Below are positions 1 to 64,000 of a stretch of DNA of 64,000 bases, piece after piece; the stretch's first letter is position 1, and each line of letters begins with the position of its first letter. The DNA lies in the NCBI GenBank assembly GCA_963840035.1, contig CAWIXE010000003.1, forward strand, positions 192,001 to 256,000. The letters are read 5' to 3'. The notes below the pieces were generated by a model. That model saw only the letters and a list, made by a program, of their open reading frames with translations. It made no database searches and was not told the DNA's origin. The stretch comes from a candidate division FCPU426 bacterium. Its GTDB lineage: Bacteria > Oederibacteriota > PGYV01 > Palsa-1178. Both the position numbers and the translations under genes were made by a program.

Positions 1-1
1 A

Positions 2-916
2 CCGCTGCCGCTTCAGGACAGGATGGAGATAATAGAAATAAACAGCTACACCGAGCATGAGAAAATGAACATAGTAAAAAGGTTCATCATACCCAGGCAG
101 CTTAAGATGCACGGGCTTACTGACAAAGATGTTGAGATAAAAGATGACGCGATAAAGGCGATAATTAACAGTTACACCAAAGAAGCCGGAGTCAGGAACA
201 TGGAACGGGAAGTAAAAGCCATATGCAGGAAAGTGGCAAAGGCCATGGTCATGGAAGAGAAGAAATTTAAGAGGATAACCGTCAGCAATGAGAACATACA
301 GAAATATCTTGGTGTCGCGAAATACATGGACGTGCCAACAAAGGACGTCAATGACGTAGGCACAGCTACAGGCATGGCGTGGACCGAAGTGGGCGGGGAC
401 GTGCTTGTTATAGAAGTCACCACCATGAAAGGCAAGGGCGGTCTGCTTTTGACCGGAAAGCTCGGGGATGTCATGAAGGAATCCGCGCAGGCCGCTTTAA
501 GCTATGCCAGGGCAAAAGCGAAAAAGTTTGGCATCAGGGAAGAGGTTTTTGCTAAAACTGACATACACGTGCACGTTCCCGAAGGCGCCATACCGAAGGA
601 CGGGCCATCCGCGGGGATAACAATGGCCACCGCGATAATTTCGGCGTTTACAGGCAGGCCGGTTAAAAAAATGCTTTCGATGACAGGCGAGATAACGCTC
701 CGCGGCAGGGTGCTGCCCATAGGCGGCCTTAAGGAAAAGGCCCTGGCCGCGCAGAGGAACGGAATTAAAGAAGTGATAATACCTTTTTATAACAAAAAGG
801 ATTTCGAGGAACTTCCGGATTATGTTAAAAAAACCATGAAATTCTATTTTGTAAAGACAATGGACGAGGTCATAAAGATAGCACTTGAAACGCCGGCTTC
901 AGGCAAAAAAAGGTAA
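2..916 (+). CDS. lon: ATP-dependent protease La (Lon), C-terminal part; 5' end lies outside the window
   Basis: Frame open from base 2 (PLPLQDRME...); Lon motifs [26 protein letters not shown] (catalytic Ser), [20 protein letters not shown]. Confidence 0.97.
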
Positions 917-1091
917 ATACTGGAGCATCCATCCAGGATATTTGATGGATTAAAAAAGTCTGCCGGGGCGCTTTAAACGGATTGATTTTGGTGGCGTGAA
1001 ATTTTACCCGGCCGGTTAAAAATTTAGCAGGAGGCCGGATATCAGCACATCAAAGATAATCGCGATAAATATATCCAGCCAGGCGGCAACT

Positions 1092-2483
1092 ATGCTTTTT
1101 GGCAGGATATTTGGGGCCGTCGCAAGCGTGGCCCTTATAAGGTATCTTGGCGCGGAAAAGCAAGGGTTATATTCATATATAATAAACACAATATTTCTCT
1201 TCGGTTTTTTTGCCGAATTTGGCATTACTAGCATACTTATACGCGAGATGAAGATAAGCGGGAGTAACGGCGGGAAATTGTTAGGCAACGCCATAGCAAT
1301 ACAGGCGGTGCAGCTTGTGCTGTCGGTTGTTTTAGTGGCGGCATATACATTCCTTTTGGAAGGCAAGCATGAGATACGGCCGACTATGATGCTGGCGGTC
1401 TTTTCTTTTATGCTGCTCTACCTGGCAAATCCTTTCCAGGCCACCCTCAACAGCTATGAAAAAATGTACATAACCGGACTGATAGCCGGGATATCTTCCA
1501 TAATCAACGCGGCCATGATCTTTACCGCAATATATTTTAAGATGGACATAAACAAAATCATTATTCTGTTGGGCATATCGAACCTGATAAACGTTATATT
1601 GTCAGTTATCATGTGCAATAAATTCGCGGTCTATCCGGTGTTCAAGTTTGAAAAGGAACTGTTGTTTAAGCTGCTGAAGTACAGCTTGCCGCTGGGTATT
1701 ATCGGGGTGTTTAATTATATTTTTCTAAAGGTGGACGTGTTTTTGCTCTTTAGATTTGTCGAACAGGCGCAGGTTGGATATTATTCGGCTGTAACCAGGA
1801 TACTTGATATTGTTACAAGCGCCATGCTGGTCATAATCCTGCCATTTTATCCGAGATTCTCATATGTTTTCAGCACCGACAGCGCGGAAAAAGGCATCAG
1901 GATAGTGAACCTGTCGCTTAAGTACATTATATTCCTGACAGCCCCGTTTGTGCTTATGGTCTCGTTTTTTAGCGGCGAATACGCGATGCTGATATTGGGG
2001 AAAAAATTTACCGAGTCGGGGCCTATACTCGGGATTCTCATATGGTCCATTCTTGTGCTGCCGTTGGGTTCCATTTTTAGTTATGCCATTGTTGCGGTAA
2101 GGCTGACAAAGGCGCTTACTTTTGTAATGGCTGCGGTAGCAACTATTAATGTGTGCATGAACATTATTTTAATACCTCGTTTTGGCATAACAGCAACTGC
2201 CGTATTGGACGTTGTGTCTAAATTTCTCGCATTTCTAGGGGCTTTCATGATCTTTAACATGAAAGTAGGCAAAAGCGGGTTGTTGTCATTCGCCGCGAGC
2301 GTCGTGGCAGGTATGGCCGTAATGCTGGCTGTAATGTGGCTGGCAGGGCCGCGGATAAATTACATACTGGCTTCCATATCGGGTGGAGCCGCATATGTGG
2401 CCACCCTGGTCGCTCTTAAGTATTTTGGACGGGGCGAGTATGACATCGTCCGGAATATATTTAAAAAAACAAAGCCTGTTTAA
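1092..2483 (+). CDS. Wzx-type oligosaccharide flippase (MOP superfamily); true start may be ATC at 1041
   Basis: Many hydrophobic segments, RYLG..QG.Y and VGYYSAV motifs; first gene of a glycosyltransferase cluster. Confidence 0.85.
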   Translation: MLFGRIFGAVASVALIRYLGAEKQGLYSYIINTIFLFGFFAEFGITSILIREMKISGSNGGKLLGNAIAIQAVQLVLSVVLVAAYTFLLEGKHEIRPTMMLAVFSFMLLYLANPFQATLNSYEKMYITGLIAGISSIINAAMIFTAIYFKMDINKIIILLGISNLINVILSVIMCNKFAVYPVFKFEKELLFKLLKYSLPLGIIGVFNYIFLKVDVFLLFRFVEQAQVGYYSAVTRILDIVTSAMLVIILPFYPRFSYVFSTDSAEKGIRIVNLSLKYIIFLTAPFVLMVSFFSGEYAMLILGKKFTESGPILGILIWSILVLPLGSIFSYAIVAVRLTKALTFVMAAVATINVCMNIILIPRFGITATAVLDVVSKFLAFLGAFMIFNMKVGKSGLLSFAASVVAGMAVMLAVMWLAGPRINYILASISGGAAYVATLVALKYFGRGEYDIVRNIFKKTKPV

Positions 2484-2492
2484 AGGGGTACC

Positions 2493-3638
2493 ATGAAGCC
2501 GGAAATCCGGAAAAAGGTACTAATCATAAGCGGTACCGCGGTAATCAGCGGGGCGGAATATGTCCTGGCTGATTACTTAAAAGCCACATCATTTAAAAGC
2601 GGCATAATGATTCTGCATTCCGACATCCCGGACGTTAACAAATTTTATTCCGGCCTGGGGGTAAAAACAAAGGCTTGCGCCTTTTTAAATCCGTCAGGTG
2701 CGGACAAGACGAGGGGAATTATGCCGGTTATAATAAAGGTTTTCAGGTATGTGACGGCAGTTATTAACCTGCCTTTCATAATAATTTCAAGCGGCGCTGA
2801 AAAAGTTGCCGGAAACAATACCGGGGACGCCGTGTATTCACCGGCGGCTTTCTTCACAGGAAGAAAGTTCATCAGCCATGTGCATGATATTATGGATAAA
2901 AAGTCGCTTACTTCCGCCGCGGTAAGGCTGCTTGACGTTTTTGTCTGGAAATACGTGGCAGTATCAGGGGCGGTAAAGGCATCGCTGGCCGACATGGGTA
3001 TTGTCCCCGCAAAAATAACCACGGTATATAACGGCGTTAATGCGGCTGCAGGGCTGAAAAAGAAAAAGGCGGCCACCGCAATCTCAATTGCGTTCGCGGG
3101 AAACATTGAAGACAGGAAAAACCCGCTGGAATTTGTGCGCTTTATTAATTACTTAAATAAGGCCGGGATTGTGGCAAATGGAAAAATAGCGTGCGCCAAT
3201 GTGCCGGATGAGGCGCTGATGGAAAAGCTGAAAGACGAGGTAAAACAAGGCGGCGGCGCCGTAAAAATACTGGGAAAGGTTAGCAGGGATAAAATGGACG
3301 GTTTTTATGCATCCGCCGACTACCTTATGGTAACAAGTATAAGCGACCCGCTGCCTACAGTTGTTATCGAGGCTTTCAATAAAGGCGTGCCGGTAATCGG
3401 AAAGCGTTCCGGAGGGCTGCCTGAAATGATCCGTGACGGGTATAACGGATTTTTATACGGATCGGACTCGGATTTTAAGGGGCTAGCCGGAAAACTCATG
3501 GCTATAAAAAGCGCGGCATATGCGGGGTTCCGGCAAAACGCGCTGGATACGGTAAAGGAAAAATTCGCACTCGGCATGAAAACGGATAAAATGGACGCTA
3601 TATTTTTCAAAGAAGAAAGGCCGGCTGGAAAAAGATGA
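2493..3638 (+). CDS. Glycosyltransferase family 4 (GT-B)
   Basis: SGAE N-terminal motif; DPLPTVVIEAFNKGVPVI...GGLPEMI...NGFL C-terminal motif. Confidence 0.9.
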   Translation: MKPEIRKKVLIISGTAVISGAEYVLADYLKATSFKSGIMILHSDIPDVNKFYSGLGVKTKACAFLNPSGADKTRGIMPVIIKVFRYVTAVINLPFIIISSGAEKVAGNNTGDAVYSPAAFFTGRKFISHVHDIMDKKSLTSAAVRLLDVFVWKYVAVSGAVKASLADMGIVPAKITTVYNGVNAAAGLKKKKAATAISIAFAGNIEDRKNPLEFVRFINYLNKAGIVANGKIACANVPDEALMEKLKDEVKQGGGAVKILGKVSRDKMDGFYASADYLMVTSISDPLPTVVIEAFNKGVPVIGKRSGGLPEMIRDGYNGFLYGSDSDFKGLAGKLMAIKSAAYAGFRQNALDTVKEKFALGMKTDKMDAIFFKEERPAGKR

Positions 3639-4636
3639 AGAAAAAAGTGCTTGTGATAAAACTGTGCTGTATTGGCGACATAATACAGATGACACCGGCT
3701 TTAAGGGCTGTAAAAAAGTCCGGAGATGAAGTGCACCTGCTTTGCGCTCCATGGGTGAATGATGTCGCCGGCATGGTGCCTTTTATAGATAAAAAATATA
3801 ATCTTGACCAGAAAGACCCTTTTTCGATTGTTATGGCAATAATTGCCCTGCGCAGGGAGAAATACGACCTTATAATAAACTTTCACAGGGATTTCAAGTC
3901 CTATATTTTCGCGTTTTTGGCCGGGGCGAAAAGCAGGGCTGGATTTAACTGGAAAGGCCAGGGGCTCTTCATAGACCGCTCTTTTGTATTTGATGAAAAT
4001 GAGCATGAGTCAAGAAGGTACCTGTCAATTACACAAGGCCTCGGGTATAAGACCGCGGGTTTTAACACGGAGCTAAAAGCCCCGGCGGTTATTCGTGAAA
4101 AAACAGCCACGAAAATGATAGGCCTTTTCCCCGGGGGCGGAAAGAATCCCGGGACCGTCATGACCACTAAACGCTGGCCTGTGGAAAATTTTATCCGGCT
4201 CGCGCAGGGCCTGGGCAGGTGTGAGACGCATATTTTCGGAGGCGCGACTGATTCGGATGTGGTTTCAGCGCTTAAAAAGGCACTGCCTTCAGCCGTGGTT
4301 GAGAACACAAATAATCTTAAGGAACTGGCAGTAAGGATATCGGCCATGGATGTTTTTGTCGCGGGTGACACCGGGCCGCTCCATATGTCCGCGGCGCTAG
4401 GGGTAAAGACGGTGGGGCTTTTTGGGCCGACTTCGCCGGAACTTGTAGGGCCGCCGGGAAAACATGTCATAAACCTGTGGGGAAAAACAGCGTGCGCGCC
4501 GTGTTACGTTCCGGGGACCGTGCATAAAAAGGAATTTTTAAAGTGCGCTGATAACAGGTGCATGAAAGCTGTTACCGTGGAAAAAACCATCGCCGCGGTG
4601 AAGAAACTGCTTAAAATAAAACGTAATGCCCGATAA
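3635..4636 (+). CDS. Glycosyltransferase family 9 (heptosyltransferase-like)
   Basis: IKLCCIGDII, KRWP, GDTGPLHMSAALG..TVGLFGPT motifs. Confidence 0.92.
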   Translation: MKKKVLVIKLCCIGDIIQMTPALRAVKKSGDEVHLLCAPWVNDVAGMVPFIDKKYNLDQKDPFSIVMAIIALRREKYDLIINFHRDFKSYIFAFLAGAKSRAGFNWKGQGLFIDRSFVFDENEHESRRYLSITQGLGYKTAGFNTELKAPAVIREKTATKMIGLFPGGGKNPGTVMTTKRWPVENFIRLAQGLGRCETHIFGGATDSDVVSALKKALPSAVVENTNNLKELAVRISAMDVFVAGDTGPLHMSAALGVKTVGLFGPTSPELVGPPGKHVINLWGKTACAPCYVPGTVHKKEFLKCADNRCMKAVTVEKTIAAVKKLLKIKRNAR

Positions 4637-4648
4637 AAGGAGCCCTGA

Positions 4649-5743
4649 ATGAAGGTTGCCGTAATACACGACTGGCTTACAGGAATAAGAGGAGGGGAAA
4701 AGGTTTTAGAACAGATACTTCTTCTTTTTCCGGAATCTGATATATTTACGCTGATTTGCGATAAAGAGAAAATCCCGCCGGAGATTAAGAGACACTCGAT
4801 TACTGCTTCTTTTCTTCAGCATATACCAGGGATAATGAAGTCATACAGGAATTTCCTGCCTTTTTTCCCGGCTGCAATTGAAAGTTTTAACCTCAAAGGT
4901 TATGACCTTATAGTATCATCAAGCCATTGCGCGGCTAAATCAGTAAAAAAGCCCGAAGGCGCCGTCCATTTCTGTTATTGCCATACCCCGATGAGGTACG
5001 CCTGGGACCAGTTCCCCAATTATTTTTCCCCTGAGAGGAACGGCAAATTAAAATACGCCATTATTTCCGCCATAATGCCCTTTCTTAAGGAATGGGACAA
5101 AAAGACCTCTTCAAGGGTGGATTACTACATGGCAAATTCTTCGGCGGTAAAGGGACGCATCAGGGATTATTACGCGAGGGAGAGCGAAGTTGTCTGCCCG
5201 CCGGTTAATACGGATTTTTATACTCCCGGCGGGGTAAAGGAAGATTTTTACCTCATGGTTTCCGCGATGACAGAATATAAAAAAGTTGATTATGCGGTGG
5301 ATATATTCAACAGGCTGCCTGATAAAAAGCTTCTTATAATAGGGGGAGGGCCGCTGCTGGACGGCATCAGAAAAAAAGCGGCTGCCAACATTGACGTCGC
5401 CGGCTACCGTACTGATGTGGAAATAAGAGACGCCTATAGGAAGGCAAAGGCGTTTATATTCCCGGGGGAAGAGGATTTTGGCATAACCATGGCTGAGTCG
5501 CTTGCCTGCGGAACCCCGGTGCTCGCGTTTAATAAGGGAGGAGCGCTTGACATAGTAACAGAGGGTTTGACAGGGGAGTTTTATGACGGCACGTCAGGGG
5601 ATTTCATAAAAACACTTGAGAAAATGAATGGTAAAAGGTATGATGTAGAAAAAATGAGGGCTTCGGCCCTGAGATTTTCCATAGATAATTTTAAGCACAA
5701 TTTTAAGGCTTTTTTGGCCAAAAACGGAGCGTTAATTGAATAA
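4649..5743 (+). CDS. Glycosyltransferase family 4
   Basis: MKVAVIHDWL..RGGEKV, YCHTPMRYAWD, EEDFGITMAESLACGTPV. Confidence 0.93.
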   Translation: MKVAVIHDWLTGIRGGEKVLEQILLLFPESDIFTLICDKEKIPPEIKRHSITASFLQHIPGIMKSYRNFLPFFPAAIESFNLKGYDLIVSSSHCAAKSVKKPEGAVHFCYCHTPMRYAWDQFPNYFSPERNGKLKYAIISAIMPFLKEWDKKTSSRVDYYMANSSAVKGRIRDYYARESEVVCPPVNTDFYTPGGVKEDFYLMVSAMTEYKKVDYAVDIFNRLPDKKLLIIGGGPLLDGIRKKAAANIDVAGYRTDVEIRDAYRKAKAFIFPGEEDFGITMAESLACGTPVLAFNKGGALDIVTEGLTGEFYDGTSGDFIKTLEKMNGKRYDVEKMRASALRFSIDNFKHNFKAFLAKNGALIE

Positions 5744-7139
5744 GAAAACATTTCAGGACATCCTAAAAGCCGGGTTATTTGCCGGGGACGCGGTAATAAT
5801 TGCCGTATCGGTGCTGCTGGCGTATTATCTCCGGTTCTATGTGAAGCTTGTACCTTTAAAATACGGGATACCGCCGGTTACCGACTATGTATTCGCCATA
5901 CCGGTAATGCTCGCCATATTCCTGCTGGCTTTCAATTATGCGGGTCTTTACAGGATCGAGCGGGGACGTTCCAGGATAGATGAGTCCATTGCAGCCTTCC
6001 TGTCGGTGAGCGCCGGCATAATACTTCTCATATCATTTACCTTCTTTTTCAGGGAAGTATCATATTCCAGGATAGTCATAATGCACCTGTGGGCCTTATG
6101 CTCCATCCTCATAGTTCTATGGAGGCTGCTGTACAGGTCCATTTATTTATCCTTAAGCAGAAACGAGCTAATCATTCCCAGGATCATCATAATAGGGGCC
6201 ACTGAAGTGTCAAGGATGCTAATTGAGAGGCTCAAAAGGCAGCATGATAACGGCGGATACAGTATAGTCGGGGTGCTTGACGACAGGCTTAAAAAAGGCA
6301 GGAAATTCTGCGGCGAAGCTGTGCTCGGGAAGATTAAGGAACTTACTGCGCTGGCTGAAGAACAAAAGGTGGATGAGGTTTTCATGGGGCTATCAGACTA
6401 TGACAGGCGCAGGGTGGCGGATATAATACTTCAGAATGATAGAGTGAGGTTTTTGATAGCTTCCGACATAATGGGGATACTTACCAAAGCAGTGGATTAT
6501 GGTGAATTGTACGGCATTCCTGTCTTTTCCGTAAAGGATTTGCCGCTTAACAGTCCGTGGAACAGGTTTGTAAAGAGGGCTTTTGACATCGTATTTTCAC
6601 TTACTGCAATAATAGCACTTTCTCCGTTTCTTTTGGCTATAGCGCTGCTGGTAAAGGTTACCTCAAAAGGGCCTGTCCTTTACGGACAGGAGCGCTTAAG
6701 CAGGGGCAATAAGCCCTTTATAATGCTAAAGTTCAGGACCATGAAAGAGGATGCCGAGAAAAAAAGCGGCCCGGTATGGGCAAAAGCAGGCGACCCGAGA
6801 AGGACACCCATAGGCACGTTCCTCAGGAAGACATCCATAGACGAACTGCCGCAGCTGTTCAATGTGCTAAAAGGCGACATAAGCATGATAGGCCCGAGGT
6901 CCGAGAGGCCTCACTTTGTGGCAAAATTCAAGGAAGAGATACCGCGCTATATTGAACGCCACAGGGTCAAGGGCGGGCTTTCAGGATGGGCCCAGGTGAA
7001 CGGGCTGCGCGGAGATACATCGCTGGAAGAGCGGGTTAAGTACGACCTTTATTACATAGAAAACTGGAGTCTCTGGTTTGATATAAAAATCATCATTAAG
7101 ACGGTTCTGGAAATATTCCACCATACAACGGCGTATTAA
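5736..7139 (+). CDS. Undecaprenyl-phosphate glucose phosphotransferase (WcaJ-like initiating sugar transferase)
   Basis: N-terminal TM helices; KRAFDI, KFRTM, LRKTSIDELPQLFNV, GWAQVNGLRG, DLYYIENWS; TTG start. Confidence 0.93.
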   Translation: MNKKTFQDILKAGLFAGDAVIIAVSVLLAYYLRFYVKLVPLKYGIPPVTDYVFAIPVMLAIFLLAFNYAGLYRIERGRSRIDESIAAFLSVSAGIILLISFTFFFREVSYSRIVIMHLWALCSILIVLWRLLYRSIYLSLSRNELIIPRIIIIGATEVSRMLIERLKRQHDNGGYSIVGVLDDRLKKGRKFCGEAVLGKIKELTALAEEQKVDEVFMGLSDYDRRRVADIILQNDRVRFLIASDIMGILTKAVDYGELYGIPVFSVKDLPLNSPWNRFVKRAFDIVFSLTAIIALSPFLLAIALLVKVTSKGPVLYGQERLSRGNKPFIMLKFRTMKEDAEKKSGPVWAKAGDPRRTPIGTFLRKTSIDELPQLFNVLKGDISMIGPRSERPHFVAKFKEEIPRYIERHRVKGGLSGWAQVNGLRGDTSLEERVKYDLYYIENWSLWFDIKIIIKTVLEIFHHTTAY

Positions 7140-7152
7140 GGCAGATAAAAGA

Positions 7153-7232
7153 TAATTTTAAGTTTTTAGTTTTAAGATAGAAACGCTCCGTATTAATCTT
7201 AAAACTAAAAACTTAAAATTAAAAATCTAAAA
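7153..7232. repeat. Intergenic 7-nt-period inverted repeat (TTTTAAG/TTTTTAG family)
   Basis: Perfect 26-bp arms 7153-7178 and 7196-7221, ending just before the GGAGG RBS. Confidence 0.9.
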
Positions 7233-7247
7233 TGGAGGATTTACAAT

Positions 7248-8165
7248 ATGAGGATTTTAGTTACCGGCGGGGCCGGGTTTATCGGAAGCAATGTCGCTGA
7301 CGCTTTTATGAAGGCGGGGCATGAAGTGGTATCCGTGGATAACATGTTCGCGGGAAATATGAGCAACGTGAGCAGGGGCATAAAGTTTTACAGGGAAGAT
7401 ATCAGGTCTAAAAAAATGCTCTCAATAATGAAAAAGGAAAAAATCGACGCGATAAGCCACCACGCAGCGCAGATAAGCGTACCTGATTCGGTAAAAAATC
7501 CGGGATTTGACGCGGACATAAATGTGATGGGCGTAATTAATCTGCTTGAATGCGCGAAAGACGCGGGGGTAAAAAAAGTTATATTTGTATCAAGCGGAGG
7601 CACGGTTTACGGCACACCTTCAAAATTCCCCGTTGCCGAGACGCACCCATATGCCGCGGAGAGCCCTTATGGCATCAGCAAAGTGGCAGGGGAATTATAT
7701 GTAAAGTTTTTTGCGGCGCAGTATAAAATGAAGTACACGATACTCCGGTACAGCAATGTATTCGGCCCCAGGCAGGTGCCGCACGGCGAGGCAGGAGTGG
7801 TTGCCATATTCATCAAGAAAATAATGGCGGGCCAGGCGCCCACGGTATTTGGCGGCGGAAAATGCGTGCGCGACTATGTTTACGTCGGGGATGTGGCCGC
7901 AGCCAACGTCGCGGCACTGAATAAAGGTGATAATATGGAGTTTAATATCGGAACAGGAATACCTACCGATACAAATATGCTCTATAAAGCGGTGCAAAAA
8001 GTGACCGGATTTAAGGAAGACGCGTTAAAAGGGCCTTTCAGGGAAGGCGATATCCTGGCGAATTACCTCGACAACAGAAAAGCAGCCAGGGTGCTTAAGT
8101 GGAAGCCGAAAGTCAAGCTTGAGGAAGGCGTTAAAAATACGTATGAGTACTTTAAAAATCTTTAA
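7248..8165 (+). CDS. NAD-dependent epimerase/dehydratase (UDP-glucose 4-epimerase-like)
   Basis: GGAGFIG, YGISK (YxxxK), RYSNVFGPRQ, RDYVYV. Confidence 0.92.
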   Translation: MRILVTGGAGFIGSNVADAFMKAGHEVVSVDNMFAGNMSNVSRGIKFYREDIRSKKMLSIMKKEKIDAISHHAAQISVPDSVKNPGFDADINVMGVINLLECAKDAGVKKVIFVSSGGTVYGTPSKFPVAETHPYAAESPYGISKVAGELYVKFFAAQYKMKYTILRYSNVFGPRQVPHGEAGVVAIFIKKIMAGQAPTVFGGGKCVRDYVYVGDVAAANVAALNKGDNMEFNIGTGIPTDTNMLYKAVQKVTGFKEDALKGPFREGDILANYLDNRKAARVLKWKPKVKLEEGVKNTYEYFKNL

Positions 8166-8257
8166 CTTATAGCTGAAAGCTTAAAACTGAAAGTTGAAGC
8201 GAAGACGATAATTTTCCCGGCCTTCACTTTAAGTTTTCAGTTTTAAGTTTTAAGTTG
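8164..8257. repeat. Intergenic 7-nt-period inverted repeat (CTTAAAA/CTGAAAG family)
   Basis: Left arm agctgaaagcttaaaactgaaagttgaag, right arm cttcactttaagttttcagttttaagttttaagtt. Confidence 0.85.
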
Positions 8258-8271
8258 AACCCGGAGGTTTT

Positions 8272-9276
8272 ATGAAAGCCTTGATTCTCATCGGCGGCGA
8301 AGGCACCAGGCTTCGGCCGCTGACGTACACCACCTTAAAATGCATGGTGCCCATCGCAAACAGGCACTTCATAGATTATCAGATGAAACTCCTGAAGAAA
8401 AACTCTATCCGGGAAGTAATCCTTTCCATTTGCTACCTTCCGGAAAAAGTTAAAAAGGCCGTCGGAAGCGGTAAAAAATACGGCATGAAAATAAGGTACG
8501 CCAGGGAAAAAGAGCCTCTCGGCACGGCAGGAGCCATAAAGAATTGCGAAAAATACCTCGATGACACCACTGTTATCATGAACGGCGATATCCTTACGGA
8601 TATTGACATAAACGGCATGCTTAAATCCCATAAGGATAAAAAGGCCGTTGTTACCATCGCGCTTCATAAAGTTGACAATCCTTCGGCGTACGGGCTGGTT
8701 TTGACACAAAAGAGCGGAAGGGTTATAAGTTTTATAGAAAAACCCGGTGAGGCAGAAGCGCCTACAAACTGGATAAATGCGGGGATATATATTTTTGACA
8801 GGAAGGCGCTGGGATTCATACCGGCGGGAATAAAATGCTCCGTTGAGAGGGAAATATTTCCGGCGCTTATTGAGAAAGGGGAGCCTGTCTTTGGTTATAA
8901 AACTGGGGCTTACTGGCTTGATATAGGCAAGATAGACAGTTACAGAAAGGCAAATTATGACGTGCTCTCGGGTAAATTCAGAAATCCGTTCGGCGCTACG
9001 GCCGGCCGTAAAATTATTATCGGGAAAAACACTAAAATTGACAGAAAAGCAAATATTACCGGGCCGTTTATTATCGGGGCAGGTTCAGCCGTCTGCAAAG
9101 GCGCGGCTATAAAAAACTCCATAATATGGGACAGGGTGAAGATAGGGCAGGGCGCGGTTATAAAGGATTCAATTATCGGCGAGAAGTGTGTTGTAAAACC
9201 AGGGGCCGAAGTGGCAGATGCGGTAATAGGCGGAGGTACGGTTGTTTCATCCGGGACTATAGGGGCGGAAAAATGA
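8272..9276 (+). CDS. NDP-sugar pyrophosphorylase (mannose-1-phosphate guanylyltransferase-like)
   Basis: GGEGTRLRPLT, EPLGTAGA, NGD, INAGIY, YWLDIG; C-terminal hexapeptide repeats. Confidence 0.9.
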   Translation: MKALILIGGEGTRLRPLTYTTLKCMVPIANRHFIDYQMKLLKKNSIREVILSICYLPEKVKKAVGSGKKYGMKIRYAREKEPLGTAGAIKNCEKYLDDTTVIMNGDILTDIDINGMLKSHKDKKAVVTIALHKVDNPSAYGLVLTQKSGRVISFIEKPGEAEAPTNWINAGIYIFDRKALGFIPAGIKCSVEREIFPALIEKGEPVFGYKTGAYWLDIGKIDSYRKANYDVLSGKFRNPFGATAGRKIIIGKNTKIDRKANITGPFIIGAGSAVCKGAAIKNSIIWDRVKIGQGAVIKDSIIGEKCVVKPGAEVADAVIGGGTVVSSGTIGAEK

Positions 9277-10661
9277 GCGGCATAAAATTCGGGACGGACG
9301 GCTGGCGCGCGAAGATAGCCGAGGAGTTTACTTTTGAAAACCTTGAAAAAATAACTAAAGCATATGCCGCGGCAGAACTTGAAAAAACAAAAAAACCGCG
9401 TGTGGCTGTGGGTTACGACAACAGATTCCTTTCGGAAAAATACGCGGTTTTTGTCTCTGAAATACTCGCGCGGCACGGGTTTGCCGTCCATCTTTTTGAC
9501 GCTGCGGTGCCAACGCCGCTTGTATCCTGGACTATTGTCAGGAAAAAACTTGATTCAGGCATTGTAATCACATCCAGCCATAATCCCTTCACATATAACG
9601 GTTTTAAGATAAAAAACAGCAGCGGGGCCGGCGCTTCCGGGGAAGAAACCGGGAAAGTTGAAAGATACATTGTGAAACCGCGGAGGCTGCCGCTTAAAAA
9701 AGGCTCCATAACGAAGATAAACATGGACGACCAGTACGTAACAGCGCTTGCTTCCATAGTGGATGTAAACGCCATTAAAAGGTCCGGCATGAAAATCGTA
9801 GTGGACGCTATGTACGGCCCGGGAGCCGGCTATATGGAAAAGGCGCTCAACGGGTATAAAAACATAAAAACTATCCACGGATACAGGGACCCTCTCTTCG
9901 GAGGGATTACGCCGGAACCGGTAAGGAAAAACCTGCTTGAACTTGAGGAGGCGGTAAAGTCAGAAAAGGCGGATATAGGCGTGGCACTTGACGGAGACGG
10001 CGACAGGATGGCTTTTGTCGACGATAAGGGGCGTTACGCATCACCTCATAAGGTGCTTGTATTCCTGCTCCTTCACCACATAAAGAATAAAAAGATGAAA
10101 TTCAGGTTTGTCAAGACCATAGCAGGCACGGCCCTGCTCAATACATTAGCGGCTGAATACTCTGTGGAGCTTCTTGAAACGCCGGTTGGATTTAAGCATA
10201 TAGGTTCTCTTATGGCGCGGGACTCAGCGACAATCGGCGGGGAAGAAAGCGGCGGAGTGGGGTTTGGATACTACCTGCCTGAAAGGGACGGTATCATAGG
10301 AAACCTGATGCTGCTTGAATTCCTGGCTGCCGGCAAAAAAAAGGCGTCAGCAGTGCTGGCGCAGCTCGATGAAAAGTACGGAAAATATGAGTATGCCAGG
10401 CTGGATTTAAAGTTCATGGAAACAAAGAGGCGGAAACTTATGGATACCGCCGCAGGGCTTTATGAAGCGGGGAAAATATCGGGAAAAGCCATTACGGGAA
10501 TAAGCCGCCTTGACGGCATAAAGTATATGCTCGGGGATAATGAATGGGTGCTATTCAGGTTCTCGGGAACAGAGCCGCTGCTCAGGATATACTCGGAAGC
10601 CCCTTCAAAAAACGCGGCGGATGACAACCTGAAGTTCTGCGCCCAAGCGCTGGGGTTCTAA
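9273..10661 (+). CDS. Phosphoglucomutase/phosphomannomutase
   Basis: FGTDGWR, TSSHNP, DGDGDR, GEESGG, RFSGTEP; ATG 9273 overlaps the previous stop (ATGA). Confidence 0.93.
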   Translation: MSGIKFGTDGWRAKIAEEFTFENLEKITKAYAAAELEKTKKPRVAVGYDNRFLSEKYAVFVSEILARHGFAVHLFDAAVPTPLVSWTIVRKKLDSGIVITSSHNPFTYNGFKIKNSSGAGASGEETGKVERYIVKPRRLPLKKGSITKINMDDQYVTALASIVDVNAIKRSGMKIVVDAMYGPGAGYMEKALNGYKNIKTIHGYRDPLFGGITPEPVRKNLLELEEAVKSEKADIGVALDGDGDRMAFVDDKGRYASPHKVLVFLLLHHIKNKKMKFRFVKTIAGTALLNTLAAEYSVELLETPVGFKHIGSLMARDSATIGGEESGGVGFGYYLPERDGIIGNLMLLEFLAAGKKKASAVLAQLDEKYGKYEYARLDLKFMETKRRKLMDTAAGLYEAGKISGKAITGISRLDGIKYMLGDNEWVLFRFSGTEPLLRIYSEAPSKNAADDNLKFCAQALGF

Positions 10662-12988
10662 TACTTTTTTTCAAGTTCCGCGTAGATCTTTTTAATCCTG
10701 TCCTGATCGGGCTTAACTGCCAGCGAACGTTTAAAATAGGATTTTGCCTCGGCCCAGTGCTTTAAATTCATGTGGCACAATCCGGCGTTATTTAACGCGC
10801 CAAGGTTGTTAGGGTCAAGCTGGAGCACTTTTTCATAAAGAACAATCGCGTCAATGTACTTCGCGTCCATGGAAAGTATCAATCCCTTGTAGAAATAAGA
10901 ACGGCCCATACCGGGGTTAAGGCTGATATCCAGTTCGAATTCCTTCATTGCCTCATTGTTTTTTTTCGCGTTAAAGAGCTCAAGCCCTTTCTGATAATGC
11001 ATTATCTGTTCCTTGCCGAGCTTTATCTGCCTTTCATATTCCGTCTGTGCCTGCGATATGGCTCTGTTTTTATACAGCATGGCGGTTATATTGCGCGGGT
11101 CCAGGCTTATTACGCGGTCAAAATAATTGGCGGCGAGCTGGGCTTTGCCGATTTTTCCGTAAAAACTTCCGAAGTTAAAGAGCAGTTCCGGATTATTCGG
11201 GTTTAATTTTTCAGCGGCTTTTAAAAGCGTTTCGGCGCGCGTTAAGCTGCCGGCGGTAATGGTGTTATTTACGTATTCAATGGCCACATTTGTAATCACG
11301 GGGAGATTGTCGTAGGATGTTTCGGCCGCTTTTTCGAGCATATATTCATAACCGGTAAAATCATTGACGAGTTTCCGGTATTGCCCGTAGCGGAGCAGGT
11401 AGTTGCCGACAACTTCACGTTCTTCAAAATCATGAAAGAAAGCCGCGTCATTTGTGATACCTTTCATTGAATATAATTTCCACGGATAGGTTATCGGCGC
11501 AATCGGGGTATCAGCTTCGCTGAAGATTACCCCGTAAGGCATTTCTTTAAAGATTTTTGCAGTGGACTGGTTAATGGAGTACACAGGGTAATACCCCTTT
11601 GAAAAAACCTCAATAATTGTGTTTGAGAGGCTGGAATGCCTGGAATCCTTCCCTAAGTCCTCTATATCCTTAAAAACAGTCGGGACCAGGTCAAAAATCC
11701 GGATATCAGGGTAGAGTTTAAGGACATATTTAAAATATGCCAGCGGGTAGGTTTGGTTGTCGCCTATGGCAAAAAGGCTTGATTTAGCCGGGATATTTTC
11801 AAGGATGTCCTTGGGGAAAAAGTATGCGACGAAATCAATGGATTTATTATTCTCGTAGAAATTAACGGGCAGGCTTAAGGCTGTTGTGGTAAAAAATGCC
11901 GCGAAAACAGCGCCACAGGCCAAAGTTTTATTTTTTATAAGCGAAGCTGCGTATTCGAAAAAAATAAAAACGAATATCAGTCCGGCCATGTATGAAGGAA
12001 TCAGGTACCTGAACGCCAGCTTTAAGTCGCTGTAGTCGCCGTAAAGCGACAGCACAATGACATTTACAATGCATAACCCCAGGAGCAGCAGGGCGTACCG
12101 GTTTTTTCTTATGAAAGCGGTGAGGGCGCCTGCTACTGCAAGTATAATCCCGGCGGGAGACAGTTCCCGCAGGACAACTGTTTTTATATATCCGTAAAAT
12201 GCGGCAAAACCCGCTCCGTCGCGGGCGAACATCTTGCGCTTATACTGCTGCTGTGTTATATAGGAATAAAAATCATCTGATGTGGCGAATTTTTTCCACT
12301 GCATGAGCGTGTCTGTGCTGCCCCGTAGCATAATGAAAAAGTAAGTTGATAAACCGGTGAGGAAAAAAACTATTATCCAGAAGAGGCTTTTAAAGAAAAA
12401 TTTAAAATCCGCCACCGCGATGAAAATCCATAAAAGTCCGCAGGTAATGGTGAAGGTAAGATGGAGGCCTGAGCCGGCGCCGGTTAAGAACGCCAGCAGG
12501 TAAAGCAGTTTCGCGTCCTTTGACCTTTCGGTATAGGTAAAAAATATTATAAGCGCTATGGCGCAAAATACGGCGTTTAAGGTATAGATCCTGGCCATGC
12601 CTGACTGTGACCAGAGGGTGTATGAAAAAATGAAAAGAACGGCGGCTGTGAAGGATACAAAATATTTGACGAAGTTATTTTTAACAGTGGTTGATATTAT
12701 GAGAAACAGCTGGAATAAGAGCGCCGGGACAAGCGCGGCGAAGAGGGCTGACATGAGGTTGAACCTGAAGGCGATGTTAGCCAGCGGCACCATGGAAAAA
12801 ATTTTTCCAAGCATCATGTATACGGGAAATCCGGTGGGGTGGGAGATCCCGAGGGAATGCGAAGCTGCCATTAACTCCCCGGAGTCGCCGAAAGTGACGG
12901 TGGGCGCCATAGTGCTTAAGTACAGGCCAAAAGCCGCCAGGAAGATTATTGCCGTAAGCGCGAGGTTTACATTTTTTTCATTTTTCAT
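10658..12988 (-). CDS. DUF2723 (TMEM260-like GT-C) membrane protein with C-terminal TPR repeats
   Basis: APTVTFGDSGEL...LGISHPTGFP motif, many TM helices, GDN motif, TPR-like C-terminus. Confidence 0.85.
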   Translation of the reverse strand: MKNEKNVNLALTAIIFLAAFGLYLSTMAPTVTFGDSGELMAASHSLGISHPTGFPVYMMLGKIFSMVPLANIAFRFNLMSALFAALVPALLFQLFLIISTTVKNNFVKYFVSFTAAVLFIFSYTLWSQSGMARIYTLNAVFCAIALIIFFTYTERSKDAKLLYLLAFLTGAGSGLHLTFTITCGLLWIFIAVADFKFFFKSLFWIIVFFLTGLSTYFFIMLRGSTDTLMQWKKFATSDDFYSYITQQQYKRKMFARDGAGFAAFYGYIKTVVLRELSPAGIILAVAGALTAFIRKNRYALLLLGLCIVNVIVLSLYGDYSDLKLAFRYLIPSYMAGLIFVFIFFEYAASLIKNKTLACGAVFAAFFTTTALSLPVNFYENNKSIDFVAYFFPKDILENIPAKSSLFAIGDNQTYPLAYFKYVLKLYPDIRIFDLVPTVFKDIEDLGKDSRHSSLSNTIIEVFSKGYYPVYSINQSTAKIFKEMPYGVIFSEADTPIAPITYPWKLYSMKGITNDAAFFHDFEEREVVGNYLLRYGQYRKLVNDFTGYEYMLEKAAETSYDNLPVITNVAIEYVNNTITAGSLTRAETLLKAAEKLNPNNPELLFNFGSFYGKIGKAQLAANYFDRVISLDPRNITAMLYKNRAISQAQTEYERQIKLGKEQIMHYQKGLELFNAKKNNEAMKEFELDISLNPGMGRSYFYKGLILSMDAKYIDAIVLYEKVLQLDPNNLGALNNAGLCHMNLKHWAEAKSYFKRSLAVKPDQDRIKKIYAELEKKY

Positions 12989-13775
12989 GGCTTAAGTTTA
13001 TCCTTTCAATTGAAGTTGATTTTCCGGTTGTCTCGTCGACGGAAATTAAAACGGCATTCAGCCTGACCCCTGTATCGGAGAGCTCGAATTTTTCCGGCAT
13101 GGATGTCAGGAACCTGCGGATTATGATTTCTTTTTTTACGCCTATCACGGAGTCAAAAGGGCCTGTCATGCCGGCGTCGGAGATGAATGCCGTGCCGCCG
13201 TCAAAGATCCTCTCATCCGCTGTCTGCACGTGGGTGTGCGTGCCTATGACGGCTGAAACCCTGCCGTCCAGGTAAAATCCAAGCGCCTGTTTTTCAGAAG
13301 TGGCTTCAGCGTGTATGTCCACGATGATAACGGACGCTTTTTCCTTCATGTCCTTTACTATCCTGTCAGCCGCCTTAAAAGGGCAGTCAACCGGCAGCAT
13401 GAAGACCCTGCCTACAAGCGATATGACGCCTATATTTATTTTTTTTCCGGATTTTTCAATGGTGAAGATGGATGAACCGATGCCGGGGTTGCCTTCAGGA
13501 AGGTTGGCGGGCCTTATAAGGCGCCTGTCCGCCTCCAGCACGGGTATGATGTCTTTTTTATCGAGGGTGTGGTTGCCAAGGGTCACCGCGCCGACCCCGG
13601 CGCGGAGAAGTTCTTCAAAGGTCTTGTCCGTGATGCCAAATCCTCCGGCAGCGTTTTCGCCGTTAGCTATGACAAAATTCACGGATCTTTCCTTTACAAT
13701 CTTCGGCAGGAGGGAATTAAGGGCATCACGCCCGGGCCTGCCGTTTACGTCTCCGATAAACAGAACGTTGATCAT
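12978..13775 (-). CDS. ymdB: YmdB/TIGR00282 family metallophosphoesterase
   Basis: IGDV.G..GR, NGENAAGG, LGNH, DIHAEATSEK, GTHTHV; directly downstream of rny. Confidence 0.93.
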   Translation of the reverse strand: MINVLFIGDVNGRPGRDALNSLLPKIVKERSVNFVIANGENAAGGFGITDKTFEELLRAGVGAVTLGNHTLDKKDIIPVLEADRRLIRPANLPEGNPGIGSSIFTIEKSGKKINIGVISLVGRVFMLPVDCPFKAADRIVKDMKEKASVIIVDIHAEATSEKQALGFYLDGRVSAVIGTHTHVQTADERIFDGGTAFISDAGMTGPFDSVIGVKKEIIIRRFLTSMPEKFELSDTGVRLNAVLISVDETTGKSTSIERINLSHEK

Positions 13776-13790
13776 TTAACACCTTGATTT

Positions 13791-13841
13791 AGCCCAAAGT
13801 ACAAAGCCCATAGCCCAGGGGTTGCCTGGGCTTTGGGCTTT
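13791..13841. repeat. Intergenic 7-nt-period inverted repeat (AGCCCA[A/T] family)
   Basis: agcccaa agtacaa agcccat agcccag ... ctgggct ttgggct; same family at 56287 and 60435. Confidence 0.85.
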
Positions 13842-13857
13842 TTTATTTGGGATTTAT

Positions 13858-15414
13858 TTACTTCGCGTACTCCACGGCCCTTACTTCGCGTATTACGGTA
13901 ATCCTTATCTGGCCGGGGTACTGAAGTTCGGCTTCAACTTTTTTCGCTATGTCTTTTGAAAGCTGGTAGGATTTCAGGTCGTCCATCTGTTCCGGTTCGA
14001 CCATGATCCTTACTTCGCGGCCCGCCTGTATGGCGAATACGCGCTGTACTCCTTCAAATGATGAGGCAATTTTTTCGAGGTTCTCGAGCCTTTTAATGTA
14101 GCTCTCGAGGGTCTCGCGCCTTGCGCCCGGCCTTGCGGCTGATATTCCGTCCGCTGCCTGCACAAGCACTGCTTCGATGGATTTTGGCTCAACATCGTTA
14201 TGGTGCGCTTCTATGGCGTGGAGGATTTTTTCTGATTCGCCGTATTTTCTGGCGGCTTCAACACCCAGAGCTACGTGGGAGCCTTCCTGCTCATGGTCGA
14301 TTGCTTTTCCGATATCGTGGAGCAGCGCGGCCCTTTTAGCAAGGGTCGGGTCTATGTGAAGTTCCGACGCGATAATTGACGTGATGAAAGCCATTTCAAT
14401 GGAGTGCTGAAGGACGTTCTGCCCGTAGCTGGTCCTGAAGTGGAGCTTGCCTAAAAGCCTTACCAGCTCCGGGTGCAGGGTGCCGATGCCGACATCCATG
14501 CATGTGCGCTCGCCGATTTCCTTTATTTTTGTTTCCATATCGGCTTTTGTTTTCTCAACTATTTCCTCGATGCGTCCCGGGTGTATCCTGCCGTCCTGTA
14601 TGAGGCGCTCCAATGACATCCTTGCTATTTCGCGGCGGACCGGGTCAAAGGCTGATATGGTGACTGCTTCAGGGGTATCATCTATGATGAAGTCAACTCC
14701 TGTGGCTGATTCTAAAGTCTTGATATTCCTTCCTTCGCGGCCTATGATGCGGCCCTTCATTTCCTCGTTAGGCAGCGGCACAACGGATACGCTGACTTCA
14801 GAGGTGTGGTCCGCGGCTACGCGCTGAATGGCTGTGACAATGATCTCGCGCGCTTTTTTCTCGGCGTTTTCCTTGGTTTCTTCCTCTATCCTTTTTATCT
14901 GGAGCAGGGAAGCCTGTCTTGCCTCGTTAAGCATGGAATTGATAAGCTCGTTTTTCGCGTTCTCCGCGGATAACCCGGAGATTACCTCGAGTTTCTGCCT
15001 CTGTTCGGTTACAAGCTTGCCGAGGTCTTCCTCGTTCTTTTTCAGTTTTTTCTCGGACTCAACCAGTTCGTTCTTTTTCTGGGTTATTTCCTTCTGGCTT
15101 TTGTCCATGGTCTCGGCGCGCTTGTCGATGGATTCCTCGCGCTGTCTTAAGCGTTTTTCCAGGTTGTTAAGCTCCTGGCGTTCTTCCCTGGTTTTCGTGT
15201 CAAATTCCGACTGCGCTTTGAGGGTCTTATCTTTTAACTCCAGTTCGGCTTCTTTTTTAACTGACTGGGCGTCTTTCTTGGCGCCTTCGATGATCTGGTT
15301 CGCGTAGGCCTTAGCGCTTGAAATCTGCTGCTCGGCGATGAACTTCCTCAAAAGGAAACCGATACCCGCACCGGCTAAGAGCGCGATTACTGCCGCAATG
15401 ATGGTTACTAACAT
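13858..15414 (-). CDS. rny: Ribonuclease Y
   Basis: N-terminal TM and coiled coil, KH motif [15 protein letters not shown] motif [18 protein letters not shown]. Confidence 0.97.
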
Positions 15415-15690
15415 GTTATACCTCCTCCAATGATGTTTGGTTTTTCCGCAGCCCTAAAATTCAGTTAATAGGCATAGTATGGCTTACGGCCGCTTAATTT
15501 GCGGAGGAGAAAAACGGACTTGGATTTAGACTGAAAAAAGGTTAGACGATATCAACAGAAAGAAAATCCAGGGCTGTAAACACAGTCCGGTTTTTGTCTG
15601 CTGATATGACAGGGCTTTTTATGCCGCTAATTACCTTATTTTCAATGTAAATTATGAACATCCGTCACTCTCCACCGTAAATTACGGTTA

Positions 15691-15777
15691 CCCGCCTTTG
15701 CCAAGGCTCCGGCGGGTTAACCCGCTTTCGCATTTAGCCCGGGCGGGCTTGCACGCCATAGCTTTAGCGAAGGCGTG
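15691..15777. repeat. Cluster of three GC-rich REP-like palindromes
   Basis: cccgcctttgccaaggctccggcggg, cccgc...gcggg, cacgccatagctttagcgaaggcgtg; the first and last are related in inverted orientation. Confidence 0.6.
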
Positions 15778-15787
15778 TGAAAATTTT

Positions 15788-15961
15788 ATCCCCACAAGAT
15801 GCCGTGAGAGGCAACAATTTGGACCTCATCAAACAGGTGGGTGCCACGCGTCAGCTTTAGGCTTCCTGCAAGCAGGCATGCACACGGCTAAACGGTTTTG
15901 GCGCCCTATTTAATAAGTGTTGGACCAAATTAAAAGCATCTACACAAACACCGCAGGGTAT
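15788..15961 (-). ncRNA. ssrS: 6S RNA
   Basis: Minus strand reads CCCTGCGGTGTTTGTG...CACCCACCTG...CGGCATCTTGTGGGGAT; ends are complementary, length about 174 nt, typical position upstream of rny. Confidence 0.8.
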
Positions 15962-16007
15962 ATATACTCTGTTTTCGTTTCAAAATAACACAATTTCCCA
16001 ATGACAA

Positions 16008-16037
16008 ATATTAACATATTACCCTCAATACCGTCAA
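16008..16037 (-). promoter_or_regulatory. Putative sigma70 promoter for 6S RNA/rny
   Basis: TTGACG-N18-TAATAT with TG extension on the minus strand. Confidence 0.5.
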
Positions 16038-16123
16038 GGGTTTTTGAGTGTCCTTCCTATTATATAAGGTGCGATGAAATGGGCATAAAGTCGACCCGAG
16101 GTCGGAAAATGAAGGGTTTTGAA

Positions 16124-16151
16124 TTGACTGATTAAGATCATTTGATATAAT
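16124..16151 (+). promoter_or_regulatory. Putative sigma70 promoter
   Basis: TTGACT-N16-TATAAT with TG extension, upstream of AAGGAGG RBS. Confidence 0.6.
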
Positions 16152-16185
16152 TATTACGGGGTAATAAAAAAATAAGGAGGTTTTC

Positions 16186-17757
16186 ATGAAAAAAGCTTTA
16201 TTTTGTGTTCTTTTTGTTGTTTTAGCTTTACCGCTTTTCGCCGGACCATCAGGTAGTTCCGGAATGTCAACAACCCTTAATAATGGTGTTTCAGCAAGGC
16301 TCCAGTCAATGGGATCCCCTGAATTCATTATTGAGGACCCGTCAAGCGAGATTAATCTGTATGAGGCGGGGTTTGGCGCCGCGATTTTTGGGACAAAAAA
16401 GAAAAACACGCTTTCCCTTTCGCCGGGGCTTGAACTGGATTTGTTCAAGGTAAGGCCTGAATCGGATTCAAACTCGACAATGGAAGCAACAATGTTTGGG
16501 GCAGGAAACGGATTGAGCGGTTTAGGCAATAAGGACGGGCTTATGATTTACCCGGCTGACGACCTTGCAGTTTCTATCAGGCCCTTTGGCGAGTACCTCG
16601 ACGGCAGTTTCAGAAACTTCAGGGAAGACGGCCTCGGCGGTGAGCAGAAAGGCGAACCGAGGGAATACCTCTACGGCGGAAATGTGGAAGTTTCAAAAAA
16701 ATTCTCACCCGGGTTTGCCATGTCAGGGCTTTTGGGGTATACCAGCCATATGGTCCTTTTCAGGGACAAGGGCGATATCCATTACCGTGAAAGTGGAAAT
16801 TTCACGCCAATAGCTGAAATTTCGGCGGCTTTCTTATCCGAGTCAAGGGGAGGGTGGAATCTGGGTATTACGGCCGGCAATAAAGCCGGGACAGACCCGC
16901 TGCTGAAACTCAAAGGAGAGCTCACACAAAGCAATTTAGAGTATGAAATCATGGGATTCGCTTCGGGAATATTTACGGATACTTTCTATTATGAAGACAG
17001 CAAGACCACAACTGAGGATGTTTACTATCAGTACGGCGCGCTGATACATATAAACTTCGGAGCGGCCAGGGAGGGTGAGAATGACGCCTTTTCAGCGAAT
17101 ATAGGGCTGCGCACACTCGTACCGTATAAGGAGTATTACGAACGGATAATCTATGATAATTCCGGGAAAGAAACAGCCAGGGAAAAAGGCGTTACGGGAG
17201 CTGTTGTTGATTCTGGCATTGGCGCGCTGGCAAATATGGCCTACAGGATAAATCTTGGGGCTTTTACAACAGGGGCAAAAATCGATTTCTCGTCCATGTA
17301 TATTAAAGAACCGGGGAACAGCTCGTATAATGTTTATTCCGTAACCGGAAAAACGGGCGCGACATACACGGGTATCGAAGGCGTTAAAATACCGCTTGAA
17401 ATATACCTGCAGGATATCACAGCTTACGACATGAAGAACGATCCGTATTTTGTTATGAGCACCGGGGCCAGCCTTGGTTCTGAAATCACATTAAGCAAGG
17501 GTTTTGACATACGTTTTGGCGCAAACGCGGGAATAAACGGCGAAGGAAACGGGCAGGACAAGATGATCTGCACCGTGGATAACCGAGGCATATTTGTCTA
17601 CGGCGTCAGCGCCGGTGTGGGTATTAAAAATGATTCCATAACCACAAACATAGGAGTAAAGTGGGACTCTTCATCCCAGCAGCCGCGCGACAATTTCTAT
17701 AAGCAGGCCGGGGCCGGGGCAATTAAGATCGTGTCAGATATTACCATAAACCTGTAA
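16186..17757 (+). CDS. Secreted hypothetical protein, possibly an outer-membrane beta-barrel
   Basis: Signal peptide, amphipathic beta-strand pattern, strong RBS, downstream terminator. Confidence 0.6.
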   Translation: MKKALFCVLFVVLALPLFAGPSGSSGMSTTLNNGVSARLQSMGSPEFIIEDPSSEINLYEAGFGAAIFGTKKKNTLSLSPGLELDLFKVRPESDSNSTMEATMFGAGNGLSGLGNKDGLMIYPADDLAVSIRPFGEYLDGSFRNFREDGLGGEQKGEPREYLYGGNVEVSKKFSPGFAMSGLLGYTSHMVLFRDKGDIHYRESGNFTPIAEISAAFLSESRGGWNLGITAGNKAGTDPLLKLKGELTQSNLEYEIMGFASGIFTDTFYYEDSKTTTEDVYYQYGALIHINFGAAREGENDAFSANIGLRTLVPYKEYYERIIYDNSGKETAREKGVTGAVVDSGIGALANMAYRINLGAFTTGAKIDFSSMYIKEPGNSSYNVYSVTGKTGATYTGIEGVKIPLEIYLQDITAYDMKNDPYFVMSTGASLGSEITLSKGFDIRFGANAGINGEGNGQDKMICTVDNRGIFVYGVSAGVGIKNDSITTNIGVKWDSSSQQPRDNFYKQAGAGAIKIVSDITINL

Positions 17758-17771
17758 TCAGGTTGTTTTAT

Positions 17772-17802
17772 AAAAAGGCCGGGCGAAAGCCCGGCTTTTT
17801 TT
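17772..17802 (+). terminator. Rho-independent terminator
   Basis: aaaaaggccgggc gaaa gcccggcttttttt. Confidence 0.85.
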
Positions 17803-17970
17803 GTTAATACGCCGGCATGGCGCGTCGCCCGGAGGATACGAAAGTAAAAGCGGCAGTTATATTCATTAAGGAAGGGACCGCCCCCGCGGAAGGCGGCGTA
17901 AAAAGAGGCGGGATAACGCCGCCTTCCTGATTGCGCAAAAACCGGGGCGGAAATTTTTTTATTATTTTTG

Positions 17971-17999
17971 TTGCATGTATCAGGCTTGTGTGATATATT
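17971..17999 (+). promoter_or_regulatory. Putative sigma70 promoter
   Basis: TTGCAT-N17-TATATT with TG extension. Confidence 0.5.
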
Positions 18000-18044
18000 T
18001 TTATCGGTTTTTAGGCGGGTACAAAAAAATAGAGGGGTGCAACA

Positions 18045-21000
18045 ATGCGCAATACGTTTTTTTCATTTCTTTTTGTAATTCTTTCCGGTTTTTTCTCACT
18101 TGTTTATGCTTCATCTGAAGTCAGGAATCTTTCTGTCACGGGCGGGTGCTATTCGCCGGGGCAGATAATCACTGTTTCATTTGAGGTAAGGTCAAATGGC
18201 GCGTATCAGAACATATACGGCGACATACTTTTTTCAGGCAACAATACCGCGGAATATAACGACGACTGCGTATGGTCGGACACAGGCGCAAACAATCCGC
18301 CCAATGCCTCCGGGCACAACGGCGGTTTCTTTGTAAGCCAGGGTGCGGTTGCAAGCCAGTGGATAGCGAAAAGCTATCAGGTTACAGTTCCGGCCGGTTA
18401 CACGGGGGCCAAATACATCATAGTAAATGTTGCCGACAATTACCTGCAGTTATTCAACTGGGGAAGTCATATAGAAGCAAGCGCAAACTTGAGCGTAACC
18501 TCATGCGCTGTCACTGCTACACCGACGGGTACTGCGACAGGCACAGTTACAGTGTCACCGACTGTTTCACCGACGGCAGATTGCGGATGGAAGTATGTCG
18601 GGCCGGCGGATTTAATCTACGGGGAATTCAGCAATTACTCGGGCAAATCCATGTATGTATATAACGGCACACCATATGTTGTCTATGAGAATGTATTATC
18701 AAGCCCGCGCACGCTGACAGTAAAGAAATTTGACGGGACAAACTGGATACTGGTGGGGCCGGCTGAATTCGCTTCGCCCGCCGAGCCCAACGCCGGGTTC
18801 CCTGTAATATTCGTGGATAACGGCACGCCGTACGTGGCATATGCCGGCGACGTCAGCGAGCCGGTGGTAATGAAATATAACAGCGCAACTTTAAGCTGGG
18901 ATACTATAGGAACAATAATACCTACGGCCTGGGCGGTGCAAAATCCGTCGTTGTATGTTTATAACGGGATTCCATACCTTGCGTTCCAGGACGGGAAAAA
19001 CGGCTACAAGGCAACAGTAATAACTTATAACGGCAGCAGCTGGGTGCTGGCCGGAGGAACGCCGGCTTCTTCCACAACGACAGGAATACATGTCCATGAG
19101 ACATATCCGATGTATTTTGAGGGCACCACATGGCTGTATGTAAACGGCGGAACGCCGTACGTGGCATTTGAGGACGGCGCGAATGCAGGAAGAGTGACGG
19201 TAAAGATGTTAAGCGGCGGCAGCTGGGTTACAGTAGGGGCAGCCGGATTCTCTACAGGAGCGGCTACATGGGTTTCGATGTCGTTTGACGGCGGGACGCC
19301 ATATGTGTCATTCATAGACGGAGCAAATTCAAATAAAGTCACGGTCATGAAGTATACAAGCTCAGGATGGGTAACTGTAGGAACAGCAGGATTCTCTGAG
19401 TCGGCTGTCAGCTATCCTTCAATATCCGCTTATGGAGGAGTTCCGTATGTGGCGTATTTCACCAGGGACGCAGTCACGAACGCGGAGAAATCAGTGGTCA
19501 TGAAATACAACGCAGTCACAAACAGCTGGGACATGGTCGGCAGCGCGCCGTTTTTTGGGTTAACAGACGCGTACATATCACTGCAGGTGTCCAATGACGT
19601 GCCTTATGTTGCATTCCAGAACTGGGAAACAAATTACAACTCGGTGATGAAGTATGATTGTTCAGGCACGGCAACACCGACGGCCACCGTAACAGGGACG
19701 ACAACTGTGACCGTGACTGTGACGGCAACTCCGACAGAAACAGCGACAACAACCGGAAGGATCAGGAATATTTCCATATCGGGAGGTTGTTATACTCCCG
19801 GGCAGACGATTACCGTATCATTTGAGGTCAGGTCAGGCACTGCGTATCAGAACATATACGGTGACATACTTTTTTCAAACAATAATACGGCGGAATACAC
19901 CGATGACTGCGTATGGTCTGCTTCCGGCGAGAATAACCCGCCGGATACGGACGGCCATGATGGCGGTTTTCTTGTAAGCCAGGGCGCTGTTGCAAATCAG
20001 TGGATAGCGGTGAGCAAACAGATCACAGTGCCTGCGGGTTATGCGGGCAGCAAATACCTGATAATCGATATCGCTGATAATTACCTTCAGTTATACAATT
20101 GGGGAAGCCATATAGAAGCAAGCTCGGCCATTTTCGTTGATATGTGTCCTGTCATAACGCCAAGCGTGACAATAACCGGGACAGAAACAGTGACCGGGAC
20201 AGAAACAGCGACCGGGACAGAAACAGCGACCGGGACACCTACCGGGAGCGTTACTGTGACCATGACACCGACGCCGGATTGCACGAAGACATGGCAGTAT
20301 GTCGGGCCGGCAAAGCTTATAGACGCCGGATACAGCAATTTTTCAGGCAAATCAATGTATGTATATAACGGTACTCCATATGTGGTATATCAGGATACGG
20401 CGACAAATAAGCTGACGGTGACGAAGTTTGACGGTTCTAATTGGGTGCCTGTTGGGCCGGCTGGATTTGCATCGCCTGCCGAACCTAACGCGGGATTCCC
20501 GGTAATATTCGTAGATAACGGAACGCCGTACGTGGCATATGCAGGCGGGGTAAGCAAGGGGACCGTAATGAAGTACAATTCCGCCACAGATACATGGGAC
20601 ACGGTTGGCGCGGCAGGATTCACATCCGGCGCAATACAAAATCCGTCGCTTTTTGTTTCCGGCGGCACGCCTTACCTTGCGTATCAGGACGCGTCAAACG
20701 GATTTAAGGCAACCGTTATGATGTTCAACGGCAGCAACTGGGTAATGGTCGGAAGCCCGGCTTCTTCAGCCGCAACAGGGATACATGTCCATGAGCCATA
20801 TCCAATGTATTTTGAGAGCGCGTCATGGCTGTATGTCAATGGCGGAACACCGTACGTGGCATTTGAGGACGGCGCGAGCGCAGGCAGGGTAACGGTTAAG
20901 ATGTTCAACGGCAGCAGCTGGGTAAACGTCGGGCCGGCAGGATTCTCCGCAGGCGCTGCCACATGGGTTTCGCTGTCGTTTGACGGAGGGACACCGTATG

Positions 21001-23186
21001 TGTCATTTATAGACGGAGCAAATTCAAATAAAGCAACAGTCATGAAGTACGTAAGCGGAACATGGGTAACCGTAGGGGCCGCGGGATTCTCCGAAGGCGC
21101 CGCAAGCTATCCATCCATTGTTGTTTACGGAGGCGTTCCTTATGTGGCATATTGCACCAAGGATGCCGGAACGTATAAGGATAAATCGGTCGTAGTAAGG
21201 TATAACTCATCGACAAACAGCTGGGATGTGGTTGGAAGCACACCGTTCTACTATGAAACCGCGACATACATAACATTGCAGATATCCAATGATGTGCCTT
21301 ATGTGGCGTATCAAAACTGGGATGAAAATTATAATTCAGTAATGAAGTATGATTGTGAAGGAACGACAGGAACAGCCACAGCAACAGCCACGGAAACTCC
21401 GACCGGCAGCGTAACGGCCACGGAAACTCCGACAGGCAGCGTAACGGCCACGGAAACTCCGACCGGTAGCGTAACGGCCACGGAAACTCCGACCGGCAGC
21501 GTAACAGCCACGGAAACTCCGACAGGCAGCGTAACAGCCACGGAAACTCCGACAGGCAGCGTAACAGCCACGGAAACTCCGACAGGCAGCGTAACAGCCA
21601 CGGAAACTCCGACAGGCAGCGTAACAGCCACGGAAACTCCGACAGGCAGCGTAACAGCCACGGAAACTCCGACAGGCAGCGTAACAGCCACGGAAACTCC
21701 GACAGGCAGCGTAACAGCCACAACGACGCCGACGCCGGATTGCACAAAGGCCTGGCAATATGTCGGCCCTGCGGATTTAATCGACGGGGAGTTCAGCAAT
21801 TACTCAGGCAAATCAATGTATGTGTATAACGGCACACCGTATGTGGTCTATGAGAATGCATTATCAAGCCCGCGCACGCTGACAGTAAAGAAATTTGACG
21901 GGATAAACTGGATACTGGTGGGGCCGGCTGAATTCACTTCGCCTGCCGAGCCCAACGCCGGGTTCCCAGTAATATTCGTGGATAACGGCACGCCGTACGT
22001 GGCATATGCCGGCGACGTCAGTGAGCCGGTGGTAATGAAATATAACAGCGCAACTTTAAGCTGGGATACTATAGGAACAATAATACCTACGGCCTGGGCG
22101 GTGCAAAATCCGTCGTTGTATGTTTATAACGGGATTCCATACCTTGCGTTCCAGGACGGGAAAAACGGATATAAGGCAACAGTAATCACATATAACGGCA
22201 GCGGCTGGGTGCTGGCCGGAGGAACACCTGCTTCTACCACAACGACGGGGATACATGTCCATGAGCCATACCCGATGTATTTTGAGGGCACCACATGGCT
22301 GTATGTAAACGGAGGAACGCCGTACGTGGCATTTGAGGACGGCGCGAACGCAGGCAGGGTTACGGTTAAGATGTTAAGCGGAGGCAGCTGGGTAAACGTC
22401 GGGCTGCCAGGATTTTCCGCAGGCGCGGCTACATGGGTTTCGCTGTCGTTTGACGGAGGAACGCCGTATGTGTCGTTTATGGATGGGACAAATTCAAATA
22501 AAGTTACAGTCATGAAGTATACAAGCTCTGGATGGATAACCGTAGGGACCGCGGGATTCTCTGAAACGGCAGTAAGTTACCCTTCAATATCCGTTTACGG
22601 CGGAGTGCCGTATGTGGCGTATTTCAACAGGGACGCCGTCACGAACACGGAAGAATCGGTAGTCATGAAATATAACGCGGCCACCAACAGCTGGGACATG
22701 GTGGGCAGCACGCCGTTTTTCGGGTTAACAGACGCGTACATATCACTGCAGGTATCCAATGACGTGCCTTATGTGGCATTCCAGAACTGGGAAGAAAACT
22801 ACAACTCGGTGATGAAGTATGATTGCGTAACCTCAACGGCCGGAACCGTAAGCGCGCTTGCCATATCCAAAGAAATGCCGGCCCGTGACGCTTTTAAGAC
22901 GCTGGAGGAAAAAGAAGTATACTCCTACCCGAATCCGAGCACTGGTATTTCGAACATAAGGTTCCCGCTTTCCGGGGCAATGGAAGTAAGCATAAACATA
23001 ACGGACATAAACGACAAACCGGTATGGTCGCGTACTTTAAGCGTGATGGAAACAAGGGCCGGGATAAACACACTGGTCTGGAACGGCTTAAATGCCAGAG
23101 GGTTGTCCGTGTCCAGCGGCGTATATTTAGTTGTGATACAGGCCGGAAATACAAAAGTAACGAAGAAAATAGCGATAGTCAGATAG
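18045..23186 (+). CDS. Large secreted multidomain protein: 2 Ig-like modules, 3 predicted beta-propeller modules, Thr-rich linkers, C-terminal FlgD-Ig/T9SS-CTD-like domain
   Basis: Signal peptide; repeated GTPYVA[YF] and W..VG.AGF motifs; (TETPTGSVTA)x11; YSYPNPS...W.G.N..G..VSSGVY...KKIAIVR tail. Confidence 0.8.
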   Translation: MRNTFFSFLFVILSGFFSLVYASSEVRNLSVTGGCYSPGQIITVSFEVRSNGAYQNIYGDILFSGNNTAEYNDDCVWSDTGANNPPNASGHNGGFFVSQGAVASQWIAKSYQVTVPAGYTGAKYIIVNVADNYLQLFNWGSHIEASANLSVTSCAVTATPTGTATGTVTVSPTVSPTADCGWKYVGPADLIYGEFSNYSGKSMYVYNGTPYVVYENVLSSPRTLTVKKFDGTNWILVGPAEFASPAEPNAGFPVIFVDNGTPYVAYAGDVSEPVVMKYNSATLSWDTIGTIIPTAWAVQNPSLYVYNGIPYLAFQDGKNGYKATVITYNGSSWVLAGGTPASSTTTGIHVHETYPMYFEGTTWLYVNGGTPYVAFEDGANAGRVTVKMLSGGSWVTVGAAGFSTGAATWVSMSFDGGTPYVSFIDGANSNKVTVMKYTSSGWVTVGTAGFSESAVSYPSISAYGGVPYVAYFTRDAVTNAEKSVVMKYNAVTNSWDMVGSAPFFGLTDAYISLQVSNDVPYVAFQNWETNYNSVMKYDCSGTATPTATVTGTTTVTVTVTATPTETATTTGRIRNISISGGCYTPGQTITVSFEVRSGTAYQNIYGDILFSNNNTAEYTDDCVWSASGENNPPDTDGHDGGFLVSQGAVANQWIAVSKQITVPAGYAGSKYLIIDIADNYLQLYNWGSHIEASSAIFVDMCPVITPSVTITGTETVTGTETATGTETATGTPTGSVTVTMTPTPDCTKTWQYVGPAKLIDAGYSNFSGKSMYVYNGTPYVVYQDTATNKLTVTKFDGSNWVPVGPAGFASPAEPNAGFPVIFVDNGTPYVAYAGGVSKGTVMKYNSATDTWDTVGAAGFTSGAIQNPSLFVSGGTPYLAYQDASNGFKATVMMFNGSNWVMVGSPASSAATGIHVHEPYPMYFESASWLYVNGGTPYVAFEDGASAGRVTVKMFNGSSWVNVGPAGFSAGAATWVSLSFDGGTPYVSFIDGANSNKATVMKYVSGTWVTVGAAGFSEGAASYPSIVVYGGVPYVAYCTKDAGTYKDKSVVVRYNSSTNSWDVVGSTPFYYETATYITLQISNDVPYVAYQNWDENYNSVMKYDCEGTTGTATATATETPTGSVTATETPTGSVTATETPTGSVTATETPTGSVTATETPTGSVTATETPTGSVTATETPTGSVTATETPTGSVTATETPTGSVTATETPTGSVTATETPTGSVTATTTPTPDCTKAWQYVGPADLIDGEFSNYSGKSMYVYNGTPYVVYENALSSPRTLTVKKFDGINWILVGPAEFTSPAEPNAGFPVIFVDNGTPYVAYAGDVSEPVVMKYNSATLSWDTIGTIIPTAWAVQNPSLYVYNGIPYLAFQDGKNGYKATVITYNGSGWVLAGGTPASTTTTGIHVHEPYPMYFEGTTWLYVNGGTPYVAFEDGANAGRVTVKMLSGGSWVNVGLPGFSAGAATWVSLSFDGGTPYVSFMDGTNSNKVTVMKYTSSGWITVGTAGFSETAVSYPSISVYGGVPYVAYFNRDAVTNTEESVVMKYNAATNSWDMVGSTPFFGLTDAYISLQVSNDVPYVAFQNWEENYNSVMKYDCVTSTAGTVSALAISKEMPARDAFKTLEEKEVYSYPNPSTGISNIRFPLSGAMEVSINITDINDKPVWSRTLSVMETRAGINTLVWNGLNARGLSVSSGVYLVVIQAGNTKVTKKIAIVR
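21391..21720 (+). repeat. Coding 30-bp tandem repeat, 11 copies
   Basis: cggaaactccgac(a/c)ggcagcgtaac(a/g)gcca repeated in frame. Confidence 0.95.
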
Positions 23187-23196
23187 AAAGAGCACT

Positions 23197-23236
23197 ACAC
23201 AAAAAGGCCGGGCTTTAAGCCCGGCCTTTTTTGTGT
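23197..23236. terminator. Rho-independent terminator, potentially bidirectional
   Basis: acacaaaaaggccgggct tta agcccggcctttttgtgt-type hairpin. Confidence 0.85.
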
Positions 23237-23249
23237 TTTATGAGAGTTG

Positions 23250-23263
23250 TGCATAATTATGCC
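23250..23263. promoter_or_regulatory. Putative ArgR (ARG) box
   Basis: TGCATAATTATGCC, a near-perfect palindrome resembling the Bacillus-type TGCATAwwTATGCA box; it would sit next to the argB promoter if the IS were removed. Confidence 0.55.
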
Positions 23264-23274
23264 TAAGGTAATCC

Positions 23275-24485
23275 TAAAAAGTGTAAGATGAAATGCACCA
23301 TCTGAGTAAATAAGAAGTCCCACCAAGCACTTGTGTTATTATGTTGTTTGCGAAGACACCATAAAAAACACGAGGTGAATGATGGGACAAGTCAAGATTA
23401 CCACAAGGGACAGGAAAAACAAGTATTTAAGTTTAAAAGAACGGTACCAGATTGAGGCTCTGCGCGATAAGAAGTTTACTGGGCGTGAGATAGCTGAACA
23501 ACTTGGAAGAGACCCAAGCACGATAAATCGTGAGATAAAAAGAGGTTCTGTAATACAGACGGATTGGGAACTCAAAGAGAGATTGGTATATAGGGCCGAT
23601 CATGGACAGCTGGACTATGATGAAAAACAAAAGAACAAAGGACGCCCGTTAAAGATCGGGTTTGACCACGAACTAAGCAGGCATATAGAACGGAAGATAA
23701 CGCAGGATAAGTATTCGCCGGCAGCAGTAATAGGCGAAATAATGCGAACCAAGCTGGGGTTTAAGACATATCTGTGCATAAAGACAGTTTACAATTATAT
23801 ACATTCCGGTGTGTTTGCAGGTGTTGGAGAAGCAGAACTGGTATATGGAGGAAGGCGTAAAAAGAAGTATCGGAAGGTCGGAAAAGTAAATAGAAGCAGG
23901 CTTTTCAAGAGCATAGAAGAAAGACCAAAGGCGGCAAACGAAAGAACGGAGTATGGTCACTGGGAGATAGATGTTGTTAAGGGTATTAAATGGACAAGAG
24001 CATGTCTTCTGACAATCAGCGAACGTATGACAAGACAGGAAATAATAATTAAGATGAACTGTTGCAAGGTCGAAGAAGTGGACAAGGCGTTGACTGGACT
24101 CGAAAGGACTTATGGCGGTTTGTTTGCCAGGATATTCAAGACGATAACCGCAGACAACGGTTCGGAGTTTCTCGATTGGAGAACCCTTGAAGAGAGTAAA
24201 TTAAAGCCAGGGACAAAAAGGACCATGCTATATTACGCGCATCCTTTCAGTTCTTTTGAAAGAGGAACCAACGAGAATACAAACCGCATAATAAGGCGGT
24301 TCGTACCTAAAGGGACGGATATAGGGGAAGTGTCTGTAGAAACGGTAAAAAAGGCCCAAAATTGGATAAACAACTATCCCAGAGGGATATTTGGATACAA
24401 AACAGCCAACGACATGATAATTCAAAATGCTACAAGAAAAATGTGCGGGATTCAGGGAGTGGTGCATTAAAACTTGCAATTTACC
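23275..24485 (+). mobile_element. IS30-family insertion sequence with a 15-bp flanking direct repeat
   Basis: Imperfect 26-bp TIRs (..aatgcacca / tggtgcatt..); TGCCTAAGGTAATCC at 23260-23274 and 24486-24500. Confidence 0.9.
23379..24470 (+). CDS. IS30-family transposase
   Basis: HTH (STINREIKR), GHWEID, ITADNGSEF, ERGTNENTN, N.YPR. Confidence 0.95.
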   Translation: MMGQVKITTRDRKNKYLSLKERYQIEALRDKKFTGREIAEQLGRDPSTINREIKRGSVIQTDWELKERLVYRADHGQLDYDEKQKNKGRPLKIGFDHELSRHIERKITQDKYSPAAVIGEIMRTKLGFKTYLCIKTVYNYIHSGVFAGVGEAELVYGGRRKKKYRKVGKVNRSRLFKSIEERPKAANERTEYGHWEIDVVKGIKWTRACLLTISERMTRQEIIIKMNCCKVEEVDKALTGLERTYGGLFARIFKTITADNGSEFLDWRTLEESKLKPGTKRTMLYYAHPFSSFERGTNENTNRIIRRFVPKGTDIGEVSVETVKKAQNWINNYPRGIFGYKTANDMIIQNATRKMCGIQGVVH

Positions 24486-24511
24486 TGCCTAAGGTAATCC
24501 CTCTAAAATCA

Positions 24512-24541
24512 TTGAAAACCCCTGTCTTTTTATGATATAAT
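24512..24541 (+). promoter_or_regulatory. Putative sigma70 promoter of the arg operon
   Basis: TTGAAA-N18-TATAAT with TG extension. Confidence 0.6.
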
Positions 24542-24610
24542 TCAATTTCAAAACATGTTTAGTTTATTTGCTGTTATTGCGTCATAATGGCGGCATATAA
24601 AGGAGAGAAA

Positions 24611-25462
24611 ATGGAACAATTCATAGAAAAAGCGCGGACACTGGTGGAGGCACTGCCTTATATTAAAAAATTCAACGGCGCTACATTTGTCATTAAATAC
24701 GGCGGGAGCGCCATGACTGACCAGAAATATAAGGAACTTTTTATACAGGATGTGGCGTTGCTTAGCTATGTAGGGGTGAAAGTGGTGCTCGTGCACGGCG
24801 GCGGGGAAAATATAAACGAACTGTTAAAAAAACTCGGCAAGAAGCCGGTTTTTGTCGACGGCCACCGTGTGACTGACGCCGAGACCCTTGAAGTCGTCGA
24901 GATGGTTTTAGTCGGCAAGGTAAACAAGGAAATAGTGCGCAACATCAACCTCCACGGGGTAAAGGCCATCGGGATGTCGGGCAAGGACGGGAACCTGATA
25001 ATGGCAAAAAAGAAGAAATCCGCAAATGGCAAGGATATCGGCTTCGTGGGCGAAGTGACAAAGGTAAACACAAAACTGCTGCAGTCCATGGACGAGCAGG
25101 GATATATTACGGTTATCGCGCCGGTCGGCGTGGATGAAAAAGGAAACGGCTATAACATTAACGCGGACACGGTAGCCGGAGCGGTCGCGTCGGCGCTTAA
25201 GGCGGATAAGCTCATTTACTTAACTGATACTGACGGCGTAAAGATAAACGGAAAATACGCCCATTCGATAAAGGTTAAGGACATAGCCAAACACACAAAG
25301 TCAGGCCAGATATCGGGAGGCATGCTTCCCAAGACACAGTCGGCAAAAAGCGCGATTGAGGCCGGAGTAAAAAAAGTGCATATTATAAACGGCACAAAAG
25401 AACACTCGATGCTGCTGGAGATTTTTACAAACGAAGGCATCGGCACGGAGATAGTAAAGTAA
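24611..25462 (+). CDS. argB: Acetylglutamate kinase
   Basis: EALPYI, VIKYGG, VHGGG, YNINAD, GGMLPK; start chosen after AGGAG. Confidence 0.96.
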   Translation: MEQFIEKARTLVEALPYIKKFNGATFVIKYGGSAMTDQKYKELFIQDVALLSYVGVKVVLVHGGGENINELLKKLGKKPVFVDGHRVTDAETLEVVEMVLVGKVNKEIVRNINLHGVKAIGMSGKDGNLIMAKKKKSANGKDIGFVGEVTKVNTKLLQSMDEQGYITVIAPVGVDEKGNGYNINADTVAGAVASALKADKLIYLTDTDGVKINGKYAHSIKVKDIAKHTKSGQISGGMLPKTQSAKSAIEAGVKKVHIINGTKEHSMLLEIFTNEGIGTEIVK

Positions 25463-25463
25463 G

Positions 25464-25554
25464 AGGGATAGCGAGACAAGAGATTGGAGATAGGAGTAAG
25501 GATGTAACGTTTTATTGATTTACTTTTGTCTCCAGTCTCCTGTCTCTTATACTC
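25464..25554. repeat. Intergenic 7-nt-period inverted repeat (GAGA[C/T]NN family)
   Basis: gagacaa gagattg gagatag gagtaag ... tgtctcc agtctcc tgtctct; shares 21 identical bp with 58280-58300. Confidence 0.88.
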
Positions 25555-25575
25555 AATGTATTATGAGGAGCTCAC

Positions 25576-26748
25576 ATGAACACTAAGGAAGTGAAGGACA
25601 TGGACAAAGACTACATAGGCAACACCTACAAGCGCTACGACGTAGTATTTGAGAGCGGAAACGGCTCCGTTATCACGGATAAGGACGGGAAAAAGTATAT
25701 TGACCTTTTTTCAGGCGTGGCTGTTAACGCGCTGGGCTACAACAACAAGGCTATAAACGCCGCCATCATGAAGCAGGCGAAGAAATACATACATCTATCC
25801 AACCACTTTTACTCTGAGCCGCAGGCACAGCTCGCGAAAATGATAGTTGAAAATTCCTTCGGTTCAAAAGTGTTTTATGTAAACACCGGGGCTGAAGCCA
25901 ATGAAGTTGCCATGAAGATTGCCCGCAAATGGGGCATTCTGCATAAGGACCGCGCCAATAAGATAATTTCATTCTATAATTCCTTCCACGGCCGCACAGT
26001 GGCTGCATTAACCGCCACGGCGCAGGAAAAGTTCCATAAATATTTAAACCCGGTAATGCCGTGCCATGTTTACGCGAAGTTCAATGATTTAAATGACGTG
26101 AAGTCAAAAATAGACAACCAGACCTGCGCCATACTTGTGGAGCCTGTCCAGGCGGAAGGCGGAATATTTACCCCTGAACCCGGTTTTTTAAAGGGGCTGC
26201 GGGACCTTTGCGAAAAGAATAATATCCTGTTAATATACGACGAGGTCCAGTCAGGCATGGGGCGCCTCGGAAAGATGTTCGGTTATGAGGTTTACGGGGC
26301 AAAGCCTGATATCATGACCCTTGCGAAGTCGCTTGGTGGCGGACTGCCGCTCGCGGCCGTAGTGCTCGATAAAAAGGTTGAACATGTCTATACTTACGGT
26401 GACCACGGTACGACCATGGGCGGGAACCCGGTGGCGTGCGCCGCTGGTAAAGTGGTTTTTAATACCGTCAATAAACCCGCTTTTTTAAAGTCAGTCAGAC
26501 AAAAAGGCAGCTTCATAATATCGCAGGTAAAAAAATGGAATAACCCGAAGATAACCGAAATACGCGGAACAGGGCTTTTAATAGGGCTGCAGTTAAAAGA
26601 AGGCGCTTCTGACGCTGTGGCGCGCGCTTTAAAGGCCGGCCTCATCATTAACGCCACAGGACATGAGACGGTGCGCGTGGAACCGCCTTTAAACATACCC
26701 ATGCCGGTATTAAAAAAAGGGCTGGAGATTTTGAAGAAAGTAATTTAA
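25576..26748 (+). CDS. argD: Acetylornithine aminotransferase
   Basis: GAEANE, SFHGRT, EPVQAEGG, DEVQSGMGR, TLAKSLGGG, HGTT.GGNP. Confidence 0.94.
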   Translation: MNTKEVKDMDKDYIGNTYKRYDVVFESGNGSVITDKDGKKYIDLFSGVAVNALGYNNKAINAAIMKQAKKYIHLSNHFYSEPQAQLAKMIVENSFGSKVFYVNTGAEANEVAMKIARKWGILHKDRANKIISFYNSFHGRTVAALTATAQEKFHKYLNPVMPCHVYAKFNDLNDVKSKIDNQTCAILVEPVQAEGGIFTPEPGFLKGLRDLCEKNNILLIYDEVQSGMGRLGKMFGYEVYGAKPDIMTLAKSLGGGLPLAAVVLDKKVEHVYTYGDHGTTMGGNPVACAAGKVVFNTVNKPAFLKSVRQKGSFIISQVKKWNNPKITEIRGTGLLIGLQLKEGASDAVARALKAGLIINATGHETVRVEPPLNIPMPVLKKGLEILKKVI

Positions 26749-26785
26749 ATTACCAATTACTAATTACTAATTACTAATGACCAAT
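26748..26785. repeat. Intergenic heptamer tandem repeat (AATTAC[T/C] x5), single arm
   Basis: aattacc aattact aattact aattact aatgacc between the argD stop and the argF RBS. Confidence 0.9.
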
Positions 26786-26798
26786 AAAGGAGCAAAAA

Positions 26799-27740
26799 AT
26801 GGCTATTACACGTTTGTCAAAGAAGGACTTAATTTCCATACTGGATCTCAGTAAGGAAGAACTTGAGCTTATATTAAATGTTGCGGAAGTGCTGCGCGAA
26901 AAGTGGCGGGCAAAGGAAATGTTCATGCCTCTGCTTGGCAAGGCGCTTGGCATGATATTTACCAAGTCGTCCACAAGGACGCGCGTTTCATTTGAAATGG
27001 GAATGTTCCACCTGGGAGGAGCCGCCATATTTTTAAGCCCTTCTGAGACCCAGCTTGGCCGCGGCGAATCCATAGCCGACACGGCGCGCGTGCTCTCGCG
27101 CTATGTGGACGGGCTTATGATCAGGACTTACGCGCATAAGGATGTAGTCGAGCTTGCAGAGAACGCGACAGTACCGGTCATAAACGGCCTGACTGATGAC
27201 GAGCATCCGTGCCAGATTATCGCGGACATCCTTACCATAAAGGATAAGAAGAAAGTGCTGAAAGGCCTGAAAGTCGCGTACATAGGCGATGGAAACAACG
27301 TATGCAACTCGTGGCTTTACGCGGCGCCTAAAGCTGACTTAAACATAACCGTGGCCAGCCCCAAAGGATACATGCCGGCAGAGAAAGTTGTGGCAAAGGC
27401 AAAGGAACTCGCGGCCCAGTCAAAGACGCAGGTAATAATTACCGAGTCGCCTGATGAGGCGGTAAAGGACGCGGATGTTATATATACCGATGTGTGGACA
27501 AGCATGGGACAGGAAGCGGAAAGCATAAAAAGGAAAAAGGATTTCGCGGCTTACCAGATAAATGCCGCGCTCGTAAAAAAAGCGAAAAAAGACTGCCTCG
27601 TGATGCACTGCCTTCCGGCGCACAGAGGCGAGGAAATAACCGACGAAGTAATGGACGGCCCGAACTCCGTGGTTTTTGACGAGGCGGAAAACAGGATGCA
27701 CGCGCAGAAGGCGATACTTGCGCTGTTGATGGCGAATTAA
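26799..27740 (+). CDS. argF: Ornithine carbamoyltransferase
   Basis: STRTRVSF, HPCQ, DVWTSMG, MHCLPAHRGEE. Confidence 0.97.
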   Translation: MAITRLSKKDLISILDLSKEELELILNVAEVLREKWRAKEMFMPLLGKALGMIFTKSSTRTRVSFEMGMFHLGGAAIFLSPSETQLGRGESIADTARVLSRYVDGLMIRTYAHKDVVELAENATVPVINGLTDDEHPCQIIADILTIKDKKKVLKGLKVAYIGDGNNVCNSWLYAAPKADLNITVASPKGYMPAEKVVAKAKELAAQSKTQVIITESPDEAVKDADVIYTDVWTSMGQEAESIKRKKDFAAYQINAALVKKAKKDCLVMHCLPAHRGEEITDEVMDGPNSVVFDEAENRMHAQKAILALLMAN

Positions 27741-27859
27741 AGGCGGTCTCAGGTAAGGCGGTCTCTGATAAGACGGTTCATCTGAGACGGTTCACTTGAG
27801 ACGGTTCATCTGAGACGGTTCACCTGAGACGCCTCACCTGAGACGTACCTATTGAGACT
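27741..27859. repeat. Intergenic 14-nt-period repeat (AGACGGTTCAYCTG x6) with a short inverted arm
   Basis: Six units at 27771-27854; inverted aggcggtctc x2 at 27741-27765. Confidence 0.9.
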
Positions 27860-27885
27860 AAACACTGACATAAAGGAGAAACATA

Positions 27886-29106
27886 ATGAAAAAATCAGCA
27901 AAGAAGGTAGTTTTAGCGTACTCAGGCGGCCTGGATACTTCCATCATCATACCGTGGCTTAAGGAAAACTATGGATGCGAAGTCATAGCCTGCGTGGTTG
28001 ATGTCGGGCAGGTTGAGGATTTTGAAAAGGTGCGCAAAAAAGCCATTGCCACAGGCGCTTCCAAGGTTTATGTCATGGATGTTAAAGAGGAGTTTGTAAA
28101 GGATTACATATTCCCGATGCTGAAGGCCGGTTCCCTTTATGAGGGAAAGTACTTCCTCGGAACTTCAATCGCGCGCCCGCTGATTGCCAAGGCGCAGGTT
28201 GATATAGCCATTAAAGAAGGCGCTGACGCGGTATGCCACGGAGCCACGGGAAAGGGAAATGACCAGGTACGTTTTGAACTGACTTTTAAAGCATTAGCCC
28301 CGCACTTAAAGATTATCGCGCCGTGGAGGGAGTGGGACATTAAGTCGCGCTCGCAGGCCATTGATTACGCCACGGCCCGCAACATCCCCATAGTCGCCAC
28401 TAAGAAAAAACCATATTCGGAAGACGATAACCTCTGGCACATATCGCACGAGGGCGGCATCCTTGAAGACCCGGGAGCGGAACCGCCGGATAATATTTTA
28501 AGCAAAATCAACACCCTTGAAAAGGCGCCAAATAAGGCCGAGTATGTTTCCATAGATTTTGTAAAAGGCATACCTGTCGCGGTTAACGGAAAGAAACTTT
28601 CGCCGCTCGCGCTGGTAAACAAGCTTAACGCCATCGGCGGCAAGCACGGCATAGGTTTTGTGGACATGGTGGAGAACAGGCTCGTGGGGATAAAGTCGCG
28701 CGGCACATATGAGACGCCGGGAGGCACCATACTTTACACCGCGCACAGGGAACTTGAGGAGATAACCACGGACAAGGACACGTTCCACTACAAGCAGATG
28801 ATCGCCATTAAATTCGGCGAGATGATCTATACGGGCATGTGGTTCGCGCCGCTGCGCGAGGCACTGACCGCTTTTATCGACAAGACGCAGGAAACGGTAA
28901 CGGGAAATGTAAAACTGAAGCTTTACAAAGGCAACATCCGCGTGGCGGCAAAGACCTCGCCGTACTCGATGTACAGCGAGGCCATGGCCACGTTTGAGGA
29001 AGAGGAAGTTTACAACCAGAAGGACGCGGAAGGGTTTATCAACCTTTACGGGCTTCAGCTTAAGATATTCAACCAGATACAGAAAAAGAAGAAGGGTAAA
29101 GGTTAA
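27886..29106 (+). CDS. argG: Argininosuccinate synthase
   Basis: [33 protein letters not shown]. Confidence 0.97.
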
Positions 29107-29109
29107 TCT

Positions 29110-29201
29110 TTAACCCTTATCCTCATCCTTATCCTTAGCCTGTAGAATTTTTTTAAAGCAGAGGCCAAGAGCTAAGGAAAAGTATTAAGGATAAGGATAA
29201 G
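29110..29201. repeat. Intergenic 6-nt-period inverted repeat (TTATCC family)
   Basis: ttaacccttatcctcatccttatccttagc ... gctaagg...ggataaggataag; 22 bp identical to 61361-61382. Confidence 0.88.
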
Positions 29202-29217
29202 AAAAACGAGGTGCCGT

Positions 29218-30591
29218 ATGGCTAAAACATGGGAAGGCAGATTCAAGAAAAAACTGGACGCGGACGCGGACCTCTTTAACGCTTCCATTTCATTTGATAA
29301 GAGGCTTTTTAAGTGCGACGTAAAGGCGGGCCTTGCCCACGCTAAGGCATTAAGCAAAGCCGGGATAATCTCGGCCAAAGAGGCGAAATCCATAACATCC
29401 GGCTTAAAAAAGCTCCTGAAAAAAGAGGCCGTAATTGATTTTTCGGCGTATGAGGATGTTCACTCGGCGGTGGAAACAGAGCTGTCAAAAATAATCGGTG
29501 AAGCCGGCAAGAAACTCCACACGGGCCGTTCGCGCAACGACCTTGTGGCTACTGATACCAGGATGTACATCATGGGCGAGATTAAGGAAGTAAAAGACCT
29601 GGTCAAAAATCTCATGACGGTTATTGTAAATAAAGCGCAGGACAGCGCCGGCATATTCATGCCGGGATATACGCACATGCAGCACGCGCAGGTAATTTCA
29701 GCCGGGCACTGGCTGCTGGCTTACGCCTCCATGCTAAAGCGCGACTGGGACCTTTTTGACTTCGCGGGCAAGCGCGCCGACAGGCTGACCATAGGAAGCG
29801 GGGCGCTGGCCGGCTCAAACTATAAGATAGACCGCGCATTGCTGGCAAGGCAAGCCGGGTTCACAAACGTGGCGGAAAATTCCATAGACGCCGTATCAGA
29901 CAGGGATTTTGTCCTGGATTTTCTTTACGCGTCGTCTGTAACGGCGGCCCACCTTTCGCGCCTTGCCGAGGAAATAATCATTTATAATTCCAACGAGTTC
30001 TCGTTTATCGAGATAGACGACACGTTTGCCACGGGTTCCTCCATCATGCCGCAAAAGAAGAACCCTGACATAGCTGAGCTTATCCGCGGTAAAGCGGGCA
30101 AGTTCTTCGGAGGCCTCATGGCCGGGCTTACCATGATAAAGGGCCTTCCGCTGGCCTATAATAAGGACATGCAGGAAGACAAGGTACTGCTTTTTAAGCG
30201 CCTTGATGAGATAAAGGAGATACTTTTCATCACCGCGAAATTTTTAAAAAACATAAGCTTTAAAGAGGAAAACCTGGCAAAGCAGCTTCAGGATTCCTTC
30301 ATGTATGCCGTGGACATAGCGGACTACCTGGCGAAAAAAGGCGTTCCTTTCCGCGACAGCCATAAGATAACGGGGCAGATGGTTTCATACGCCATAGAGA
30401 GTTCAAAGCCTTTCGCTAATTTCGAGGAATTTGAGCTGAAAAAATTCTCCGACAAGTTCGGGGATGATTATTATGAGATGTTTGACCCGGTGAAATCAAC
30501 AAATTCAAAATTAACGTCAGGTTCCACTTCGGCGGCGTCCATAAAGGCGCAGATTACCGCGATGAAGAAATTTTTAAAAACAGGCAAATAA
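29218..30591 (+). CDS. argH: Argininosuccinate lyase
   Basis: W.GRF, LHTGRSRND, GSSIMPQKKNPD, LPLAYNKDMQEDK. Confidence 0.97.
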   Translation: MAKTWEGRFKKKLDADADLFNASISFDKRLFKCDVKAGLAHAKALSKAGIISAKEAKSITSGLKKLLKKEAVIDFSAYEDVHSAVETELSKIIGEAGKKLHTGRSRNDLVATDTRMYIMGEIKEVKDLVKNLMTVIVNKAQDSAGIFMPGYTHMQHAQVISAGHWLLAYASMLKRDWDLFDFAGKRADRLTIGSGALAGSNYKIDRALLARQAGFTNVAENSIDAVSDRDFVLDFLYASSVTAAHLSRLAEEIIIYNSNEFSFIEIDDTFATGSSIMPQKKNPDIAELIRGKAGKFFGGLMAGLTMIKGLPLAYNKDMQEDKVLLFKRLDEIKEILFITAKFLKNISFKEENLAKQLQDSFMYAVDIADYLAKKGVPFRDSHKITGQMVSYAIESSKPFANFEEFELKKFSDKFGDDYYEMFDPVKSTNSKLTSGSTSAASIKAQITAMKKFLKTGK

Positions 30592-30596
30592 ACGAC

Positions 30597-30713
30597 GGCA
30601 GCCGCAACCTTGAGGTTGCGCAACGCAGGTCTTCCGAGCCCGCGACGAGAACAGTATAAGCGGCCTTGAGTTCTAAGGCCGGGCGAGCCACCGGCTCGCC
30701 CCTACGAAGGCAA
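30597..30713. repeat. REP-like cluster: GCAGCCGCAACCTTGAGGTTGCG plus inverted GTAGGGGCGAGCCGGTGGCTCGCCC
   Basis: 30680-30713 is identical over 34 bp to 44107-44140; 30597-30620 is related to 48662-48685. Confidence 0.8.
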
Positions 30714-30743
30714 AAAATACAAATACAATTACAAAGGAATAAC

Positions 30744-31211
30744 ATGAAAGCCGAACATCACATAGCATTATCCGCGCCTGTGGCAGCCGGCGTCTGGTTT
30801 GCCACCCACAGCTGGTTTTACACTGTCATGGCGTTCCTCCTTGGTTTCCTGGTGGATGTGGACCATGTATTTGATTACATCAGGGAAGAGGGGAAATTTG
30901 ACTGGGACCATATGTTCAAAAAATCCTACGACGGCGACTTTAAAAAACTGTACGTTATTTTTCACGCCTATGAGTACATCCCCCTGGCATGGATTGCCGG
31001 ATTTTTAATGAACAACTGGACATTTCCGGCTGTCTTTACCGCGGCTTATCTGACCCATATGATACCCGACCAGCTTATGAATAACGTAAAGCCCCTGGGG
31101 TATTTCATGACATACAGGATAATCAAGAAGTTTTACTGGAAGGAACTGTTTTATAAAAAAAGGCCGTATGGCACAAAAAATAGCACGGCGAAACGGGGTA
31201 AAAAGAGATGA
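30744..31211 (+). CDS. Membrane protein, putative metal-dependent hydrolase (YdjM-like)
   Basis: H-H, DVDH, FHAYE, THMIPD motifs with TM helices; start after AAGGA. Confidence 0.6.
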   Translation: MKAEHHIALSAPVAAGVWFATHSWFYTVMAFLLGFLVDVDHVFDYIREEGKFDWDHMFKKSYDGDFKKLYVIFHAYEYIPLAWIAGFLMNNWTFPAVFTAAYLTHMIPDQLMNNVKPLGYFMTYRIIKKFYWKELFYKKRPYGTKNSTAKRGKKR

Positions 31212-32483
31212 ACATTTTTTACAAGATATTCATAATGATATTTTTAAACGGAGCGGGCACCGCGTTGTCCCAGGTTGTCCTATACAGGGAGATTTCATAC
31301 CAGACAATGCCGGGGATTATAGCTATGGCCGCCTCTGCCGCGGGATGGCTCGCAGGCATATTGCTGGGCTATTACCTTTTAAACTCCAGGCAAATAGAAA
31401 AAGCCACGCCCGCAAAACTTGAAATATTATTCGGAATGTCAATGGTGGCTTTGGCGTTCTTAACGCCGGCGCTTATGTTCGCGGTGCGTTATTTCAAGCC
31501 TGTAATGAAGCTTGCTGCGGACACACCTGCGCCATACTGGGCGCAGTGGCTGCCTGCCAATAATTGTGTTTTCACTGGTCTCATTAACGGCAACGGCGGG
31601 TTTTTTAGCGGCGCTTGAAACTTTAAAAAGGCAGCGCGCGGGAGTGAAATCAAGGGAACCTTATATATTCCTGGCGGCAGGCGTAATAATGGCCGCGTTT
31701 TTCTATTCGGTTTTCCTTGAGGCAAAGTACCAGAACATTGACGTGATTTATACCCTGGGCATCTTGGAACTTGCAATGGTTTACCTTCTCTTCAGGGGAA
31801 AGACCATGGAGGCGAGGTTTACCATGCTGGCGGTAATTGTTGCCGCCATAATTTATTTCGGGTTCAATGTCGGCGGGTTTAAGGAAAAGGTGGATACAGC
31901 ATCCAAAAGGGCTTCATTCTCCGGATTTACCATAATCGCGGACAGGGAATACGCCACAATAAGGTTTACCATGGCTAAAAAAGATGATGCCTATTATATC
32001 TTTGAAAACGGTCTTGTATCCTATAAAATACCGGATGAAAAATACGCGAAACTCGCCTATATGTATGAGGGCGGAAAAATCCTTGTAATCAACGGCGGAT
32101 TAGCAGGTATGGTGGAAGAGCTCACAAAGTTAAAGGCAATTAAGGAAATTGTGTCGGTGGAGACAGACCCTTTTACCGCGTTCATAATGGAAAAGACATT
32201 TAAGCCGTCAGAAGTGAAAGGCGTTGATGTTAAGTATTTGTCAATCGGAGGCTTTGAGCCCGCGGGAAAAGATTTCACCACGGTTTTCCTTAATTACAGG
32301 GAATTAAGTTCGGGCAGTTATGACGCTAAGTACTTCGCGAAGATTAAGGCCATGCTTAAAACCGGAGGGATGCTCGTTATTTCGCATCCGGAAGGGCGCG
32401 GAACCGGAATTGCAGCTGCGTTAAAAAGTGATTTTACAGCCATTGTTGAATTACCGGGCGTAATCACGGCAAGGGCAAAATGA
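31208..32483 (+). pseudogene. Membrane protein with C-terminal spermidine-synthase/SAM-MTase-like domain, split by a frameshift near 31551-31558
   Basis: ORFs 31208-31618 and 31512-32483 join if one TGCC of TGCCTGCC is removed; SQVVLYRE, ILVINGG and VETDP motifs. Confidence 0.6.
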
Positions 32484-33223
32484 GCAGGAAGTTTGACAAG
32501 CTTAACGCCATAATGAAGCGCCTTCGCTCAAAAAAAGGCTGCCCCTGGGACAAAAAACAAACCCACAAGACCCTCACACCTTACATCATTGAAGAAGCCT
32601 ATGAAGTCATTGAAGCCATAAATAACAACGATGATAAAGCGCTGCGCGAGGAATTAGGCGACCTGCTTTTGCAGGTGGTATTCCAGGCCGAGATAGCGCG
32701 CGGCAATAAAAAATTTACAATTGACGATGTGATTGAAGGGATTAACACGAAGCTCACCGTAAGGCATCCCCACGTATTCGGCAGCCGCACTGATATCACA
32801 AAATCGGCCCATGTTATGGCTTTCTGGGAAAAATATAAAAAGGAAACGAAGAAAAGGGACTCGGTTATTGACGGCGTACCCGCGGCCATGCCCGCGCTGC
32901 TGCGCGGCAGACGGATTGTGTCCAAGGCCCAGACAACCGGGTTTAAGTGGAAAACAAACGCAGGAGTGCTGGCAAAGGTGGATGAGGAACTCCTCGAGCT
33001 TAAAGCAGCCCTCAAAACAGGGAAGAAAAAACACGCCGAGGAAGAGATAGGGGACCTGATATTTACCCTGATATCGCTGGCATACAACAATAAAATCAAC
33101 CCGGAAGACGCCCTTCAAATGGCAAATAACAAGTTTATTAAAAGATTTAAAAAGATTGAAAAGCACCTGAAACCAGGTATGAACGAAAAGGATATGCTTG
33201 ACCTCTGGAAAAAATCAAAATAA
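32480..33223 (+). CDS. mazG: Nucleoside triphosphate pyrophosphohydrolase MazG
   Basis: LRSKKGCPWD, IEEAYEV, EELGDLL, RHPHVF, EEEIGDL. Confidence 0.95.
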   Translation: MSRKFDKLNAIMKRLRSKKGCPWDKKQTHKTLTPYIIEEAYEVIEAINNNDDKALREELGDLLLQVVFQAEIARGNKKFTIDDVIEGINTKLTVRHPHVFGSRTDITKSAHVMAFWEKYKKETKKRDSVIDGVPAAMPALLRGRRIVSKAQTTGFKWKTNAGVLAKVDEELLELKAALKTGKKKHAEEEIGDLIFTLISLAYNNKINPEDALQMANNKFIKRFKKIEKHLKPGMNEKDMLDLWKKSK

Positions 33224-33253
33224 ATAAGAATGTGACCGGCTGTATTTTGCCGC

Positions 33254-33282
33254 TTGACAATACAAGATATATATTGTATTGT
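33254..33282 (+). promoter_or_regulatory. TA promoter with overlapping palindromic operator
   Basis: TTGACA-N17-TATTGT; inverted repeat ACAATACAA-N8-TTGTATTGT at 33257-33282. Confidence 0.7.
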
Positions 33283-33310
33283 TATGTTAAGAAAATATAG
33301 AGGGGTTAGC

Positions 33311-33661
33311 ATGACAGGGGAAAAGTATATTTATAATATAGGTTATTACAGGTCCGGGGGCAGGTGCCCTGTAGACAGTTTTATTGAGTCCAAAAACCCT
33401 GCGGGGAGGGCCAAGATAAACTTTTGTTTTGACCTTTTGAAGGAAAAAGGCCCTGAGCTAAAGAGGCCATATGCCGCGTACTTAACTGATAAGATATGGG
33501 AGATAAGGCCGGGCATAAATACGGAAGAGTACAGGCTTTTTTATTTTTGGTACGGGAAAAAAGCTGTTTTTGTCCACGCGGTTGATAAAAAGGATTTTAA
33601 ACAGTCTGATATAGCGACAGCCGCCCGCAGGATGAAGGAATTACTTCCATATTTGAAGTAA
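33311..33661 (+). CDS. Type II toxin, RelE/HigB (Gp49/DUF891-like)
   Basis: GRCPVDSFI, GP.LKRPY, IWEIR, YRLFY, FVHA; toxin-first order. Confidence 0.85.
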   Translation: MTGEKYIYNIGYYRSGGRCPVDSFIESKNPAGRAKINFCFDLLKEKGPELKRPYAAYLTDKIWEIRPGINTEEYRLFYFWYGKKAVFVHAVDKKDFKQSDIATAARRMKELLPYLK

Positions 33662-33672
33662 AAGGAGATACC

Positions 33673-33975
33673 ATGAAAAAGAAAACAATACCATCTGTTG
33701 ATTTTGAACTGCCAAAAAAAAGAAAGGCCGGTTATGAGAAAGATCCGGCCTATACAAAGGCCTATAATGCCGAAAAATTCATGTTTTCAGTGGCGGAAAA
33801 TCTGCAGGAGGAACGACTGAAACACCACTTCACACAGAAAGAACTGGCTCATAAATCAGGGCTAAAACAGCAGGAAATATCAAGGCTGGAAAAAGGCGAT
33901 GCAAACGCTACATTAAAAACCCTGTATAAAATCGCGCAGGGAATGGGAAAAAAATTAGTCATTAAGATATCATGA
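33673..33975 (+). CDS. XRE-family HTH antitoxin (HigA-like)
   Basis: TQKELAHKSGLKQQEISRLEKG..NATLKTL. Confidence 0.87.
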   Translation: MKKKTIPSVDFELPKKRKAGYEKDPAYTKAYNAEKFMFSVAENLQEERLKHHFTQKELAHKSGLKQQEISRLEKGDANATLKTLYKIAQGMGKKLVIKIS

Positions 33976-34021
33976 AATTCAGTTTCTTGAACTTATAGAA
34001 AAATTCGGGTCAAAAAAGGCG

Positions 34022-35499
34022 GTGTTTGTGGCAGATTTAGCCGGTAACGTACACAGGCAGATATTAAAAGATATTGCGCATAGGGTCATGCTGGAGCGCG
34101 GTATGTTAGCGGATTTCAGCGAAGAAGCCGAAAACCAGGCTGACGCGGTATTTTCCGCCGAGGTAGTGATGAAGGAAGGCATAAAGGATTTAACGGCAAT
34201 GCAATGGTGTTCCATAGATAATGACGATTCTGAGGATCTGGACCAGCTAACCACGGCCGTAGCTGACGGCAAAGGCGGCACAAAGGTATTTATCGCCGTG
34301 GCTGATGTGGATTCATGCGTGGCTAAAAATTCCCCCATTGATATGCATGCCGCGGCAAACACCCTTTCGGTTTATACTCCCGCGGAAATATTCCCCATGC
34401 TTCCCATGAAACTTTCAACGGATATTACTTCGCTGAGATTAAACGCCGTACGGCAGGCCGTAATCATAGAAATGACGGTTGATAAGGAAGGTCTTGTTGT
34501 TTCAGGGGATGTTTACAGCGCTTATGTCAAAAATATGGCAAAGCTGGCTTATAACAGCACTGCTGCCTGGCTTGAAAACAGCGGGCCTGAGCCTGACGCG
34601 CTAAGTACGGTGAAAGGGCTTGCTGAAAACATAAGGCTTCAGGATGGCGTGGCGCAGAAAATGCGGGGCTTAAGGTACAAAAACGGCGCGCTTAATTTTG
34701 AATCCACTGAAACGCACGCGGTATTTACCGGCGGAAAAGTTTCAGGGCTGGAAGCGGACAGGAAAAACAGGGCAAAAGAATTAATAGAAGATTTTATGAT
34801 AGCCGCGAACACTGTAACAGCCGGATTTTTAGAGTCGAGAAGATACCCGTCGATAAGGCGCGTGGTGCATACGCCAAAAAGGTGGGACAGGATCGTTGAA
34901 CTGGCAAAGGCAAAAGGTTTTGACCTCCCGGCAGTGCCCGACCCCAAACCGCTGGAAAAATTCCTGGAAGCCCAGAAACTGGCCGACCCGCTGCGTTTCC
35001 CCGATGTTTCCTTAAGCGTAATAAAACTGCTAGGCCCCGGTGAATACTCGCTTGAGCTTCCGGGCGCTTCAGCCGAAGGCCATTTCGGGCTTGCGGTAAA
35101 GGACTACACGCACTCTACCGCGCCCAACAGGCGATTTGCCGACCTTATAACACACAGGCTGTTAAAGGCCGCGATGACAGGAGCGGCCGCGCCATACGCG
35201 GACGCAGAGCTTGACGCGCTGGCAAAGCACTGCACGCAGAAGGAAAACGACGCGAAAAAAGTGGAAAGGCAGGACTGGCCAAATCAGCCGCGGCGCTATT
35301 GCTTGAGGATAAAATAGGCGCTGAGTTTGAAGGTATCATAACCGGCGCGTCTGAAAAAGGGACGTGGGCCAGGATATTTAACCCTCCCGTTGAAGGCAGG
35401 CTTGCCGGAAACCTTAAGGGAATAGACGTGGGTGACAGAGTGAAGGTTAAGCTGGTCAGCACGGATGTACAGAAAGGATTTATAGATTTTATAATATAA
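34022..35499 (+). pseudogene. RNB-domain ribonuclease (RNase II/R family) with a frameshift before the C-terminal S1 domain
   Basis: SIDNDDSEDLDQ, LIEDFMIAAN, HFGL...YTHSTAPNRRFADL; frame changes at 35273-35280 to KSAAALLLE...VKVKL..D..KGFIDF. Confidence 0.8.
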
Positions 35500-35533
35500 A
35501 ATGTTTATGCCGATAAGTTCTTAATGTGTGGTT

Positions 35534-35611
35534 GTGGCAGGCACGGGCAAAATTTTTCCATGGATTGCGCAGTAGCGCAGGCCATGGAAAAATTTCACCC
35601 GCGCCTGCCAC
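35534..35611. repeat. Long imperfect hairpin (78 nt)
   Basis: gtggcaggc..aaatttttccatgg..tgcgc agta gcgca..ccatggaaaaattt..gcctgccac. Confidence 0.8.
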
Positions 35612-35777
35612 GAGAATAATAAGATAGATTTATTGTATTCCCGTTCCCTTGTATCCTAAATCACACTCTTCTTGTGACATTTAACACAGCATCTTAACAA
35701 ATATGAAGTATACTTATAGTAGGAAGAGAAAGAAGAGGCCGGCGGGTAATGAGACCGGATGAGGCAAGGAGGGTGTC

Positions 35778-36230
35778 ATGAACAGGCTAATCTCGGCAAC
35801 AATCGCGGTGGTTACGGTACTGCTGGCGGTATTTACTTTTTCCCTTTCACTTTCCCCGGACTGGTCTGTCCAGCGCAGGGTGTTTATTAACGCAAAGCCG
35901 CATATGGTTGAGAAATATGTCAATAACACGGCAGCCTGGAAGAACTGGAATCTTTGGGCGGATAAGACAGGCGTAAGTGAAGTAAAAATGGCCAGGACAG
36001 GCGATGGGACTTATGAGTATTTGATCACTTCAAAAGAAACTGGCCTGACGCAAAAATCCACGGTCATTGTCACAGGAGCTGAATTCGGGGCTTATGTCAT
36101 CGAAAGGGTGGAAGGTACATCCAAAAGCAGCCCTCTGACCAGGTACCTTTTGCTGCTTCACAATAATGTCTTTGGCGAGGAGCTGGCTTCTGATTTAACA
36201 GGGTTGAAGAGGGCGGTTGAACGGAAGTAA
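35778..36230 (+). CDS. SRPBCC/polyketide-cyclase-like membrane-anchored protein
   Basis: N-terminal TM, V.RRVFINA.P, W..WN.W, L.GLKRAVE. Confidence 0.7.
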   Translation: MNRLISATIAVVTVLLAVFTFSLSLSPDWSVQRRVFINAKPHMVEKYVNNTAAWKNWNLWADKTGVSEVKMARTGDGTYEYLITSKETGLTQKSTVIVTGAEFGAYVIERVEGTSKSSPLTRYLLLLHNNVFGEELASDLTGLKRAVERK

Positions 36231-36273
36231 AGGTCTAAAGTAATAATTACGAATTACCAATTACTAATTAGTT

Positions 36274-37347
36274 CGGTTCTAACATTTAACGCAACACTTT
36301 GATAGGATTATACTTTCAAAGGAGGCGTTAATAATCAATGAAGAATCCGAACTACAAGAGGTTAAGTTTCGAAGAACGGGAAGAAATTAGCAGGTATTTA
36401 GCAAGTGGTCTAAAAGCTGGCCGAATAGCAATGTTGATAGGTAGAAATAGAAGCACCATAACGAGAGAAATAAGAAAGGGTTTTAAAACAAATACATATC
36501 GCGCGGTACAGGCGAATAATAGAGCCAAAAGAAACGCCAAAAGGCGAAGGTTCGGAAAACGTAAGATAGATAAGTGTAAAAGATTAAAAAGGTTCATTGA
36601 AAAGCATCTCTGGTTAAAGTGGTCACCGGAACAGATTGCAGAAAAATTGAAAATAGAGTATCCTACGGACATGGACATGAGAATATCACCCGAGAGTATT
36701 TATGCATATTTGTATGTGAAGCCCAAAAGCCACTTGAAAAGAGAGCTGCTAAAGCAGTTTCGGCAAAAGCATTCCAGGCGGTTTAAAAGGAATGCCAGAA
36801 TGACCGGAATTGCAAAGGATTTAGAAGATATAACAAGCATAGATGAACGGCCTGCGGAAGTTGAAACACGAGAGATTCCCGGACACTGGGAAGGCGACTT
36901 AATGATTGGCAGACTTCGGCAGTCAGCCATCGGAACGCTTGTTGAAAGAAAAACAAGGTATTTACGGATTGTCCGGTTAAAAAACAGGACGGCAAAAGAA
37001 GTCAAGAAACAATTTGAAGCTACGTTTAAGAAACACCCTAAACAACTTAGATTGAGCATGACATATGACCAAGGCAGAGAAATGGCGGATCATAAAGCTC
37101 TAAGTAAGGCGTTAAATATTAAGATATATTTTGCGCACAAGAGAAGCCCGTGGGAACGTGGAACAAATGAAAACACAAATGGGTTAATACGGCAGTTTTT
37201 CCCTAAAGGCACAGACTTCAATAAGATAAGTTTAAAAGAACTCAGGTATGCAGAAAGACTGTTAAATCAAAGACCCAGAAAAACTTTGGGCTGGAAAACA
37301 CCCGAAGAGGCGTTTTATCAAGATGTTGCGTTAAATACTTGAAACCA
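36274..37347 (+). mobile_element. IS30-family insertion sequence (distinct from the first)
   Basis: Imperfect TIRs with core atttaacgcaaca / tgttgcgttaaat; AGTT at 36270-36273 and 37348-37351 is a candidate target duplication. Confidence 0.88.
36338..37342 (+). CDS. IS30-family transposase
   Basis: STITREI, WSPEQIA, PGHWEGD, TYDQGREMA, SPWERGTNENTNGLIRQFFPKG. Confidence 0.96.
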   Translation: MKNPNYKRLSFEEREEISRYLASGLKAGRIAMLIGRNRSTITREIRKGFKTNTYRAVQANNRAKRNAKRRRFGKRKIDKCKRLKRFIEKHLWLKWSPEQIAEKLKIEYPTDMDMRISPESIYAYLYVKPKSHLKRELLKQFRQKHSRRFKRNARMTGIAKDLEDITSIDERPAEVETREIPGHWEGDLMIGRLRQSAIGTLVERKTRYLRIVRLKNRTAKEVKKQFEATFKKHPKQLRLSMTYDQGREMADHKALSKALNIKIYFAHKRSPWERGTNENTNGLIRQFFPKGTDFNKISLKELRYAERLLNQRPRKTLGWKTPEEAFYQDVALNT

Positions 37348-37399
37348 AGTTACTAATAAAGGTTTTTTATTGGTAACTTAGTAATTTGTAATTGGTAAT

Positions 37400-38026
37400 T
37401 TAGTATGTAATAAGTGGCGTTTGTTTTATGAAAGTCCTTGAAGCTGCCTGGTCCAGGATGAAGTGGGCGCAGTCGGCGCGGGAGATGTATCCGCATTTTA
37501 CCCCTGTTAAGTCTGTCAATGCCCTGTACTTCTGCGTAAGCGGGCCGTTTGTCAGGAATCCCGGCCTGACTATTATCCAGTTTATGGCGCTCTTTTTTAT
37601 AATGGCTTCCATCCTATCCTTGTCTTCGTAAACTTTTTTTAGAAGCATGGGGTTTATGACCCTGTCATAAAATATGCCGCCATGGCCTTTTGAGTCGCCT
37701 GCGCCTATCCCTGAAACAGCTATAAAAACTTTTACATTATTCTTCTGGACCGCGTCTATTATGTTTGCCGCGGAGAGCGAGAATGAATTAACTTCATTGC
37801 CTGTGGGAGGAATGCCCATGGCGTTTATGACAGCGTCAATACCCCTGGAAGCTTCCGTCACATCAGAAGGGTTAAGGGCGTCGCCTTTGTAAAAGGTGAG
37901 GCCGTTGCCGGTGAGTCCGGTCTTTTCAGGGTTCCTTGAAAGAAGACGCACGGTATGGCCAATTTCCAAGGACTGTTTTATAACCTGGCCGCCAATACCG
38001 CGCGAGCCGATGACTAATAGGTTCAT
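37400..38026 (-). CDS. NAD(P)H-binding oxidoreductase (flavin reductase/BVR-B-like SDR)
   Basis: GSRGIG, GDAL, W.IVRPG.L, ISRAD.A. Confidence 0.85.
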   Translation of the reverse strand: MNLLVIGSRGIGGQVIKQSLEIGHTVRLLSRNPEKTGLTGNGLTFYKGDALNPSDVTEASRGIDAVINAMGIPPTGNEVNSFSLSAANIIDAVQKNNVKVFIAVSGIGAGDSKGHGGIFYDRVINPMLLKKVYEDKDRMEAIIKKSAINWIIVRPGFLTNGPLTQKYRALTDLTGVKCGYISRADCAHFILDQAASRTFIKQTPLITY

Positions 38027-38257
38027 GTGTACTCCTTTAAAATTTTAAAAGTAATACCTTGGATTAATGATACATTGGCGTAAAGCATAAGTCAAATAAA
38101 AGAACGTGAAGGCGCATTATGGGCGCCGGTGTTTTTGACAATCGAGAATCGAAAATTGGCCGTCGGCATTCGTCTTCGGGTGGGCAGAGTCTTTTTGAGC
38201 GGTTGATAGGTGGACATAATGAAGGTGAAACTATGTCAAAATTTTCCTGGAAAATTT

Positions 38258-38347
38258 TGGCGGAGAAGGAGGGATTCGAACCCTCGGGCCTCTTGCGAGA
38301 CCAACTGATTAGCAGTCAGCTGCCATCGGCCACTCGGCCACCTCTCC
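38258..38347 (-). tRNA. tRNA-Ser(GCT)
   Basis: GGAGAGG acceptor, anticodon arm GCTGA-CT-GCT-AA-TCAGT, long variable arm, GGTTCGAATCC, encoded CCA. Confidence 0.95.
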
Positions 38348-38368
38348 GTTGCGAAGCTAAAGCGGGCA

Positions 38369-38478
38369 ACAGTTCGACTGCTCGGCTGCTCGAATGCCCG
38401 CGTTGTTCAATTTTTTCTATGAGTGCCTTATAAATCAAAGTACAGATCTCGAGCATTCGAATAGCCGAACAGCCGACC
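38369..38478. repeat. Intergenic 8-nt-period inverted repeat ([C/T]TCG[A/G][C/A]TG family)
   Basis: ttcgactg ctcggctg ctcgaatg ... cattcgaa tagccgaa cagccga, between the two tRNAs. Confidence 0.8.
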
Positions 38479-38520
38479 GCATCCTGCCGGATGCTCTGCC
38501 AAAATTTTCTTTGAAAATTT

Positions 38521-38606
38521 TGGCGGAGGGCGAGGGACTCGAACCCCCAAGGGATCTCTCCCGTCAGATTTCAAGTCTGATGCATTACCAATTATACTAG
38601 CCCTCC
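38521..38606 (-). tRNA. tRNA-Ser(TGA)
   Basis: GGAGGGC acceptor, TCAGA-CT-TGA-AA-TCTGA, long variable arm, GGTTCGAGTCC, encoded CCA. Confidence 0.95.
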
Positions 38607-38618
38607 GCTTTAAGAGCG

Positions 38619-38728
38619 ATTTTAAATTTTAGATTTTATATTTTAGATTTAAGGAGCGCGATGCGCTTATATGATAAAAGTGCCACAGCACACCTTAAAT
38701 CTAAAATTTAAAATATAAAATCTAAAAT
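38619..38728. repeat. Intergenic 7-nt-period inverted repeat (ATTTTA[A/G/T] family)
   Basis: Arms 38619-38654 and 38693-38728. Confidence 0.9.
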
Positions 38729-38732
38729 TAGA

Positions 38733-38930
38733 CTATTCGTCCCAGCCTACCAGGATCCCTACGGCTACCGTTATGTATCCGCCTATAATAAGGATAGGCG
38801 CCACTGCTCCGGCCCAGTTTGAGGCGTCGGCGTTGACCTTGGTTAATATGAAGTATCCGAGCGCGAGCACCGCGAGTGCCCCGAGTATGATATAAAGGCC
38901 TTTGTTGTTCTTTGGTTTTGCTTCAGCCAT
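38733..38930 (-). CDS. Small two-TM membrane protein (DUF3098-like)
   Basis: 65 aa, AGGAGG-type RBS, APILIIGGY motif. Confidence 0.6.
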   Translation of the reverse strand: MAEAKPKNNKGLYIILGALAVLALGYFILTKVNADASNWAGAVAPILIIGGYITVAVGILVGWDE

Positions 38931-38979
38931 GTCAGTCCTCCTTATGTATATATATCGTCTTCAACGGACTTAAACTATA

Positions 38980-40257
38980 CTATTTTTTGCCAATCCTGTC
39001 AATACCGCCCATGTAGGGCCTTAAGGCCTCCGGGATGATTACTTCCATGTCCTTTGTCTGGTACGCCTCAAGTATGGCGGGGAAAAGCCTTGATGTGGCC
39101 AGTCCTGAGCCGTTTAATGTGTGCACAAAGCGGGTCTTTCCTTCTTTGTCTTTATAGCGGATCCTGGCCCTTCTGGCCTGGAAATCCTCGAAATTGGAGC
39201 ACGATGATGTTTCCCAGAACCTGTCGGCGCCCGGGTGCCATACCTCTATGTCGTAGGTTTTTGCCGACGAGAAGGTCATATCCCCGGTGGATAATAAAAC
39301 CACCCTGTAGGCGAGGTTAAGCTTTTTTAATACTGATTCGGCGTTATCGGTAAGTTTTTCCAGCTCGGCGTATGAATCCTCGGGACGGACGAACTTGACG
39401 AGCTCGACTTTGTTGAACTGGTGCATCCTTACGATGCCTTTCATGTCCTTGCCGTATGAACCCGCTTCTTTTCTGAAGCACGGCGTATATGCCGTGTAGA
39501 AGATGGGGAGGTCTTTGTCCAGGAGTACTTCATCTTTATGTATGTTCGTAACCGGGACTTCGGCGGTAGGAGCAAGGAAATAATCCGGGTCTGTAAGCTT
39601 AAAAGCGTCAGCTTCAAACTTGGGAAGCTGGCCCGTGCCGGTCATGGAGTCCCTGTTAATAAGTATCGGAGGCAATATCTCGGTGTAACCGTTTTCCCTT
39701 GTCTGCACATCGAGCATGAAATTGATTATAGCCCTTTCTAAAAGCGCGCCCAATCCCTTATATATGACAAACCGCGCGCCGGTTACCTTTACAGCCCGTT
39801 TATCGTCAAGTATGTCCAGGTGTTCCGCAATTTCCCAGTGAGGCTTTGGTTTAAAATCGAAAACAGGCTTTACGCCCCACTCGCGCACCAATGTGTTCGC
39901 TTTTTCGTCGTCGCCAACGGGTACGGAATCGTGAGGGATGTTGGGGATGTAAAGCAGTTTCGTGTTAAGCTCAAGGTCGACTTTCGCGAGTTCTTCATCC
40001 AGGACTTTGATCCTGTCGGAAACTATTTTCATTTCCGCTATTATGGAGGACGCGTCTTTGCCTTCTTTTTTAAGCTTCGCGATGTCGCCGGAAACCCTGT
40101 TGTTTTCAGCCTTAAGTTTTTCAACCTCTCCTAACAGTTCGCGCCTGCGTTTATCGAGGCTCATGGCGTCATCCACCAGCGTCAGGTCGACCTTTTTCTT
40201 CTTCAGGCTTTCTTTTACTTTTTCAGGGTTTTCCCTGATGAGTTTAATGTCAAACAT
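38980..40257 (-). CDS. serS: Serine--tRNA ligase
   Basis: N-terminal coiled coil, [36 protein letters not shown]. Confidence 0.98.
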
Positions 40258-40288
40258 GGCATCTCCTAAGTGTTTAAATAATATGAGT

Positions 40289-40316
40289 ATTATAGATTAA
40301 TGGCTGGATTTTTCAA
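40289..40316 (-). promoter_or_regulatory. Putative sigma70 promoter of serS
   Basis: TTGAAA-N16-TATAAT on the minus strand. Confidence 0.55.
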
Positions 40317-40343
40317 GATTTATTTAAGGCGTGCGGGTGAAAG

Positions 40344-40703
40344 TCAGTTGTTCTTTTTTTTATCGCTTGATATCATGCCTTTTAGCATGTTAACAAGCAG
40401 TTTTTTTTCCGGATAGGTGAGTTTTTTTACCATTAGTATTATTGACTTGTCTATTATGGAATCATCCTTGAATATGGTGGTTTCCGGGTCATCAAAAAAA
40501 CGCGACATCGGGAGGCCCATGGCCTGCGCTACTTTATGGAGGGTTACTACGCTGGCGGATTTTTTCCCGGTCTCAATCTGGCTTATGAAATTCTGGCTTA
40601 AATCGGAATACTCGCTTAAGTCTTCCTGCGTCATGTTCATTTTTTTGCGCATGGAGCTAATTTTAAGCCCAAGCCTTACGTTGACCCCGTTGTCCTTGCT
40701 CAT
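40344..40703 (-). CDS. XRE-family HTH transcriptional regulator
   Basis: LGLKISSMR...TQEDLSE...ISQIETG. Confidence 0.88.
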   Translation of the reverse strand: MSKDNGVNVRLGLKISSMRKKMNMTQEDLSEYSDLSQNFISQIETGKKSASVVTLHKVAQAMGLPMSRFFDDPETTIFKDDSIIDKSIILMVKKLTYPEKKLLVNMLKGMISSDKKKNN

Positions 40704-40833
40704 CCAGCCTCCATGCCAGGTACGTCAATAACCGGTTGATGGTGTTAATGTTTATGGGAACAAATAACTATAGCACTTCGGGGTGTTTAATGTAAGTATC
40801 TATAGTTAATAATTAAATTGTAATGACTGTTAA

Positions 40834-40861
40834 TTGACTGCGGGTGAATATTTGGTATAAT
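40834..40861 (+). promoter_or_regulatory. Putative strong sigma70 promoter
   Basis: TTGACT-N16-TATAAT with TG extension. Confidence 0.6.
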
Positions 40862-40887
40862 TCAAGTATAATTAACGGAGGGCGTAA

Positions 40888-41055
40888 ATGGATGAGAAAG
40901 TGAAAGTCATAGAAACCTCAGATGGTAATACAATTGAAGTGATCAGGTATGTATCCTTCGGATATGATGATACTGCTATCGCCGTGTGCGCCAGCGGAAG
41001 TTACCTGAAACGCGCAAATGGCATATATGAATTAATTGCCGGCAAGAACCAATAG
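40888..41055 (+). CDS. Small hypothetical protein (55 aa, absent from the ORF track)
   Basis: GGAGGG RBS; ORF MDEKVKVIETSDGNTIEVIRYVSFGYDDTAIAVCASGSYLKRANGIYELIAGKNQ. Confidence 0.6.
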   Translation: MDEKVKVIETSDGNTIEVIRYVSFGYDDTAIAVCASGSYLKRANGIYELIAGKNQ

Positions 41056-41208
41056 GCAGCGGCTGGAATCTGCATTATATTTGGAAGTCTTTTCTCGCCT
41101 CTATTTTATTTGCTCTAAACCAACCCGCTGTGCGTAAAATCCGTATTGACACAAATCACCCGCGTTGTAATAATACATGTAAGAAGTCATTTATACAGGA
41201 GAGGTTTT

Positions 41209-41865
41209 ATGGTTTTTGACGATAAAGGCACTGTTGTAGACCCCCAGAGCAAGGGCGAGGAAGTTGCCAATTCCATTATCCACGGCCTCGGCGCGGCTTT
41301 AAGCGTGGCGGCGCTGGTCATACTGGTTGTTTTCGCCGCAAGGCAGGGCGACGCTTGGAAGGTGGTGACTTTTTCCATATACGGCGCGTCCCTGGTGTTT
41401 TTATACATGATGTCCACGCTTTCCCATTCATTGACCCGCGGAAAGGTTAAGGAGTTTTTTGAACTCATGGATTTTTCGGCGGTTTACGTGCTTATTGCCG
41501 GGACTTACACGCCCATAATGCTCATATACCTGCGCGGGCCGTGGGGCTGGACTCTTTTCGGGGTCGTATGGGGGCTGGCAATAATAGGCATCCTGTGCAA
41601 GGTGTTTCTCCTGGGCAAGTGGGATTTTTTATCAACTATATTTTACATACTCATGGGCTGGCTGCTGGTTATAGCGTTAAAGCCGCTTCTTGCGAACGCG
41701 CCGGCCGGATTCATGCTGTGGCTTTTAATCGGCGGCCTGTGTTATACTTTTGGGACTATTTTTTACCTTAACAAGAAGATACCGTTTCACCACCCGATAT
41801 GGCATTTGTTTGTCATTGCTGGAAGCGCGAGCCATTTTTTCGGGTTCTTATTTTATGCCATATAG
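41209..41865 (+). CDS. Hemolysin III/PAQR family membrane protein
   Basis: EEVANSIIHG, STLSH, LIAGTYTP, HPIWHLFV..GS..HF. Confidence 0.92.
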   Translation: MVFDDKGTVVDPQSKGEEVANSIIHGLGAALSVAALVILVVFAARQGDAWKVVTFSIYGASLVFLYMMSTLSHSLTRGKVKEFFELMDFSAVYVLIAGTYTPIMLIYLRGPWGWTLFGVVWGLAIIGILCKVFLLGKWDFLSTIFYILMGWLLVIALKPLLANAPAGFMLWLLIGGLCYTFGTIFYLNKKIPFHHPIWHLFVIAGSASHFFGFLFYAI

Positions 41866-41877
41866 GAGGCGGATGTC

Positions 41878-42189
41878 ATGGCGATAATGGAGATTAGTTT
41901 AGTGCCGGTTGGGACTAAGACCACGTCCATCAGCGAATACGCGGTTGACGCGGTCAAACAGCTGGAAGAGCAGGGCATAAAGCATCAGGTCGGGCCAATG
42001 GGGATAATTGCCGAAGCCCCGGTGAGGGAGCTGCTTGAGGCGGCAAACGCCATGCACGAGTCGCTTTTTTTCAGCAGCGACATCCAGAGGGTCGTGACCA
42101 CCATCAGGATAGACGACCGCAGGGACACTGAACACACAATGGAAAGAAAAGTAAAATCAATAAAGGAAAAAGTAAGGTATAAAAAATAG
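41878..42189 (+). CDS. MTH1187/YkoF family thiamine-binding protein
   Basis: EISLVPVG..S.S.Y, GPMG, RVVTTIRIDDR, KVKS. Confidence 0.88.
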   Translation: MAIMEISLVPVGTKTTSISEYAVDAVKQLEEQGIKHQVGPMGIIAEAPVRELLEAANAMHESLFFSSDIQRVVTTIRIDDRRDTEHTMERKVKSIKEKVRYKK

Positions 42190-42197
42190 GAGCGTTT

Positions 42198-43118
42198 ATG
42201 TACATATTCGGGCCCGTGCCGTCGAGAAGGCTGGGGTTATCCCTGGGGATAGACCCTCTGGCCTCCAAGAGCTGCAACTTGAACTGTGTATACTGCGAGC
42301 TTGGCAGGAGCTTTAAGCTTGTCAATGAACGGAAACTTTTTGTGCCGACAGCGGCCATTATTGACGAACTGAAAAAGTTCTTTGCCGCAGGCGGGGAAAC
42401 AGACCATGTGACCATATCGGGCTCGGGAGAGCCTACCCTGGCTTTAAATCTGGGTGAACTCATAGATGAAATTAAGAAAGTCACGGTAAAACCGGTGGCT
42501 GTCATCACCAACGGCGTGCTTTTATCTGACCCGCAGGTAAGGCGCGAGCTATTGAAGGCGGATGTGGTGCTTCCTTCAATGGACGCGTTTACAGAATCCG
42601 CATATATAAAAGTTAACAGGCCTCACGGCTCCATAAAGATGGAACACGTAATAGAAGGCCTGCGCGCATTTGCCGGGGAATATAAAGGCCGGATATGGCT
42701 GGAGATAATGGTCATAAAGGGCATGAATGATTCTGACGCTGACATGCTCGCGGCCAGAAAAGTGCTCGACACGATACCGGGGATAGAAAAGATTCAGATA
42801 AACACAGTAGTCCGTTCCAGGGCCGAGAGTTTTGCCGACCCGGTTAAGGATGAGGCGATGAAACACATGGCGGAAATACTGGGGCCGAGGGCTGAAGTGG
42901 TGGGCAAGTTCACCGGAGGCACGCTTCATACCATGGACGGCGCTGAGGACGCCATGTACGAGGCGCTAAAGCGCAGGCCCATGACCATAAATGACATAGA
43001 AGCATCCATAGGCTTAACCCCGGCAAAGGCGGCAGAATCTTTAGAAAGTCTTTTACGCCGAGGGCTGATTAAAAAGGAAGTTTTTAATGATAAGGAGTTT
43101 TTTAAGATAAAAATATAG
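42198..43118 (+). CDS. Radical SAM protein
   Basis: FGPVPSRRLGLSLG, CNLNCVYC (CxxxCxxC), SGSGEPTL. Confidence 0.92.
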   Translation: MYIFGPVPSRRLGLSLGIDPLASKSCNLNCVYCELGRSFKLVNERKLFVPTAAIIDELKKFFAAGGETDHVTISGSGEPTLALNLGELIDEIKKVTVKPVAVITNGVLLSDPQVRRELLKADVVLPSMDAFTESAYIKVNRPHGSIKMEHVIEGLRAFAGEYKGRIWLEIMVIKGMNDSDADMLAARKVLDTIPGIEKIQINTVVRSRAESFADPVKDEAMKHMAEILGPRAEVVGKFTGGTLHTMDGAEDAMYEALKRRPMTINDIEASIGLTPAKAAESLESLLRRGLIKKEVFNDKEFFKIKI

Positions 43119-43229
43119 TCTCAATAATCTCAGAAGTCTCAGTGATCTCAATAGGGAAGGCTGAAAAACAAAGCGCAGGTTCTGTTTTTACTATTGAGAC
43201 TTCTGAGATCATTGAGATTTCTGAGACTA
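43116..43229. repeat. Intergenic 9-nt-period inverted repeat ([G/A]TCTCANNN family)
   Basis: gtctcaata atctcagaa gtctcagtg atctcaatag ... ctattgagac ttctgagat cattgagat ttctgagac. Confidence 0.9.
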
Positions 43230-43249
43230 AAGGATGGTAATAAGCCCCC

Positions 43250-44101
43250 ATGCGCACCGCACCCGAATGCTACGCCTGCTTTATTAACCAGGCGTTAAAC
43301 GCAGGAACCATGGCAGGAGCCTCGGAAAAACAAATGCTGCGTATCATGCGTGAGGCTGTAAAAGCGGCAGCGTCCCATAAAATCAAGACTCCCCCGCCGT
43401 ATCTCGGAAAAAAAGTGCAGGATATAGTGAAGAAGCTGTCAAAAAACCCCGATCCTTACATAAAATTAAAGCATGAGTATAATCATATAGCCTTAAAACT
43501 CTATCCGGGCCTCCTGGCCGAGGCGCACAGGGGCAAAGACAAGCTTCTTTCCGCCGTGAAGGTTGCCATTACAGGCAACGTGATAGATTTCGGTTCCGGT
43601 TGGAAATTCAACGTTCACGACGAGATAAAGAAAGCTTTCAGCCACAAACCCGGCATATTTGACTACGCTAAGTTTAAGAAAGCCATGAAAAGCGCGAAAC
43701 TTGTGCTGTACATAGCCGATAATGCGGGGGAAACGGCCTTTGACAGGGTGTTAATCGAAACAATGAAAAGCATATATCCTGTAAGGGTTGTCTACGCGGT
43801 AAAGGAAAGCCCCATACTAAACGACACGCTCGTTGAGGATGCGGTATTTGCGGGGCTTGATAAGTGTTCTGAAATAATATCATCCGGGTCGTCTTTGCCG
43901 GGTGTGGCAACAAAGAGCGCGTCAAAAGAATTTTTGCGTATTTACAGGAAGGCTGATATAATTATAGCTAAGGGTATGGGGAACTTCGAGCTTCTTGACA
44001 ATGAAAAGGCGCCCATATTTTTTATGCTGAAGGCCAAGTGCCCCGTTGTAGCCAGGGAACTTGGTGTAAAACTCGGTGATATGGTGCTGAAGGCCTTGTA
44101 A
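43250..44101 (+). CDS. DUF89/ARMT1-like damage-control phosphatase
   Basis: EC..C, DPY..K, GNVIDF, DNAGE..FD, KG.GNFE.L, KAKC. Confidence 0.9.
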   Translation: MRTAPECYACFINQALNAGTMAGASEKQMLRIMREAVKAAASHKIKTPPPYLGKKVQDIVKKLSKNPDPYIKLKHEYNHIALKLYPGLLAEAHRGKDKLLSAVKVAITGNVIDFGSGWKFNVHDEIKKAFSHKPGIFDYAKFKKAMKSAKLVLYIADNAGETAFDRVLIETMKSIYPVRVVYAVKESPILNDTLVEDAVFAGLDKCSEIISSGSSLPGVATKSASKEFLRIYRKADIIIAKGMGNFELLDNEKAPIFFMLKAKCPVVARELGVKLGDMVLKAL

Positions 44102-44106
44102 ACATT

Positions 44107-44140
44107 CGGGCGAGCCACCGGCTCGCCCCTACGAAGGCAA
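44107..44140 (-). repeat. GTAG-type REP element
   Basis: Identical to 30680-30713. Confidence 0.85.
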
Positions 44141-44194
44141 GGGCCGGCGCCTATCCTGTCTGTTGGGAAGATCTTAAAACGAAAAGGCGGGTCT

Positions 44195-45058
44195 ATGAGA
44201 AAAAGTTTTATTTTGGCGATGCTTTGTCTTATGGCTGTTATTCCTGCTGCCGCGAAGGTTAACGTCGTTGTCTCCATCGCGCCGCTTTACAACATCACCA
44301 GGGCCATAGCCGGGGATAGGGCTGACATCATATTGCTGGTGCCTCCGGGCGCGAGCGAGCATACATTTTCACCAAAACCTTCGCTGATTATGGCTCTGGC
44401 AAAAGCTGATGTATTCATCAAAGCCGGAGCGGGCATGGAGTTCTATGCCGATAAGATGGTTTCGGCGGCTTCCAATAAAAAATTGGTTGTCCTTGCCATA
44501 ACCGACGGGGTTAAGCTTTTAGCCGGAGCGGATGAGGATGAAAAAAAATACGGCAACCCGCACATCTGGCTCGACCCGGTGATGGCTGCCGGAATTGCAG
44601 GAAAGATATGCGGCGCGCTCTCCGCGGCGGACCCGGAAGGCAGAAAATTTTATGACGCAAACCTTAAGAACTTCAAATTTAAAATTGGGGCGCTCGACGT
44701 TTACCTGAAAAAGGAAATATCGGGATTTGGCAGAAAAGAGCTTATTACTTTCCACCCGGCATGGGTATACTTTGAGAACAGGTACGGGTTAAAGGCGGTG
44801 GGCGTTATTGAAGCGGTGCCCGGGAGGGAGCCTTCGCCAAAGGACCTGGAACAGATAATAAACGCAGTAAAAAAGTATTCCATAAGGGCTGTTTTTGCCG
44901 AACCGCAGCTGCCGCGCAAGGCCGCCGATGTCATCGCGGCTGAGGCAGGCGTTAAGGTGGTCATACTTGACCCGCTGGGCTCCCCTGATGACGGGCCCGA
45001 CGGATACATAAATTTCATAAAGAAAAATTTCGAAGCCATGAAAGAGGCGATGAAGTGA
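44195..45058 (+). CDS. znuA: Zn/Mn ABC transporter substrate-binding protein
   Basis: PPGASEH, NPHIWLDP, HPAW.YF, EPSP, LDPLG. Confidence 0.85.
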   Translation: MRKSFILAMLCLMAVIPAAAKVNVVVSIAPLYNITRAIAGDRADIILLVPPGASEHTFSPKPSLIMALAKADVFIKAGAGMEFYADKMVSAASNKKLVVLAITDGVKLLAGADEDEKKYGNPHIWLDPVMAAGIAGKICGALSAADPEGRKFYDANLKNFKFKIGALDVYLKKEISGFGRKELITFHPAWVYFENRYGLKAVGVIEAVPGREPSPKDLEQIINAVKKYSIRAVFAEPQLPRKAADVIAAEAGVKVVILDPLGSPDDGPDGYINFIKKNFEAMKEAMK

Positions 45059-45843
45059 GCGAAATAATAGTAAGCTTAAAAAATGTCTTTGCCGGATATG
45101 ACAAGAGGCACGTGGTGGAGGATATTAACCTCGAAATATCAAAGGGGGATTACCTCGGCATCATAGGCCCTAACGGCGGCGGCAAGACAACCGTTTTAAA
45201 ACTCATAGCGGGCATACTGAAGCCGTCTCACGGCGAAGTCAGGGTGTTCGGCAGCGACCCGTGCAGGTTTACAAAATCAGACAGGGGAAAGATTGGATAT
45301 GTGAGGCAGGAAACAAACATTGACACATCATTTCCGGTTTCTGTCCTTGACACGGTGCTCATGGGGTTATACGCCACCATAGGCCCGGCCGCGCCGGTCA
45401 CAAAAGCACACCGCGATAAAGCCATGGAAGCGCTTAAAAAAACAGACATGGACAAATACGCTGAAAGGCACATAGGCGCGCTCTCCGGGGGCCAGAAACA
45501 GAGGGTTTTTATAGCAAGGGGTATTGTGAATAACCCGGAACTGCTCATACTTGACGAACCAACCACGGGTGTTGACGCAAAAAACCAGAACGCGTTTTAC
45601 GCCATGCTTGAGGCATTAAAAAAAGAATACGGCCTTACAATCATAATGGTATCGCACGACATAAGCATGATAGCGGACAAGGTGAATAAAGTCTCATGCG
45701 TTAACCATAAGATACACGTGCACGGTGAGAGCGGTGAAGTGCTTTCAAACGAACAGGCCTGCGAGGTATGCGGGATAGATACGCAGTATGTGTTCCACGG
45801 GAAGAAAGTGCGGATTTTGGATGAGCATAAGAAGTCTCAATGA
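45055..45843 (+). CDS. znuC: Zn/Mn ABC transporter ATP-binding protein
   Basis: GPNGGGKT, LSGGQKQR, LILDEPT, SHD. Confidence 0.85.
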   Translation: MSEIIVSLKNVFAGYDKRHVVEDINLEISKGDYLGIIGPNGGGKTTVLKLIAGILKPSHGEVRVFGSDPCRFTKSDRGKIGYVRQETNIDTSFPVSVLDTVLMGLYATIGPAAPVTKAHRDKAMEALKKTDMDKYAERHIGALSGGQKQRVFIARGIVNNPELLILDEPTTGVDAKNQNAFYAMLEALKKEYGLTIIMVSHDISMIADKVNKVSCVNHKIHVHGESGEVLSNEQACEVCGIDTQYVFHGKKVRILDEHKKSQ

Positions 45844-45908
45844 TCTCAGCAATCTCAGAAGTCTCAATAGGGAAACCGTGGCTGTGACTCTTGAGATCAC
45901 TGAGACTT
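45832..45908. repeat. 9-nt-period inverted repeat, same family as 43116
   Basis: gtctcaatg atctcagca atctcagaa gtctcaatag ... ttgagatcactgagactt; overlaps the znuC stop. Confidence 0.88.
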
Positions 45909-45924
45909 TATTAAAAGGAGTTTT

Positions 45925-46734
45925 ATGACCGACATTTTACACTTCGCTTTTGTGCAGAAAGCCCTCATAGCCGGCGTTTTATCCGGCGTGCTGCTTGCCG
46001 TAATAGGCGTGTATGTGGTGCTTAAGAAGATGTCCTTTATCGGGGACGGCATCGCGCATTCGGCTTTTGGCGGAGTGGCGCTCGGGCTTTTGATCGGGGT
46101 CAATACCACGCTTGCGGCAGTGATATTCGCGTGGATTATCGCCATGATGATAGGTATTTCAAAAAAACATACGAAGACTTCAGAGGATGCCCTGATCGGA
46201 ATTTTCTTCGCTTTTTGCATGGCCCTCGGCGTCATCTTCATCGGCTTTAATAAGGCCTACAATGCCGACATATTTGGTTATCTTTTCGGGGATATACTTG
46301 CCGTCACAAACGCTGACATCTATTCCATCGCCGGGGTAAGCGCGGTTGTGCTTCTGGCGGTATTTGTGTTTTACAAGGACCTGCTGTTTTTTACCTTTGA
46401 TGAGGAAGGGGCGAAGGTTTCAGGGATAAATACGGATTTTATTTATTTTCTGCTGCTGACACTTATTTCGTTTACGATTGTCGTGTCCATAAAGGTGGTG
46501 GGTATAATACTGGCGGTGGCTTTCCTTATAATACCGGCATCCACGGCACTGCTTTTGACCAGGGATTTTAAGAAACTTATCTATATCTCTGTGGTAATCA
46601 GCGTTATATCCACGGTGGCGGGATTCATCTTTTCTTATGTCTTCAACCTTGCGTCAGGGGCTTCCATCGTGGTCTCCGCGACGCTTATCTTCGGGTCAGT
46701 TACCCTGTTTAACGGCGTTAGGAAGGGAAACTGA
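45925..46734 (+). CDS. znuB: Zn/Mn ABC transporter permease
   Basis: GDGIAHSAFGG, YLFGDIL, KVVGIIL. Confidence 0.87.
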   Translation: MTDILHFAFVQKALIAGVLSGVLLAVIGVYVVLKKMSFIGDGIAHSAFGGVALGLLIGVNTTLAAVIFAWIIAMMIGISKKHTKTSEDALIGIFFAFCMALGVIFIGFNKAYNADIFGYLFGDILAVTNADIYSIAGVSAVVLLAVFVFYKDLLFFTFDEEGAKVSGINTDFIYFLLLTLISFTIVVSIKVVGIILAVAFLIIPASTALLLTRDFKKLIYISVVISVISTVAGFIFSYVFNLASGASIVVSATLIFGSVTLFNGVRKGN

Positions 46735-48636
46735 AACCACTTCCATTATTTCGATGTCTGCCGCGTAAATCTTATTTGTGCCGCGGCTGTTATGCGCGGT
46801 ATTGAGCGCGAACATTATCTGTTTTGTCTTTTCCGCAGGCAGGGGGAAGATGAACTCATGGGGCGCGTTGAACCCGCGCTTGCATTCAAGTACGTATAAA
46901 ATATTTCCGTCCTGCATTTTATAACTCACGTCAAGCCTGGTATCGCTCGGCCAGTTTGCAACCACTCGCAGGTATTCCATATCCTTTGCGGAGTATTCCC
47001 AGTCAAAATTCATGTTAAGGTCCGTATGCTGTATGAAAAAATGGTAGCCGTTTGTCTTAACCGGGTCAGAAAATGCAAGCCGGACGCCTGTTTTACCAAG
47101 CGGCCCGACATTGGGTTTGGTGTCGCGGAAAAGAGGGCCCGGATGCCACTTTGAGCTGTCCTGCGGGTTTACATCGAAAATCTTTTTATATTTATAGGTT
47201 GAAAGCATGGTGTTTTCCGCGATGATTATGGAAGGCCTGTCGTCATATTCGGAATTTATGACCGCAATCACCCTTCCATATCCGGCCGGTATCCTGTCGT
47301 TTGGTTTCCCGGCCAGGGAGCTTACGGCGTAATATTTATAGCCTATGAGTTTATCAAGCACCAGCGCAGTGCCGCAGTATGTGGCGTCCCTCGAAGGGTC
47401 GACAAGCGAAGGGTTGCCGTTAACCGCCGGGTCATAATCTGATAATGGCGGGCCGAACATGCTGTAGATTAAGGATTCGCCGGGCGGTATGTGTTTTTCT
47501 ATCCAGTATTTGGCCAGCAGCCTCGTATCTGTGGTCGTATGTTCGGCAAGTAATGCCGATATGTTCATGAAGTTTGAAAGCGGGGCGACAAGGGCCAGCA
47601 CAAACATCAGTTTCAGCTTCTCTTTTGTTATTTTTGAAAGGAAGATGCCGCCTGCCACGCATAGCATGGCAAGGGACATCCAGGCGTACTGGTTGAAATT
47701 TACGCGTACGGAGAAAAGGAATAGGAGCGCCGGCCACAGCGCGGAGGTAAGCACGAGGTTTTCTTTTGGTTTTTTAACGGTTATATAAAAAAGCCCCGCA
47801 AAACATATTAATGCCGACAGCGGGCCCAGGCCCTTAGTAAAAAAATACTGTATGAAGAAAGTGTTAAAGTGGAAGCCTCCGCCTAAGACCTGGTTGGACA
47901 CGTTTGATTTAAATGTGTCTATCACGCGCGGAAAACTGGAGGCCACGGGAAGCAGGGATAATATGACGGCAAGAAGGCTTATGCCGGCGGCGGAGAGCAC
48001 GGTTTTTTCACGGCCCTTAAAAACGCCGAACAAAGCGATGGCCAGCGGGATGAAGACAACCGCGGTGTTGTACTTGAAAAGGAAGGCGGACAGCGAGAAG
48101 AAGCAGGCGGCAAGGATATTTTTAAATGAAGGTTTACCCGGGATCCGGGCTATGAAGACAAGGGCGAGCAGGGTGAACATTATCATGCCTGAGTCGGGCT
48201 TGATAAGGCATGATGATTCCAGCATCCCGTACGACCCGGCGCTTAACAGCGCGGCGCAAAGTCCGGCAGCCCGGCCGGCAAGCGAGGAAGCAAGGATATA
48301 GGTCAGGATAATCGAGGCTATTGAAAATGAAAATGAAAGCAGCCTGTCCGCCAGGTAAAAGTCGCGCGGCTCCAGGTCCTGCCGGTCTTTTTTTGTAAAA
48401 CCAGGCAGAAACACGGCATAGTCTATGGCTGTATATGCAAATATCGAATAGTAAGGGTATAGGTAAACCCTGGGGTCCAGACGGCCATATTTGACATTCT
48501 CAAAGCCGGCGTTGCATATGGAATACTCATCCGGGTGGAAAAGGTAGGGAAGGCCTGTGGTTATCATGGGCGAGCGAAGTAAGCCCGCGGCCACGCAGAT
48601 GACGAAAAGTATGATGACGGCTGTTTTCTTGGTCAT
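46696..48636 (-). CDS. GT-C glycosyltransferase (family 39/ArnT/PMT-like)
   Basis: GLP..FHPDE, many TM helices, IKPD, KYN, DTR..A..WI...IPPG. Confidence 0.75.
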   Translation of the reverse strand: MTKKTAVIILFVICVAAGLLRSPMITTGLPYLFHPDEYSICNAGFENVKYGRLDPRVYLYPYYSIFAYTAIDYAVFLPGFTKKDRQDLEPRDFYLADRLLSFSFSIASIILTYILASSLAGRAAGLCAALLSAGSYGMLESSCLIKPDSGMIMFTLLALVFIARIPGKPSFKNILAACFFSLSAFLFKYNTAVVFIPLAIALFGVFKGREKTVLSAAGISLLAVILSLLPVASSFPRVIDTFKSNVSNQVLGGGFHFNTFFIQYFFTKGLGPLSALICFAGLFYITVKKPKENLVLTSALWPALLFLFSVRVNFNQYAWMSLAMLCVAGGIFLSKITKEKLKLMFVLALVAPLSNFMNISALLAEHTTTDTRLLAKYWIEKHIPPGESLIYSMFGPPLSDYDPAVNGNPSLVDPSRDATYCGTALVLDKLIGYKYYAVSSLAGKPNDRIPAGYGRVIAVINSEYDDRPSIIIAENTMLSTYKYKKIFDVNPQDSSKWHPGPLFRDTKPNVGPLGKTGVRLAFSDPVKTNGYHFFIQHTDLNMNFDWEYSAKDMEYLRVVANWPSDTRLDVSYKMQDGNILYVLECKRGFNAPHEFIFPLPAEKTKQIMFALNTAHNSRGTNKIYAADIEIMEVVSVSLPNAVKQGN

Positions 48637-48661
48637 GTTACCCCTTCATTAATTTTGTTCT

Positions 48662-48723
48662 GGTAGCCGCAGCCTTTAGGCTGCGCAGGGCCGGCCTTTC
48701 GCAACCTGAAAGTTGCGGCTACC
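48662..48723. repeat. REPIN (two inverted GTAGCCGCA REPs)
   Basis: ggtagccgcagcctttaggctgcg ... cgcaacctgaaagttgcggctacc; supplies the TAG stop of terC. Confidence 0.85.
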
Positions 48724-49651
48724 TGGTTTTCCTGTTCCTCGCCACTGACGCTAGTATCGCCACTGTCAGTATGCCCGCGATTATTGCAAGCGATACGACC
48801 GGCGTAATATGCACCCAGTGCTCAGCCAGCATCTTGCCGCCCACAAAAATAAGTATGAGGGCCAGGGCGTGGTGTATATAATAAAAAGAATCAACGGCGC
48901 CTGCCAGGACAAAGTACAAGGCGCGCAGCCCTAGTATGGCGAATATGTTTGAAGTGTAAATGATGTAAGGGTCAAGGGTTATGGCAAATATGGCCGGGAT
49001 GGAGTCAAAGGCAAATATAACATCAACAAAGTTTAATACTATAAATACCAGAAAAAGGCGCGTTAATTTTCTTTTGCCGTGTTCTACAGTGGTAAAATAA
49101 GGGCCGTCATAATTATGGGTGAAAGGAAGTGTTTTTGAGATAAACTTAACAAAAGGGGAGTCACCCGGGTTTTCCTTGGAGTCTTTGCTTACATATATCT
49201 TGATACCCGTATATATAAGGAAGGCTCCGAAAACATATATGAGCCAGCTGAACTTCTCTATCAGCCCTACGCCGGCAAATATAAAGAATCCGCGTAAAAC
49301 CATGGCCATGACTATGCCCCAGAAGAGGACCTTTTGCTGGTATTCTTTGGCAACCTTAAAGAAGGAAAAAATGGTGAGGAACACGAAAAGATTATCCACG
49401 GATAATGACTTTTCCACGATGTAGCCGGTAAAGTATTCTATGGCTTTTGTAGGGCCGTGGGCGACCAAGATAAAGACATTAAATAAAAGCGCAACCCCAA
49501 TCCAGACCACAGACATAATAACAGCTTCCCGCATTTTTATGACATGGCTTTTTTTCTGGAAAAGGCCAAGGTCGATCAAAAGGAGTATAACAATAAAAAG
49601 GTTGAAAAGCCCGAATTCAAGCCAGCTTTCAGACATATTTGCAAAGTGCAT
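48719..49651 (-). CDS. TerC/Alx family metal homeostasis membrane protein
   Basis: EKSLSVDNLFVF, FAFDSIPAI, YTSNIFAILGLRALYF. Confidence 0.93.
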   Translation of the reverse strand: MHFANMSESWLEFGLFNLFIVILLLIDLGLFQKKSHVIKMREAVIMSVVWIGVALLFNVFILVAHGPTKAIEYFTGYIVEKSLSVDNLFVFLTIFSFFKVAKEYQQKVLFWGIVMAMVLRGFFIFAGVGLIEKFSWLIYVFGAFLIYTGIKIYVSKDSKENPGDSPFVKFISKTLPFTHNYDGPYFTTVEHGKRKLTRLFLVFIVLNFVDVIFAFDSIPAIFAITLDPYIIYTSNIFAILGLRALYFVLAGAVDSFYYIHHALALILIFVGGKMLAEHWVHITPVVSLAIIAGILTVAILASVARNRKTR

Positions 49652-49825
49652 CTCGAAAACCTCCAGGTTAGTATGTCTTTAGATAATAGCATAAATAAGG
49701 AAAGGGGGGAACTGGAAAAAAAGGGGGGGTGACAATTGTCGATTGCAATACTGCCAGTCAACACAGTTTTGACATCAGGATGACTGCCAATGCGGTGTTG
49801 ATCATATTATCCCCAAAACGGTTAA

Positions 49826-49854
49826 TTGACAAAATATTTGACATACGTTATTAT
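49826..49854 (+). promoter_or_regulatory. Putative sigma70 promoter
   Basis: TTGACA-N17-TATTAT. Confidence 0.6.
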
Positions 49855-49902
49855 AGTTTGTAACGAATGGGGTTGATATCTAAGATAAAAATTGGAGGTA
49901 AT

Positions 49903-50310
49903 ATGAAAAAAATTTTTGTTTCAATGTTGATTGTTTTATCTGCATGTGTCTGCGGTTGTGGCACCATGAATAATGTTTTGGTAAAAGACGGTCCCGTCAA
50001 TATACCAATTAATTCCATGTACGTACAGCCCATCGGCATTGTACACAGTACCCAGACGGCGTCAAAGTTCCTCGGGTTTTCAGCTGGGTCTTTCGCTGAT
50101 TTTTACCTTATCCAATTTGGAGGAGTATCGTTTACCCAGCTTCTGGAAAAAGCCGTAAAAATGGGTGCTGATGACATAGTAAATGTAAAAATTGAAGCAG
50201 TTAGTTCAGGGCTGTTTTTTATATATAATCAGATAACATACGATGTCACGGCGCTTGCTGTAAGATACATAGTACCGAAGGAAATGCCGAAAGAACCTGT
50301 TAAAAAATGA
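49903..50310 (+). CDS. Hypothetical lipoprotein
   Basis: GGAGG RBS, lipobox-like CGC, GADDIVNVKI motif. Confidence 0.65.
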   Translation: MKKIFVSMLIVLSACVCGCGTMNNVLVKDGPVNIPINSMYVQPIGIVHSTQTASKFLGFSAGSFADFYLIQFGGVSFTQLLEKAVKMGADDIVNVKIEAVSSGLFFIYNQITYDVTALAVRYIVPKEMPKEPVKK

Positions 50311-50359
50311 TCTGTTTAGATTGAAAAAATGACGCAGAAGCAAAAGGGGTAAATATAAA

Positions 50360-51238
50360 ATGAAAAAAATACTAAATTTACTGTTTATTATTTCGTTTCT
50401 TTCCGGTATTGCTTCGGCCGCTGTATTTGAGGATGAAGCCGGAGAGATTCAAAGGACGAATGGTTTTATAGAGGCGGATGACACGACGCCTGTGAAGTCA
50501 AGAAAGAGCGAACCTACAGCCACGCCTGCGCCGAAAAATCAAGCTCCGTCTAATGGCATAGAAAAAAATACCGGAATAACAGAAACGGATGACCCGACCT
50601 CTGATAAATCAAAAAAACGCGAGACTTTGCCGGAATCTACGCAGGAGGAAAGCAAAAATAATGCAGTCGTTGTAGAGAGAAAAAATGAAAAAACAAGATC
50701 GAAATTTGAAGGTTTTTATTTTGGCTCAAAAGTTGGAGGAGGATATATAACCGGTTTGTACCCCGGAGTATCAGAATATGTTTTTAGCGGCGCACTTATG
50801 TGCCAGTATGTAGCCGCCGGTGAATGGTTTGCTTTATCGAGCGAGTTTACATATTTTCAGATCTTTGAAAATTCATCCTTCTTAACTTTTGACGAGTACG
50901 GAAATCAGCTGTCGTCCATTGATTTTTCGTCCGCTTACCATTATTTTCAGGTTCCTTTAATTGCGAAGTTTTCCATACCGTTGGATTTTCCTGTCAGGCC
51001 GTTTGTTACAATTGGAACCGGCATCAACTGTCTTTTCCTGGTCGAAGATACATACAGTGGGATGAAATATGTTACAAATAGCATGGATTTCAGCTGGGTA
51101 CAGGTTATGTTGGGGGCCGGGGTAGACTTCATGATTAACGGCAGCGGCGTTATAAATATTGAGGTAAGATTAGATAAAATGGTCCGTGTAATTGAAGGTG
51201 TCGGGTTGTTGAAAATAACCGCAGGGTATTATTTTTAA
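50360..51238 (+). CDS. Outer-membrane beta-barrel domain protein with a low-complexity N-terminal region
   Basis: Signal peptide, Y.QVPL..KF, RPFV..G.G, terminal GYYF. Confidence 0.75.
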   Translation: MKKILNLLFIISFLSGIASAAVFEDEAGEIQRTNGFIEADDTTPVKSRKSEPTATPAPKNQAPSNGIEKNTGITETDDPTSDKSKKRETLPESTQEESKNNAVVVERKNEKTRSKFEGFYFGSKVGGGYITGLYPGVSEYVFSGALMCQYVAAGEWFALSSEFTYFQIFENSSFLTFDEYGNQLSSIDFSSAYHYFQVPLIAKFSIPLDFPVRPFVTIGTGINCLFLVEDTYSGMKYVTNSMDFSWVQVMLGAGVDFMINGSGVINIEVRLDKMVRVIEGVGLLKITAGYYF

Positions 51239-51509
51239 AGTGTTATAATTGTTATTATAATCAAGGCCATTTAGAAATATATGAAGGGGACCGGACCTGT
51301 TTTGGTGCCAGGCGCAAAACTGCATTGAGGGATGTGTGGGAATTATTGTGCCGGTTTTGAGCCGCAGTAAGCGGCGGTTCTGCGAAAAGCTGACAACGCC
51401 AAACATCTGCTTTCCCCAAACAAAACCACTGTGAGTTTTTAAGGTTTAACGGGGATAATAATTGAAGTATAATTACGTTACAAGATGACAAAGCATAAGG
51501 AGGGGGGAA

Positions 51510-52763
51510 GTGGAAAAAAGAAAAATAAGTTTTGCTCCATTTTTTGTGTTTCTTTTAATGGCTTTGTTGCTGCCAAGTTGCATAAAAAATGTTCCAAATC
51601 CCACTAATCCAAGCCCGAAGCTGACCTCCATTGTGTTGTCATATACGCGTACAGCAACGTTGACCATTACGCAGACATCTACTATTACTCAGACACATAC
51701 GGTGTCACCGACAAAAACCATGTCACCAACAATTACAAATACCCCGCTTCCATTTATGCCAATAAAAGTTGCGGCGGGAGAATATCATAGTTTGGCTATA
51801 AAGGCTGATGGAACGTTGTGGGCTACGGGAAAGAATTTATATGGAGCACTTGGGACGGGCGATAATTCTGACAGGTATTCATTTGTTCAGGTACCAGGGA
51901 TGTCTGGCGTTGTGGAAATCGGCGCTGGATTGGATTACAGTATGGCTTTAAGGAATGATGGGACTTTGTGGACAACCGGGTGTGATTTTTATGGTGCGCT
52001 TGGGACCGGAGTAGCTGAGCATAGGAATACATACATCCAAGTACTTTCCGGGGTTAAAGCGATTGCTGCGGGATGGGGGCATAGTTTGGCGTTAAAAGAA
52101 GATGGAAGTCTTTGGGCTACCGGGCGTAATGTTGATGGCGCATTAGGCACGGGTGATAATAACGCACGCGGAGTTTTTGTGCAAGTTATGACCGGTGTAA
52201 GCGCCACAGCGGCAGGAGATGATCATAGTCTTGCATTAAAGTACGACGGGAGTCTATGGGCAACAGGCCTAAATAATTCAGGACAACTGGGAACTGCCGA
52301 TACCGTTAGTGTCAATAATTTCAGGCAGGTATTGACCGGAGTTGTTGATATGGATGGAGGACATGGTTTTACCTTGGCGCTAAAGAATGATCACAGCTTA
52401 TGGGCAACGGGCAGCGATTATTGTGGTGAAATCGGAGGGGGAGGACATATAAATTCTTTTGTACAGGTGTTAACCGGGGTAAGCGATATAGCGGCAGGAT
52501 CATTAACGAGTTTGGCGCTTATGGATAGCGGATATTTAGTTCTGGCAGGATGGCTAAGTTATGGATCCGGGGGAAGTTTGAACTGTAATCTCGGATTTGG
52601 CACTAGCAGTTTATATGTGACTGCGATAGCAATTGCATCAGGATGGCAACATAGTCTGGCAATAGCGTACAATGGACGATTGTGGGTGATTGGTTATAAT
52701 GAAAATGGGCAGCTGGGAACCGGAAATACTTTACAAAAAAATTATTTTTCGATTATTTATTGA
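51510..52763 (+). CDS. RCC1-repeat lipoprotein with a Thr-rich linker
   Basis: LPSC lipobox; repeated AAG..HSLALK.DG.LWATG.N..G.LGTG. Confidence 0.9.
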   Translation: MEKRKISFAPFFVFLLMALLLPSCIKNVPNPTNPSPKLTSIVLSYTRTATLTITQTSTITQTHTVSPTKTMSPTITNTPLPFMPIKVAAGEYHSLAIKADGTLWATGKNLYGALGTGDNSDRYSFVQVPGMSGVVEIGAGLDYSMALRNDGTLWTTGCDFYGALGTGVAEHRNTYIQVLSGVKAIAAGWGHSLALKEDGSLWATGRNVDGALGTGDNNARGVFVQVMTGVSATAAGDDHSLALKYDGSLWATGLNNSGQLGTADTVSVNNFRQVLTGVVDMDGGHGFTLALKNDHSLWATGSDYCGEIGGGGHINSFVQVLTGVSDIAAGSLTSLALMDSGYLVLAGWLSYGSGGSLNCNLGFGTSSLYVTAIAIASGWQHSLAIAYNGRLWVIGYNENGQLGTGNTLQKNYFSIIY

Positions 52764-52982
52764 TATAGTTTTTTTTGAGAATCCCAACACCATGCCTTGA
52801 CTCAAGACATTATAAAAAAATTCCCCTTATTCTATTAGCGCTTTGTCTAAAACTGCGTAAATAATGCTTATTTTATTATCCAGGGTAAACTAATAAAAAG
52901 TAAAACGGATACAATTAAGGTTGTGAAATTGGGCGTAATTTTAAAATAGAACTTTATTTTTTTACTTGTCATTTCTTGATTT

Positions 52983-53135
52983 GTAGAGCCGCTGCTTGTC
53001 GCGGCTCTGGGCTGAAACCGATGTTTCGGGCAGCCACCATGAACTACAAGGGTTCTTGGCAAGCAGAAGGGTACCCCTGCAGGAAGTGTAGGAATTTTAA
53101 TGGCAGCCTTGAGTCGCAGCAAGCGGCGGCTCTAC
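52983..53135. repeat. REPIN (two inverted GTAGAGCCGC REPs, about 100-nt spacer)
   Basis: gtagagccgctgcttgtcgcggctc ... gagtcgcagcaagcggcggctctac; relatives at 51359-51383 and 61453-61477. Confidence 0.8.
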
Positions 53136-53181
53136 GAAAGGCAGAACAGGCAAGCAACTTTTTTACACCAAACAAAACCCC

Positions 53182-53210
53182 TTGCCAAATCGTCTAATTG
53201 CAAATATAAT
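53182..53210 (+). promoter_or_regulatory. Putative sigma70 promoter
   Basis: TTGCCA-N17-TATAAT. Confidence 0.65.
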
Positions 53211-53219
53211 ATAGTAATA

Positions 53220-53297
53220 ATTCAGGATTCTGAATTCTAGATTTTGGATTGAAAACAGCAGAACTTATTTGGTATTTGTGATTTGGGATACGTGATT
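53220..53297 (+). repeat. Two direct 7-nt-period tracts (ATTYNGN) in a 5' leader
   Basis: attcagg attctga attctag attttgg att ... atttggt atttgtg atttggg atacgtg att. Confidence 0.7.
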
Positions 53298-53319
53298 GAC
53301 TATATACGGAGGTGGAGGC

Positions 53320-54348
53320 ATGTTTTTAGGTTTTACCGGGGCTAACGCGGCTGGCAAGGGCGAAGCCATAAAGTACCTTGTTGATAAGAAAAAATTCATT
53401 GCTTTCTCATTATCCGATATCATCCGGCAGGAAGCTGCCAAGCGCGGGCAGGAACCTGTTCGCGATGTTTTGATTGCCATCGGCAACGAGCTGCGCTCGG
53501 CCGAGGGGCCGGCGGTGCTGGCTAAGATGACCACCATGAAAATCAAGAATATGCCCCAGGCTGTAGTTGATTCCATAAGGAACCCTTTTGAAGTGGAAGA
53601 ACTGCGCAAATCCCTTAAAAATTTCAAGCTCATCGGCATAAACGCCTCTCCAAAGGTCCGCTTTGAGCGCGCTTTAAAGCGCGCGCGGCCGGGGGATCCC
53701 GCGACGCTGGAAGAATTCATGAAAAAGGAAGAAAAGGAAAATTCATCCGACCCCAACGCGCAGCAGCTTTCAAAGTGCTTTGAGATGTCAGACCTTAAAG
53801 TGGATAATTCAGGGTCGCCGGAAGATATGTTTAAACAAATCGATAAAATACTCGAGGACCTGAAGTATAACCCGTATGTAAGGCCAAGCTGGACAGAATA
53901 CTTTATGAAGATGGCTTATCTCGCGGCGGAGCGTTCCACCTGCATCAGGCACCATGTTGGAGCAGTCATTGTTAAGAACAACAAAGTGGTAAGCACCGGT
54001 TATAACGGGGCGGCGGCGGGGACTAAAGACTGTACGGAACTCGGGTGCCTGCGCGACCAGATGGGCATCGCCTCGGGCACTAGGCATGAGATATGCCGCG
54101 CCATACACGCTGAACAAAACGCAATAATCCAGGCGGCTCTGATGGGCACCACCACCGAAGGCGCCACAATATATTCCACCCATTCACCGTGCATCATCTG
54201 CGCGAAGATGGTGGTAAACGCCAAGATTAAAAAGTTCGTCACTTCAAAATACTACCCTGACAAGCAGTACGAGGACCTATTCAAGGAAGCCGGCGTGGAG
54301 TTTTCCATAGTTGAAAGGCCGCCTCTCGCGATAGACATCCTCGATTAA
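53320..54348 (+). CDS. Fusion of a P-loop (dephospho-CoA/NMP-kinase-like) domain and dCMP deaminase
   Basis: GANAAGKG Walker A, DSIRNP.E; RPSW.EYF, RSTC, STGYNG, HAEQNA, PCIIC. Confidence 0.88.
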   Translation: MFLGFTGANAAGKGEAIKYLVDKKKFIAFSLSDIIRQEAAKRGQEPVRDVLIAIGNELRSAEGPAVLAKMTTMKIKNMPQAVVDSIRNPFEVEELRKSLKNFKLIGINASPKVRFERALKRARPGDPATLEEFMKKEEKENSSDPNAQQLSKCFEMSDLKVDNSGSPEDMFKQIDKILEDLKYNPYVRPSWTEYFMKMAYLAAERSTCIRHHVGAVIVKNNKVVSTGYNGAAAGTKDCTELGCLRDQMGIASGTRHEICRAIHAEQNAIIQAALMGTTTEGATIYSTHSPCIICAKMVVNAKIKKFVTSKYYPDKQYEDLFKEAGVEFSIVERPPLAIDILD

Positions 54349-54355
54349 TAATAAT

Positions 54356-55171
54356 ATGAAGAGATTTTTAATTATGATAATGACATGCCTCCTGGGTTTT
54401 TCCTGCGCTAATGCCGGCGACGGTGTAAACGGTTCCGGACAGCGCGGGAGCGCTGTCCCTACAGCGGCTAACCGGCAGAAATACTACGAAAACATAAGCA
54501 CATACCTTGACGGGTATAAAAAAAAATATTTTGTTTATGTCAGTAAGACCGAGAAGAAGCTGTACCTGATTGACAGGACGCAGAAGGTGTGGAAAAGCTA
54601 CATGGTGGCCACGGGCGAGGCCGAAGGCGTTAAAATGTTCGTCGGAGACAGGAAAACCCCTTCGGGCGTTTATAAAATGACTCAGATATACCAGTACCAG
54701 CTGCCGTGGTACCTCTCGCAGATAGAGGAAAAAATGAAAATGTTCCAGCCTGATTCAGGGGAGTATTTATACTACCTGAAATATTACAGGGACCTGGAGA
54801 AGAAACACAGGCGCAACAGGCAAAAGATAACGGCGTTAAACTCTTCGTACTTAAGCGCGGAGCAGGGCCATGTAAAATTTGGCACTGATGAGGACCTGGG
54901 TTATAATGCCTACGGCCCGGTTTTCATGCGCATAGATTACCCTAACTACGATGATATAAAAAGATATAACCAGGCAATTGAAAACGGCGAAGTTCCTGAA
55001 AATGAAGACGGTGAGTATGTTTCCATGGGCGGAGGAATAGCCATCCACGGCACGAACGACACCCCGTCACTGGGCAATGACGCCTCCTCAGGGTGCGTGA
55101 GGATGGAGAATAACGACATACTTGAACTGAGCAATTATGTGAGTGAAGGGACTATGGTGGTGATAGAGTAA
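54356..55171 (+). CDS. L,D-transpeptidase (YkuD family)
   Basis: GDRKTPSG.Y, IDYPN, IAIHGT...SSGCVRM. Confidence 0.88.
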   Translation: MKRFLIMIMTCLLGFSCANAGDGVNGSGQRGSAVPTAANRQKYYENISTYLDGYKKKYFVYVSKTEKKLYLIDRTQKVWKSYMVATGEAEGVKMFVGDRKTPSGVYKMTQIYQYQLPWYLSQIEEKMKMFQPDSGEYLYYLKYYRDLEKKHRRNRQKITALNSSYLSAEQGHVKFGTDEDLGYNAYGPVFMRIDYPNYDDIKRYNQAIENGEVPENEDGEYVSMGGGIAIHGTNDTPSLGNDASSGCVRMENNDILELSNYVSEGTMVVIE

Positions 55172-55180
55172 AGTGATATC

Positions 55181-55279
55181 AGTTCGGAGGGTGAAGGGTG
55201 GAGTTCGGAGTTCAACAAAGGCCGTTGATTAAAGCGGTGTTCTGTTTGAACTTCGAACTTTACCCTTCGAACCCCGAAC
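55181..55279. repeat. Intergenic 7-nt-period inverted repeat (AGTTCGG/AGGGTGG family)
   Basis: agttcgg agggtga agggtgg agttcgg agttcaa ... ttgaact tcgaact ttaccct tcgaacc ccgaac. Confidence 0.87.
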
Positions 55280-55297
55280 GACTTAAAGGAGGCCTTT

Positions 55298-56281
55298 ATG
55301 GCTAAAGCAGTCAAGTTATCCGAAAAAGACAGGGAAAAATCAGAAAAACTGCAGAACGTATTTAAACAGGTTGAGAAAGTCATAGTCGGGCAGGAGCCCA
55401 TGATACGCGGGCTTGTTATGGGGCTATTGTCGCGCGGACATGTGCTTTTGGAAGGCGTGCCGGGGCTGGCGAAAACTCTGGCGGTAAAGACTCTCAGCCG
55501 CACCATATCGGCTAAATTTTCGCGCATACAGTTTACGCCTGACCTCTTACCGGCGGACTTAACCGGGACCAGGATTTATAACGCGCGCACGGGAGAGTTC
55601 TCCATATCCACAGGCCCGGTCTTCGCGAACATCGTGCTTGCCGATGAAATTAACCGCGCTCCTGCCAAAGTGCAGTCAGCGCTGCTTGAGGCCATGCAGG
55701 AAAAACAGGTGACCATAGGCGACAAGACATTCAAGCTTGAGGAGCCTTTCATCGTGCTTGCCACGCAGAACCCCATTGAGACCGAAGGCACTTACCCGCT
55801 GCCAGAGGCGCAGGTGGACAGGTTTTTAATGAAAGTCATAATTGACTACCCTACAAAGGAACAGGAAATAGAGATAATAAACAGGATGACAGTCGGCGCG
55901 GAAATGGAAGTGGATACGGTTTTAAAGCCGAAAGACATCATGGACATGAGGGAGATAGTAGACGCCATATATGTCGATGACAAGATAAAGCATTATGTGA
56001 CCGACCTGGTATTCGCCACGAGAAAGCCTGAGGAGTACAAGCTCCAGCTGGGGCACCTCATAGAATACGGCTGCTCGCCCAGGGCGTCAATCAACCTGAT
56101 TCTCGCGGCCAAGGCAAACGCTTTCATTAACGGCGAAGGCTATGTCTCGCCTGATGACGTGAAAGCCATAGTCTATGAGGTCTTAAGGCACAGGCTCATA
56201 CTCTCGTACGAGGCAGAGGCTGAGGAAGTAACGCCGGATAATGTGATTGAGCAGATTGTAAATAAGGTGAAGGTTCCGTAA
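55298..56281 (+). CDS. MoxR-family AAA+ ATPase
   Basis: HVLLEGVPGLAKT, RIQFTPDLLPAD, LADEINRA, ATQNPIE.EGTYPLPEAQ.DRF. Confidence 0.96.
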   Translation: MAKAVKLSEKDREKSEKLQNVFKQVEKVIVGQEPMIRGLVMGLLSRGHVLLEGVPGLAKTLAVKTLSRTISAKFSRIQFTPDLLPADLTGTRIYNARTGEFSISTGPVFANIVLADEINRAPAKVQSALLEAMQEKQVTIGDKTFKLEEPFIVLATQNPIETEGTYPLPEAQVDRFLMKVIIDYPTKEQEIEIINRMTVGAEMEVDTVLKPKDIMDMREIVDAIYVDDKIKHYVTDLVFATRKPEEYKLQLGHLIEYGCSPRASINLILAAKANAFINGEGYVSPDDVKAIVYEVLRHRLILSYEAEAEEVTPDNVIEQIVNKVKVP

Positions 56282-56286
56282 AAATA

Positions 56287-56367
56287 ATCCAGAGCCCAAA
56301 GCCCAAAGCTCAAGTGAAGGCGAAAGCAAACCCGTTTTTATCGCTACTTGGGCTATGGGCTTTGGGA
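56287..56367. repeat. AGCCCA[A/T] heptamer inverted repeat
   Basis: gcccaaa gcccaaa gctcaag ... cttgggc tatgggc tttggga. Confidence 0.87.
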
Positions 56368-56386
56368 CTTGTAGCCGGAAGGTCTT

Positions 56387-57271
56387 ATGATATCCAAAGA
56401 CATCCTTAAAAAGATAAAGCGCATAGAGATCACCACCCGCAGCCTTGTAAATACCGTATTGCAGGGCAATTACCTTTCATCTTTTAAAGGGCGCGGCATG
56501 GAGTTTGCCGAGGTGCGCGAGTACATGGAGGGCGACGATATACGGTCTATAGACTGGAATGTTACAGCCAGGATGAACACGCCTTACATAAAGAACTTCA
56601 TAGAAGAGCGCGAGCTGCAGGTGGTCTTTGCGGCGGACCTCTCGGGGTCCCTTGAGTTTGGCACTAAAGAATTGCTGAAAAAAGAGCTTATGTTCGAGTT
56701 CGTGGCGGCCATGGGGTTTACCGCCACTTTAAATAATGACCGCGTGGGGTTTATGGGGTTCTCCGCGGAGGCGGAAAAGTACATTCCGCCAAAAAAGGGG
56801 AGGAAACACGTCCTAAGGATTATCAGGGAAATCCTCTACCACCGCGGCAAGGACAGCGGGACAAACCTTTCCGCGTCGCTGGTTTACTTAAGCCACATCC
56901 TGAAAAAACGCTCCACTGTATTCATCGTCTCGGATTTTTACGACGACCACGATTATTACGACGCCCTGAAAATACTGCGGTTCCATCACGATGTAATAGC
57001 CGTGGTATTGCGCGACAGGAAGGATTATGCCCTGGATAACATCGGTTATGTGCCTTTTTACGACCCGGAGCAGGAGAAAACCGTATGGGTGGATACGGCA
57101 GACAAAGGCGCTGCGGCGAGATTCCTCAAAGCCAGCGAGGCTTCAGACAAAAAACTTTTAAAGACATTTAAGACCCTGGGAATAGACCACATGATTTTAA
57201 ACTGCGGCGAGCCGTATATAAACACGCTCATTACCTTTTTTAAGAAAAGGGAAAGAAGGAGGACCAGATGA
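56387..57271 (+). CDS. DUF58 domain protein
   Basis: G.GMEFAEVREY..GDD.R.IDWNVTAR, ERE, DLSGS, SDF. Confidence 0.93.
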   Translation: MISKDILKKIKRIEITTRSLVNTVLQGNYLSSFKGRGMEFAEVREYMEGDDIRSIDWNVTARMNTPYIKNFIEERELQVVFAADLSGSLEFGTKELLKKELMFEFVAAMGFTATLNNDRVGFMGFSAEAEKYIPPKKGRKHVLRIIREILYHRGKDSGTNLSASLVYLSHILKKRSTVFIVSDFYDDHDYYDALKILRFHHDVIAVVLRDRKDYALDNIGYVPFYDPEQEKTVWVDTADKGAAARFLKASEASDKKLLKTFKTLGIDHMILNCGEPYINTLITFFKKRERRRTR

Positions 57272-58275
57272 GGTTTGAAAACAGCGGGTTCCTCTTGATC
57301 GGAATCATAATAATCCTGGTTCTCATCGCCGGATTCCTGTGGCGGAACCTGAAACTCACAAAGCTGAATTTTTCCAATTTCGCGTCATTAAAGAAATCGG
57401 CGAGCCCCGTTAATTTTATGCACCTGCTGCCCGACATATTAAAAGTAATAGGAATAATCCTCCTTGTGATAGCGCTGCTGCGGCCGCAGGAAGTAAAAAA
57501 GGAAACCCAGGAAAAGATCAAGGGCATAGACATAATGCTGGCGCTTGATCTCTCAGGCTCCATGCAGGCGGATGACTTAAAGCCAAGCAGGGTGGAGGCG
57601 GCCAAGCAGGTTTGCAGGGAATTCGTAAGCGGACTTGTAAATGACCGCGTAGGGCTTGTGGTATTTGCCGGCAAGGCCTTTACGCAGTGCCCGTTAACCG
57701 TGGATTATGAAATAGTAAAAAGTTTCATTGACCAGGTGGATTTGCAGACCGTGCGCATAGACGGGACAGCCATGGGCGAGGCCATATTGACCGCGACAAA
57801 CAGGCTGGAAGCCTCAGGCGCCTCTAAAGTTATTATTTTAACCACAGACGGCGTAAACAACCGCAGCATAAACCCCCTTGAGGCGGCGAAAGTGGCGGCT
57901 TATAAAGGGGTAAAAATTTATACAATAGGCATAGGAAGAAAAGGCGGATCCCCGAGGCTGGTCATGGACCAGTTCGGGAATAAAAGACAGGCCATGGACC
58001 CGTACACCGGCCAGCTTATCAAATGGGAAGAGCCTGATGAGAACACTTTAAAGCAGGTGGCGGAATTAACAGGCGGGCAGTATTTCAGGGCCACAAGCGA
58101 AGCGAGTTTAAGGCAGATATATGATTTAATAGGGAAGATGGAGAAGCAGGACATACAGATAAAGACATATGAAAAGAAGAGGGATTTTTTCATCTATTTC
58201 CTATGGGCCGGGCTGATATTGCTGCTGGCCGCGCTGGGGCTGGAGGCTTTTAAGTATACGAGGGTAATTAGTTAA
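57268..58275 (+). CDS. VWA-domain protein (BatA-like)
   Basis: ALLRPQ, GIDIMLALDLSGSM (MIDAS), DRVGLVVF, LTTDG. Confidence 0.9.
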   Translation: MRFENSGFLLIGIIIILVLIAGFLWRNLKLTKLNFSNFASLKKSASPVNFMHLLPDILKVIGIILLVIALLRPQEVKKETQEKIKGIDIMLALDLSGSMQADDLKPSRVEAAKQVCREFVSGLVNDRVGLVVFAGKAFTQCPLTVDYEIVKSFIDQVDLQTVRIDGTAMGEAILTATNRLEASGASKVIILTTDGVNNRSINPLEAAKVAAYKGVKIYTIGIGRKGGSPRLVMDQFGNKRQAMDPYTGQLIKWEEPDENTLKQVAELTGGQYFRATSEASLRQIYDLIGKMEKQDIQIKTYEKKRDFFIYFLWAGLILLLAALGLEAFKYTRVIS

Positions 58276-58279
58276 GCAT

Positions 58280-58445
58280 AGGGATAGCGAGACAAGAGAT
58301 AGGAGACAGGAAGAAGAAAGGCAAAAAAATGACGAGACAAGAGACTGGGGAAAAGCATGAGGGAATACGAGACAAGAGACCGGAGACAGGAAAGACAGCG
58401 GGACGCGTTGTGTTTTGTTTTACTCCTGTCTCCAGTCTCCTGTCT
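58280..58445. repeat. GAGAC[A/C/T][A/G] heptamer element with three left-arm blocks and one inverted arm
   Basis: cgagacaagaga occurs three times; right arm tactcctgtctccagtctcctgtct; related to 25464. Confidence 0.87.
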
Positions 58446-58474
58446 GCCTTTGCTTTCCTCCATGGAGGATTTTA

Positions 58475-59515
58475 ATGCGTTTTGGTAACCCTGAAAACTT
58501 CAGGCTGTTATTCATAGTTGTGCCTTTGCTGCTTTTCTTCTTTTATAAAGTATATGTCATCATACGCAACCTTAATACTTTCTATGACAAAAAGACCGCT
58601 GCAAAGATGGCTTACGCGGTTTCGCCTGCGCTTGCCGTCGTAAAGTACCTTGTGCTGGCCGCGGCTTTTGTCTTCTTTATTATAGCTGTTGCCAGGCCGT
58701 GGGGAAAGCCGGTAAAGTCGGAAATGGAATTATCAGGGATAGACATCATGGTGGCGGTTGATGTCTCTTCTTCCATGGCCGCCATGGACCTTAAACCCGA
58801 CAGGATGGAAGTTGTAAAGCAGGGGCTGAAGGATTTTTCAATGTCGCTCTCAGGGGACAGGGTGGGAATGATTACTTTTGCCGGGACTGATTTTGTTCAG
58901 TGTCCTTTGACAGTGGACTATGACGCCTATGACCTTATAATAGACAGCCTTTACCCGGGTATGCTCTTTAAGGACGGTACTGCCCTGGGCAACGCCATAA
59001 AGTCCTGCGCTGACAGGATGGTGGAAAAAGCCGGCAAGTCAAGGATCATGATCTTAATCACCGACGGCGAATCAAACGCGGGAATACCCCCGGTGGAAGC
59101 GGCCAGATACGCGAAGGATAAGGATATAAGGATATACTCAATAGGCGTCGGGACTAAAGAGGGTGCAAAGATACCCGGCGGCGCGGACGTATTTGGCAGG
59201 AGATATTATAAGACCTATGAGGGACAGGAAGTCATCTCAAAACTTGACGATTCGGAGCTTCGCGAAGTGTCAGGCATAACAGGCGGAAAGTTCTACAGGG
59301 TGACTGACTTAAACGCCTTCAAATCAATTAAAAACGACATAAGGTTCATGGAAGAGAACAAGTCAAAAAAAGAAGAGATAAAACATGAGGAAAATTACGC
59401 CGGGTACCTGCTCATAGGTCTGATACTTTTTGTGCTGAGCCAGGCGCTTACGATAAGGGATTTAAAGACTTTTTCTTTTAAAGGGATGCTGGAAGGGAGA
59501 AAATCAAAATTTTAA
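58475..59515 (+). CDS. VWA-domain protein (BatB-like)
   Basis: MRF.NP start after GGAGG, ARPWG, DVSSSM, LITDGE. Confidence 0.88.
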   Translation: MRFGNPENFRLLFIVVPLLLFFFYKVYVIIRNLNTFYDKKTAAKMAYAVSPALAVVKYLVLAAAFVFFIIAVARPWGKPVKSEMELSGIDIMVAVDVSSSMAAMDLKPDRMEVVKQGLKDFSMSLSGDRVGMITFAGTDFVQCPLTVDYDAYDLIIDSLYPGMLFKDGTALGNAIKSCADRMVEKAGKSRIMILITDGESNAGIPPVEAARYAKDKDIRIYSIGVGTKEGAKIPGGADVFGRRYYKTYEGQEVISKLDDSELREVSGITGGKFYRVTDLNAFKSIKNDIRFMEENKSKKEEIKHEENYAGYLLIGLILFVLSQALTIRDLKTFSFKGMLEGRKSKF

Positions 59516-59610
59516 ATTTTCAATTTTATATTTTCAATTAACGGCAATAAGCGGGCCGAAATAAAGGTTTCTGTTTTTAATTGAAAATTGAAAATATAGA
59601 ATTGAAAATT
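59509..59610. repeat. ATTTT[CA/AA/AT] heptamer inverted repeat between convergent genes
   Basis: attttaa attttca attttat attttca attaa ... ttaat tgaaaat tgaaaat atagaat tgaaaat. Confidence 0.9.
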
Positions 59611-60400
59611 AAGGTTTTAAAGCCATATAAACCATCCACCCCGCCACCGAGAACTGCACTATCGAGAACATCAAGTTTATGATTTTCCTGTCCGCTTTAA
59701 TCGATATTTTTGAGCCTATCAGCGCACCAGCAAAAACAACCGCCGAGAGTATGGCTGTCATGTGCCAGTCCACATGTCCCACGGCAGAGTGGCCGAAAAG
59801 CCCTGATAAAGCTGTAATTACTATCATGGCTGATGATGTGGCTACCGCGATTTTTATCGGAACGCCGAAGATTATAGTCATGAGAGGTACCTTTAAAAAA
59901 CCGCCGCCGATGCCTATTAAACTTGATATGAAACCCGCAAGGAAAAAGAGCGGCACGCCGGCCCACATGTTAATACTGTAATGTTCCCCGTTTTTTTTCA
60001 TATGTATGATGCCGGGGAGTTTTGATTTTTGATGCAGGGCCAGAACTTTTTTTGGGGCCATGAGCATGAAGAGGGCTGAACCGGTCATTGAAAGGGCAAA
60101 GATAACATACAACACCTTAACTGAGAAGTGGTTTGAGCTCAGGGAGCCCAGCACCGCGCCAATTACGGATATCGGCTCAAGTATCATTATCAGCTTCCAG
60201 TCGATGAGTTTTTCCATGTGATAAACAGCCGAGGCTGTTAAGCTCATGATGAGGATGATAGCAAGGGATGTGGCGACAGCCGCGTGGAATGATACGCCGG
60301 CCTGAAGCAGTATGGGGACGTAAAGCACCCCGCCGCCCAAGCCCAGCATGGAGAATATGACGGCGACGGCGAAGACGGCGATAAGTAGCAGGGAGGTCAT
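59609..60400 (-). CDS. Sulfite exporter TauE/SafE family protein
   Basis: LGLGGGVLYVP and IGIGGG..KVP repeats, AVATS; start chosen downstream of the repeat element. Confidence 0.88.
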   Translation of the reverse strand: MTSLLLIAVFAVAVIFSMLGLGGGVLYVPILLQAGVSFHAAVATSLAIILIMSLTASAVYHMEKLIDWKLIMILEPISVIGAVLGSLSSNHFSVKVLYVIFALSMTGSALFMLMAPKKVLALHQKSKLPGIIHMKKNGEHYSINMWAGVPLFFLAGFISSLIGIGGGFLKVPLMTIIFGVPIKIAVATSSAMIVITALSGLFGHSAVGHVDWHMTAILSAVVFAGALIGSKISIKADRKIINLMFSIVQFSVAGWMVYMALKP

Positions 60401-60434
60401 AGGCTGGGCCAGTAGTTTAGAGTCAGCAGATCGA

Positions 60435-60501
60435 AGCACATAGCCCATAGCCCAAAGCTCAGGTAAAAGCCCCGTACTACTTGGGCTCTGGGCTTTGGGC
60501 T
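60435..60501. repeat. AGCCCA[A/T] heptamer inverted repeat
   Basis: agcacat agcccat agcccaa agctcag ... cttgggct ctgggct ttgggct. Confidence 0.87.
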
Positions 60502-61217
60502 CATCTGTATCTCCCCATCAGGTCATTCAACCGTATCTTAAACAGCTCCGCGAACATCCTTGTGGAGTCTTTTAAAAAGCTTACCTTTGTCGCCGGGGAG
60601 TTGGTCCACTCTACCGGGGTTTCCATTATCTTAAAACCCATTTTTTTAGCAATGTAAAGGACTTCCACGTCAAAGCCAAAGCCGTTAATGGTCTGCCTGG
60701 AAAATATCTCCGCGGCGGCTTTGCGCGTAAAACACTTAAAGCCGCACTGCGTGTCGTGAAGAGGCAGCCCGGCAACAAGGCGCACAAGCAGGTTAAAAAA
60801 TTTTCCACCGAGTTCCCGCAAATGGCTCTGCGCCACTTTTACCCGCGAGCCGGGGATGTCGCGCGAGGCGATTACCACGCCATAACCGGTCTCAGCGTAT
60901 TTTTTGAATTCTATGAGGTGTTTAATCGGGGTGGAGAGGTCGGCGTCGGTAAAAAGCATTATGGAACCGCTGGCGTGCTGTATGCCGTTTTTTACGGAAA
61001 AGCCTTTGCCCATATTTTTCGGGTTTTTAATGACCTTAAGAGCCGGCCATTTAAGTTTGACCGCGGCCGCGACGGTGTTATCGGTGCTGCCGTCGTCAAC
61101 GACAATGACCTCGGCCTTTATCTTCTTTGAAGTGAGGAATTTCCGGATTTCCTTTAATGTGGCAGGAAGCCTGGTTTCTTCGTTGAAAGCAGGTATTATA
61201 ATAGAAATCAAAGCCAT
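60501..61217 (-). CDS. GT2 polyprenol-phosphate glycosyltransferase (Alg5/DPM-like)
   Basis: IIPAFNE..RL, VDDGS.D, GKG, DADLSTP, DTQCGFK, FGFDVE. Confidence 0.9.
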   Translation of the reverse strand: MALISIIIPAFNEETRLPATLKEIRKFLTSKKIKAEVIVVDDGSTDNTVAAAVKLKWPALKVIKNPKNMGKGFSVKNGIQHASGSIMLFTDADLSTPIKHLIEFKKYAETGYGVVIASRDIPGSRVKVAQSHLRELGGKFFNLLVRLVAGLPLHDTQCGFKCFTRKAAAEIFSRQTINGFGFDVEVLYIAKKMGFKIMETPVEWTNSPATKVSFLKDSTRMFAELFKIRLNDLMGRYR

Positions 61218-61358
61218 CAAAAGCTCCTTTGCTTTTTTTATATCCGATAATATGATAACTTATAGGGAAAAGGTTGTAAAGGGAAAATGAGGTTCATATC
61301 CGCGCAGCCTGAAAGCTGCGGAAGGAAGGCTTAAGGGGCGCACATGCCGCGCGAGACG

Positions 61359-61582
61359 CCTTAACCCTTATCCTCATCCTTAACCTTAGCACGTAGCATT
61401 TAAGGTCCAAGATCTAAGGGTAAGGTTGAGGATAAGGGTTAAGGGTTTATACGTAGAGAGGCGGCTTGCTGCCTCTCAGGGCGGTGTTGTAGCATTCCTT
61501 AACCCTTAATCCTTACCCTTATCCTTAGCCCGCAGCCGTAGTTCCAAGAGCTAAGGATAAGGATGAGGTAAGGGTTAAGGGT
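61359..61582. repeat. Two 6-nt-period (TTATCC family) palindromes flanking a GTAG REP
   Basis: 61359-61444 and 61497-61580; REP gtagagaggcggcttgctgcctctc at 61453-61477. Confidence 0.88.
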
Positions 61583-61606
61583 TATAAAAGGCGCTTTTAA
61601 AAAAAG

Positions 61607-61634
61607 TTGACAAAGGTTTTTTTAGGTATATAAT
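61607..61634 (+). promoter_or_regulatory. Consensus sigma70 promoter of nrdJ
   Basis: TTGACA-N16-TATAAT. Confidence 0.75.
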
Positions 61635-61675
61635 TACCACCCTGAAAACCAAACTATTTAATGAGGAGATTTACG

Positions 61676-63925
61676 ATGGATAAAAACAAGCTTTCAAACC
61701 CCGCCTTATCCGAAAACGCCCTTAAAGTACTTGAAAAGAGGTATTTCCTTAAAAACGACAAAGGCGAGTCAATAGAGGACGCAAAGGACCTTTTTATCAG
61801 GGTCGCAAAAAACATAGCTGAAGCCGATAAAAATTACGACAAAAAGGCCGACACTGACGCTGTTGCGGAGGAATTTTACAGCCTTATGGCAAACCTTGAT
61901 TTTCTTCCAAATTCGCCCACGTTGATGAATGCCGGCCGCGATTTACAGCAGCTGGCAGCATGCTTTGTACTGCCTGTGGAGGATTCCATAGAGGGGATAT
62001 TTGAGGCCATAAAGAACGCGGCGCTTATCCATAAGTCCGGCGGCGGGACAGGCTTCTCCTTCTCACGCTTGAGGCCCAACCGTGATAAGGTAAAGACCAC
62101 ATCAGGCATATCGTCAGGGCCGGTATCCTTCATGAAAGTTTTTAACTCCGCTACCGAGGCTGTAAAGCAGGGAGGCACGAGGCGCGGCGCGAATATGGGC
62201 ATACTGCGCGTCGACCATCCGGATATAAGGGAATTTATCACATGCAAGGCCGACGACAAGGAAATAAATAATTTCAACATATCGGTGGCGCTAACCGAGA
62301 AATTCATGGAAGCCGTTAAAAAAGGCGAGAAGTACAGCCTGATAAACCCGCGCGACAAGAAAGTCATAGCTGAAGAGGACGCGCGCGAGATATTTGATAT
62401 GATAGTGGAATACTCGTGGAAGAACGGCGACCCCGGCATAGTCTTTATTGACAGGATAAACAAGGAAAATCCGAACCCGAACATCGGCGAGATAGAGTCC
62501 ACAAACCCCTGCGGCGAGCAGCCGCTGCTTCCGTATGAGGCATGTAATTTAGGCTCCATAAACCTGGCGCAGATGGTGACGAAGGATAAGAAGGTCGACT
62601 ATAAAAAACTGGGGGCTGTCACGAACAAGGCGGTGCATTTCCTGGATAACGTCATAGACATGTCAAAGTACCCGCTTGATAAGATAACAGAGATGGTGCG
62701 CGGAAACAGGAAAGTGGGCCTGGGGATAATGGGCTGGGCGGACATGCTCGTTCAGATGGATATCTCATACTGCTCGCCTGAAGCAATCAAACTCGCCGAA
62801 GACGTCATGAGGTTCATACATGAAGAGGCGAAGGAAGCTTCGCTTAAGCTGGCTGAAAAACGCGGGACCTTCCCGAACTTTAAAGGTTCGACCCATGAGA
62901 AAAACAAACAGAAGTTAAGGAACGCGACTCTGACTACCATAGCCCCTACGGGCACGCTTTCAATGATAGCGGCATGTTCCTCCGGAGTGGAGCCTATGTT
63001 TGCCATAGCTTATACCAAGACGGTCATGGACAACACAAAGCTTCCCGAGGTAAATAAATACTTCCTTGACGCCGCGAGGAAGGGAGGGTTTTATACCGAC
63101 GCCCTTATAATGAAGATAGGCGAGACAGGCAATGTGTCGCATGACGACACCGTACCCGATTCCGTGAAAAAAGTATTTGTCACCAGCCATGATATCGCTC
63201 CGGAGTGGCACATAAGGATGCAGGCGGCTTTTCAGAAATACACCGACAACGCCGTGTCTAAGACCGTCAACTTCAATAACGAAGCCACGAAAAAGGATGT
63301 TGAAAAAGTTTACATGCTGGCTTATGAGATGGACTGCAAGGGAGTGACCATATACAGGGACGGATCGCGCGACGAGCAGGTCCTTACGGTTTCTACAACC
63401 GGCAAAAGCAAGGATGTAAAAGCGGCGGAACCCGAGCTGCATAAGCATGAAATAGAGCCCAGGAAGAGGCCGGATGTCACGTTTGGCAAGACCATAATGA
63501 TGAAGACCGGATGCGGAAAACTTTACGTGACTATAAATGAGGATGAGAACGGGTTGTGCGAGGTATTTACCGCCATGGGCAAGTCGGGCGGCTGTGCGGC
63601 AGCCCAGTCAGAAGCCATTTCAAGGCTGGTATCCACGGCACTCCGGGCCGGGGTAAAGCCTGAATCGATAATCAAACACCTGCGCGGCACAAGATGCCCT
63701 GCGCCCGCGTGGCAGGAGGGCGGTATCGTACTTTCATGCCCTGACGCCATAGGCATTGCAATGGAAAAATACTTACACGGGGACGCGGGGAACGGCGAGA
63801 AGTTCGTTTTTAAACAGGAAAAACAGACGTTTTTAGGCGAGACATGCCCGGAATGCGGAGCAACGCTGGAACACGAAGGCGGATGCAATGTGTGCAGGAT
63901 ATGCGGATACAGTAAGTGCCTGTAA
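61676..63925 (+). CDS. nrdJ: Vitamin B12-dependent (class II) ribonucleotide reductase with C-terminal TSCPD-like and Zn-ribbon domains
   Basis: PNSPTLMNAG, ACFV, TNPCGEQPL, TIAPTGT, KGVTIYRDGSR, SCPDA, CPEC...C..CGYSKC; no beta subunit adjacent in the window. Confidence 0.93.
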   Translation: MDKNKLSNPALSENALKVLEKRYFLKNDKGESIEDAKDLFIRVAKNIAEADKNYDKKADTDAVAEEFYSLMANLDFLPNSPTLMNAGRDLQQLAACFVLPVEDSIEGIFEAIKNAALIHKSGGGTGFSFSRLRPNRDKVKTTSGISSGPVSFMKVFNSATEAVKQGGTRRGANMGILRVDHPDIREFITCKADDKEINNFNISVALTEKFMEAVKKGEKYSLINPRDKKVIAEEDAREIFDMIVEYSWKNGDPGIVFIDRINKENPNPNIGEIESTNPCGEQPLLPYEACNLGSINLAQMVTKDKKVDYKKLGAVTNKAVHFLDNVIDMSKYPLDKITEMVRGNRKVGLGIMGWADMLVQMDISYCSPEAIKLAEDVMRFIHEEAKEASLKLAEKRGTFPNFKGSTHEKNKQKLRNATLTTIAPTGTLSMIAACSSGVEPMFAIAYTKTVMDNTKLPEVNKYFLDAARKGGFYTDALIMKIGETGNVSHDDTVPDSVKKVFVTSHDIAPEWHIRMQAAFQKYTDNAVSKTVNFNNEATKKDVEKVYMLAYEMDCKGVTIYRDGSRDEQVLTVSTTGKSKDVKAAEPELHKHEIEPRKRPDVTFGKTIMMKTGCGKLYVTINEDENGLCEVFTAMGKSGGCAAAQSEAISRLVSTALRAGVKPESIIKHLRGTRCPAPAWQEGGIVLSCPDAIGIAMEKYLHGDAGNGEKFVFKQEKQTFLGETCPECGATLEHEGGCNVCRICGYSKCL

Positions 63926-63957
63926 TTTTCAATTCTAAATTTTCAATTTTCAATTAA
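63925..63957 (+). repeat. ATTTTCA heptamer tract, single arm
   Basis: attttca attctaa attttca attttca attaa directly after the nrdJ stop. Confidence 0.85.
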
Positions 63958-63961
63958 ATAC

Positions 63962-63988
63962 AAAAGGCGGCTGAAAGGCCGCCTTTTT
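63962..63988 (+). terminator. Rho-independent terminator
   Basis: aaaaggcggc tgaaag gccgccttttt. Confidence 0.85.
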
Positions 63989-64000
63989 CATATGCAGGAG

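What the first reader, a model, noticed from the sequence alone, without database searches (positions are those of the whole stretch)
38619..38728. Palindrome arms use the same unit variants in shuffled order
Seen: the left arm is ATTTTAA-ATTTTAG-ATTTTAT-ATTTTAG, while the reverse-complemented right arm is ATTTTAG-ATTTTAT-ATTTTAA-ATTTTAG. Position-mismatched variants also occur at 43116-43229, 55181-55279 and 59509-59610. The innermost unit next to the spacer is best matched (ATTTAAGG, TCTCAATAG, AGTTCAA, ATTAA). Inference: the arms are neither plain inverted duplications nor held by exact pairing. Each looks independently assembled from a small unit alphabet anchored at the spacer, as expected for iterated protein-binding sites or unit-by-unit synthesis/slippage.
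Basis: partly seen in the sequence, partly recalled or inferred. Interest (0 to 1): 0.7.

Follow-up and report, generated by a model that had tools for sequence, protein, structure and literature searches.

The report
Five-core repeat arms of hairpin cassettes
The palindrome is one of about 300 intergenic hairpins in this bacterium whose two arms are unmatched draws of four 7-base words from a small shared vocabulary, and each arm is likely a five-site landing pad for a five-subunit four-helix-bundle protein whose gene is found inside such arms.

Summary
The deeper inference holds. Among 314 such palindromes in the genome, an arm matches its own partner no better than other arms of its family (5.91 vs 5.76 mismatches, n=266). 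G-U pairs are not enriched over partner shuffles. Order is not random: positions have preferred units, arms stop at five 3-base cores (371 runs of five, 119 of four, 11 of six), and long perfect repeats are depleted (13 seen, about 88 expected). The same kind of arms enclose four-helix-bundle (TIGR02436) genes in 38 of 90 loci, against 10 of 802 control ORFs. One relative has such a gene inside arms of this very subfamily. Solved homologues have five chains. Likely reading: a gene-less cassette remnant whose arms are sites for a pentamer; binding is untested. The repeat class is published (PMC4692102), and this scan noted the gene link in other genomes.

The parts
38619..38654 (+). Left arm: four ATTTTA(A/G/T) units plus fifth ATT core and inner ATTTAAGG end (3' arm of the minus-strand transcript)
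   Evidence: sequence
38693..38728 (-). Right arm, inverted: four units plus fifth core; begins 4 nt after the stop codon of the upstream gene (5' arm of the transcript)
   Evidence: sequence
38655..38692 (.). Spacer module shared by the ATTTTAG subfamily: two GC mini-hairpins (38656-38666, 38680-38691) around an A/T centre
   Evidence: sequence; related spacers
38667..38679 (.). Central TATAAT-like box. TTTAAG-17-TATCAT on minus (38699-38671) and TTTAAG-16-TATGAT on plus (38648-38675). Possible weak two-way promoter; in a relative a four-helix-bundle gene lies between two such boxes
   Evidence: sequence; not called by the promoter scan
38521..38606 (-). tRNA-Ser(TGA), 12 nt downstream of the element
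38733..38930 (-). 65-aa hydrophobic protein gene upstream of the element, conserved after serS in relatives
38974..39002 (-). TTGACA-17-TATAGT promoter-like site upstream of the small gene, so the element probably lies inside that transcript
   Evidence: consensus match only
43119..43226 (.). Same build, 9-mer TCTCAnnnn family
55182..55279 (.). Same build, GTTCGGA family; the same unit flanks the four-helix-bundle gene at G000:C1:786256
59509..59609 (.). Same build, ATTTTCA family (largest, 220 arms)
36246..37399 (.). ATTACTA-family arm pair split by an IS30-family element

Best explanation
The element is likely the gene-less remnant of a small mobile cassette whose full form carries a four-helix-bundle (TIGR02436/PF05635, Avd-like) gene between two inverted arms, and each arm is likely a binding site for the predicted five-subunit ring of that protein. 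Shown: an arm is four units plus a fifth core; the 3-base cores are nearly invariant; the other four bases vary within a small alphabet; the two arms vary independently; long perfect repeats are rare; such arms enclose these genes. Inferred: one subunit reads one core, which fixes the count at five and frees the linkers. Arms with identical neighbouring units would slip, gain or lose a unit and drop out, which leaves the mixed, 'shuffled-looking' arms. For this subfamily the empty form would arise by deletion between two TATTATAAT boxes that bracket the gene. The hairpin would be a consequence of two inverted sites, not a stem tuned base by base. How new copies enter behind stop codons is the weakest step; my guess is protein-assisted insertion with host repair enzymes.
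For: Five-core rule: ATT runs 371 of five, 119 of four, 11 of six, from a census that uses no profile. It repeats in 400-kb samples of G002 (17 of five vs 3, 3, 1) and G030 (26 vs 2 and 0, both strands counted). In 40 ATTTTCA elements, selected to have ATT cores, all 176 partner mismatches necessarily fall in linker positions, mostly 6 and 7; cores are 99% conserved in the family profile. Partner independence. The 5' and 3' arms are equally variable and use the same units. Perfect runs of 12 or more period-7 matches: 6 of 172 arms vs about 44 expected, and 7 of 347 vs about 44. Eight of the 10 arrays with 7 or more units are perfect-repeat runaways. Gene link: 8 TIGR02436 matches in the genome, 4 with inverted arms by eye. 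38 of 90 loci have arms vs 10 of 802 control ORFs. Ten or more five-core matches occur in 19 of 29 genomes with the gene and 0 of 12 without. At the same serS-tRNA site, G006 and G017 carry elements with the unit of a four-helix-bundle cassette of their own genome. L104/L188 has the gene inside ATTTTAT/ATTTTAA arms between two TTATAAT boxes. PDB homologues 2RLD and 2GSC have five chains each. Avd is a pentameric barrel whose five protomers contact one RNA stem-loop, with flipped-out bases between protomers (passages of 10.1101/2023.10.23.563531).
Against: No binding or mobility was tested. Five chains in a PDB entry suggest a pentamer but do not prove one. The genome has at least 18 unit families and only 8 genes, and none is flanked by ATTTTCA or ATTTTAG arms; one ATT-core cassette would have to serve several families. 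Protein similarity predicts arm similarity only weakly (Mantel rho 0.13, p=0.01, n=38), and shared ancestry explains that equally well. One clade of 21 genes has no downstream arm. Spacers are mostly unique (47 similar pairs among 885 half-elements, many due to partner-arm overlap), which is not what copy-paste of whole elements gives. The gene-inside-this-subfamily case is one locus with a broken gene and a truncated left arm; the metagenome hit L216 reads the same over the stretch shown and is not independent. Insertion with duplication of the box fits as well as deletion. The genome tally uses related genomes, two cores only, and a threshold chosen after seeing the data. G012 gave too few arms to confirm five cores, and 9-mer and 6-mer families fit 'five' less cleanly.
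Confidence: 0.5

Rival explanations
1. Host-selected RNA hairpins: the arms are kept because the transcript folds into a long stem (RNase III site, mRNA stabiliser or operon tuner), and paired cores are enough for that.
For: Strong fold on the sense strand (-40.9 kcal/mol, z=-10). 217 of 274 co-directional elements start within -9 to +15 nt of a stop codon. Orientation is fixed: 314 pairs vs 3 reversed. rRNA intervening sequences with this gene are cut out by RNase III (passages of PMC4990558). There is a small sense-strand G-U excess in the full set (375 vs 320, p=0.04).
Against: No partner matching, and no G-U excess beyond partner shuffles. Partners are, if anything, slightly less alike than chance (p 0.03-0.08 when oriented by transcription). 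349 of 1023 arms have no partner within 200 nt. The orthologous site has no arms in 10 of 16 relatives, by eye. A plain stem would not need exactly five cores.
Confidence: 0.2
2. Arms are written unit by unit at birth by a templated or template-switching synthesis that draws from the pool of existing units and stops after about 31 nt.
For: Recurrent double variants (119 of 664 units differ from the consensus at two positions) and mostly transversion-type mismatches (862 of 1557) do not look like point-mutation drift. Two half-elements with identical 20-nt inner sequence differ at 5 arm positions.
Against: No PF00078 reverse transcriptase and no TIGR04256 nuclease were found in this 98% complete genome. 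Other sibling pairs are faithful copies, with 0-1 arm differences. Independent draws would not avoid identical neighbours at positions 1-2 and 2-3 (6 vs 28.5 and 2 vs 26 expected).
Confidence: 0.2
3. Neutral slippage microsatellites that became palindromic by local inversion.
For: Slippage does act: the long arrays are mostly perfect repeats, up to 95 units.
Against: Sharp stop at five cores, depletion of identical neighbours, partners of the same family in 314 of 337 inverted pairs (9% expected by chance) yet not copies of each other, and the link to one gene family.
Confidence: 0.05

Closest known systems
Heptameric intergenic repeats of Xanthomonas (GGGAATC) and Nostoc (Rehm et al. 2015, PMC4692102; passages read)
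   Same: 7-nt units, clear preference for four units, intergenic, sense strand just after stop codons and antisense before starts, 70-75 inverted pairs per Xanthomonas genome.
   Different: That paper ties the four-unit bias to G-quadruplexes. Here at least 18 unit families, mostly A/T-rich, show the same count, so G4 cannot be the general cause. The passages I read do not mention partner independence, a perfect-repeat cap or a protein partner.
TAACTGA repeats of Beggiatoaceae (MacGregor 2015, PMC4679880; passages read)
   Same: Short intergenic heptamer sets (2-6 units), 'split' sets with a related 7-mer, an RNA-binding protein suggested.
   Different: Described as direct repeats with one inverted case; 'helix bundle' and 'intervening sequence' occur 0 times in its main text.
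ORF-bearing 23S rRNA intervening sequences, e.g. Coxiella S23p (PMC4990558; passages read)
   Same: Same gene family enclosed by terminal inverted repeats that form a stem of about 28 bp.
   Different: Those sit in rRNA and have a near-perfect stem. Here the elements are intergenic, the arms are degenerate tandem units, and most copies lack the gene.
DGR accessory protein Avd (10.1101/2023.10.23.563531; passages read)
   Same: Pentameric barrel described there as similar to S23 proteins; all five protomers contact an RNA stem-loop.
   Different: Avd works with a reverse transcriptase, and none was found here. Its RNA site is not a tandem repeat.
MITEs and REP/REPIN elements (PMC3733652 seen as a search listing only; other features recalled)
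   Same: Short, numerous, palindromic, intergenic, come and go between relatives, and are targeted by IS elements.
   Different: No shared internal sequence among most copies, no GTAG/CGTC tag, A/T-rich tandem arms, and no transposase identified.

Membership tests
Heptameric intergenic simple repeats (Rehm type) | Tandem 7-nt units with preference for four units | tested here: met
   172 of 220 ATTTTCA-family arms have four units; five-core census
Heptameric intergenic simple repeats (Rehm type) | Intergenic, next to stop codons, often as inverted pairs | tested here: met
   79 of 1023 arms mostly inside called ORFs; 217 of 274 within -9..+15 nt of a stop; 314 inverted same-family pairs
Heptameric intergenic simple repeats (Rehm type) | G-tracts able to form a G-quadruplex | tested here: not met
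   Units are ATTTTA(A/G/T); no G-tracts
23S rRNA intervening sequence | Located inside an rRNA gene | tested here: not met
   Lies between a protein gene and tRNA-Ser
23S rRNA intervening sequence | S23p/four-helix-bundle ORF between the inverted ends | tested here: not met
   This copy has a 38-nt spacer; the ORF is present in a same-subfamily element of G011 and in 38 of 90 surveyed loci
23S rRNA intervening sequence | Excision from RNA by RNase III | not testable with these tools
   Needs an RNA assay or RNA-end mapping
MITE | Copies share internal sequence | tested here: not met
   Few true sibling spacers among 885 half-elements; only the ATTTTAG/ATTACTA module is shared
MITE | Presence/absence at orthologous sites | tested here: met
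   serS-tRNA site in 16 relatives, by eye: 4 paired arms of other units, 2 single arms, 10 none
MITE | Target-site duplication and cognate transposase | not tested
   No relative close enough to show the empty site base by base; no transposase search was made for these ends
REP/REPIN | GC-rich 20-40 bp palindrome with GTAG or CGTC tag | tested here: not met
   Sequence; tag definition from the abstract start of PMC3733652
Diversity-generating retroelement | Reverse transcriptase in the genome | tested here: not met
   PF00078: 0 matches
Diversity-generating retroelement | Variation confined to template adenines | tested here: not met
   Invariant core has an A on each strand; the most variable position is C/A/G
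Site for a pentameric four-helix-bundle protein (proposed) | Sequence-specific binding to five-core arms | not testable with these tools
   Only indirect:

The most novel reading that the evidence does not exclude
The long-unexplained bacterial four-unit heptamer palindromes are the cis-sites of an undescribed family of selfish cassettes in which a homopentameric Avd/S23p-like protein reads five 3-base cores spaced 7 nt apart. The linkers carry a diversified alphabet that protects the site from slippage, and hundreds of gene-less copies are seeded behind stop codons without a transposase or reverse transcriptase.
Probability: 0.35. Interest if true: 0.8.

Novelty: new variant of a known kind. 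Interest (0 to 1): 0.5.

Why it matters
Four-unit heptamer repeats are reported from several phyla with no general explanation, and the S23p/TIGR02436 family has no known function (PMC4990558 passages). This genome has at least 18 unit families obeying one build rule, which excludes unit-specific explanations such as G-quadruplexes. It yields a direct test: a five-subunit ring against a five-core site. If right, one binding assay would join two open questions and define a new kind of non-autonomous element. If wrong, the counts still show that these hairpins are not tuned for exact pairing and that long perfect repeats are filtered out.

Tried and rejected
Shuffled-order rule: rejected. G-U or compensatory pairing: not supported. 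Avoidance of long perfect stems: none seen (13.4 vs 13.2 nt; near-perfect elements 19 vs 16.6 expected). Partners less alike than chance: p about 0.001 when arms are not oriented by transcription but only 0.03-0.08 when oriented, so I do not claim it. Re-randomisation of arms at every copying: mixed evidence. Replicating the partner test in G002, G012 and G030 (400 kb each): too few pairs, no test ran. Rfam: only the two tRNAs reached their gathering scores; the miRNA-type hits on the element are sub-threshold hairpin matches. The promoter scan did not call the spacer's TTTAAG-17-TATCAT site. GxxExxY nuclease and reverse transcriptase: not found. Metagenome pattern scan: 18 loci, one four-helix-bundle hit that reads the same as the G011 locus; the other printed ones look like A/T-rich chance matches; my script re-found the pattern in 11 of the 18. 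The protein tree is a quick tree on 122 columns and resolves little. Literature searches for the repeat-gene link listed no paper whose title or abstract start describes it; the library lacks most subscription journals and I opened no supplements. Dropped rows: 41 of 314 pairs failed profile filters and 7 more were in families under 4; the 6-mer CCTTA family and small families were not modelled; 5 of 95 gene loci lacked full flanks and one duplicate was removed; I viewed 21 of the 29 relatives' serS loci fetched.

Full report
Observation. The element starts 4 nt after the stop of a 65-aa gene that follows serS and ends 12 nt before tRNA-Ser(TGA), all on the minus strand. On that strand it folds at -40.9 kcal/mol (z=-10) with one G-U pair and two true mismatches in the arms. 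The three other loci also check out.

The family. In the whole genome (3.46 Mb; the window is C3:192001-256000) I found 297 tandem-arm palindromes, against 8 and 10 in block-shuffled controls. Unit profiles for 18 families gave 1023 arms (control: 3 vs 177 on contig C3). Pairing arms by position only gave 314 inverted same-family pairs, 23 mixed pairs and 3 reversed same-family pairs; chance family matching is 9%. 349 arms have no partner within 200 nt, and 217 of 274 co-directional elements begin within -9 to +15 nt of a stop codon. Co-directional placement itself is not enriched (274 of 314 vs 1397 of 1659 gaps).

For 266 elements, an arm differs from its own partner at 5.91 positions and from shuffled same-family partners at 5.76+-0.09. 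In a strict, transcription-oriented set of 115 the figures are 5.06 vs 4.84+-0.12. So partners are not copies of each other and do not co-evolve. G-U-compatible mismatches on the sense strand are 375, against 320 on the antisense strand and 862 compatible with neither (p=0.04). In the strict set they are 135 vs 118 of 582 (p=0.31), and per element 1.17 vs 1.20 in shuffles. The refutation criterion is not met. 'Shuffling' is not a rule, though: shared unit sets are 1.80 vs 1.75 (p=0.2), and 24 of 210 random pairs of ATTTTAG-type arms have the same set in another order, because three units make up 69 of their 84 units. Order is partly fixed by family-wide positional preferences: in-register 5.91 vs permuted 6.58, p=1e-8. 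The better inner match is equally strong with foreign partners.

Two build rules. First, length. A profile-free census of 3-mers at 7-nt spacing gives 371 ATT runs of five, 119 of four and 11 of six; shuffled intergenic DNA gives no run of five for any 3-mer. GTG gives 34, 28 and 2. G002 and G030 samples agree, and G012 was uninformative. Second, imperfection. Identical neighbouring units occur 67 times vs 118+-6 expected in ATTTTCA arms, and they are fewer than expected in all seven families tested. The deficit lies at positions 1-2 and 2-3, not 3-4. Runs of 12 or more period-7 matches occur in 6 of 172 and 7 of 347 arms, against about 44 expected in each set. Eight of 10 arrays with seven or more units are perfect-repeat runaways. 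I infer that slippage removes perfect arms from the five-core class and does not build them. Three-unit ATTTTCA arms are only 12, so contraction products are purged or seldom made.

Relatives. At the same site in 16 relatives with the gene-tRNA order, I saw by eye 4 palindromes of other units, 2 single arms and 10 short spacers. The site does not need this sequence.

Gene link. The genome has 8 TIGR02436/PF05635 matches; four have inverted arms and three have upstream arms only (by eye). Over 90 loci from this genome and relatives, 38 pass an automatic inverted-arm test, against 10 of 802 control ORFs, two of which are these genes. One clade of 21 never passes. Ten or more five-core matches (ATT pattern plus its reversed form, which picks up TTA-core families) occur in 19 of 29 genomes with the gene and 0 of 12 without; these are kin and the threshold was chosen afterwards. 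The elements at the serS-tRNA site in G006 and G017 use the units that flank a four-helix-bundle gene in the same genome. Most directly, the ATTTTAG subfamily has a conserved inner module, arm-ATTTAAGG-about 14 nt-TATTATAATA, with TTTA(A/T)(G/T) and the TATAAT-like box 16-17 nt apart in 13 of 24 pattern rows. In G011 a four-helix-bundle gene with one internal stop lies between two such boxes, inside ATTTTAT/ATTTTAA arms. Deletion between the boxes would give the window's form; insertion with duplication of the box would give the same picture. This is a single locus.

Mechanism. The genome's proteins match PDB 2RLD (E=5e-20) and 2GSC (E=2e-16), each with five chains. Avd is a pentameric barrel similar to S23 proteins, and its five protomers hold an RNA stem-loop through flipped-out bases (passages of 10.1101/2023.10.23.563531). 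I infer that one subunit reads one core, as TRAP does with spaced triplets (recalled, no call). That explains five invariant cores, free linkers and independent partners. The 5' and 3' arms are equally constrained, which fits recognition of either DNA strand better than of the sense RNA alone, but does not decide it. The insertion step is unexplained. No reverse transcriptase or GxxExxY nuclease was found, and spacers are mostly unique. I give this reading 0.5, host-selected RNA stems 0.2, synthesis at birth 0.2 and neutral slippage 0.05.

What is known. Rehm et al. (PMC4692102, 12 of 19 matched passages) report heptamer repeats with a four-unit preference, the same placement and inverted pairs. 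MacGregor (PMC4679880, 10 passages) reports TAACTGA sets. The Coxiella intervening sequence (PMC4990558, 12 of 27 passages) has this gene in a 28-bp stem cut by RNase III. My searches listed no paper on the repeat-gene link. Earlier notes of this scan describe it in at least 11 genomes (8 shown) and the repeats in this genome; my gene-link guess was stated when I opened them, and they are not independent support. A look-up for the five-core/pentamer idea found no note with all the words.

Verdict. The feature is real; the 'shuffle' is chance within a small alphabet; the independence of the arms is confirmed. The class is known, and the build rules and the pentamer hypothesis are the new, testable part. 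Interest 0.5; new variant of a known kind.

Noticed in passing
window 36246-37399; G000:C3:54917-56078; G000:C2:827248-828435: All 3 copies of one IS30-family element sit inside ATTACTA-family arm pairs. A second IS30 type lies beside ATTCTGG arms in 3 of 4 copies. Two other IS30-like groups show no such pattern. This suggests unit-specific targeting.
   Followed up: partly
G000:C2:1613231 and C2:654249, 809193, 1359279: Runaway perfect arrays of 95, 13, 11 and 10 units in one arm of otherwise normal elements; likely length-variable between cells.
   Followed up: partly
G000:C1:116924, 238090, 607748, 1182049; C2:99165, 650307, 828377, 1458326: The GGTG...TATTATAATA inner module is shared between ATTTTAG and ATTACTA arms and was found only once without arms.
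   Followed up: partly
G000:C2:73387, C3:492520, C2:1127095 and relatives L051, L054, L055, L058, L090: A clade of four-helix-bundle genes starting M(A/P/S)FxFENL has repeats only upstream, with the same unit in close homologues.
   Followed up: partly
window 61359-61584 and 29115-29206; G000:C1:882542-882946; C2:243921-244487: A 6/7-mer CCTTA family forms chains of alternating arms with about 100-nt periodicity; it was not modelled.
   Followed up: no
window 38237-38522: Between the two tRNA-Ser genes lie an inverted repeat (CAAAATTTTC...) and 8-mer CGAACAGC-type arms; a similar unit lies upstream of the gene at G000:C2:1127095.
   Followed up: no
window 35534-35611, 48662-48723, 52980-53138: GC-rich palindromes of another kind, two starting GTAG (REP-like; label recalled).
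   Followed up: no
window 27771-27845; 20175-20237; 21383-21721: An intergenic 14-nt tandem repeat of 5.4 copies in the arginine operon, and Thr/Pro-rich coding repeats in a 1713-aa ORF.
   Followed up: no
genome-wide, 314 pairs: 20 spacers contain a GC-rich hairpin of at least 7 bp, several terminator-like, so arms sometimes enclose other elements.
   Followed up: no
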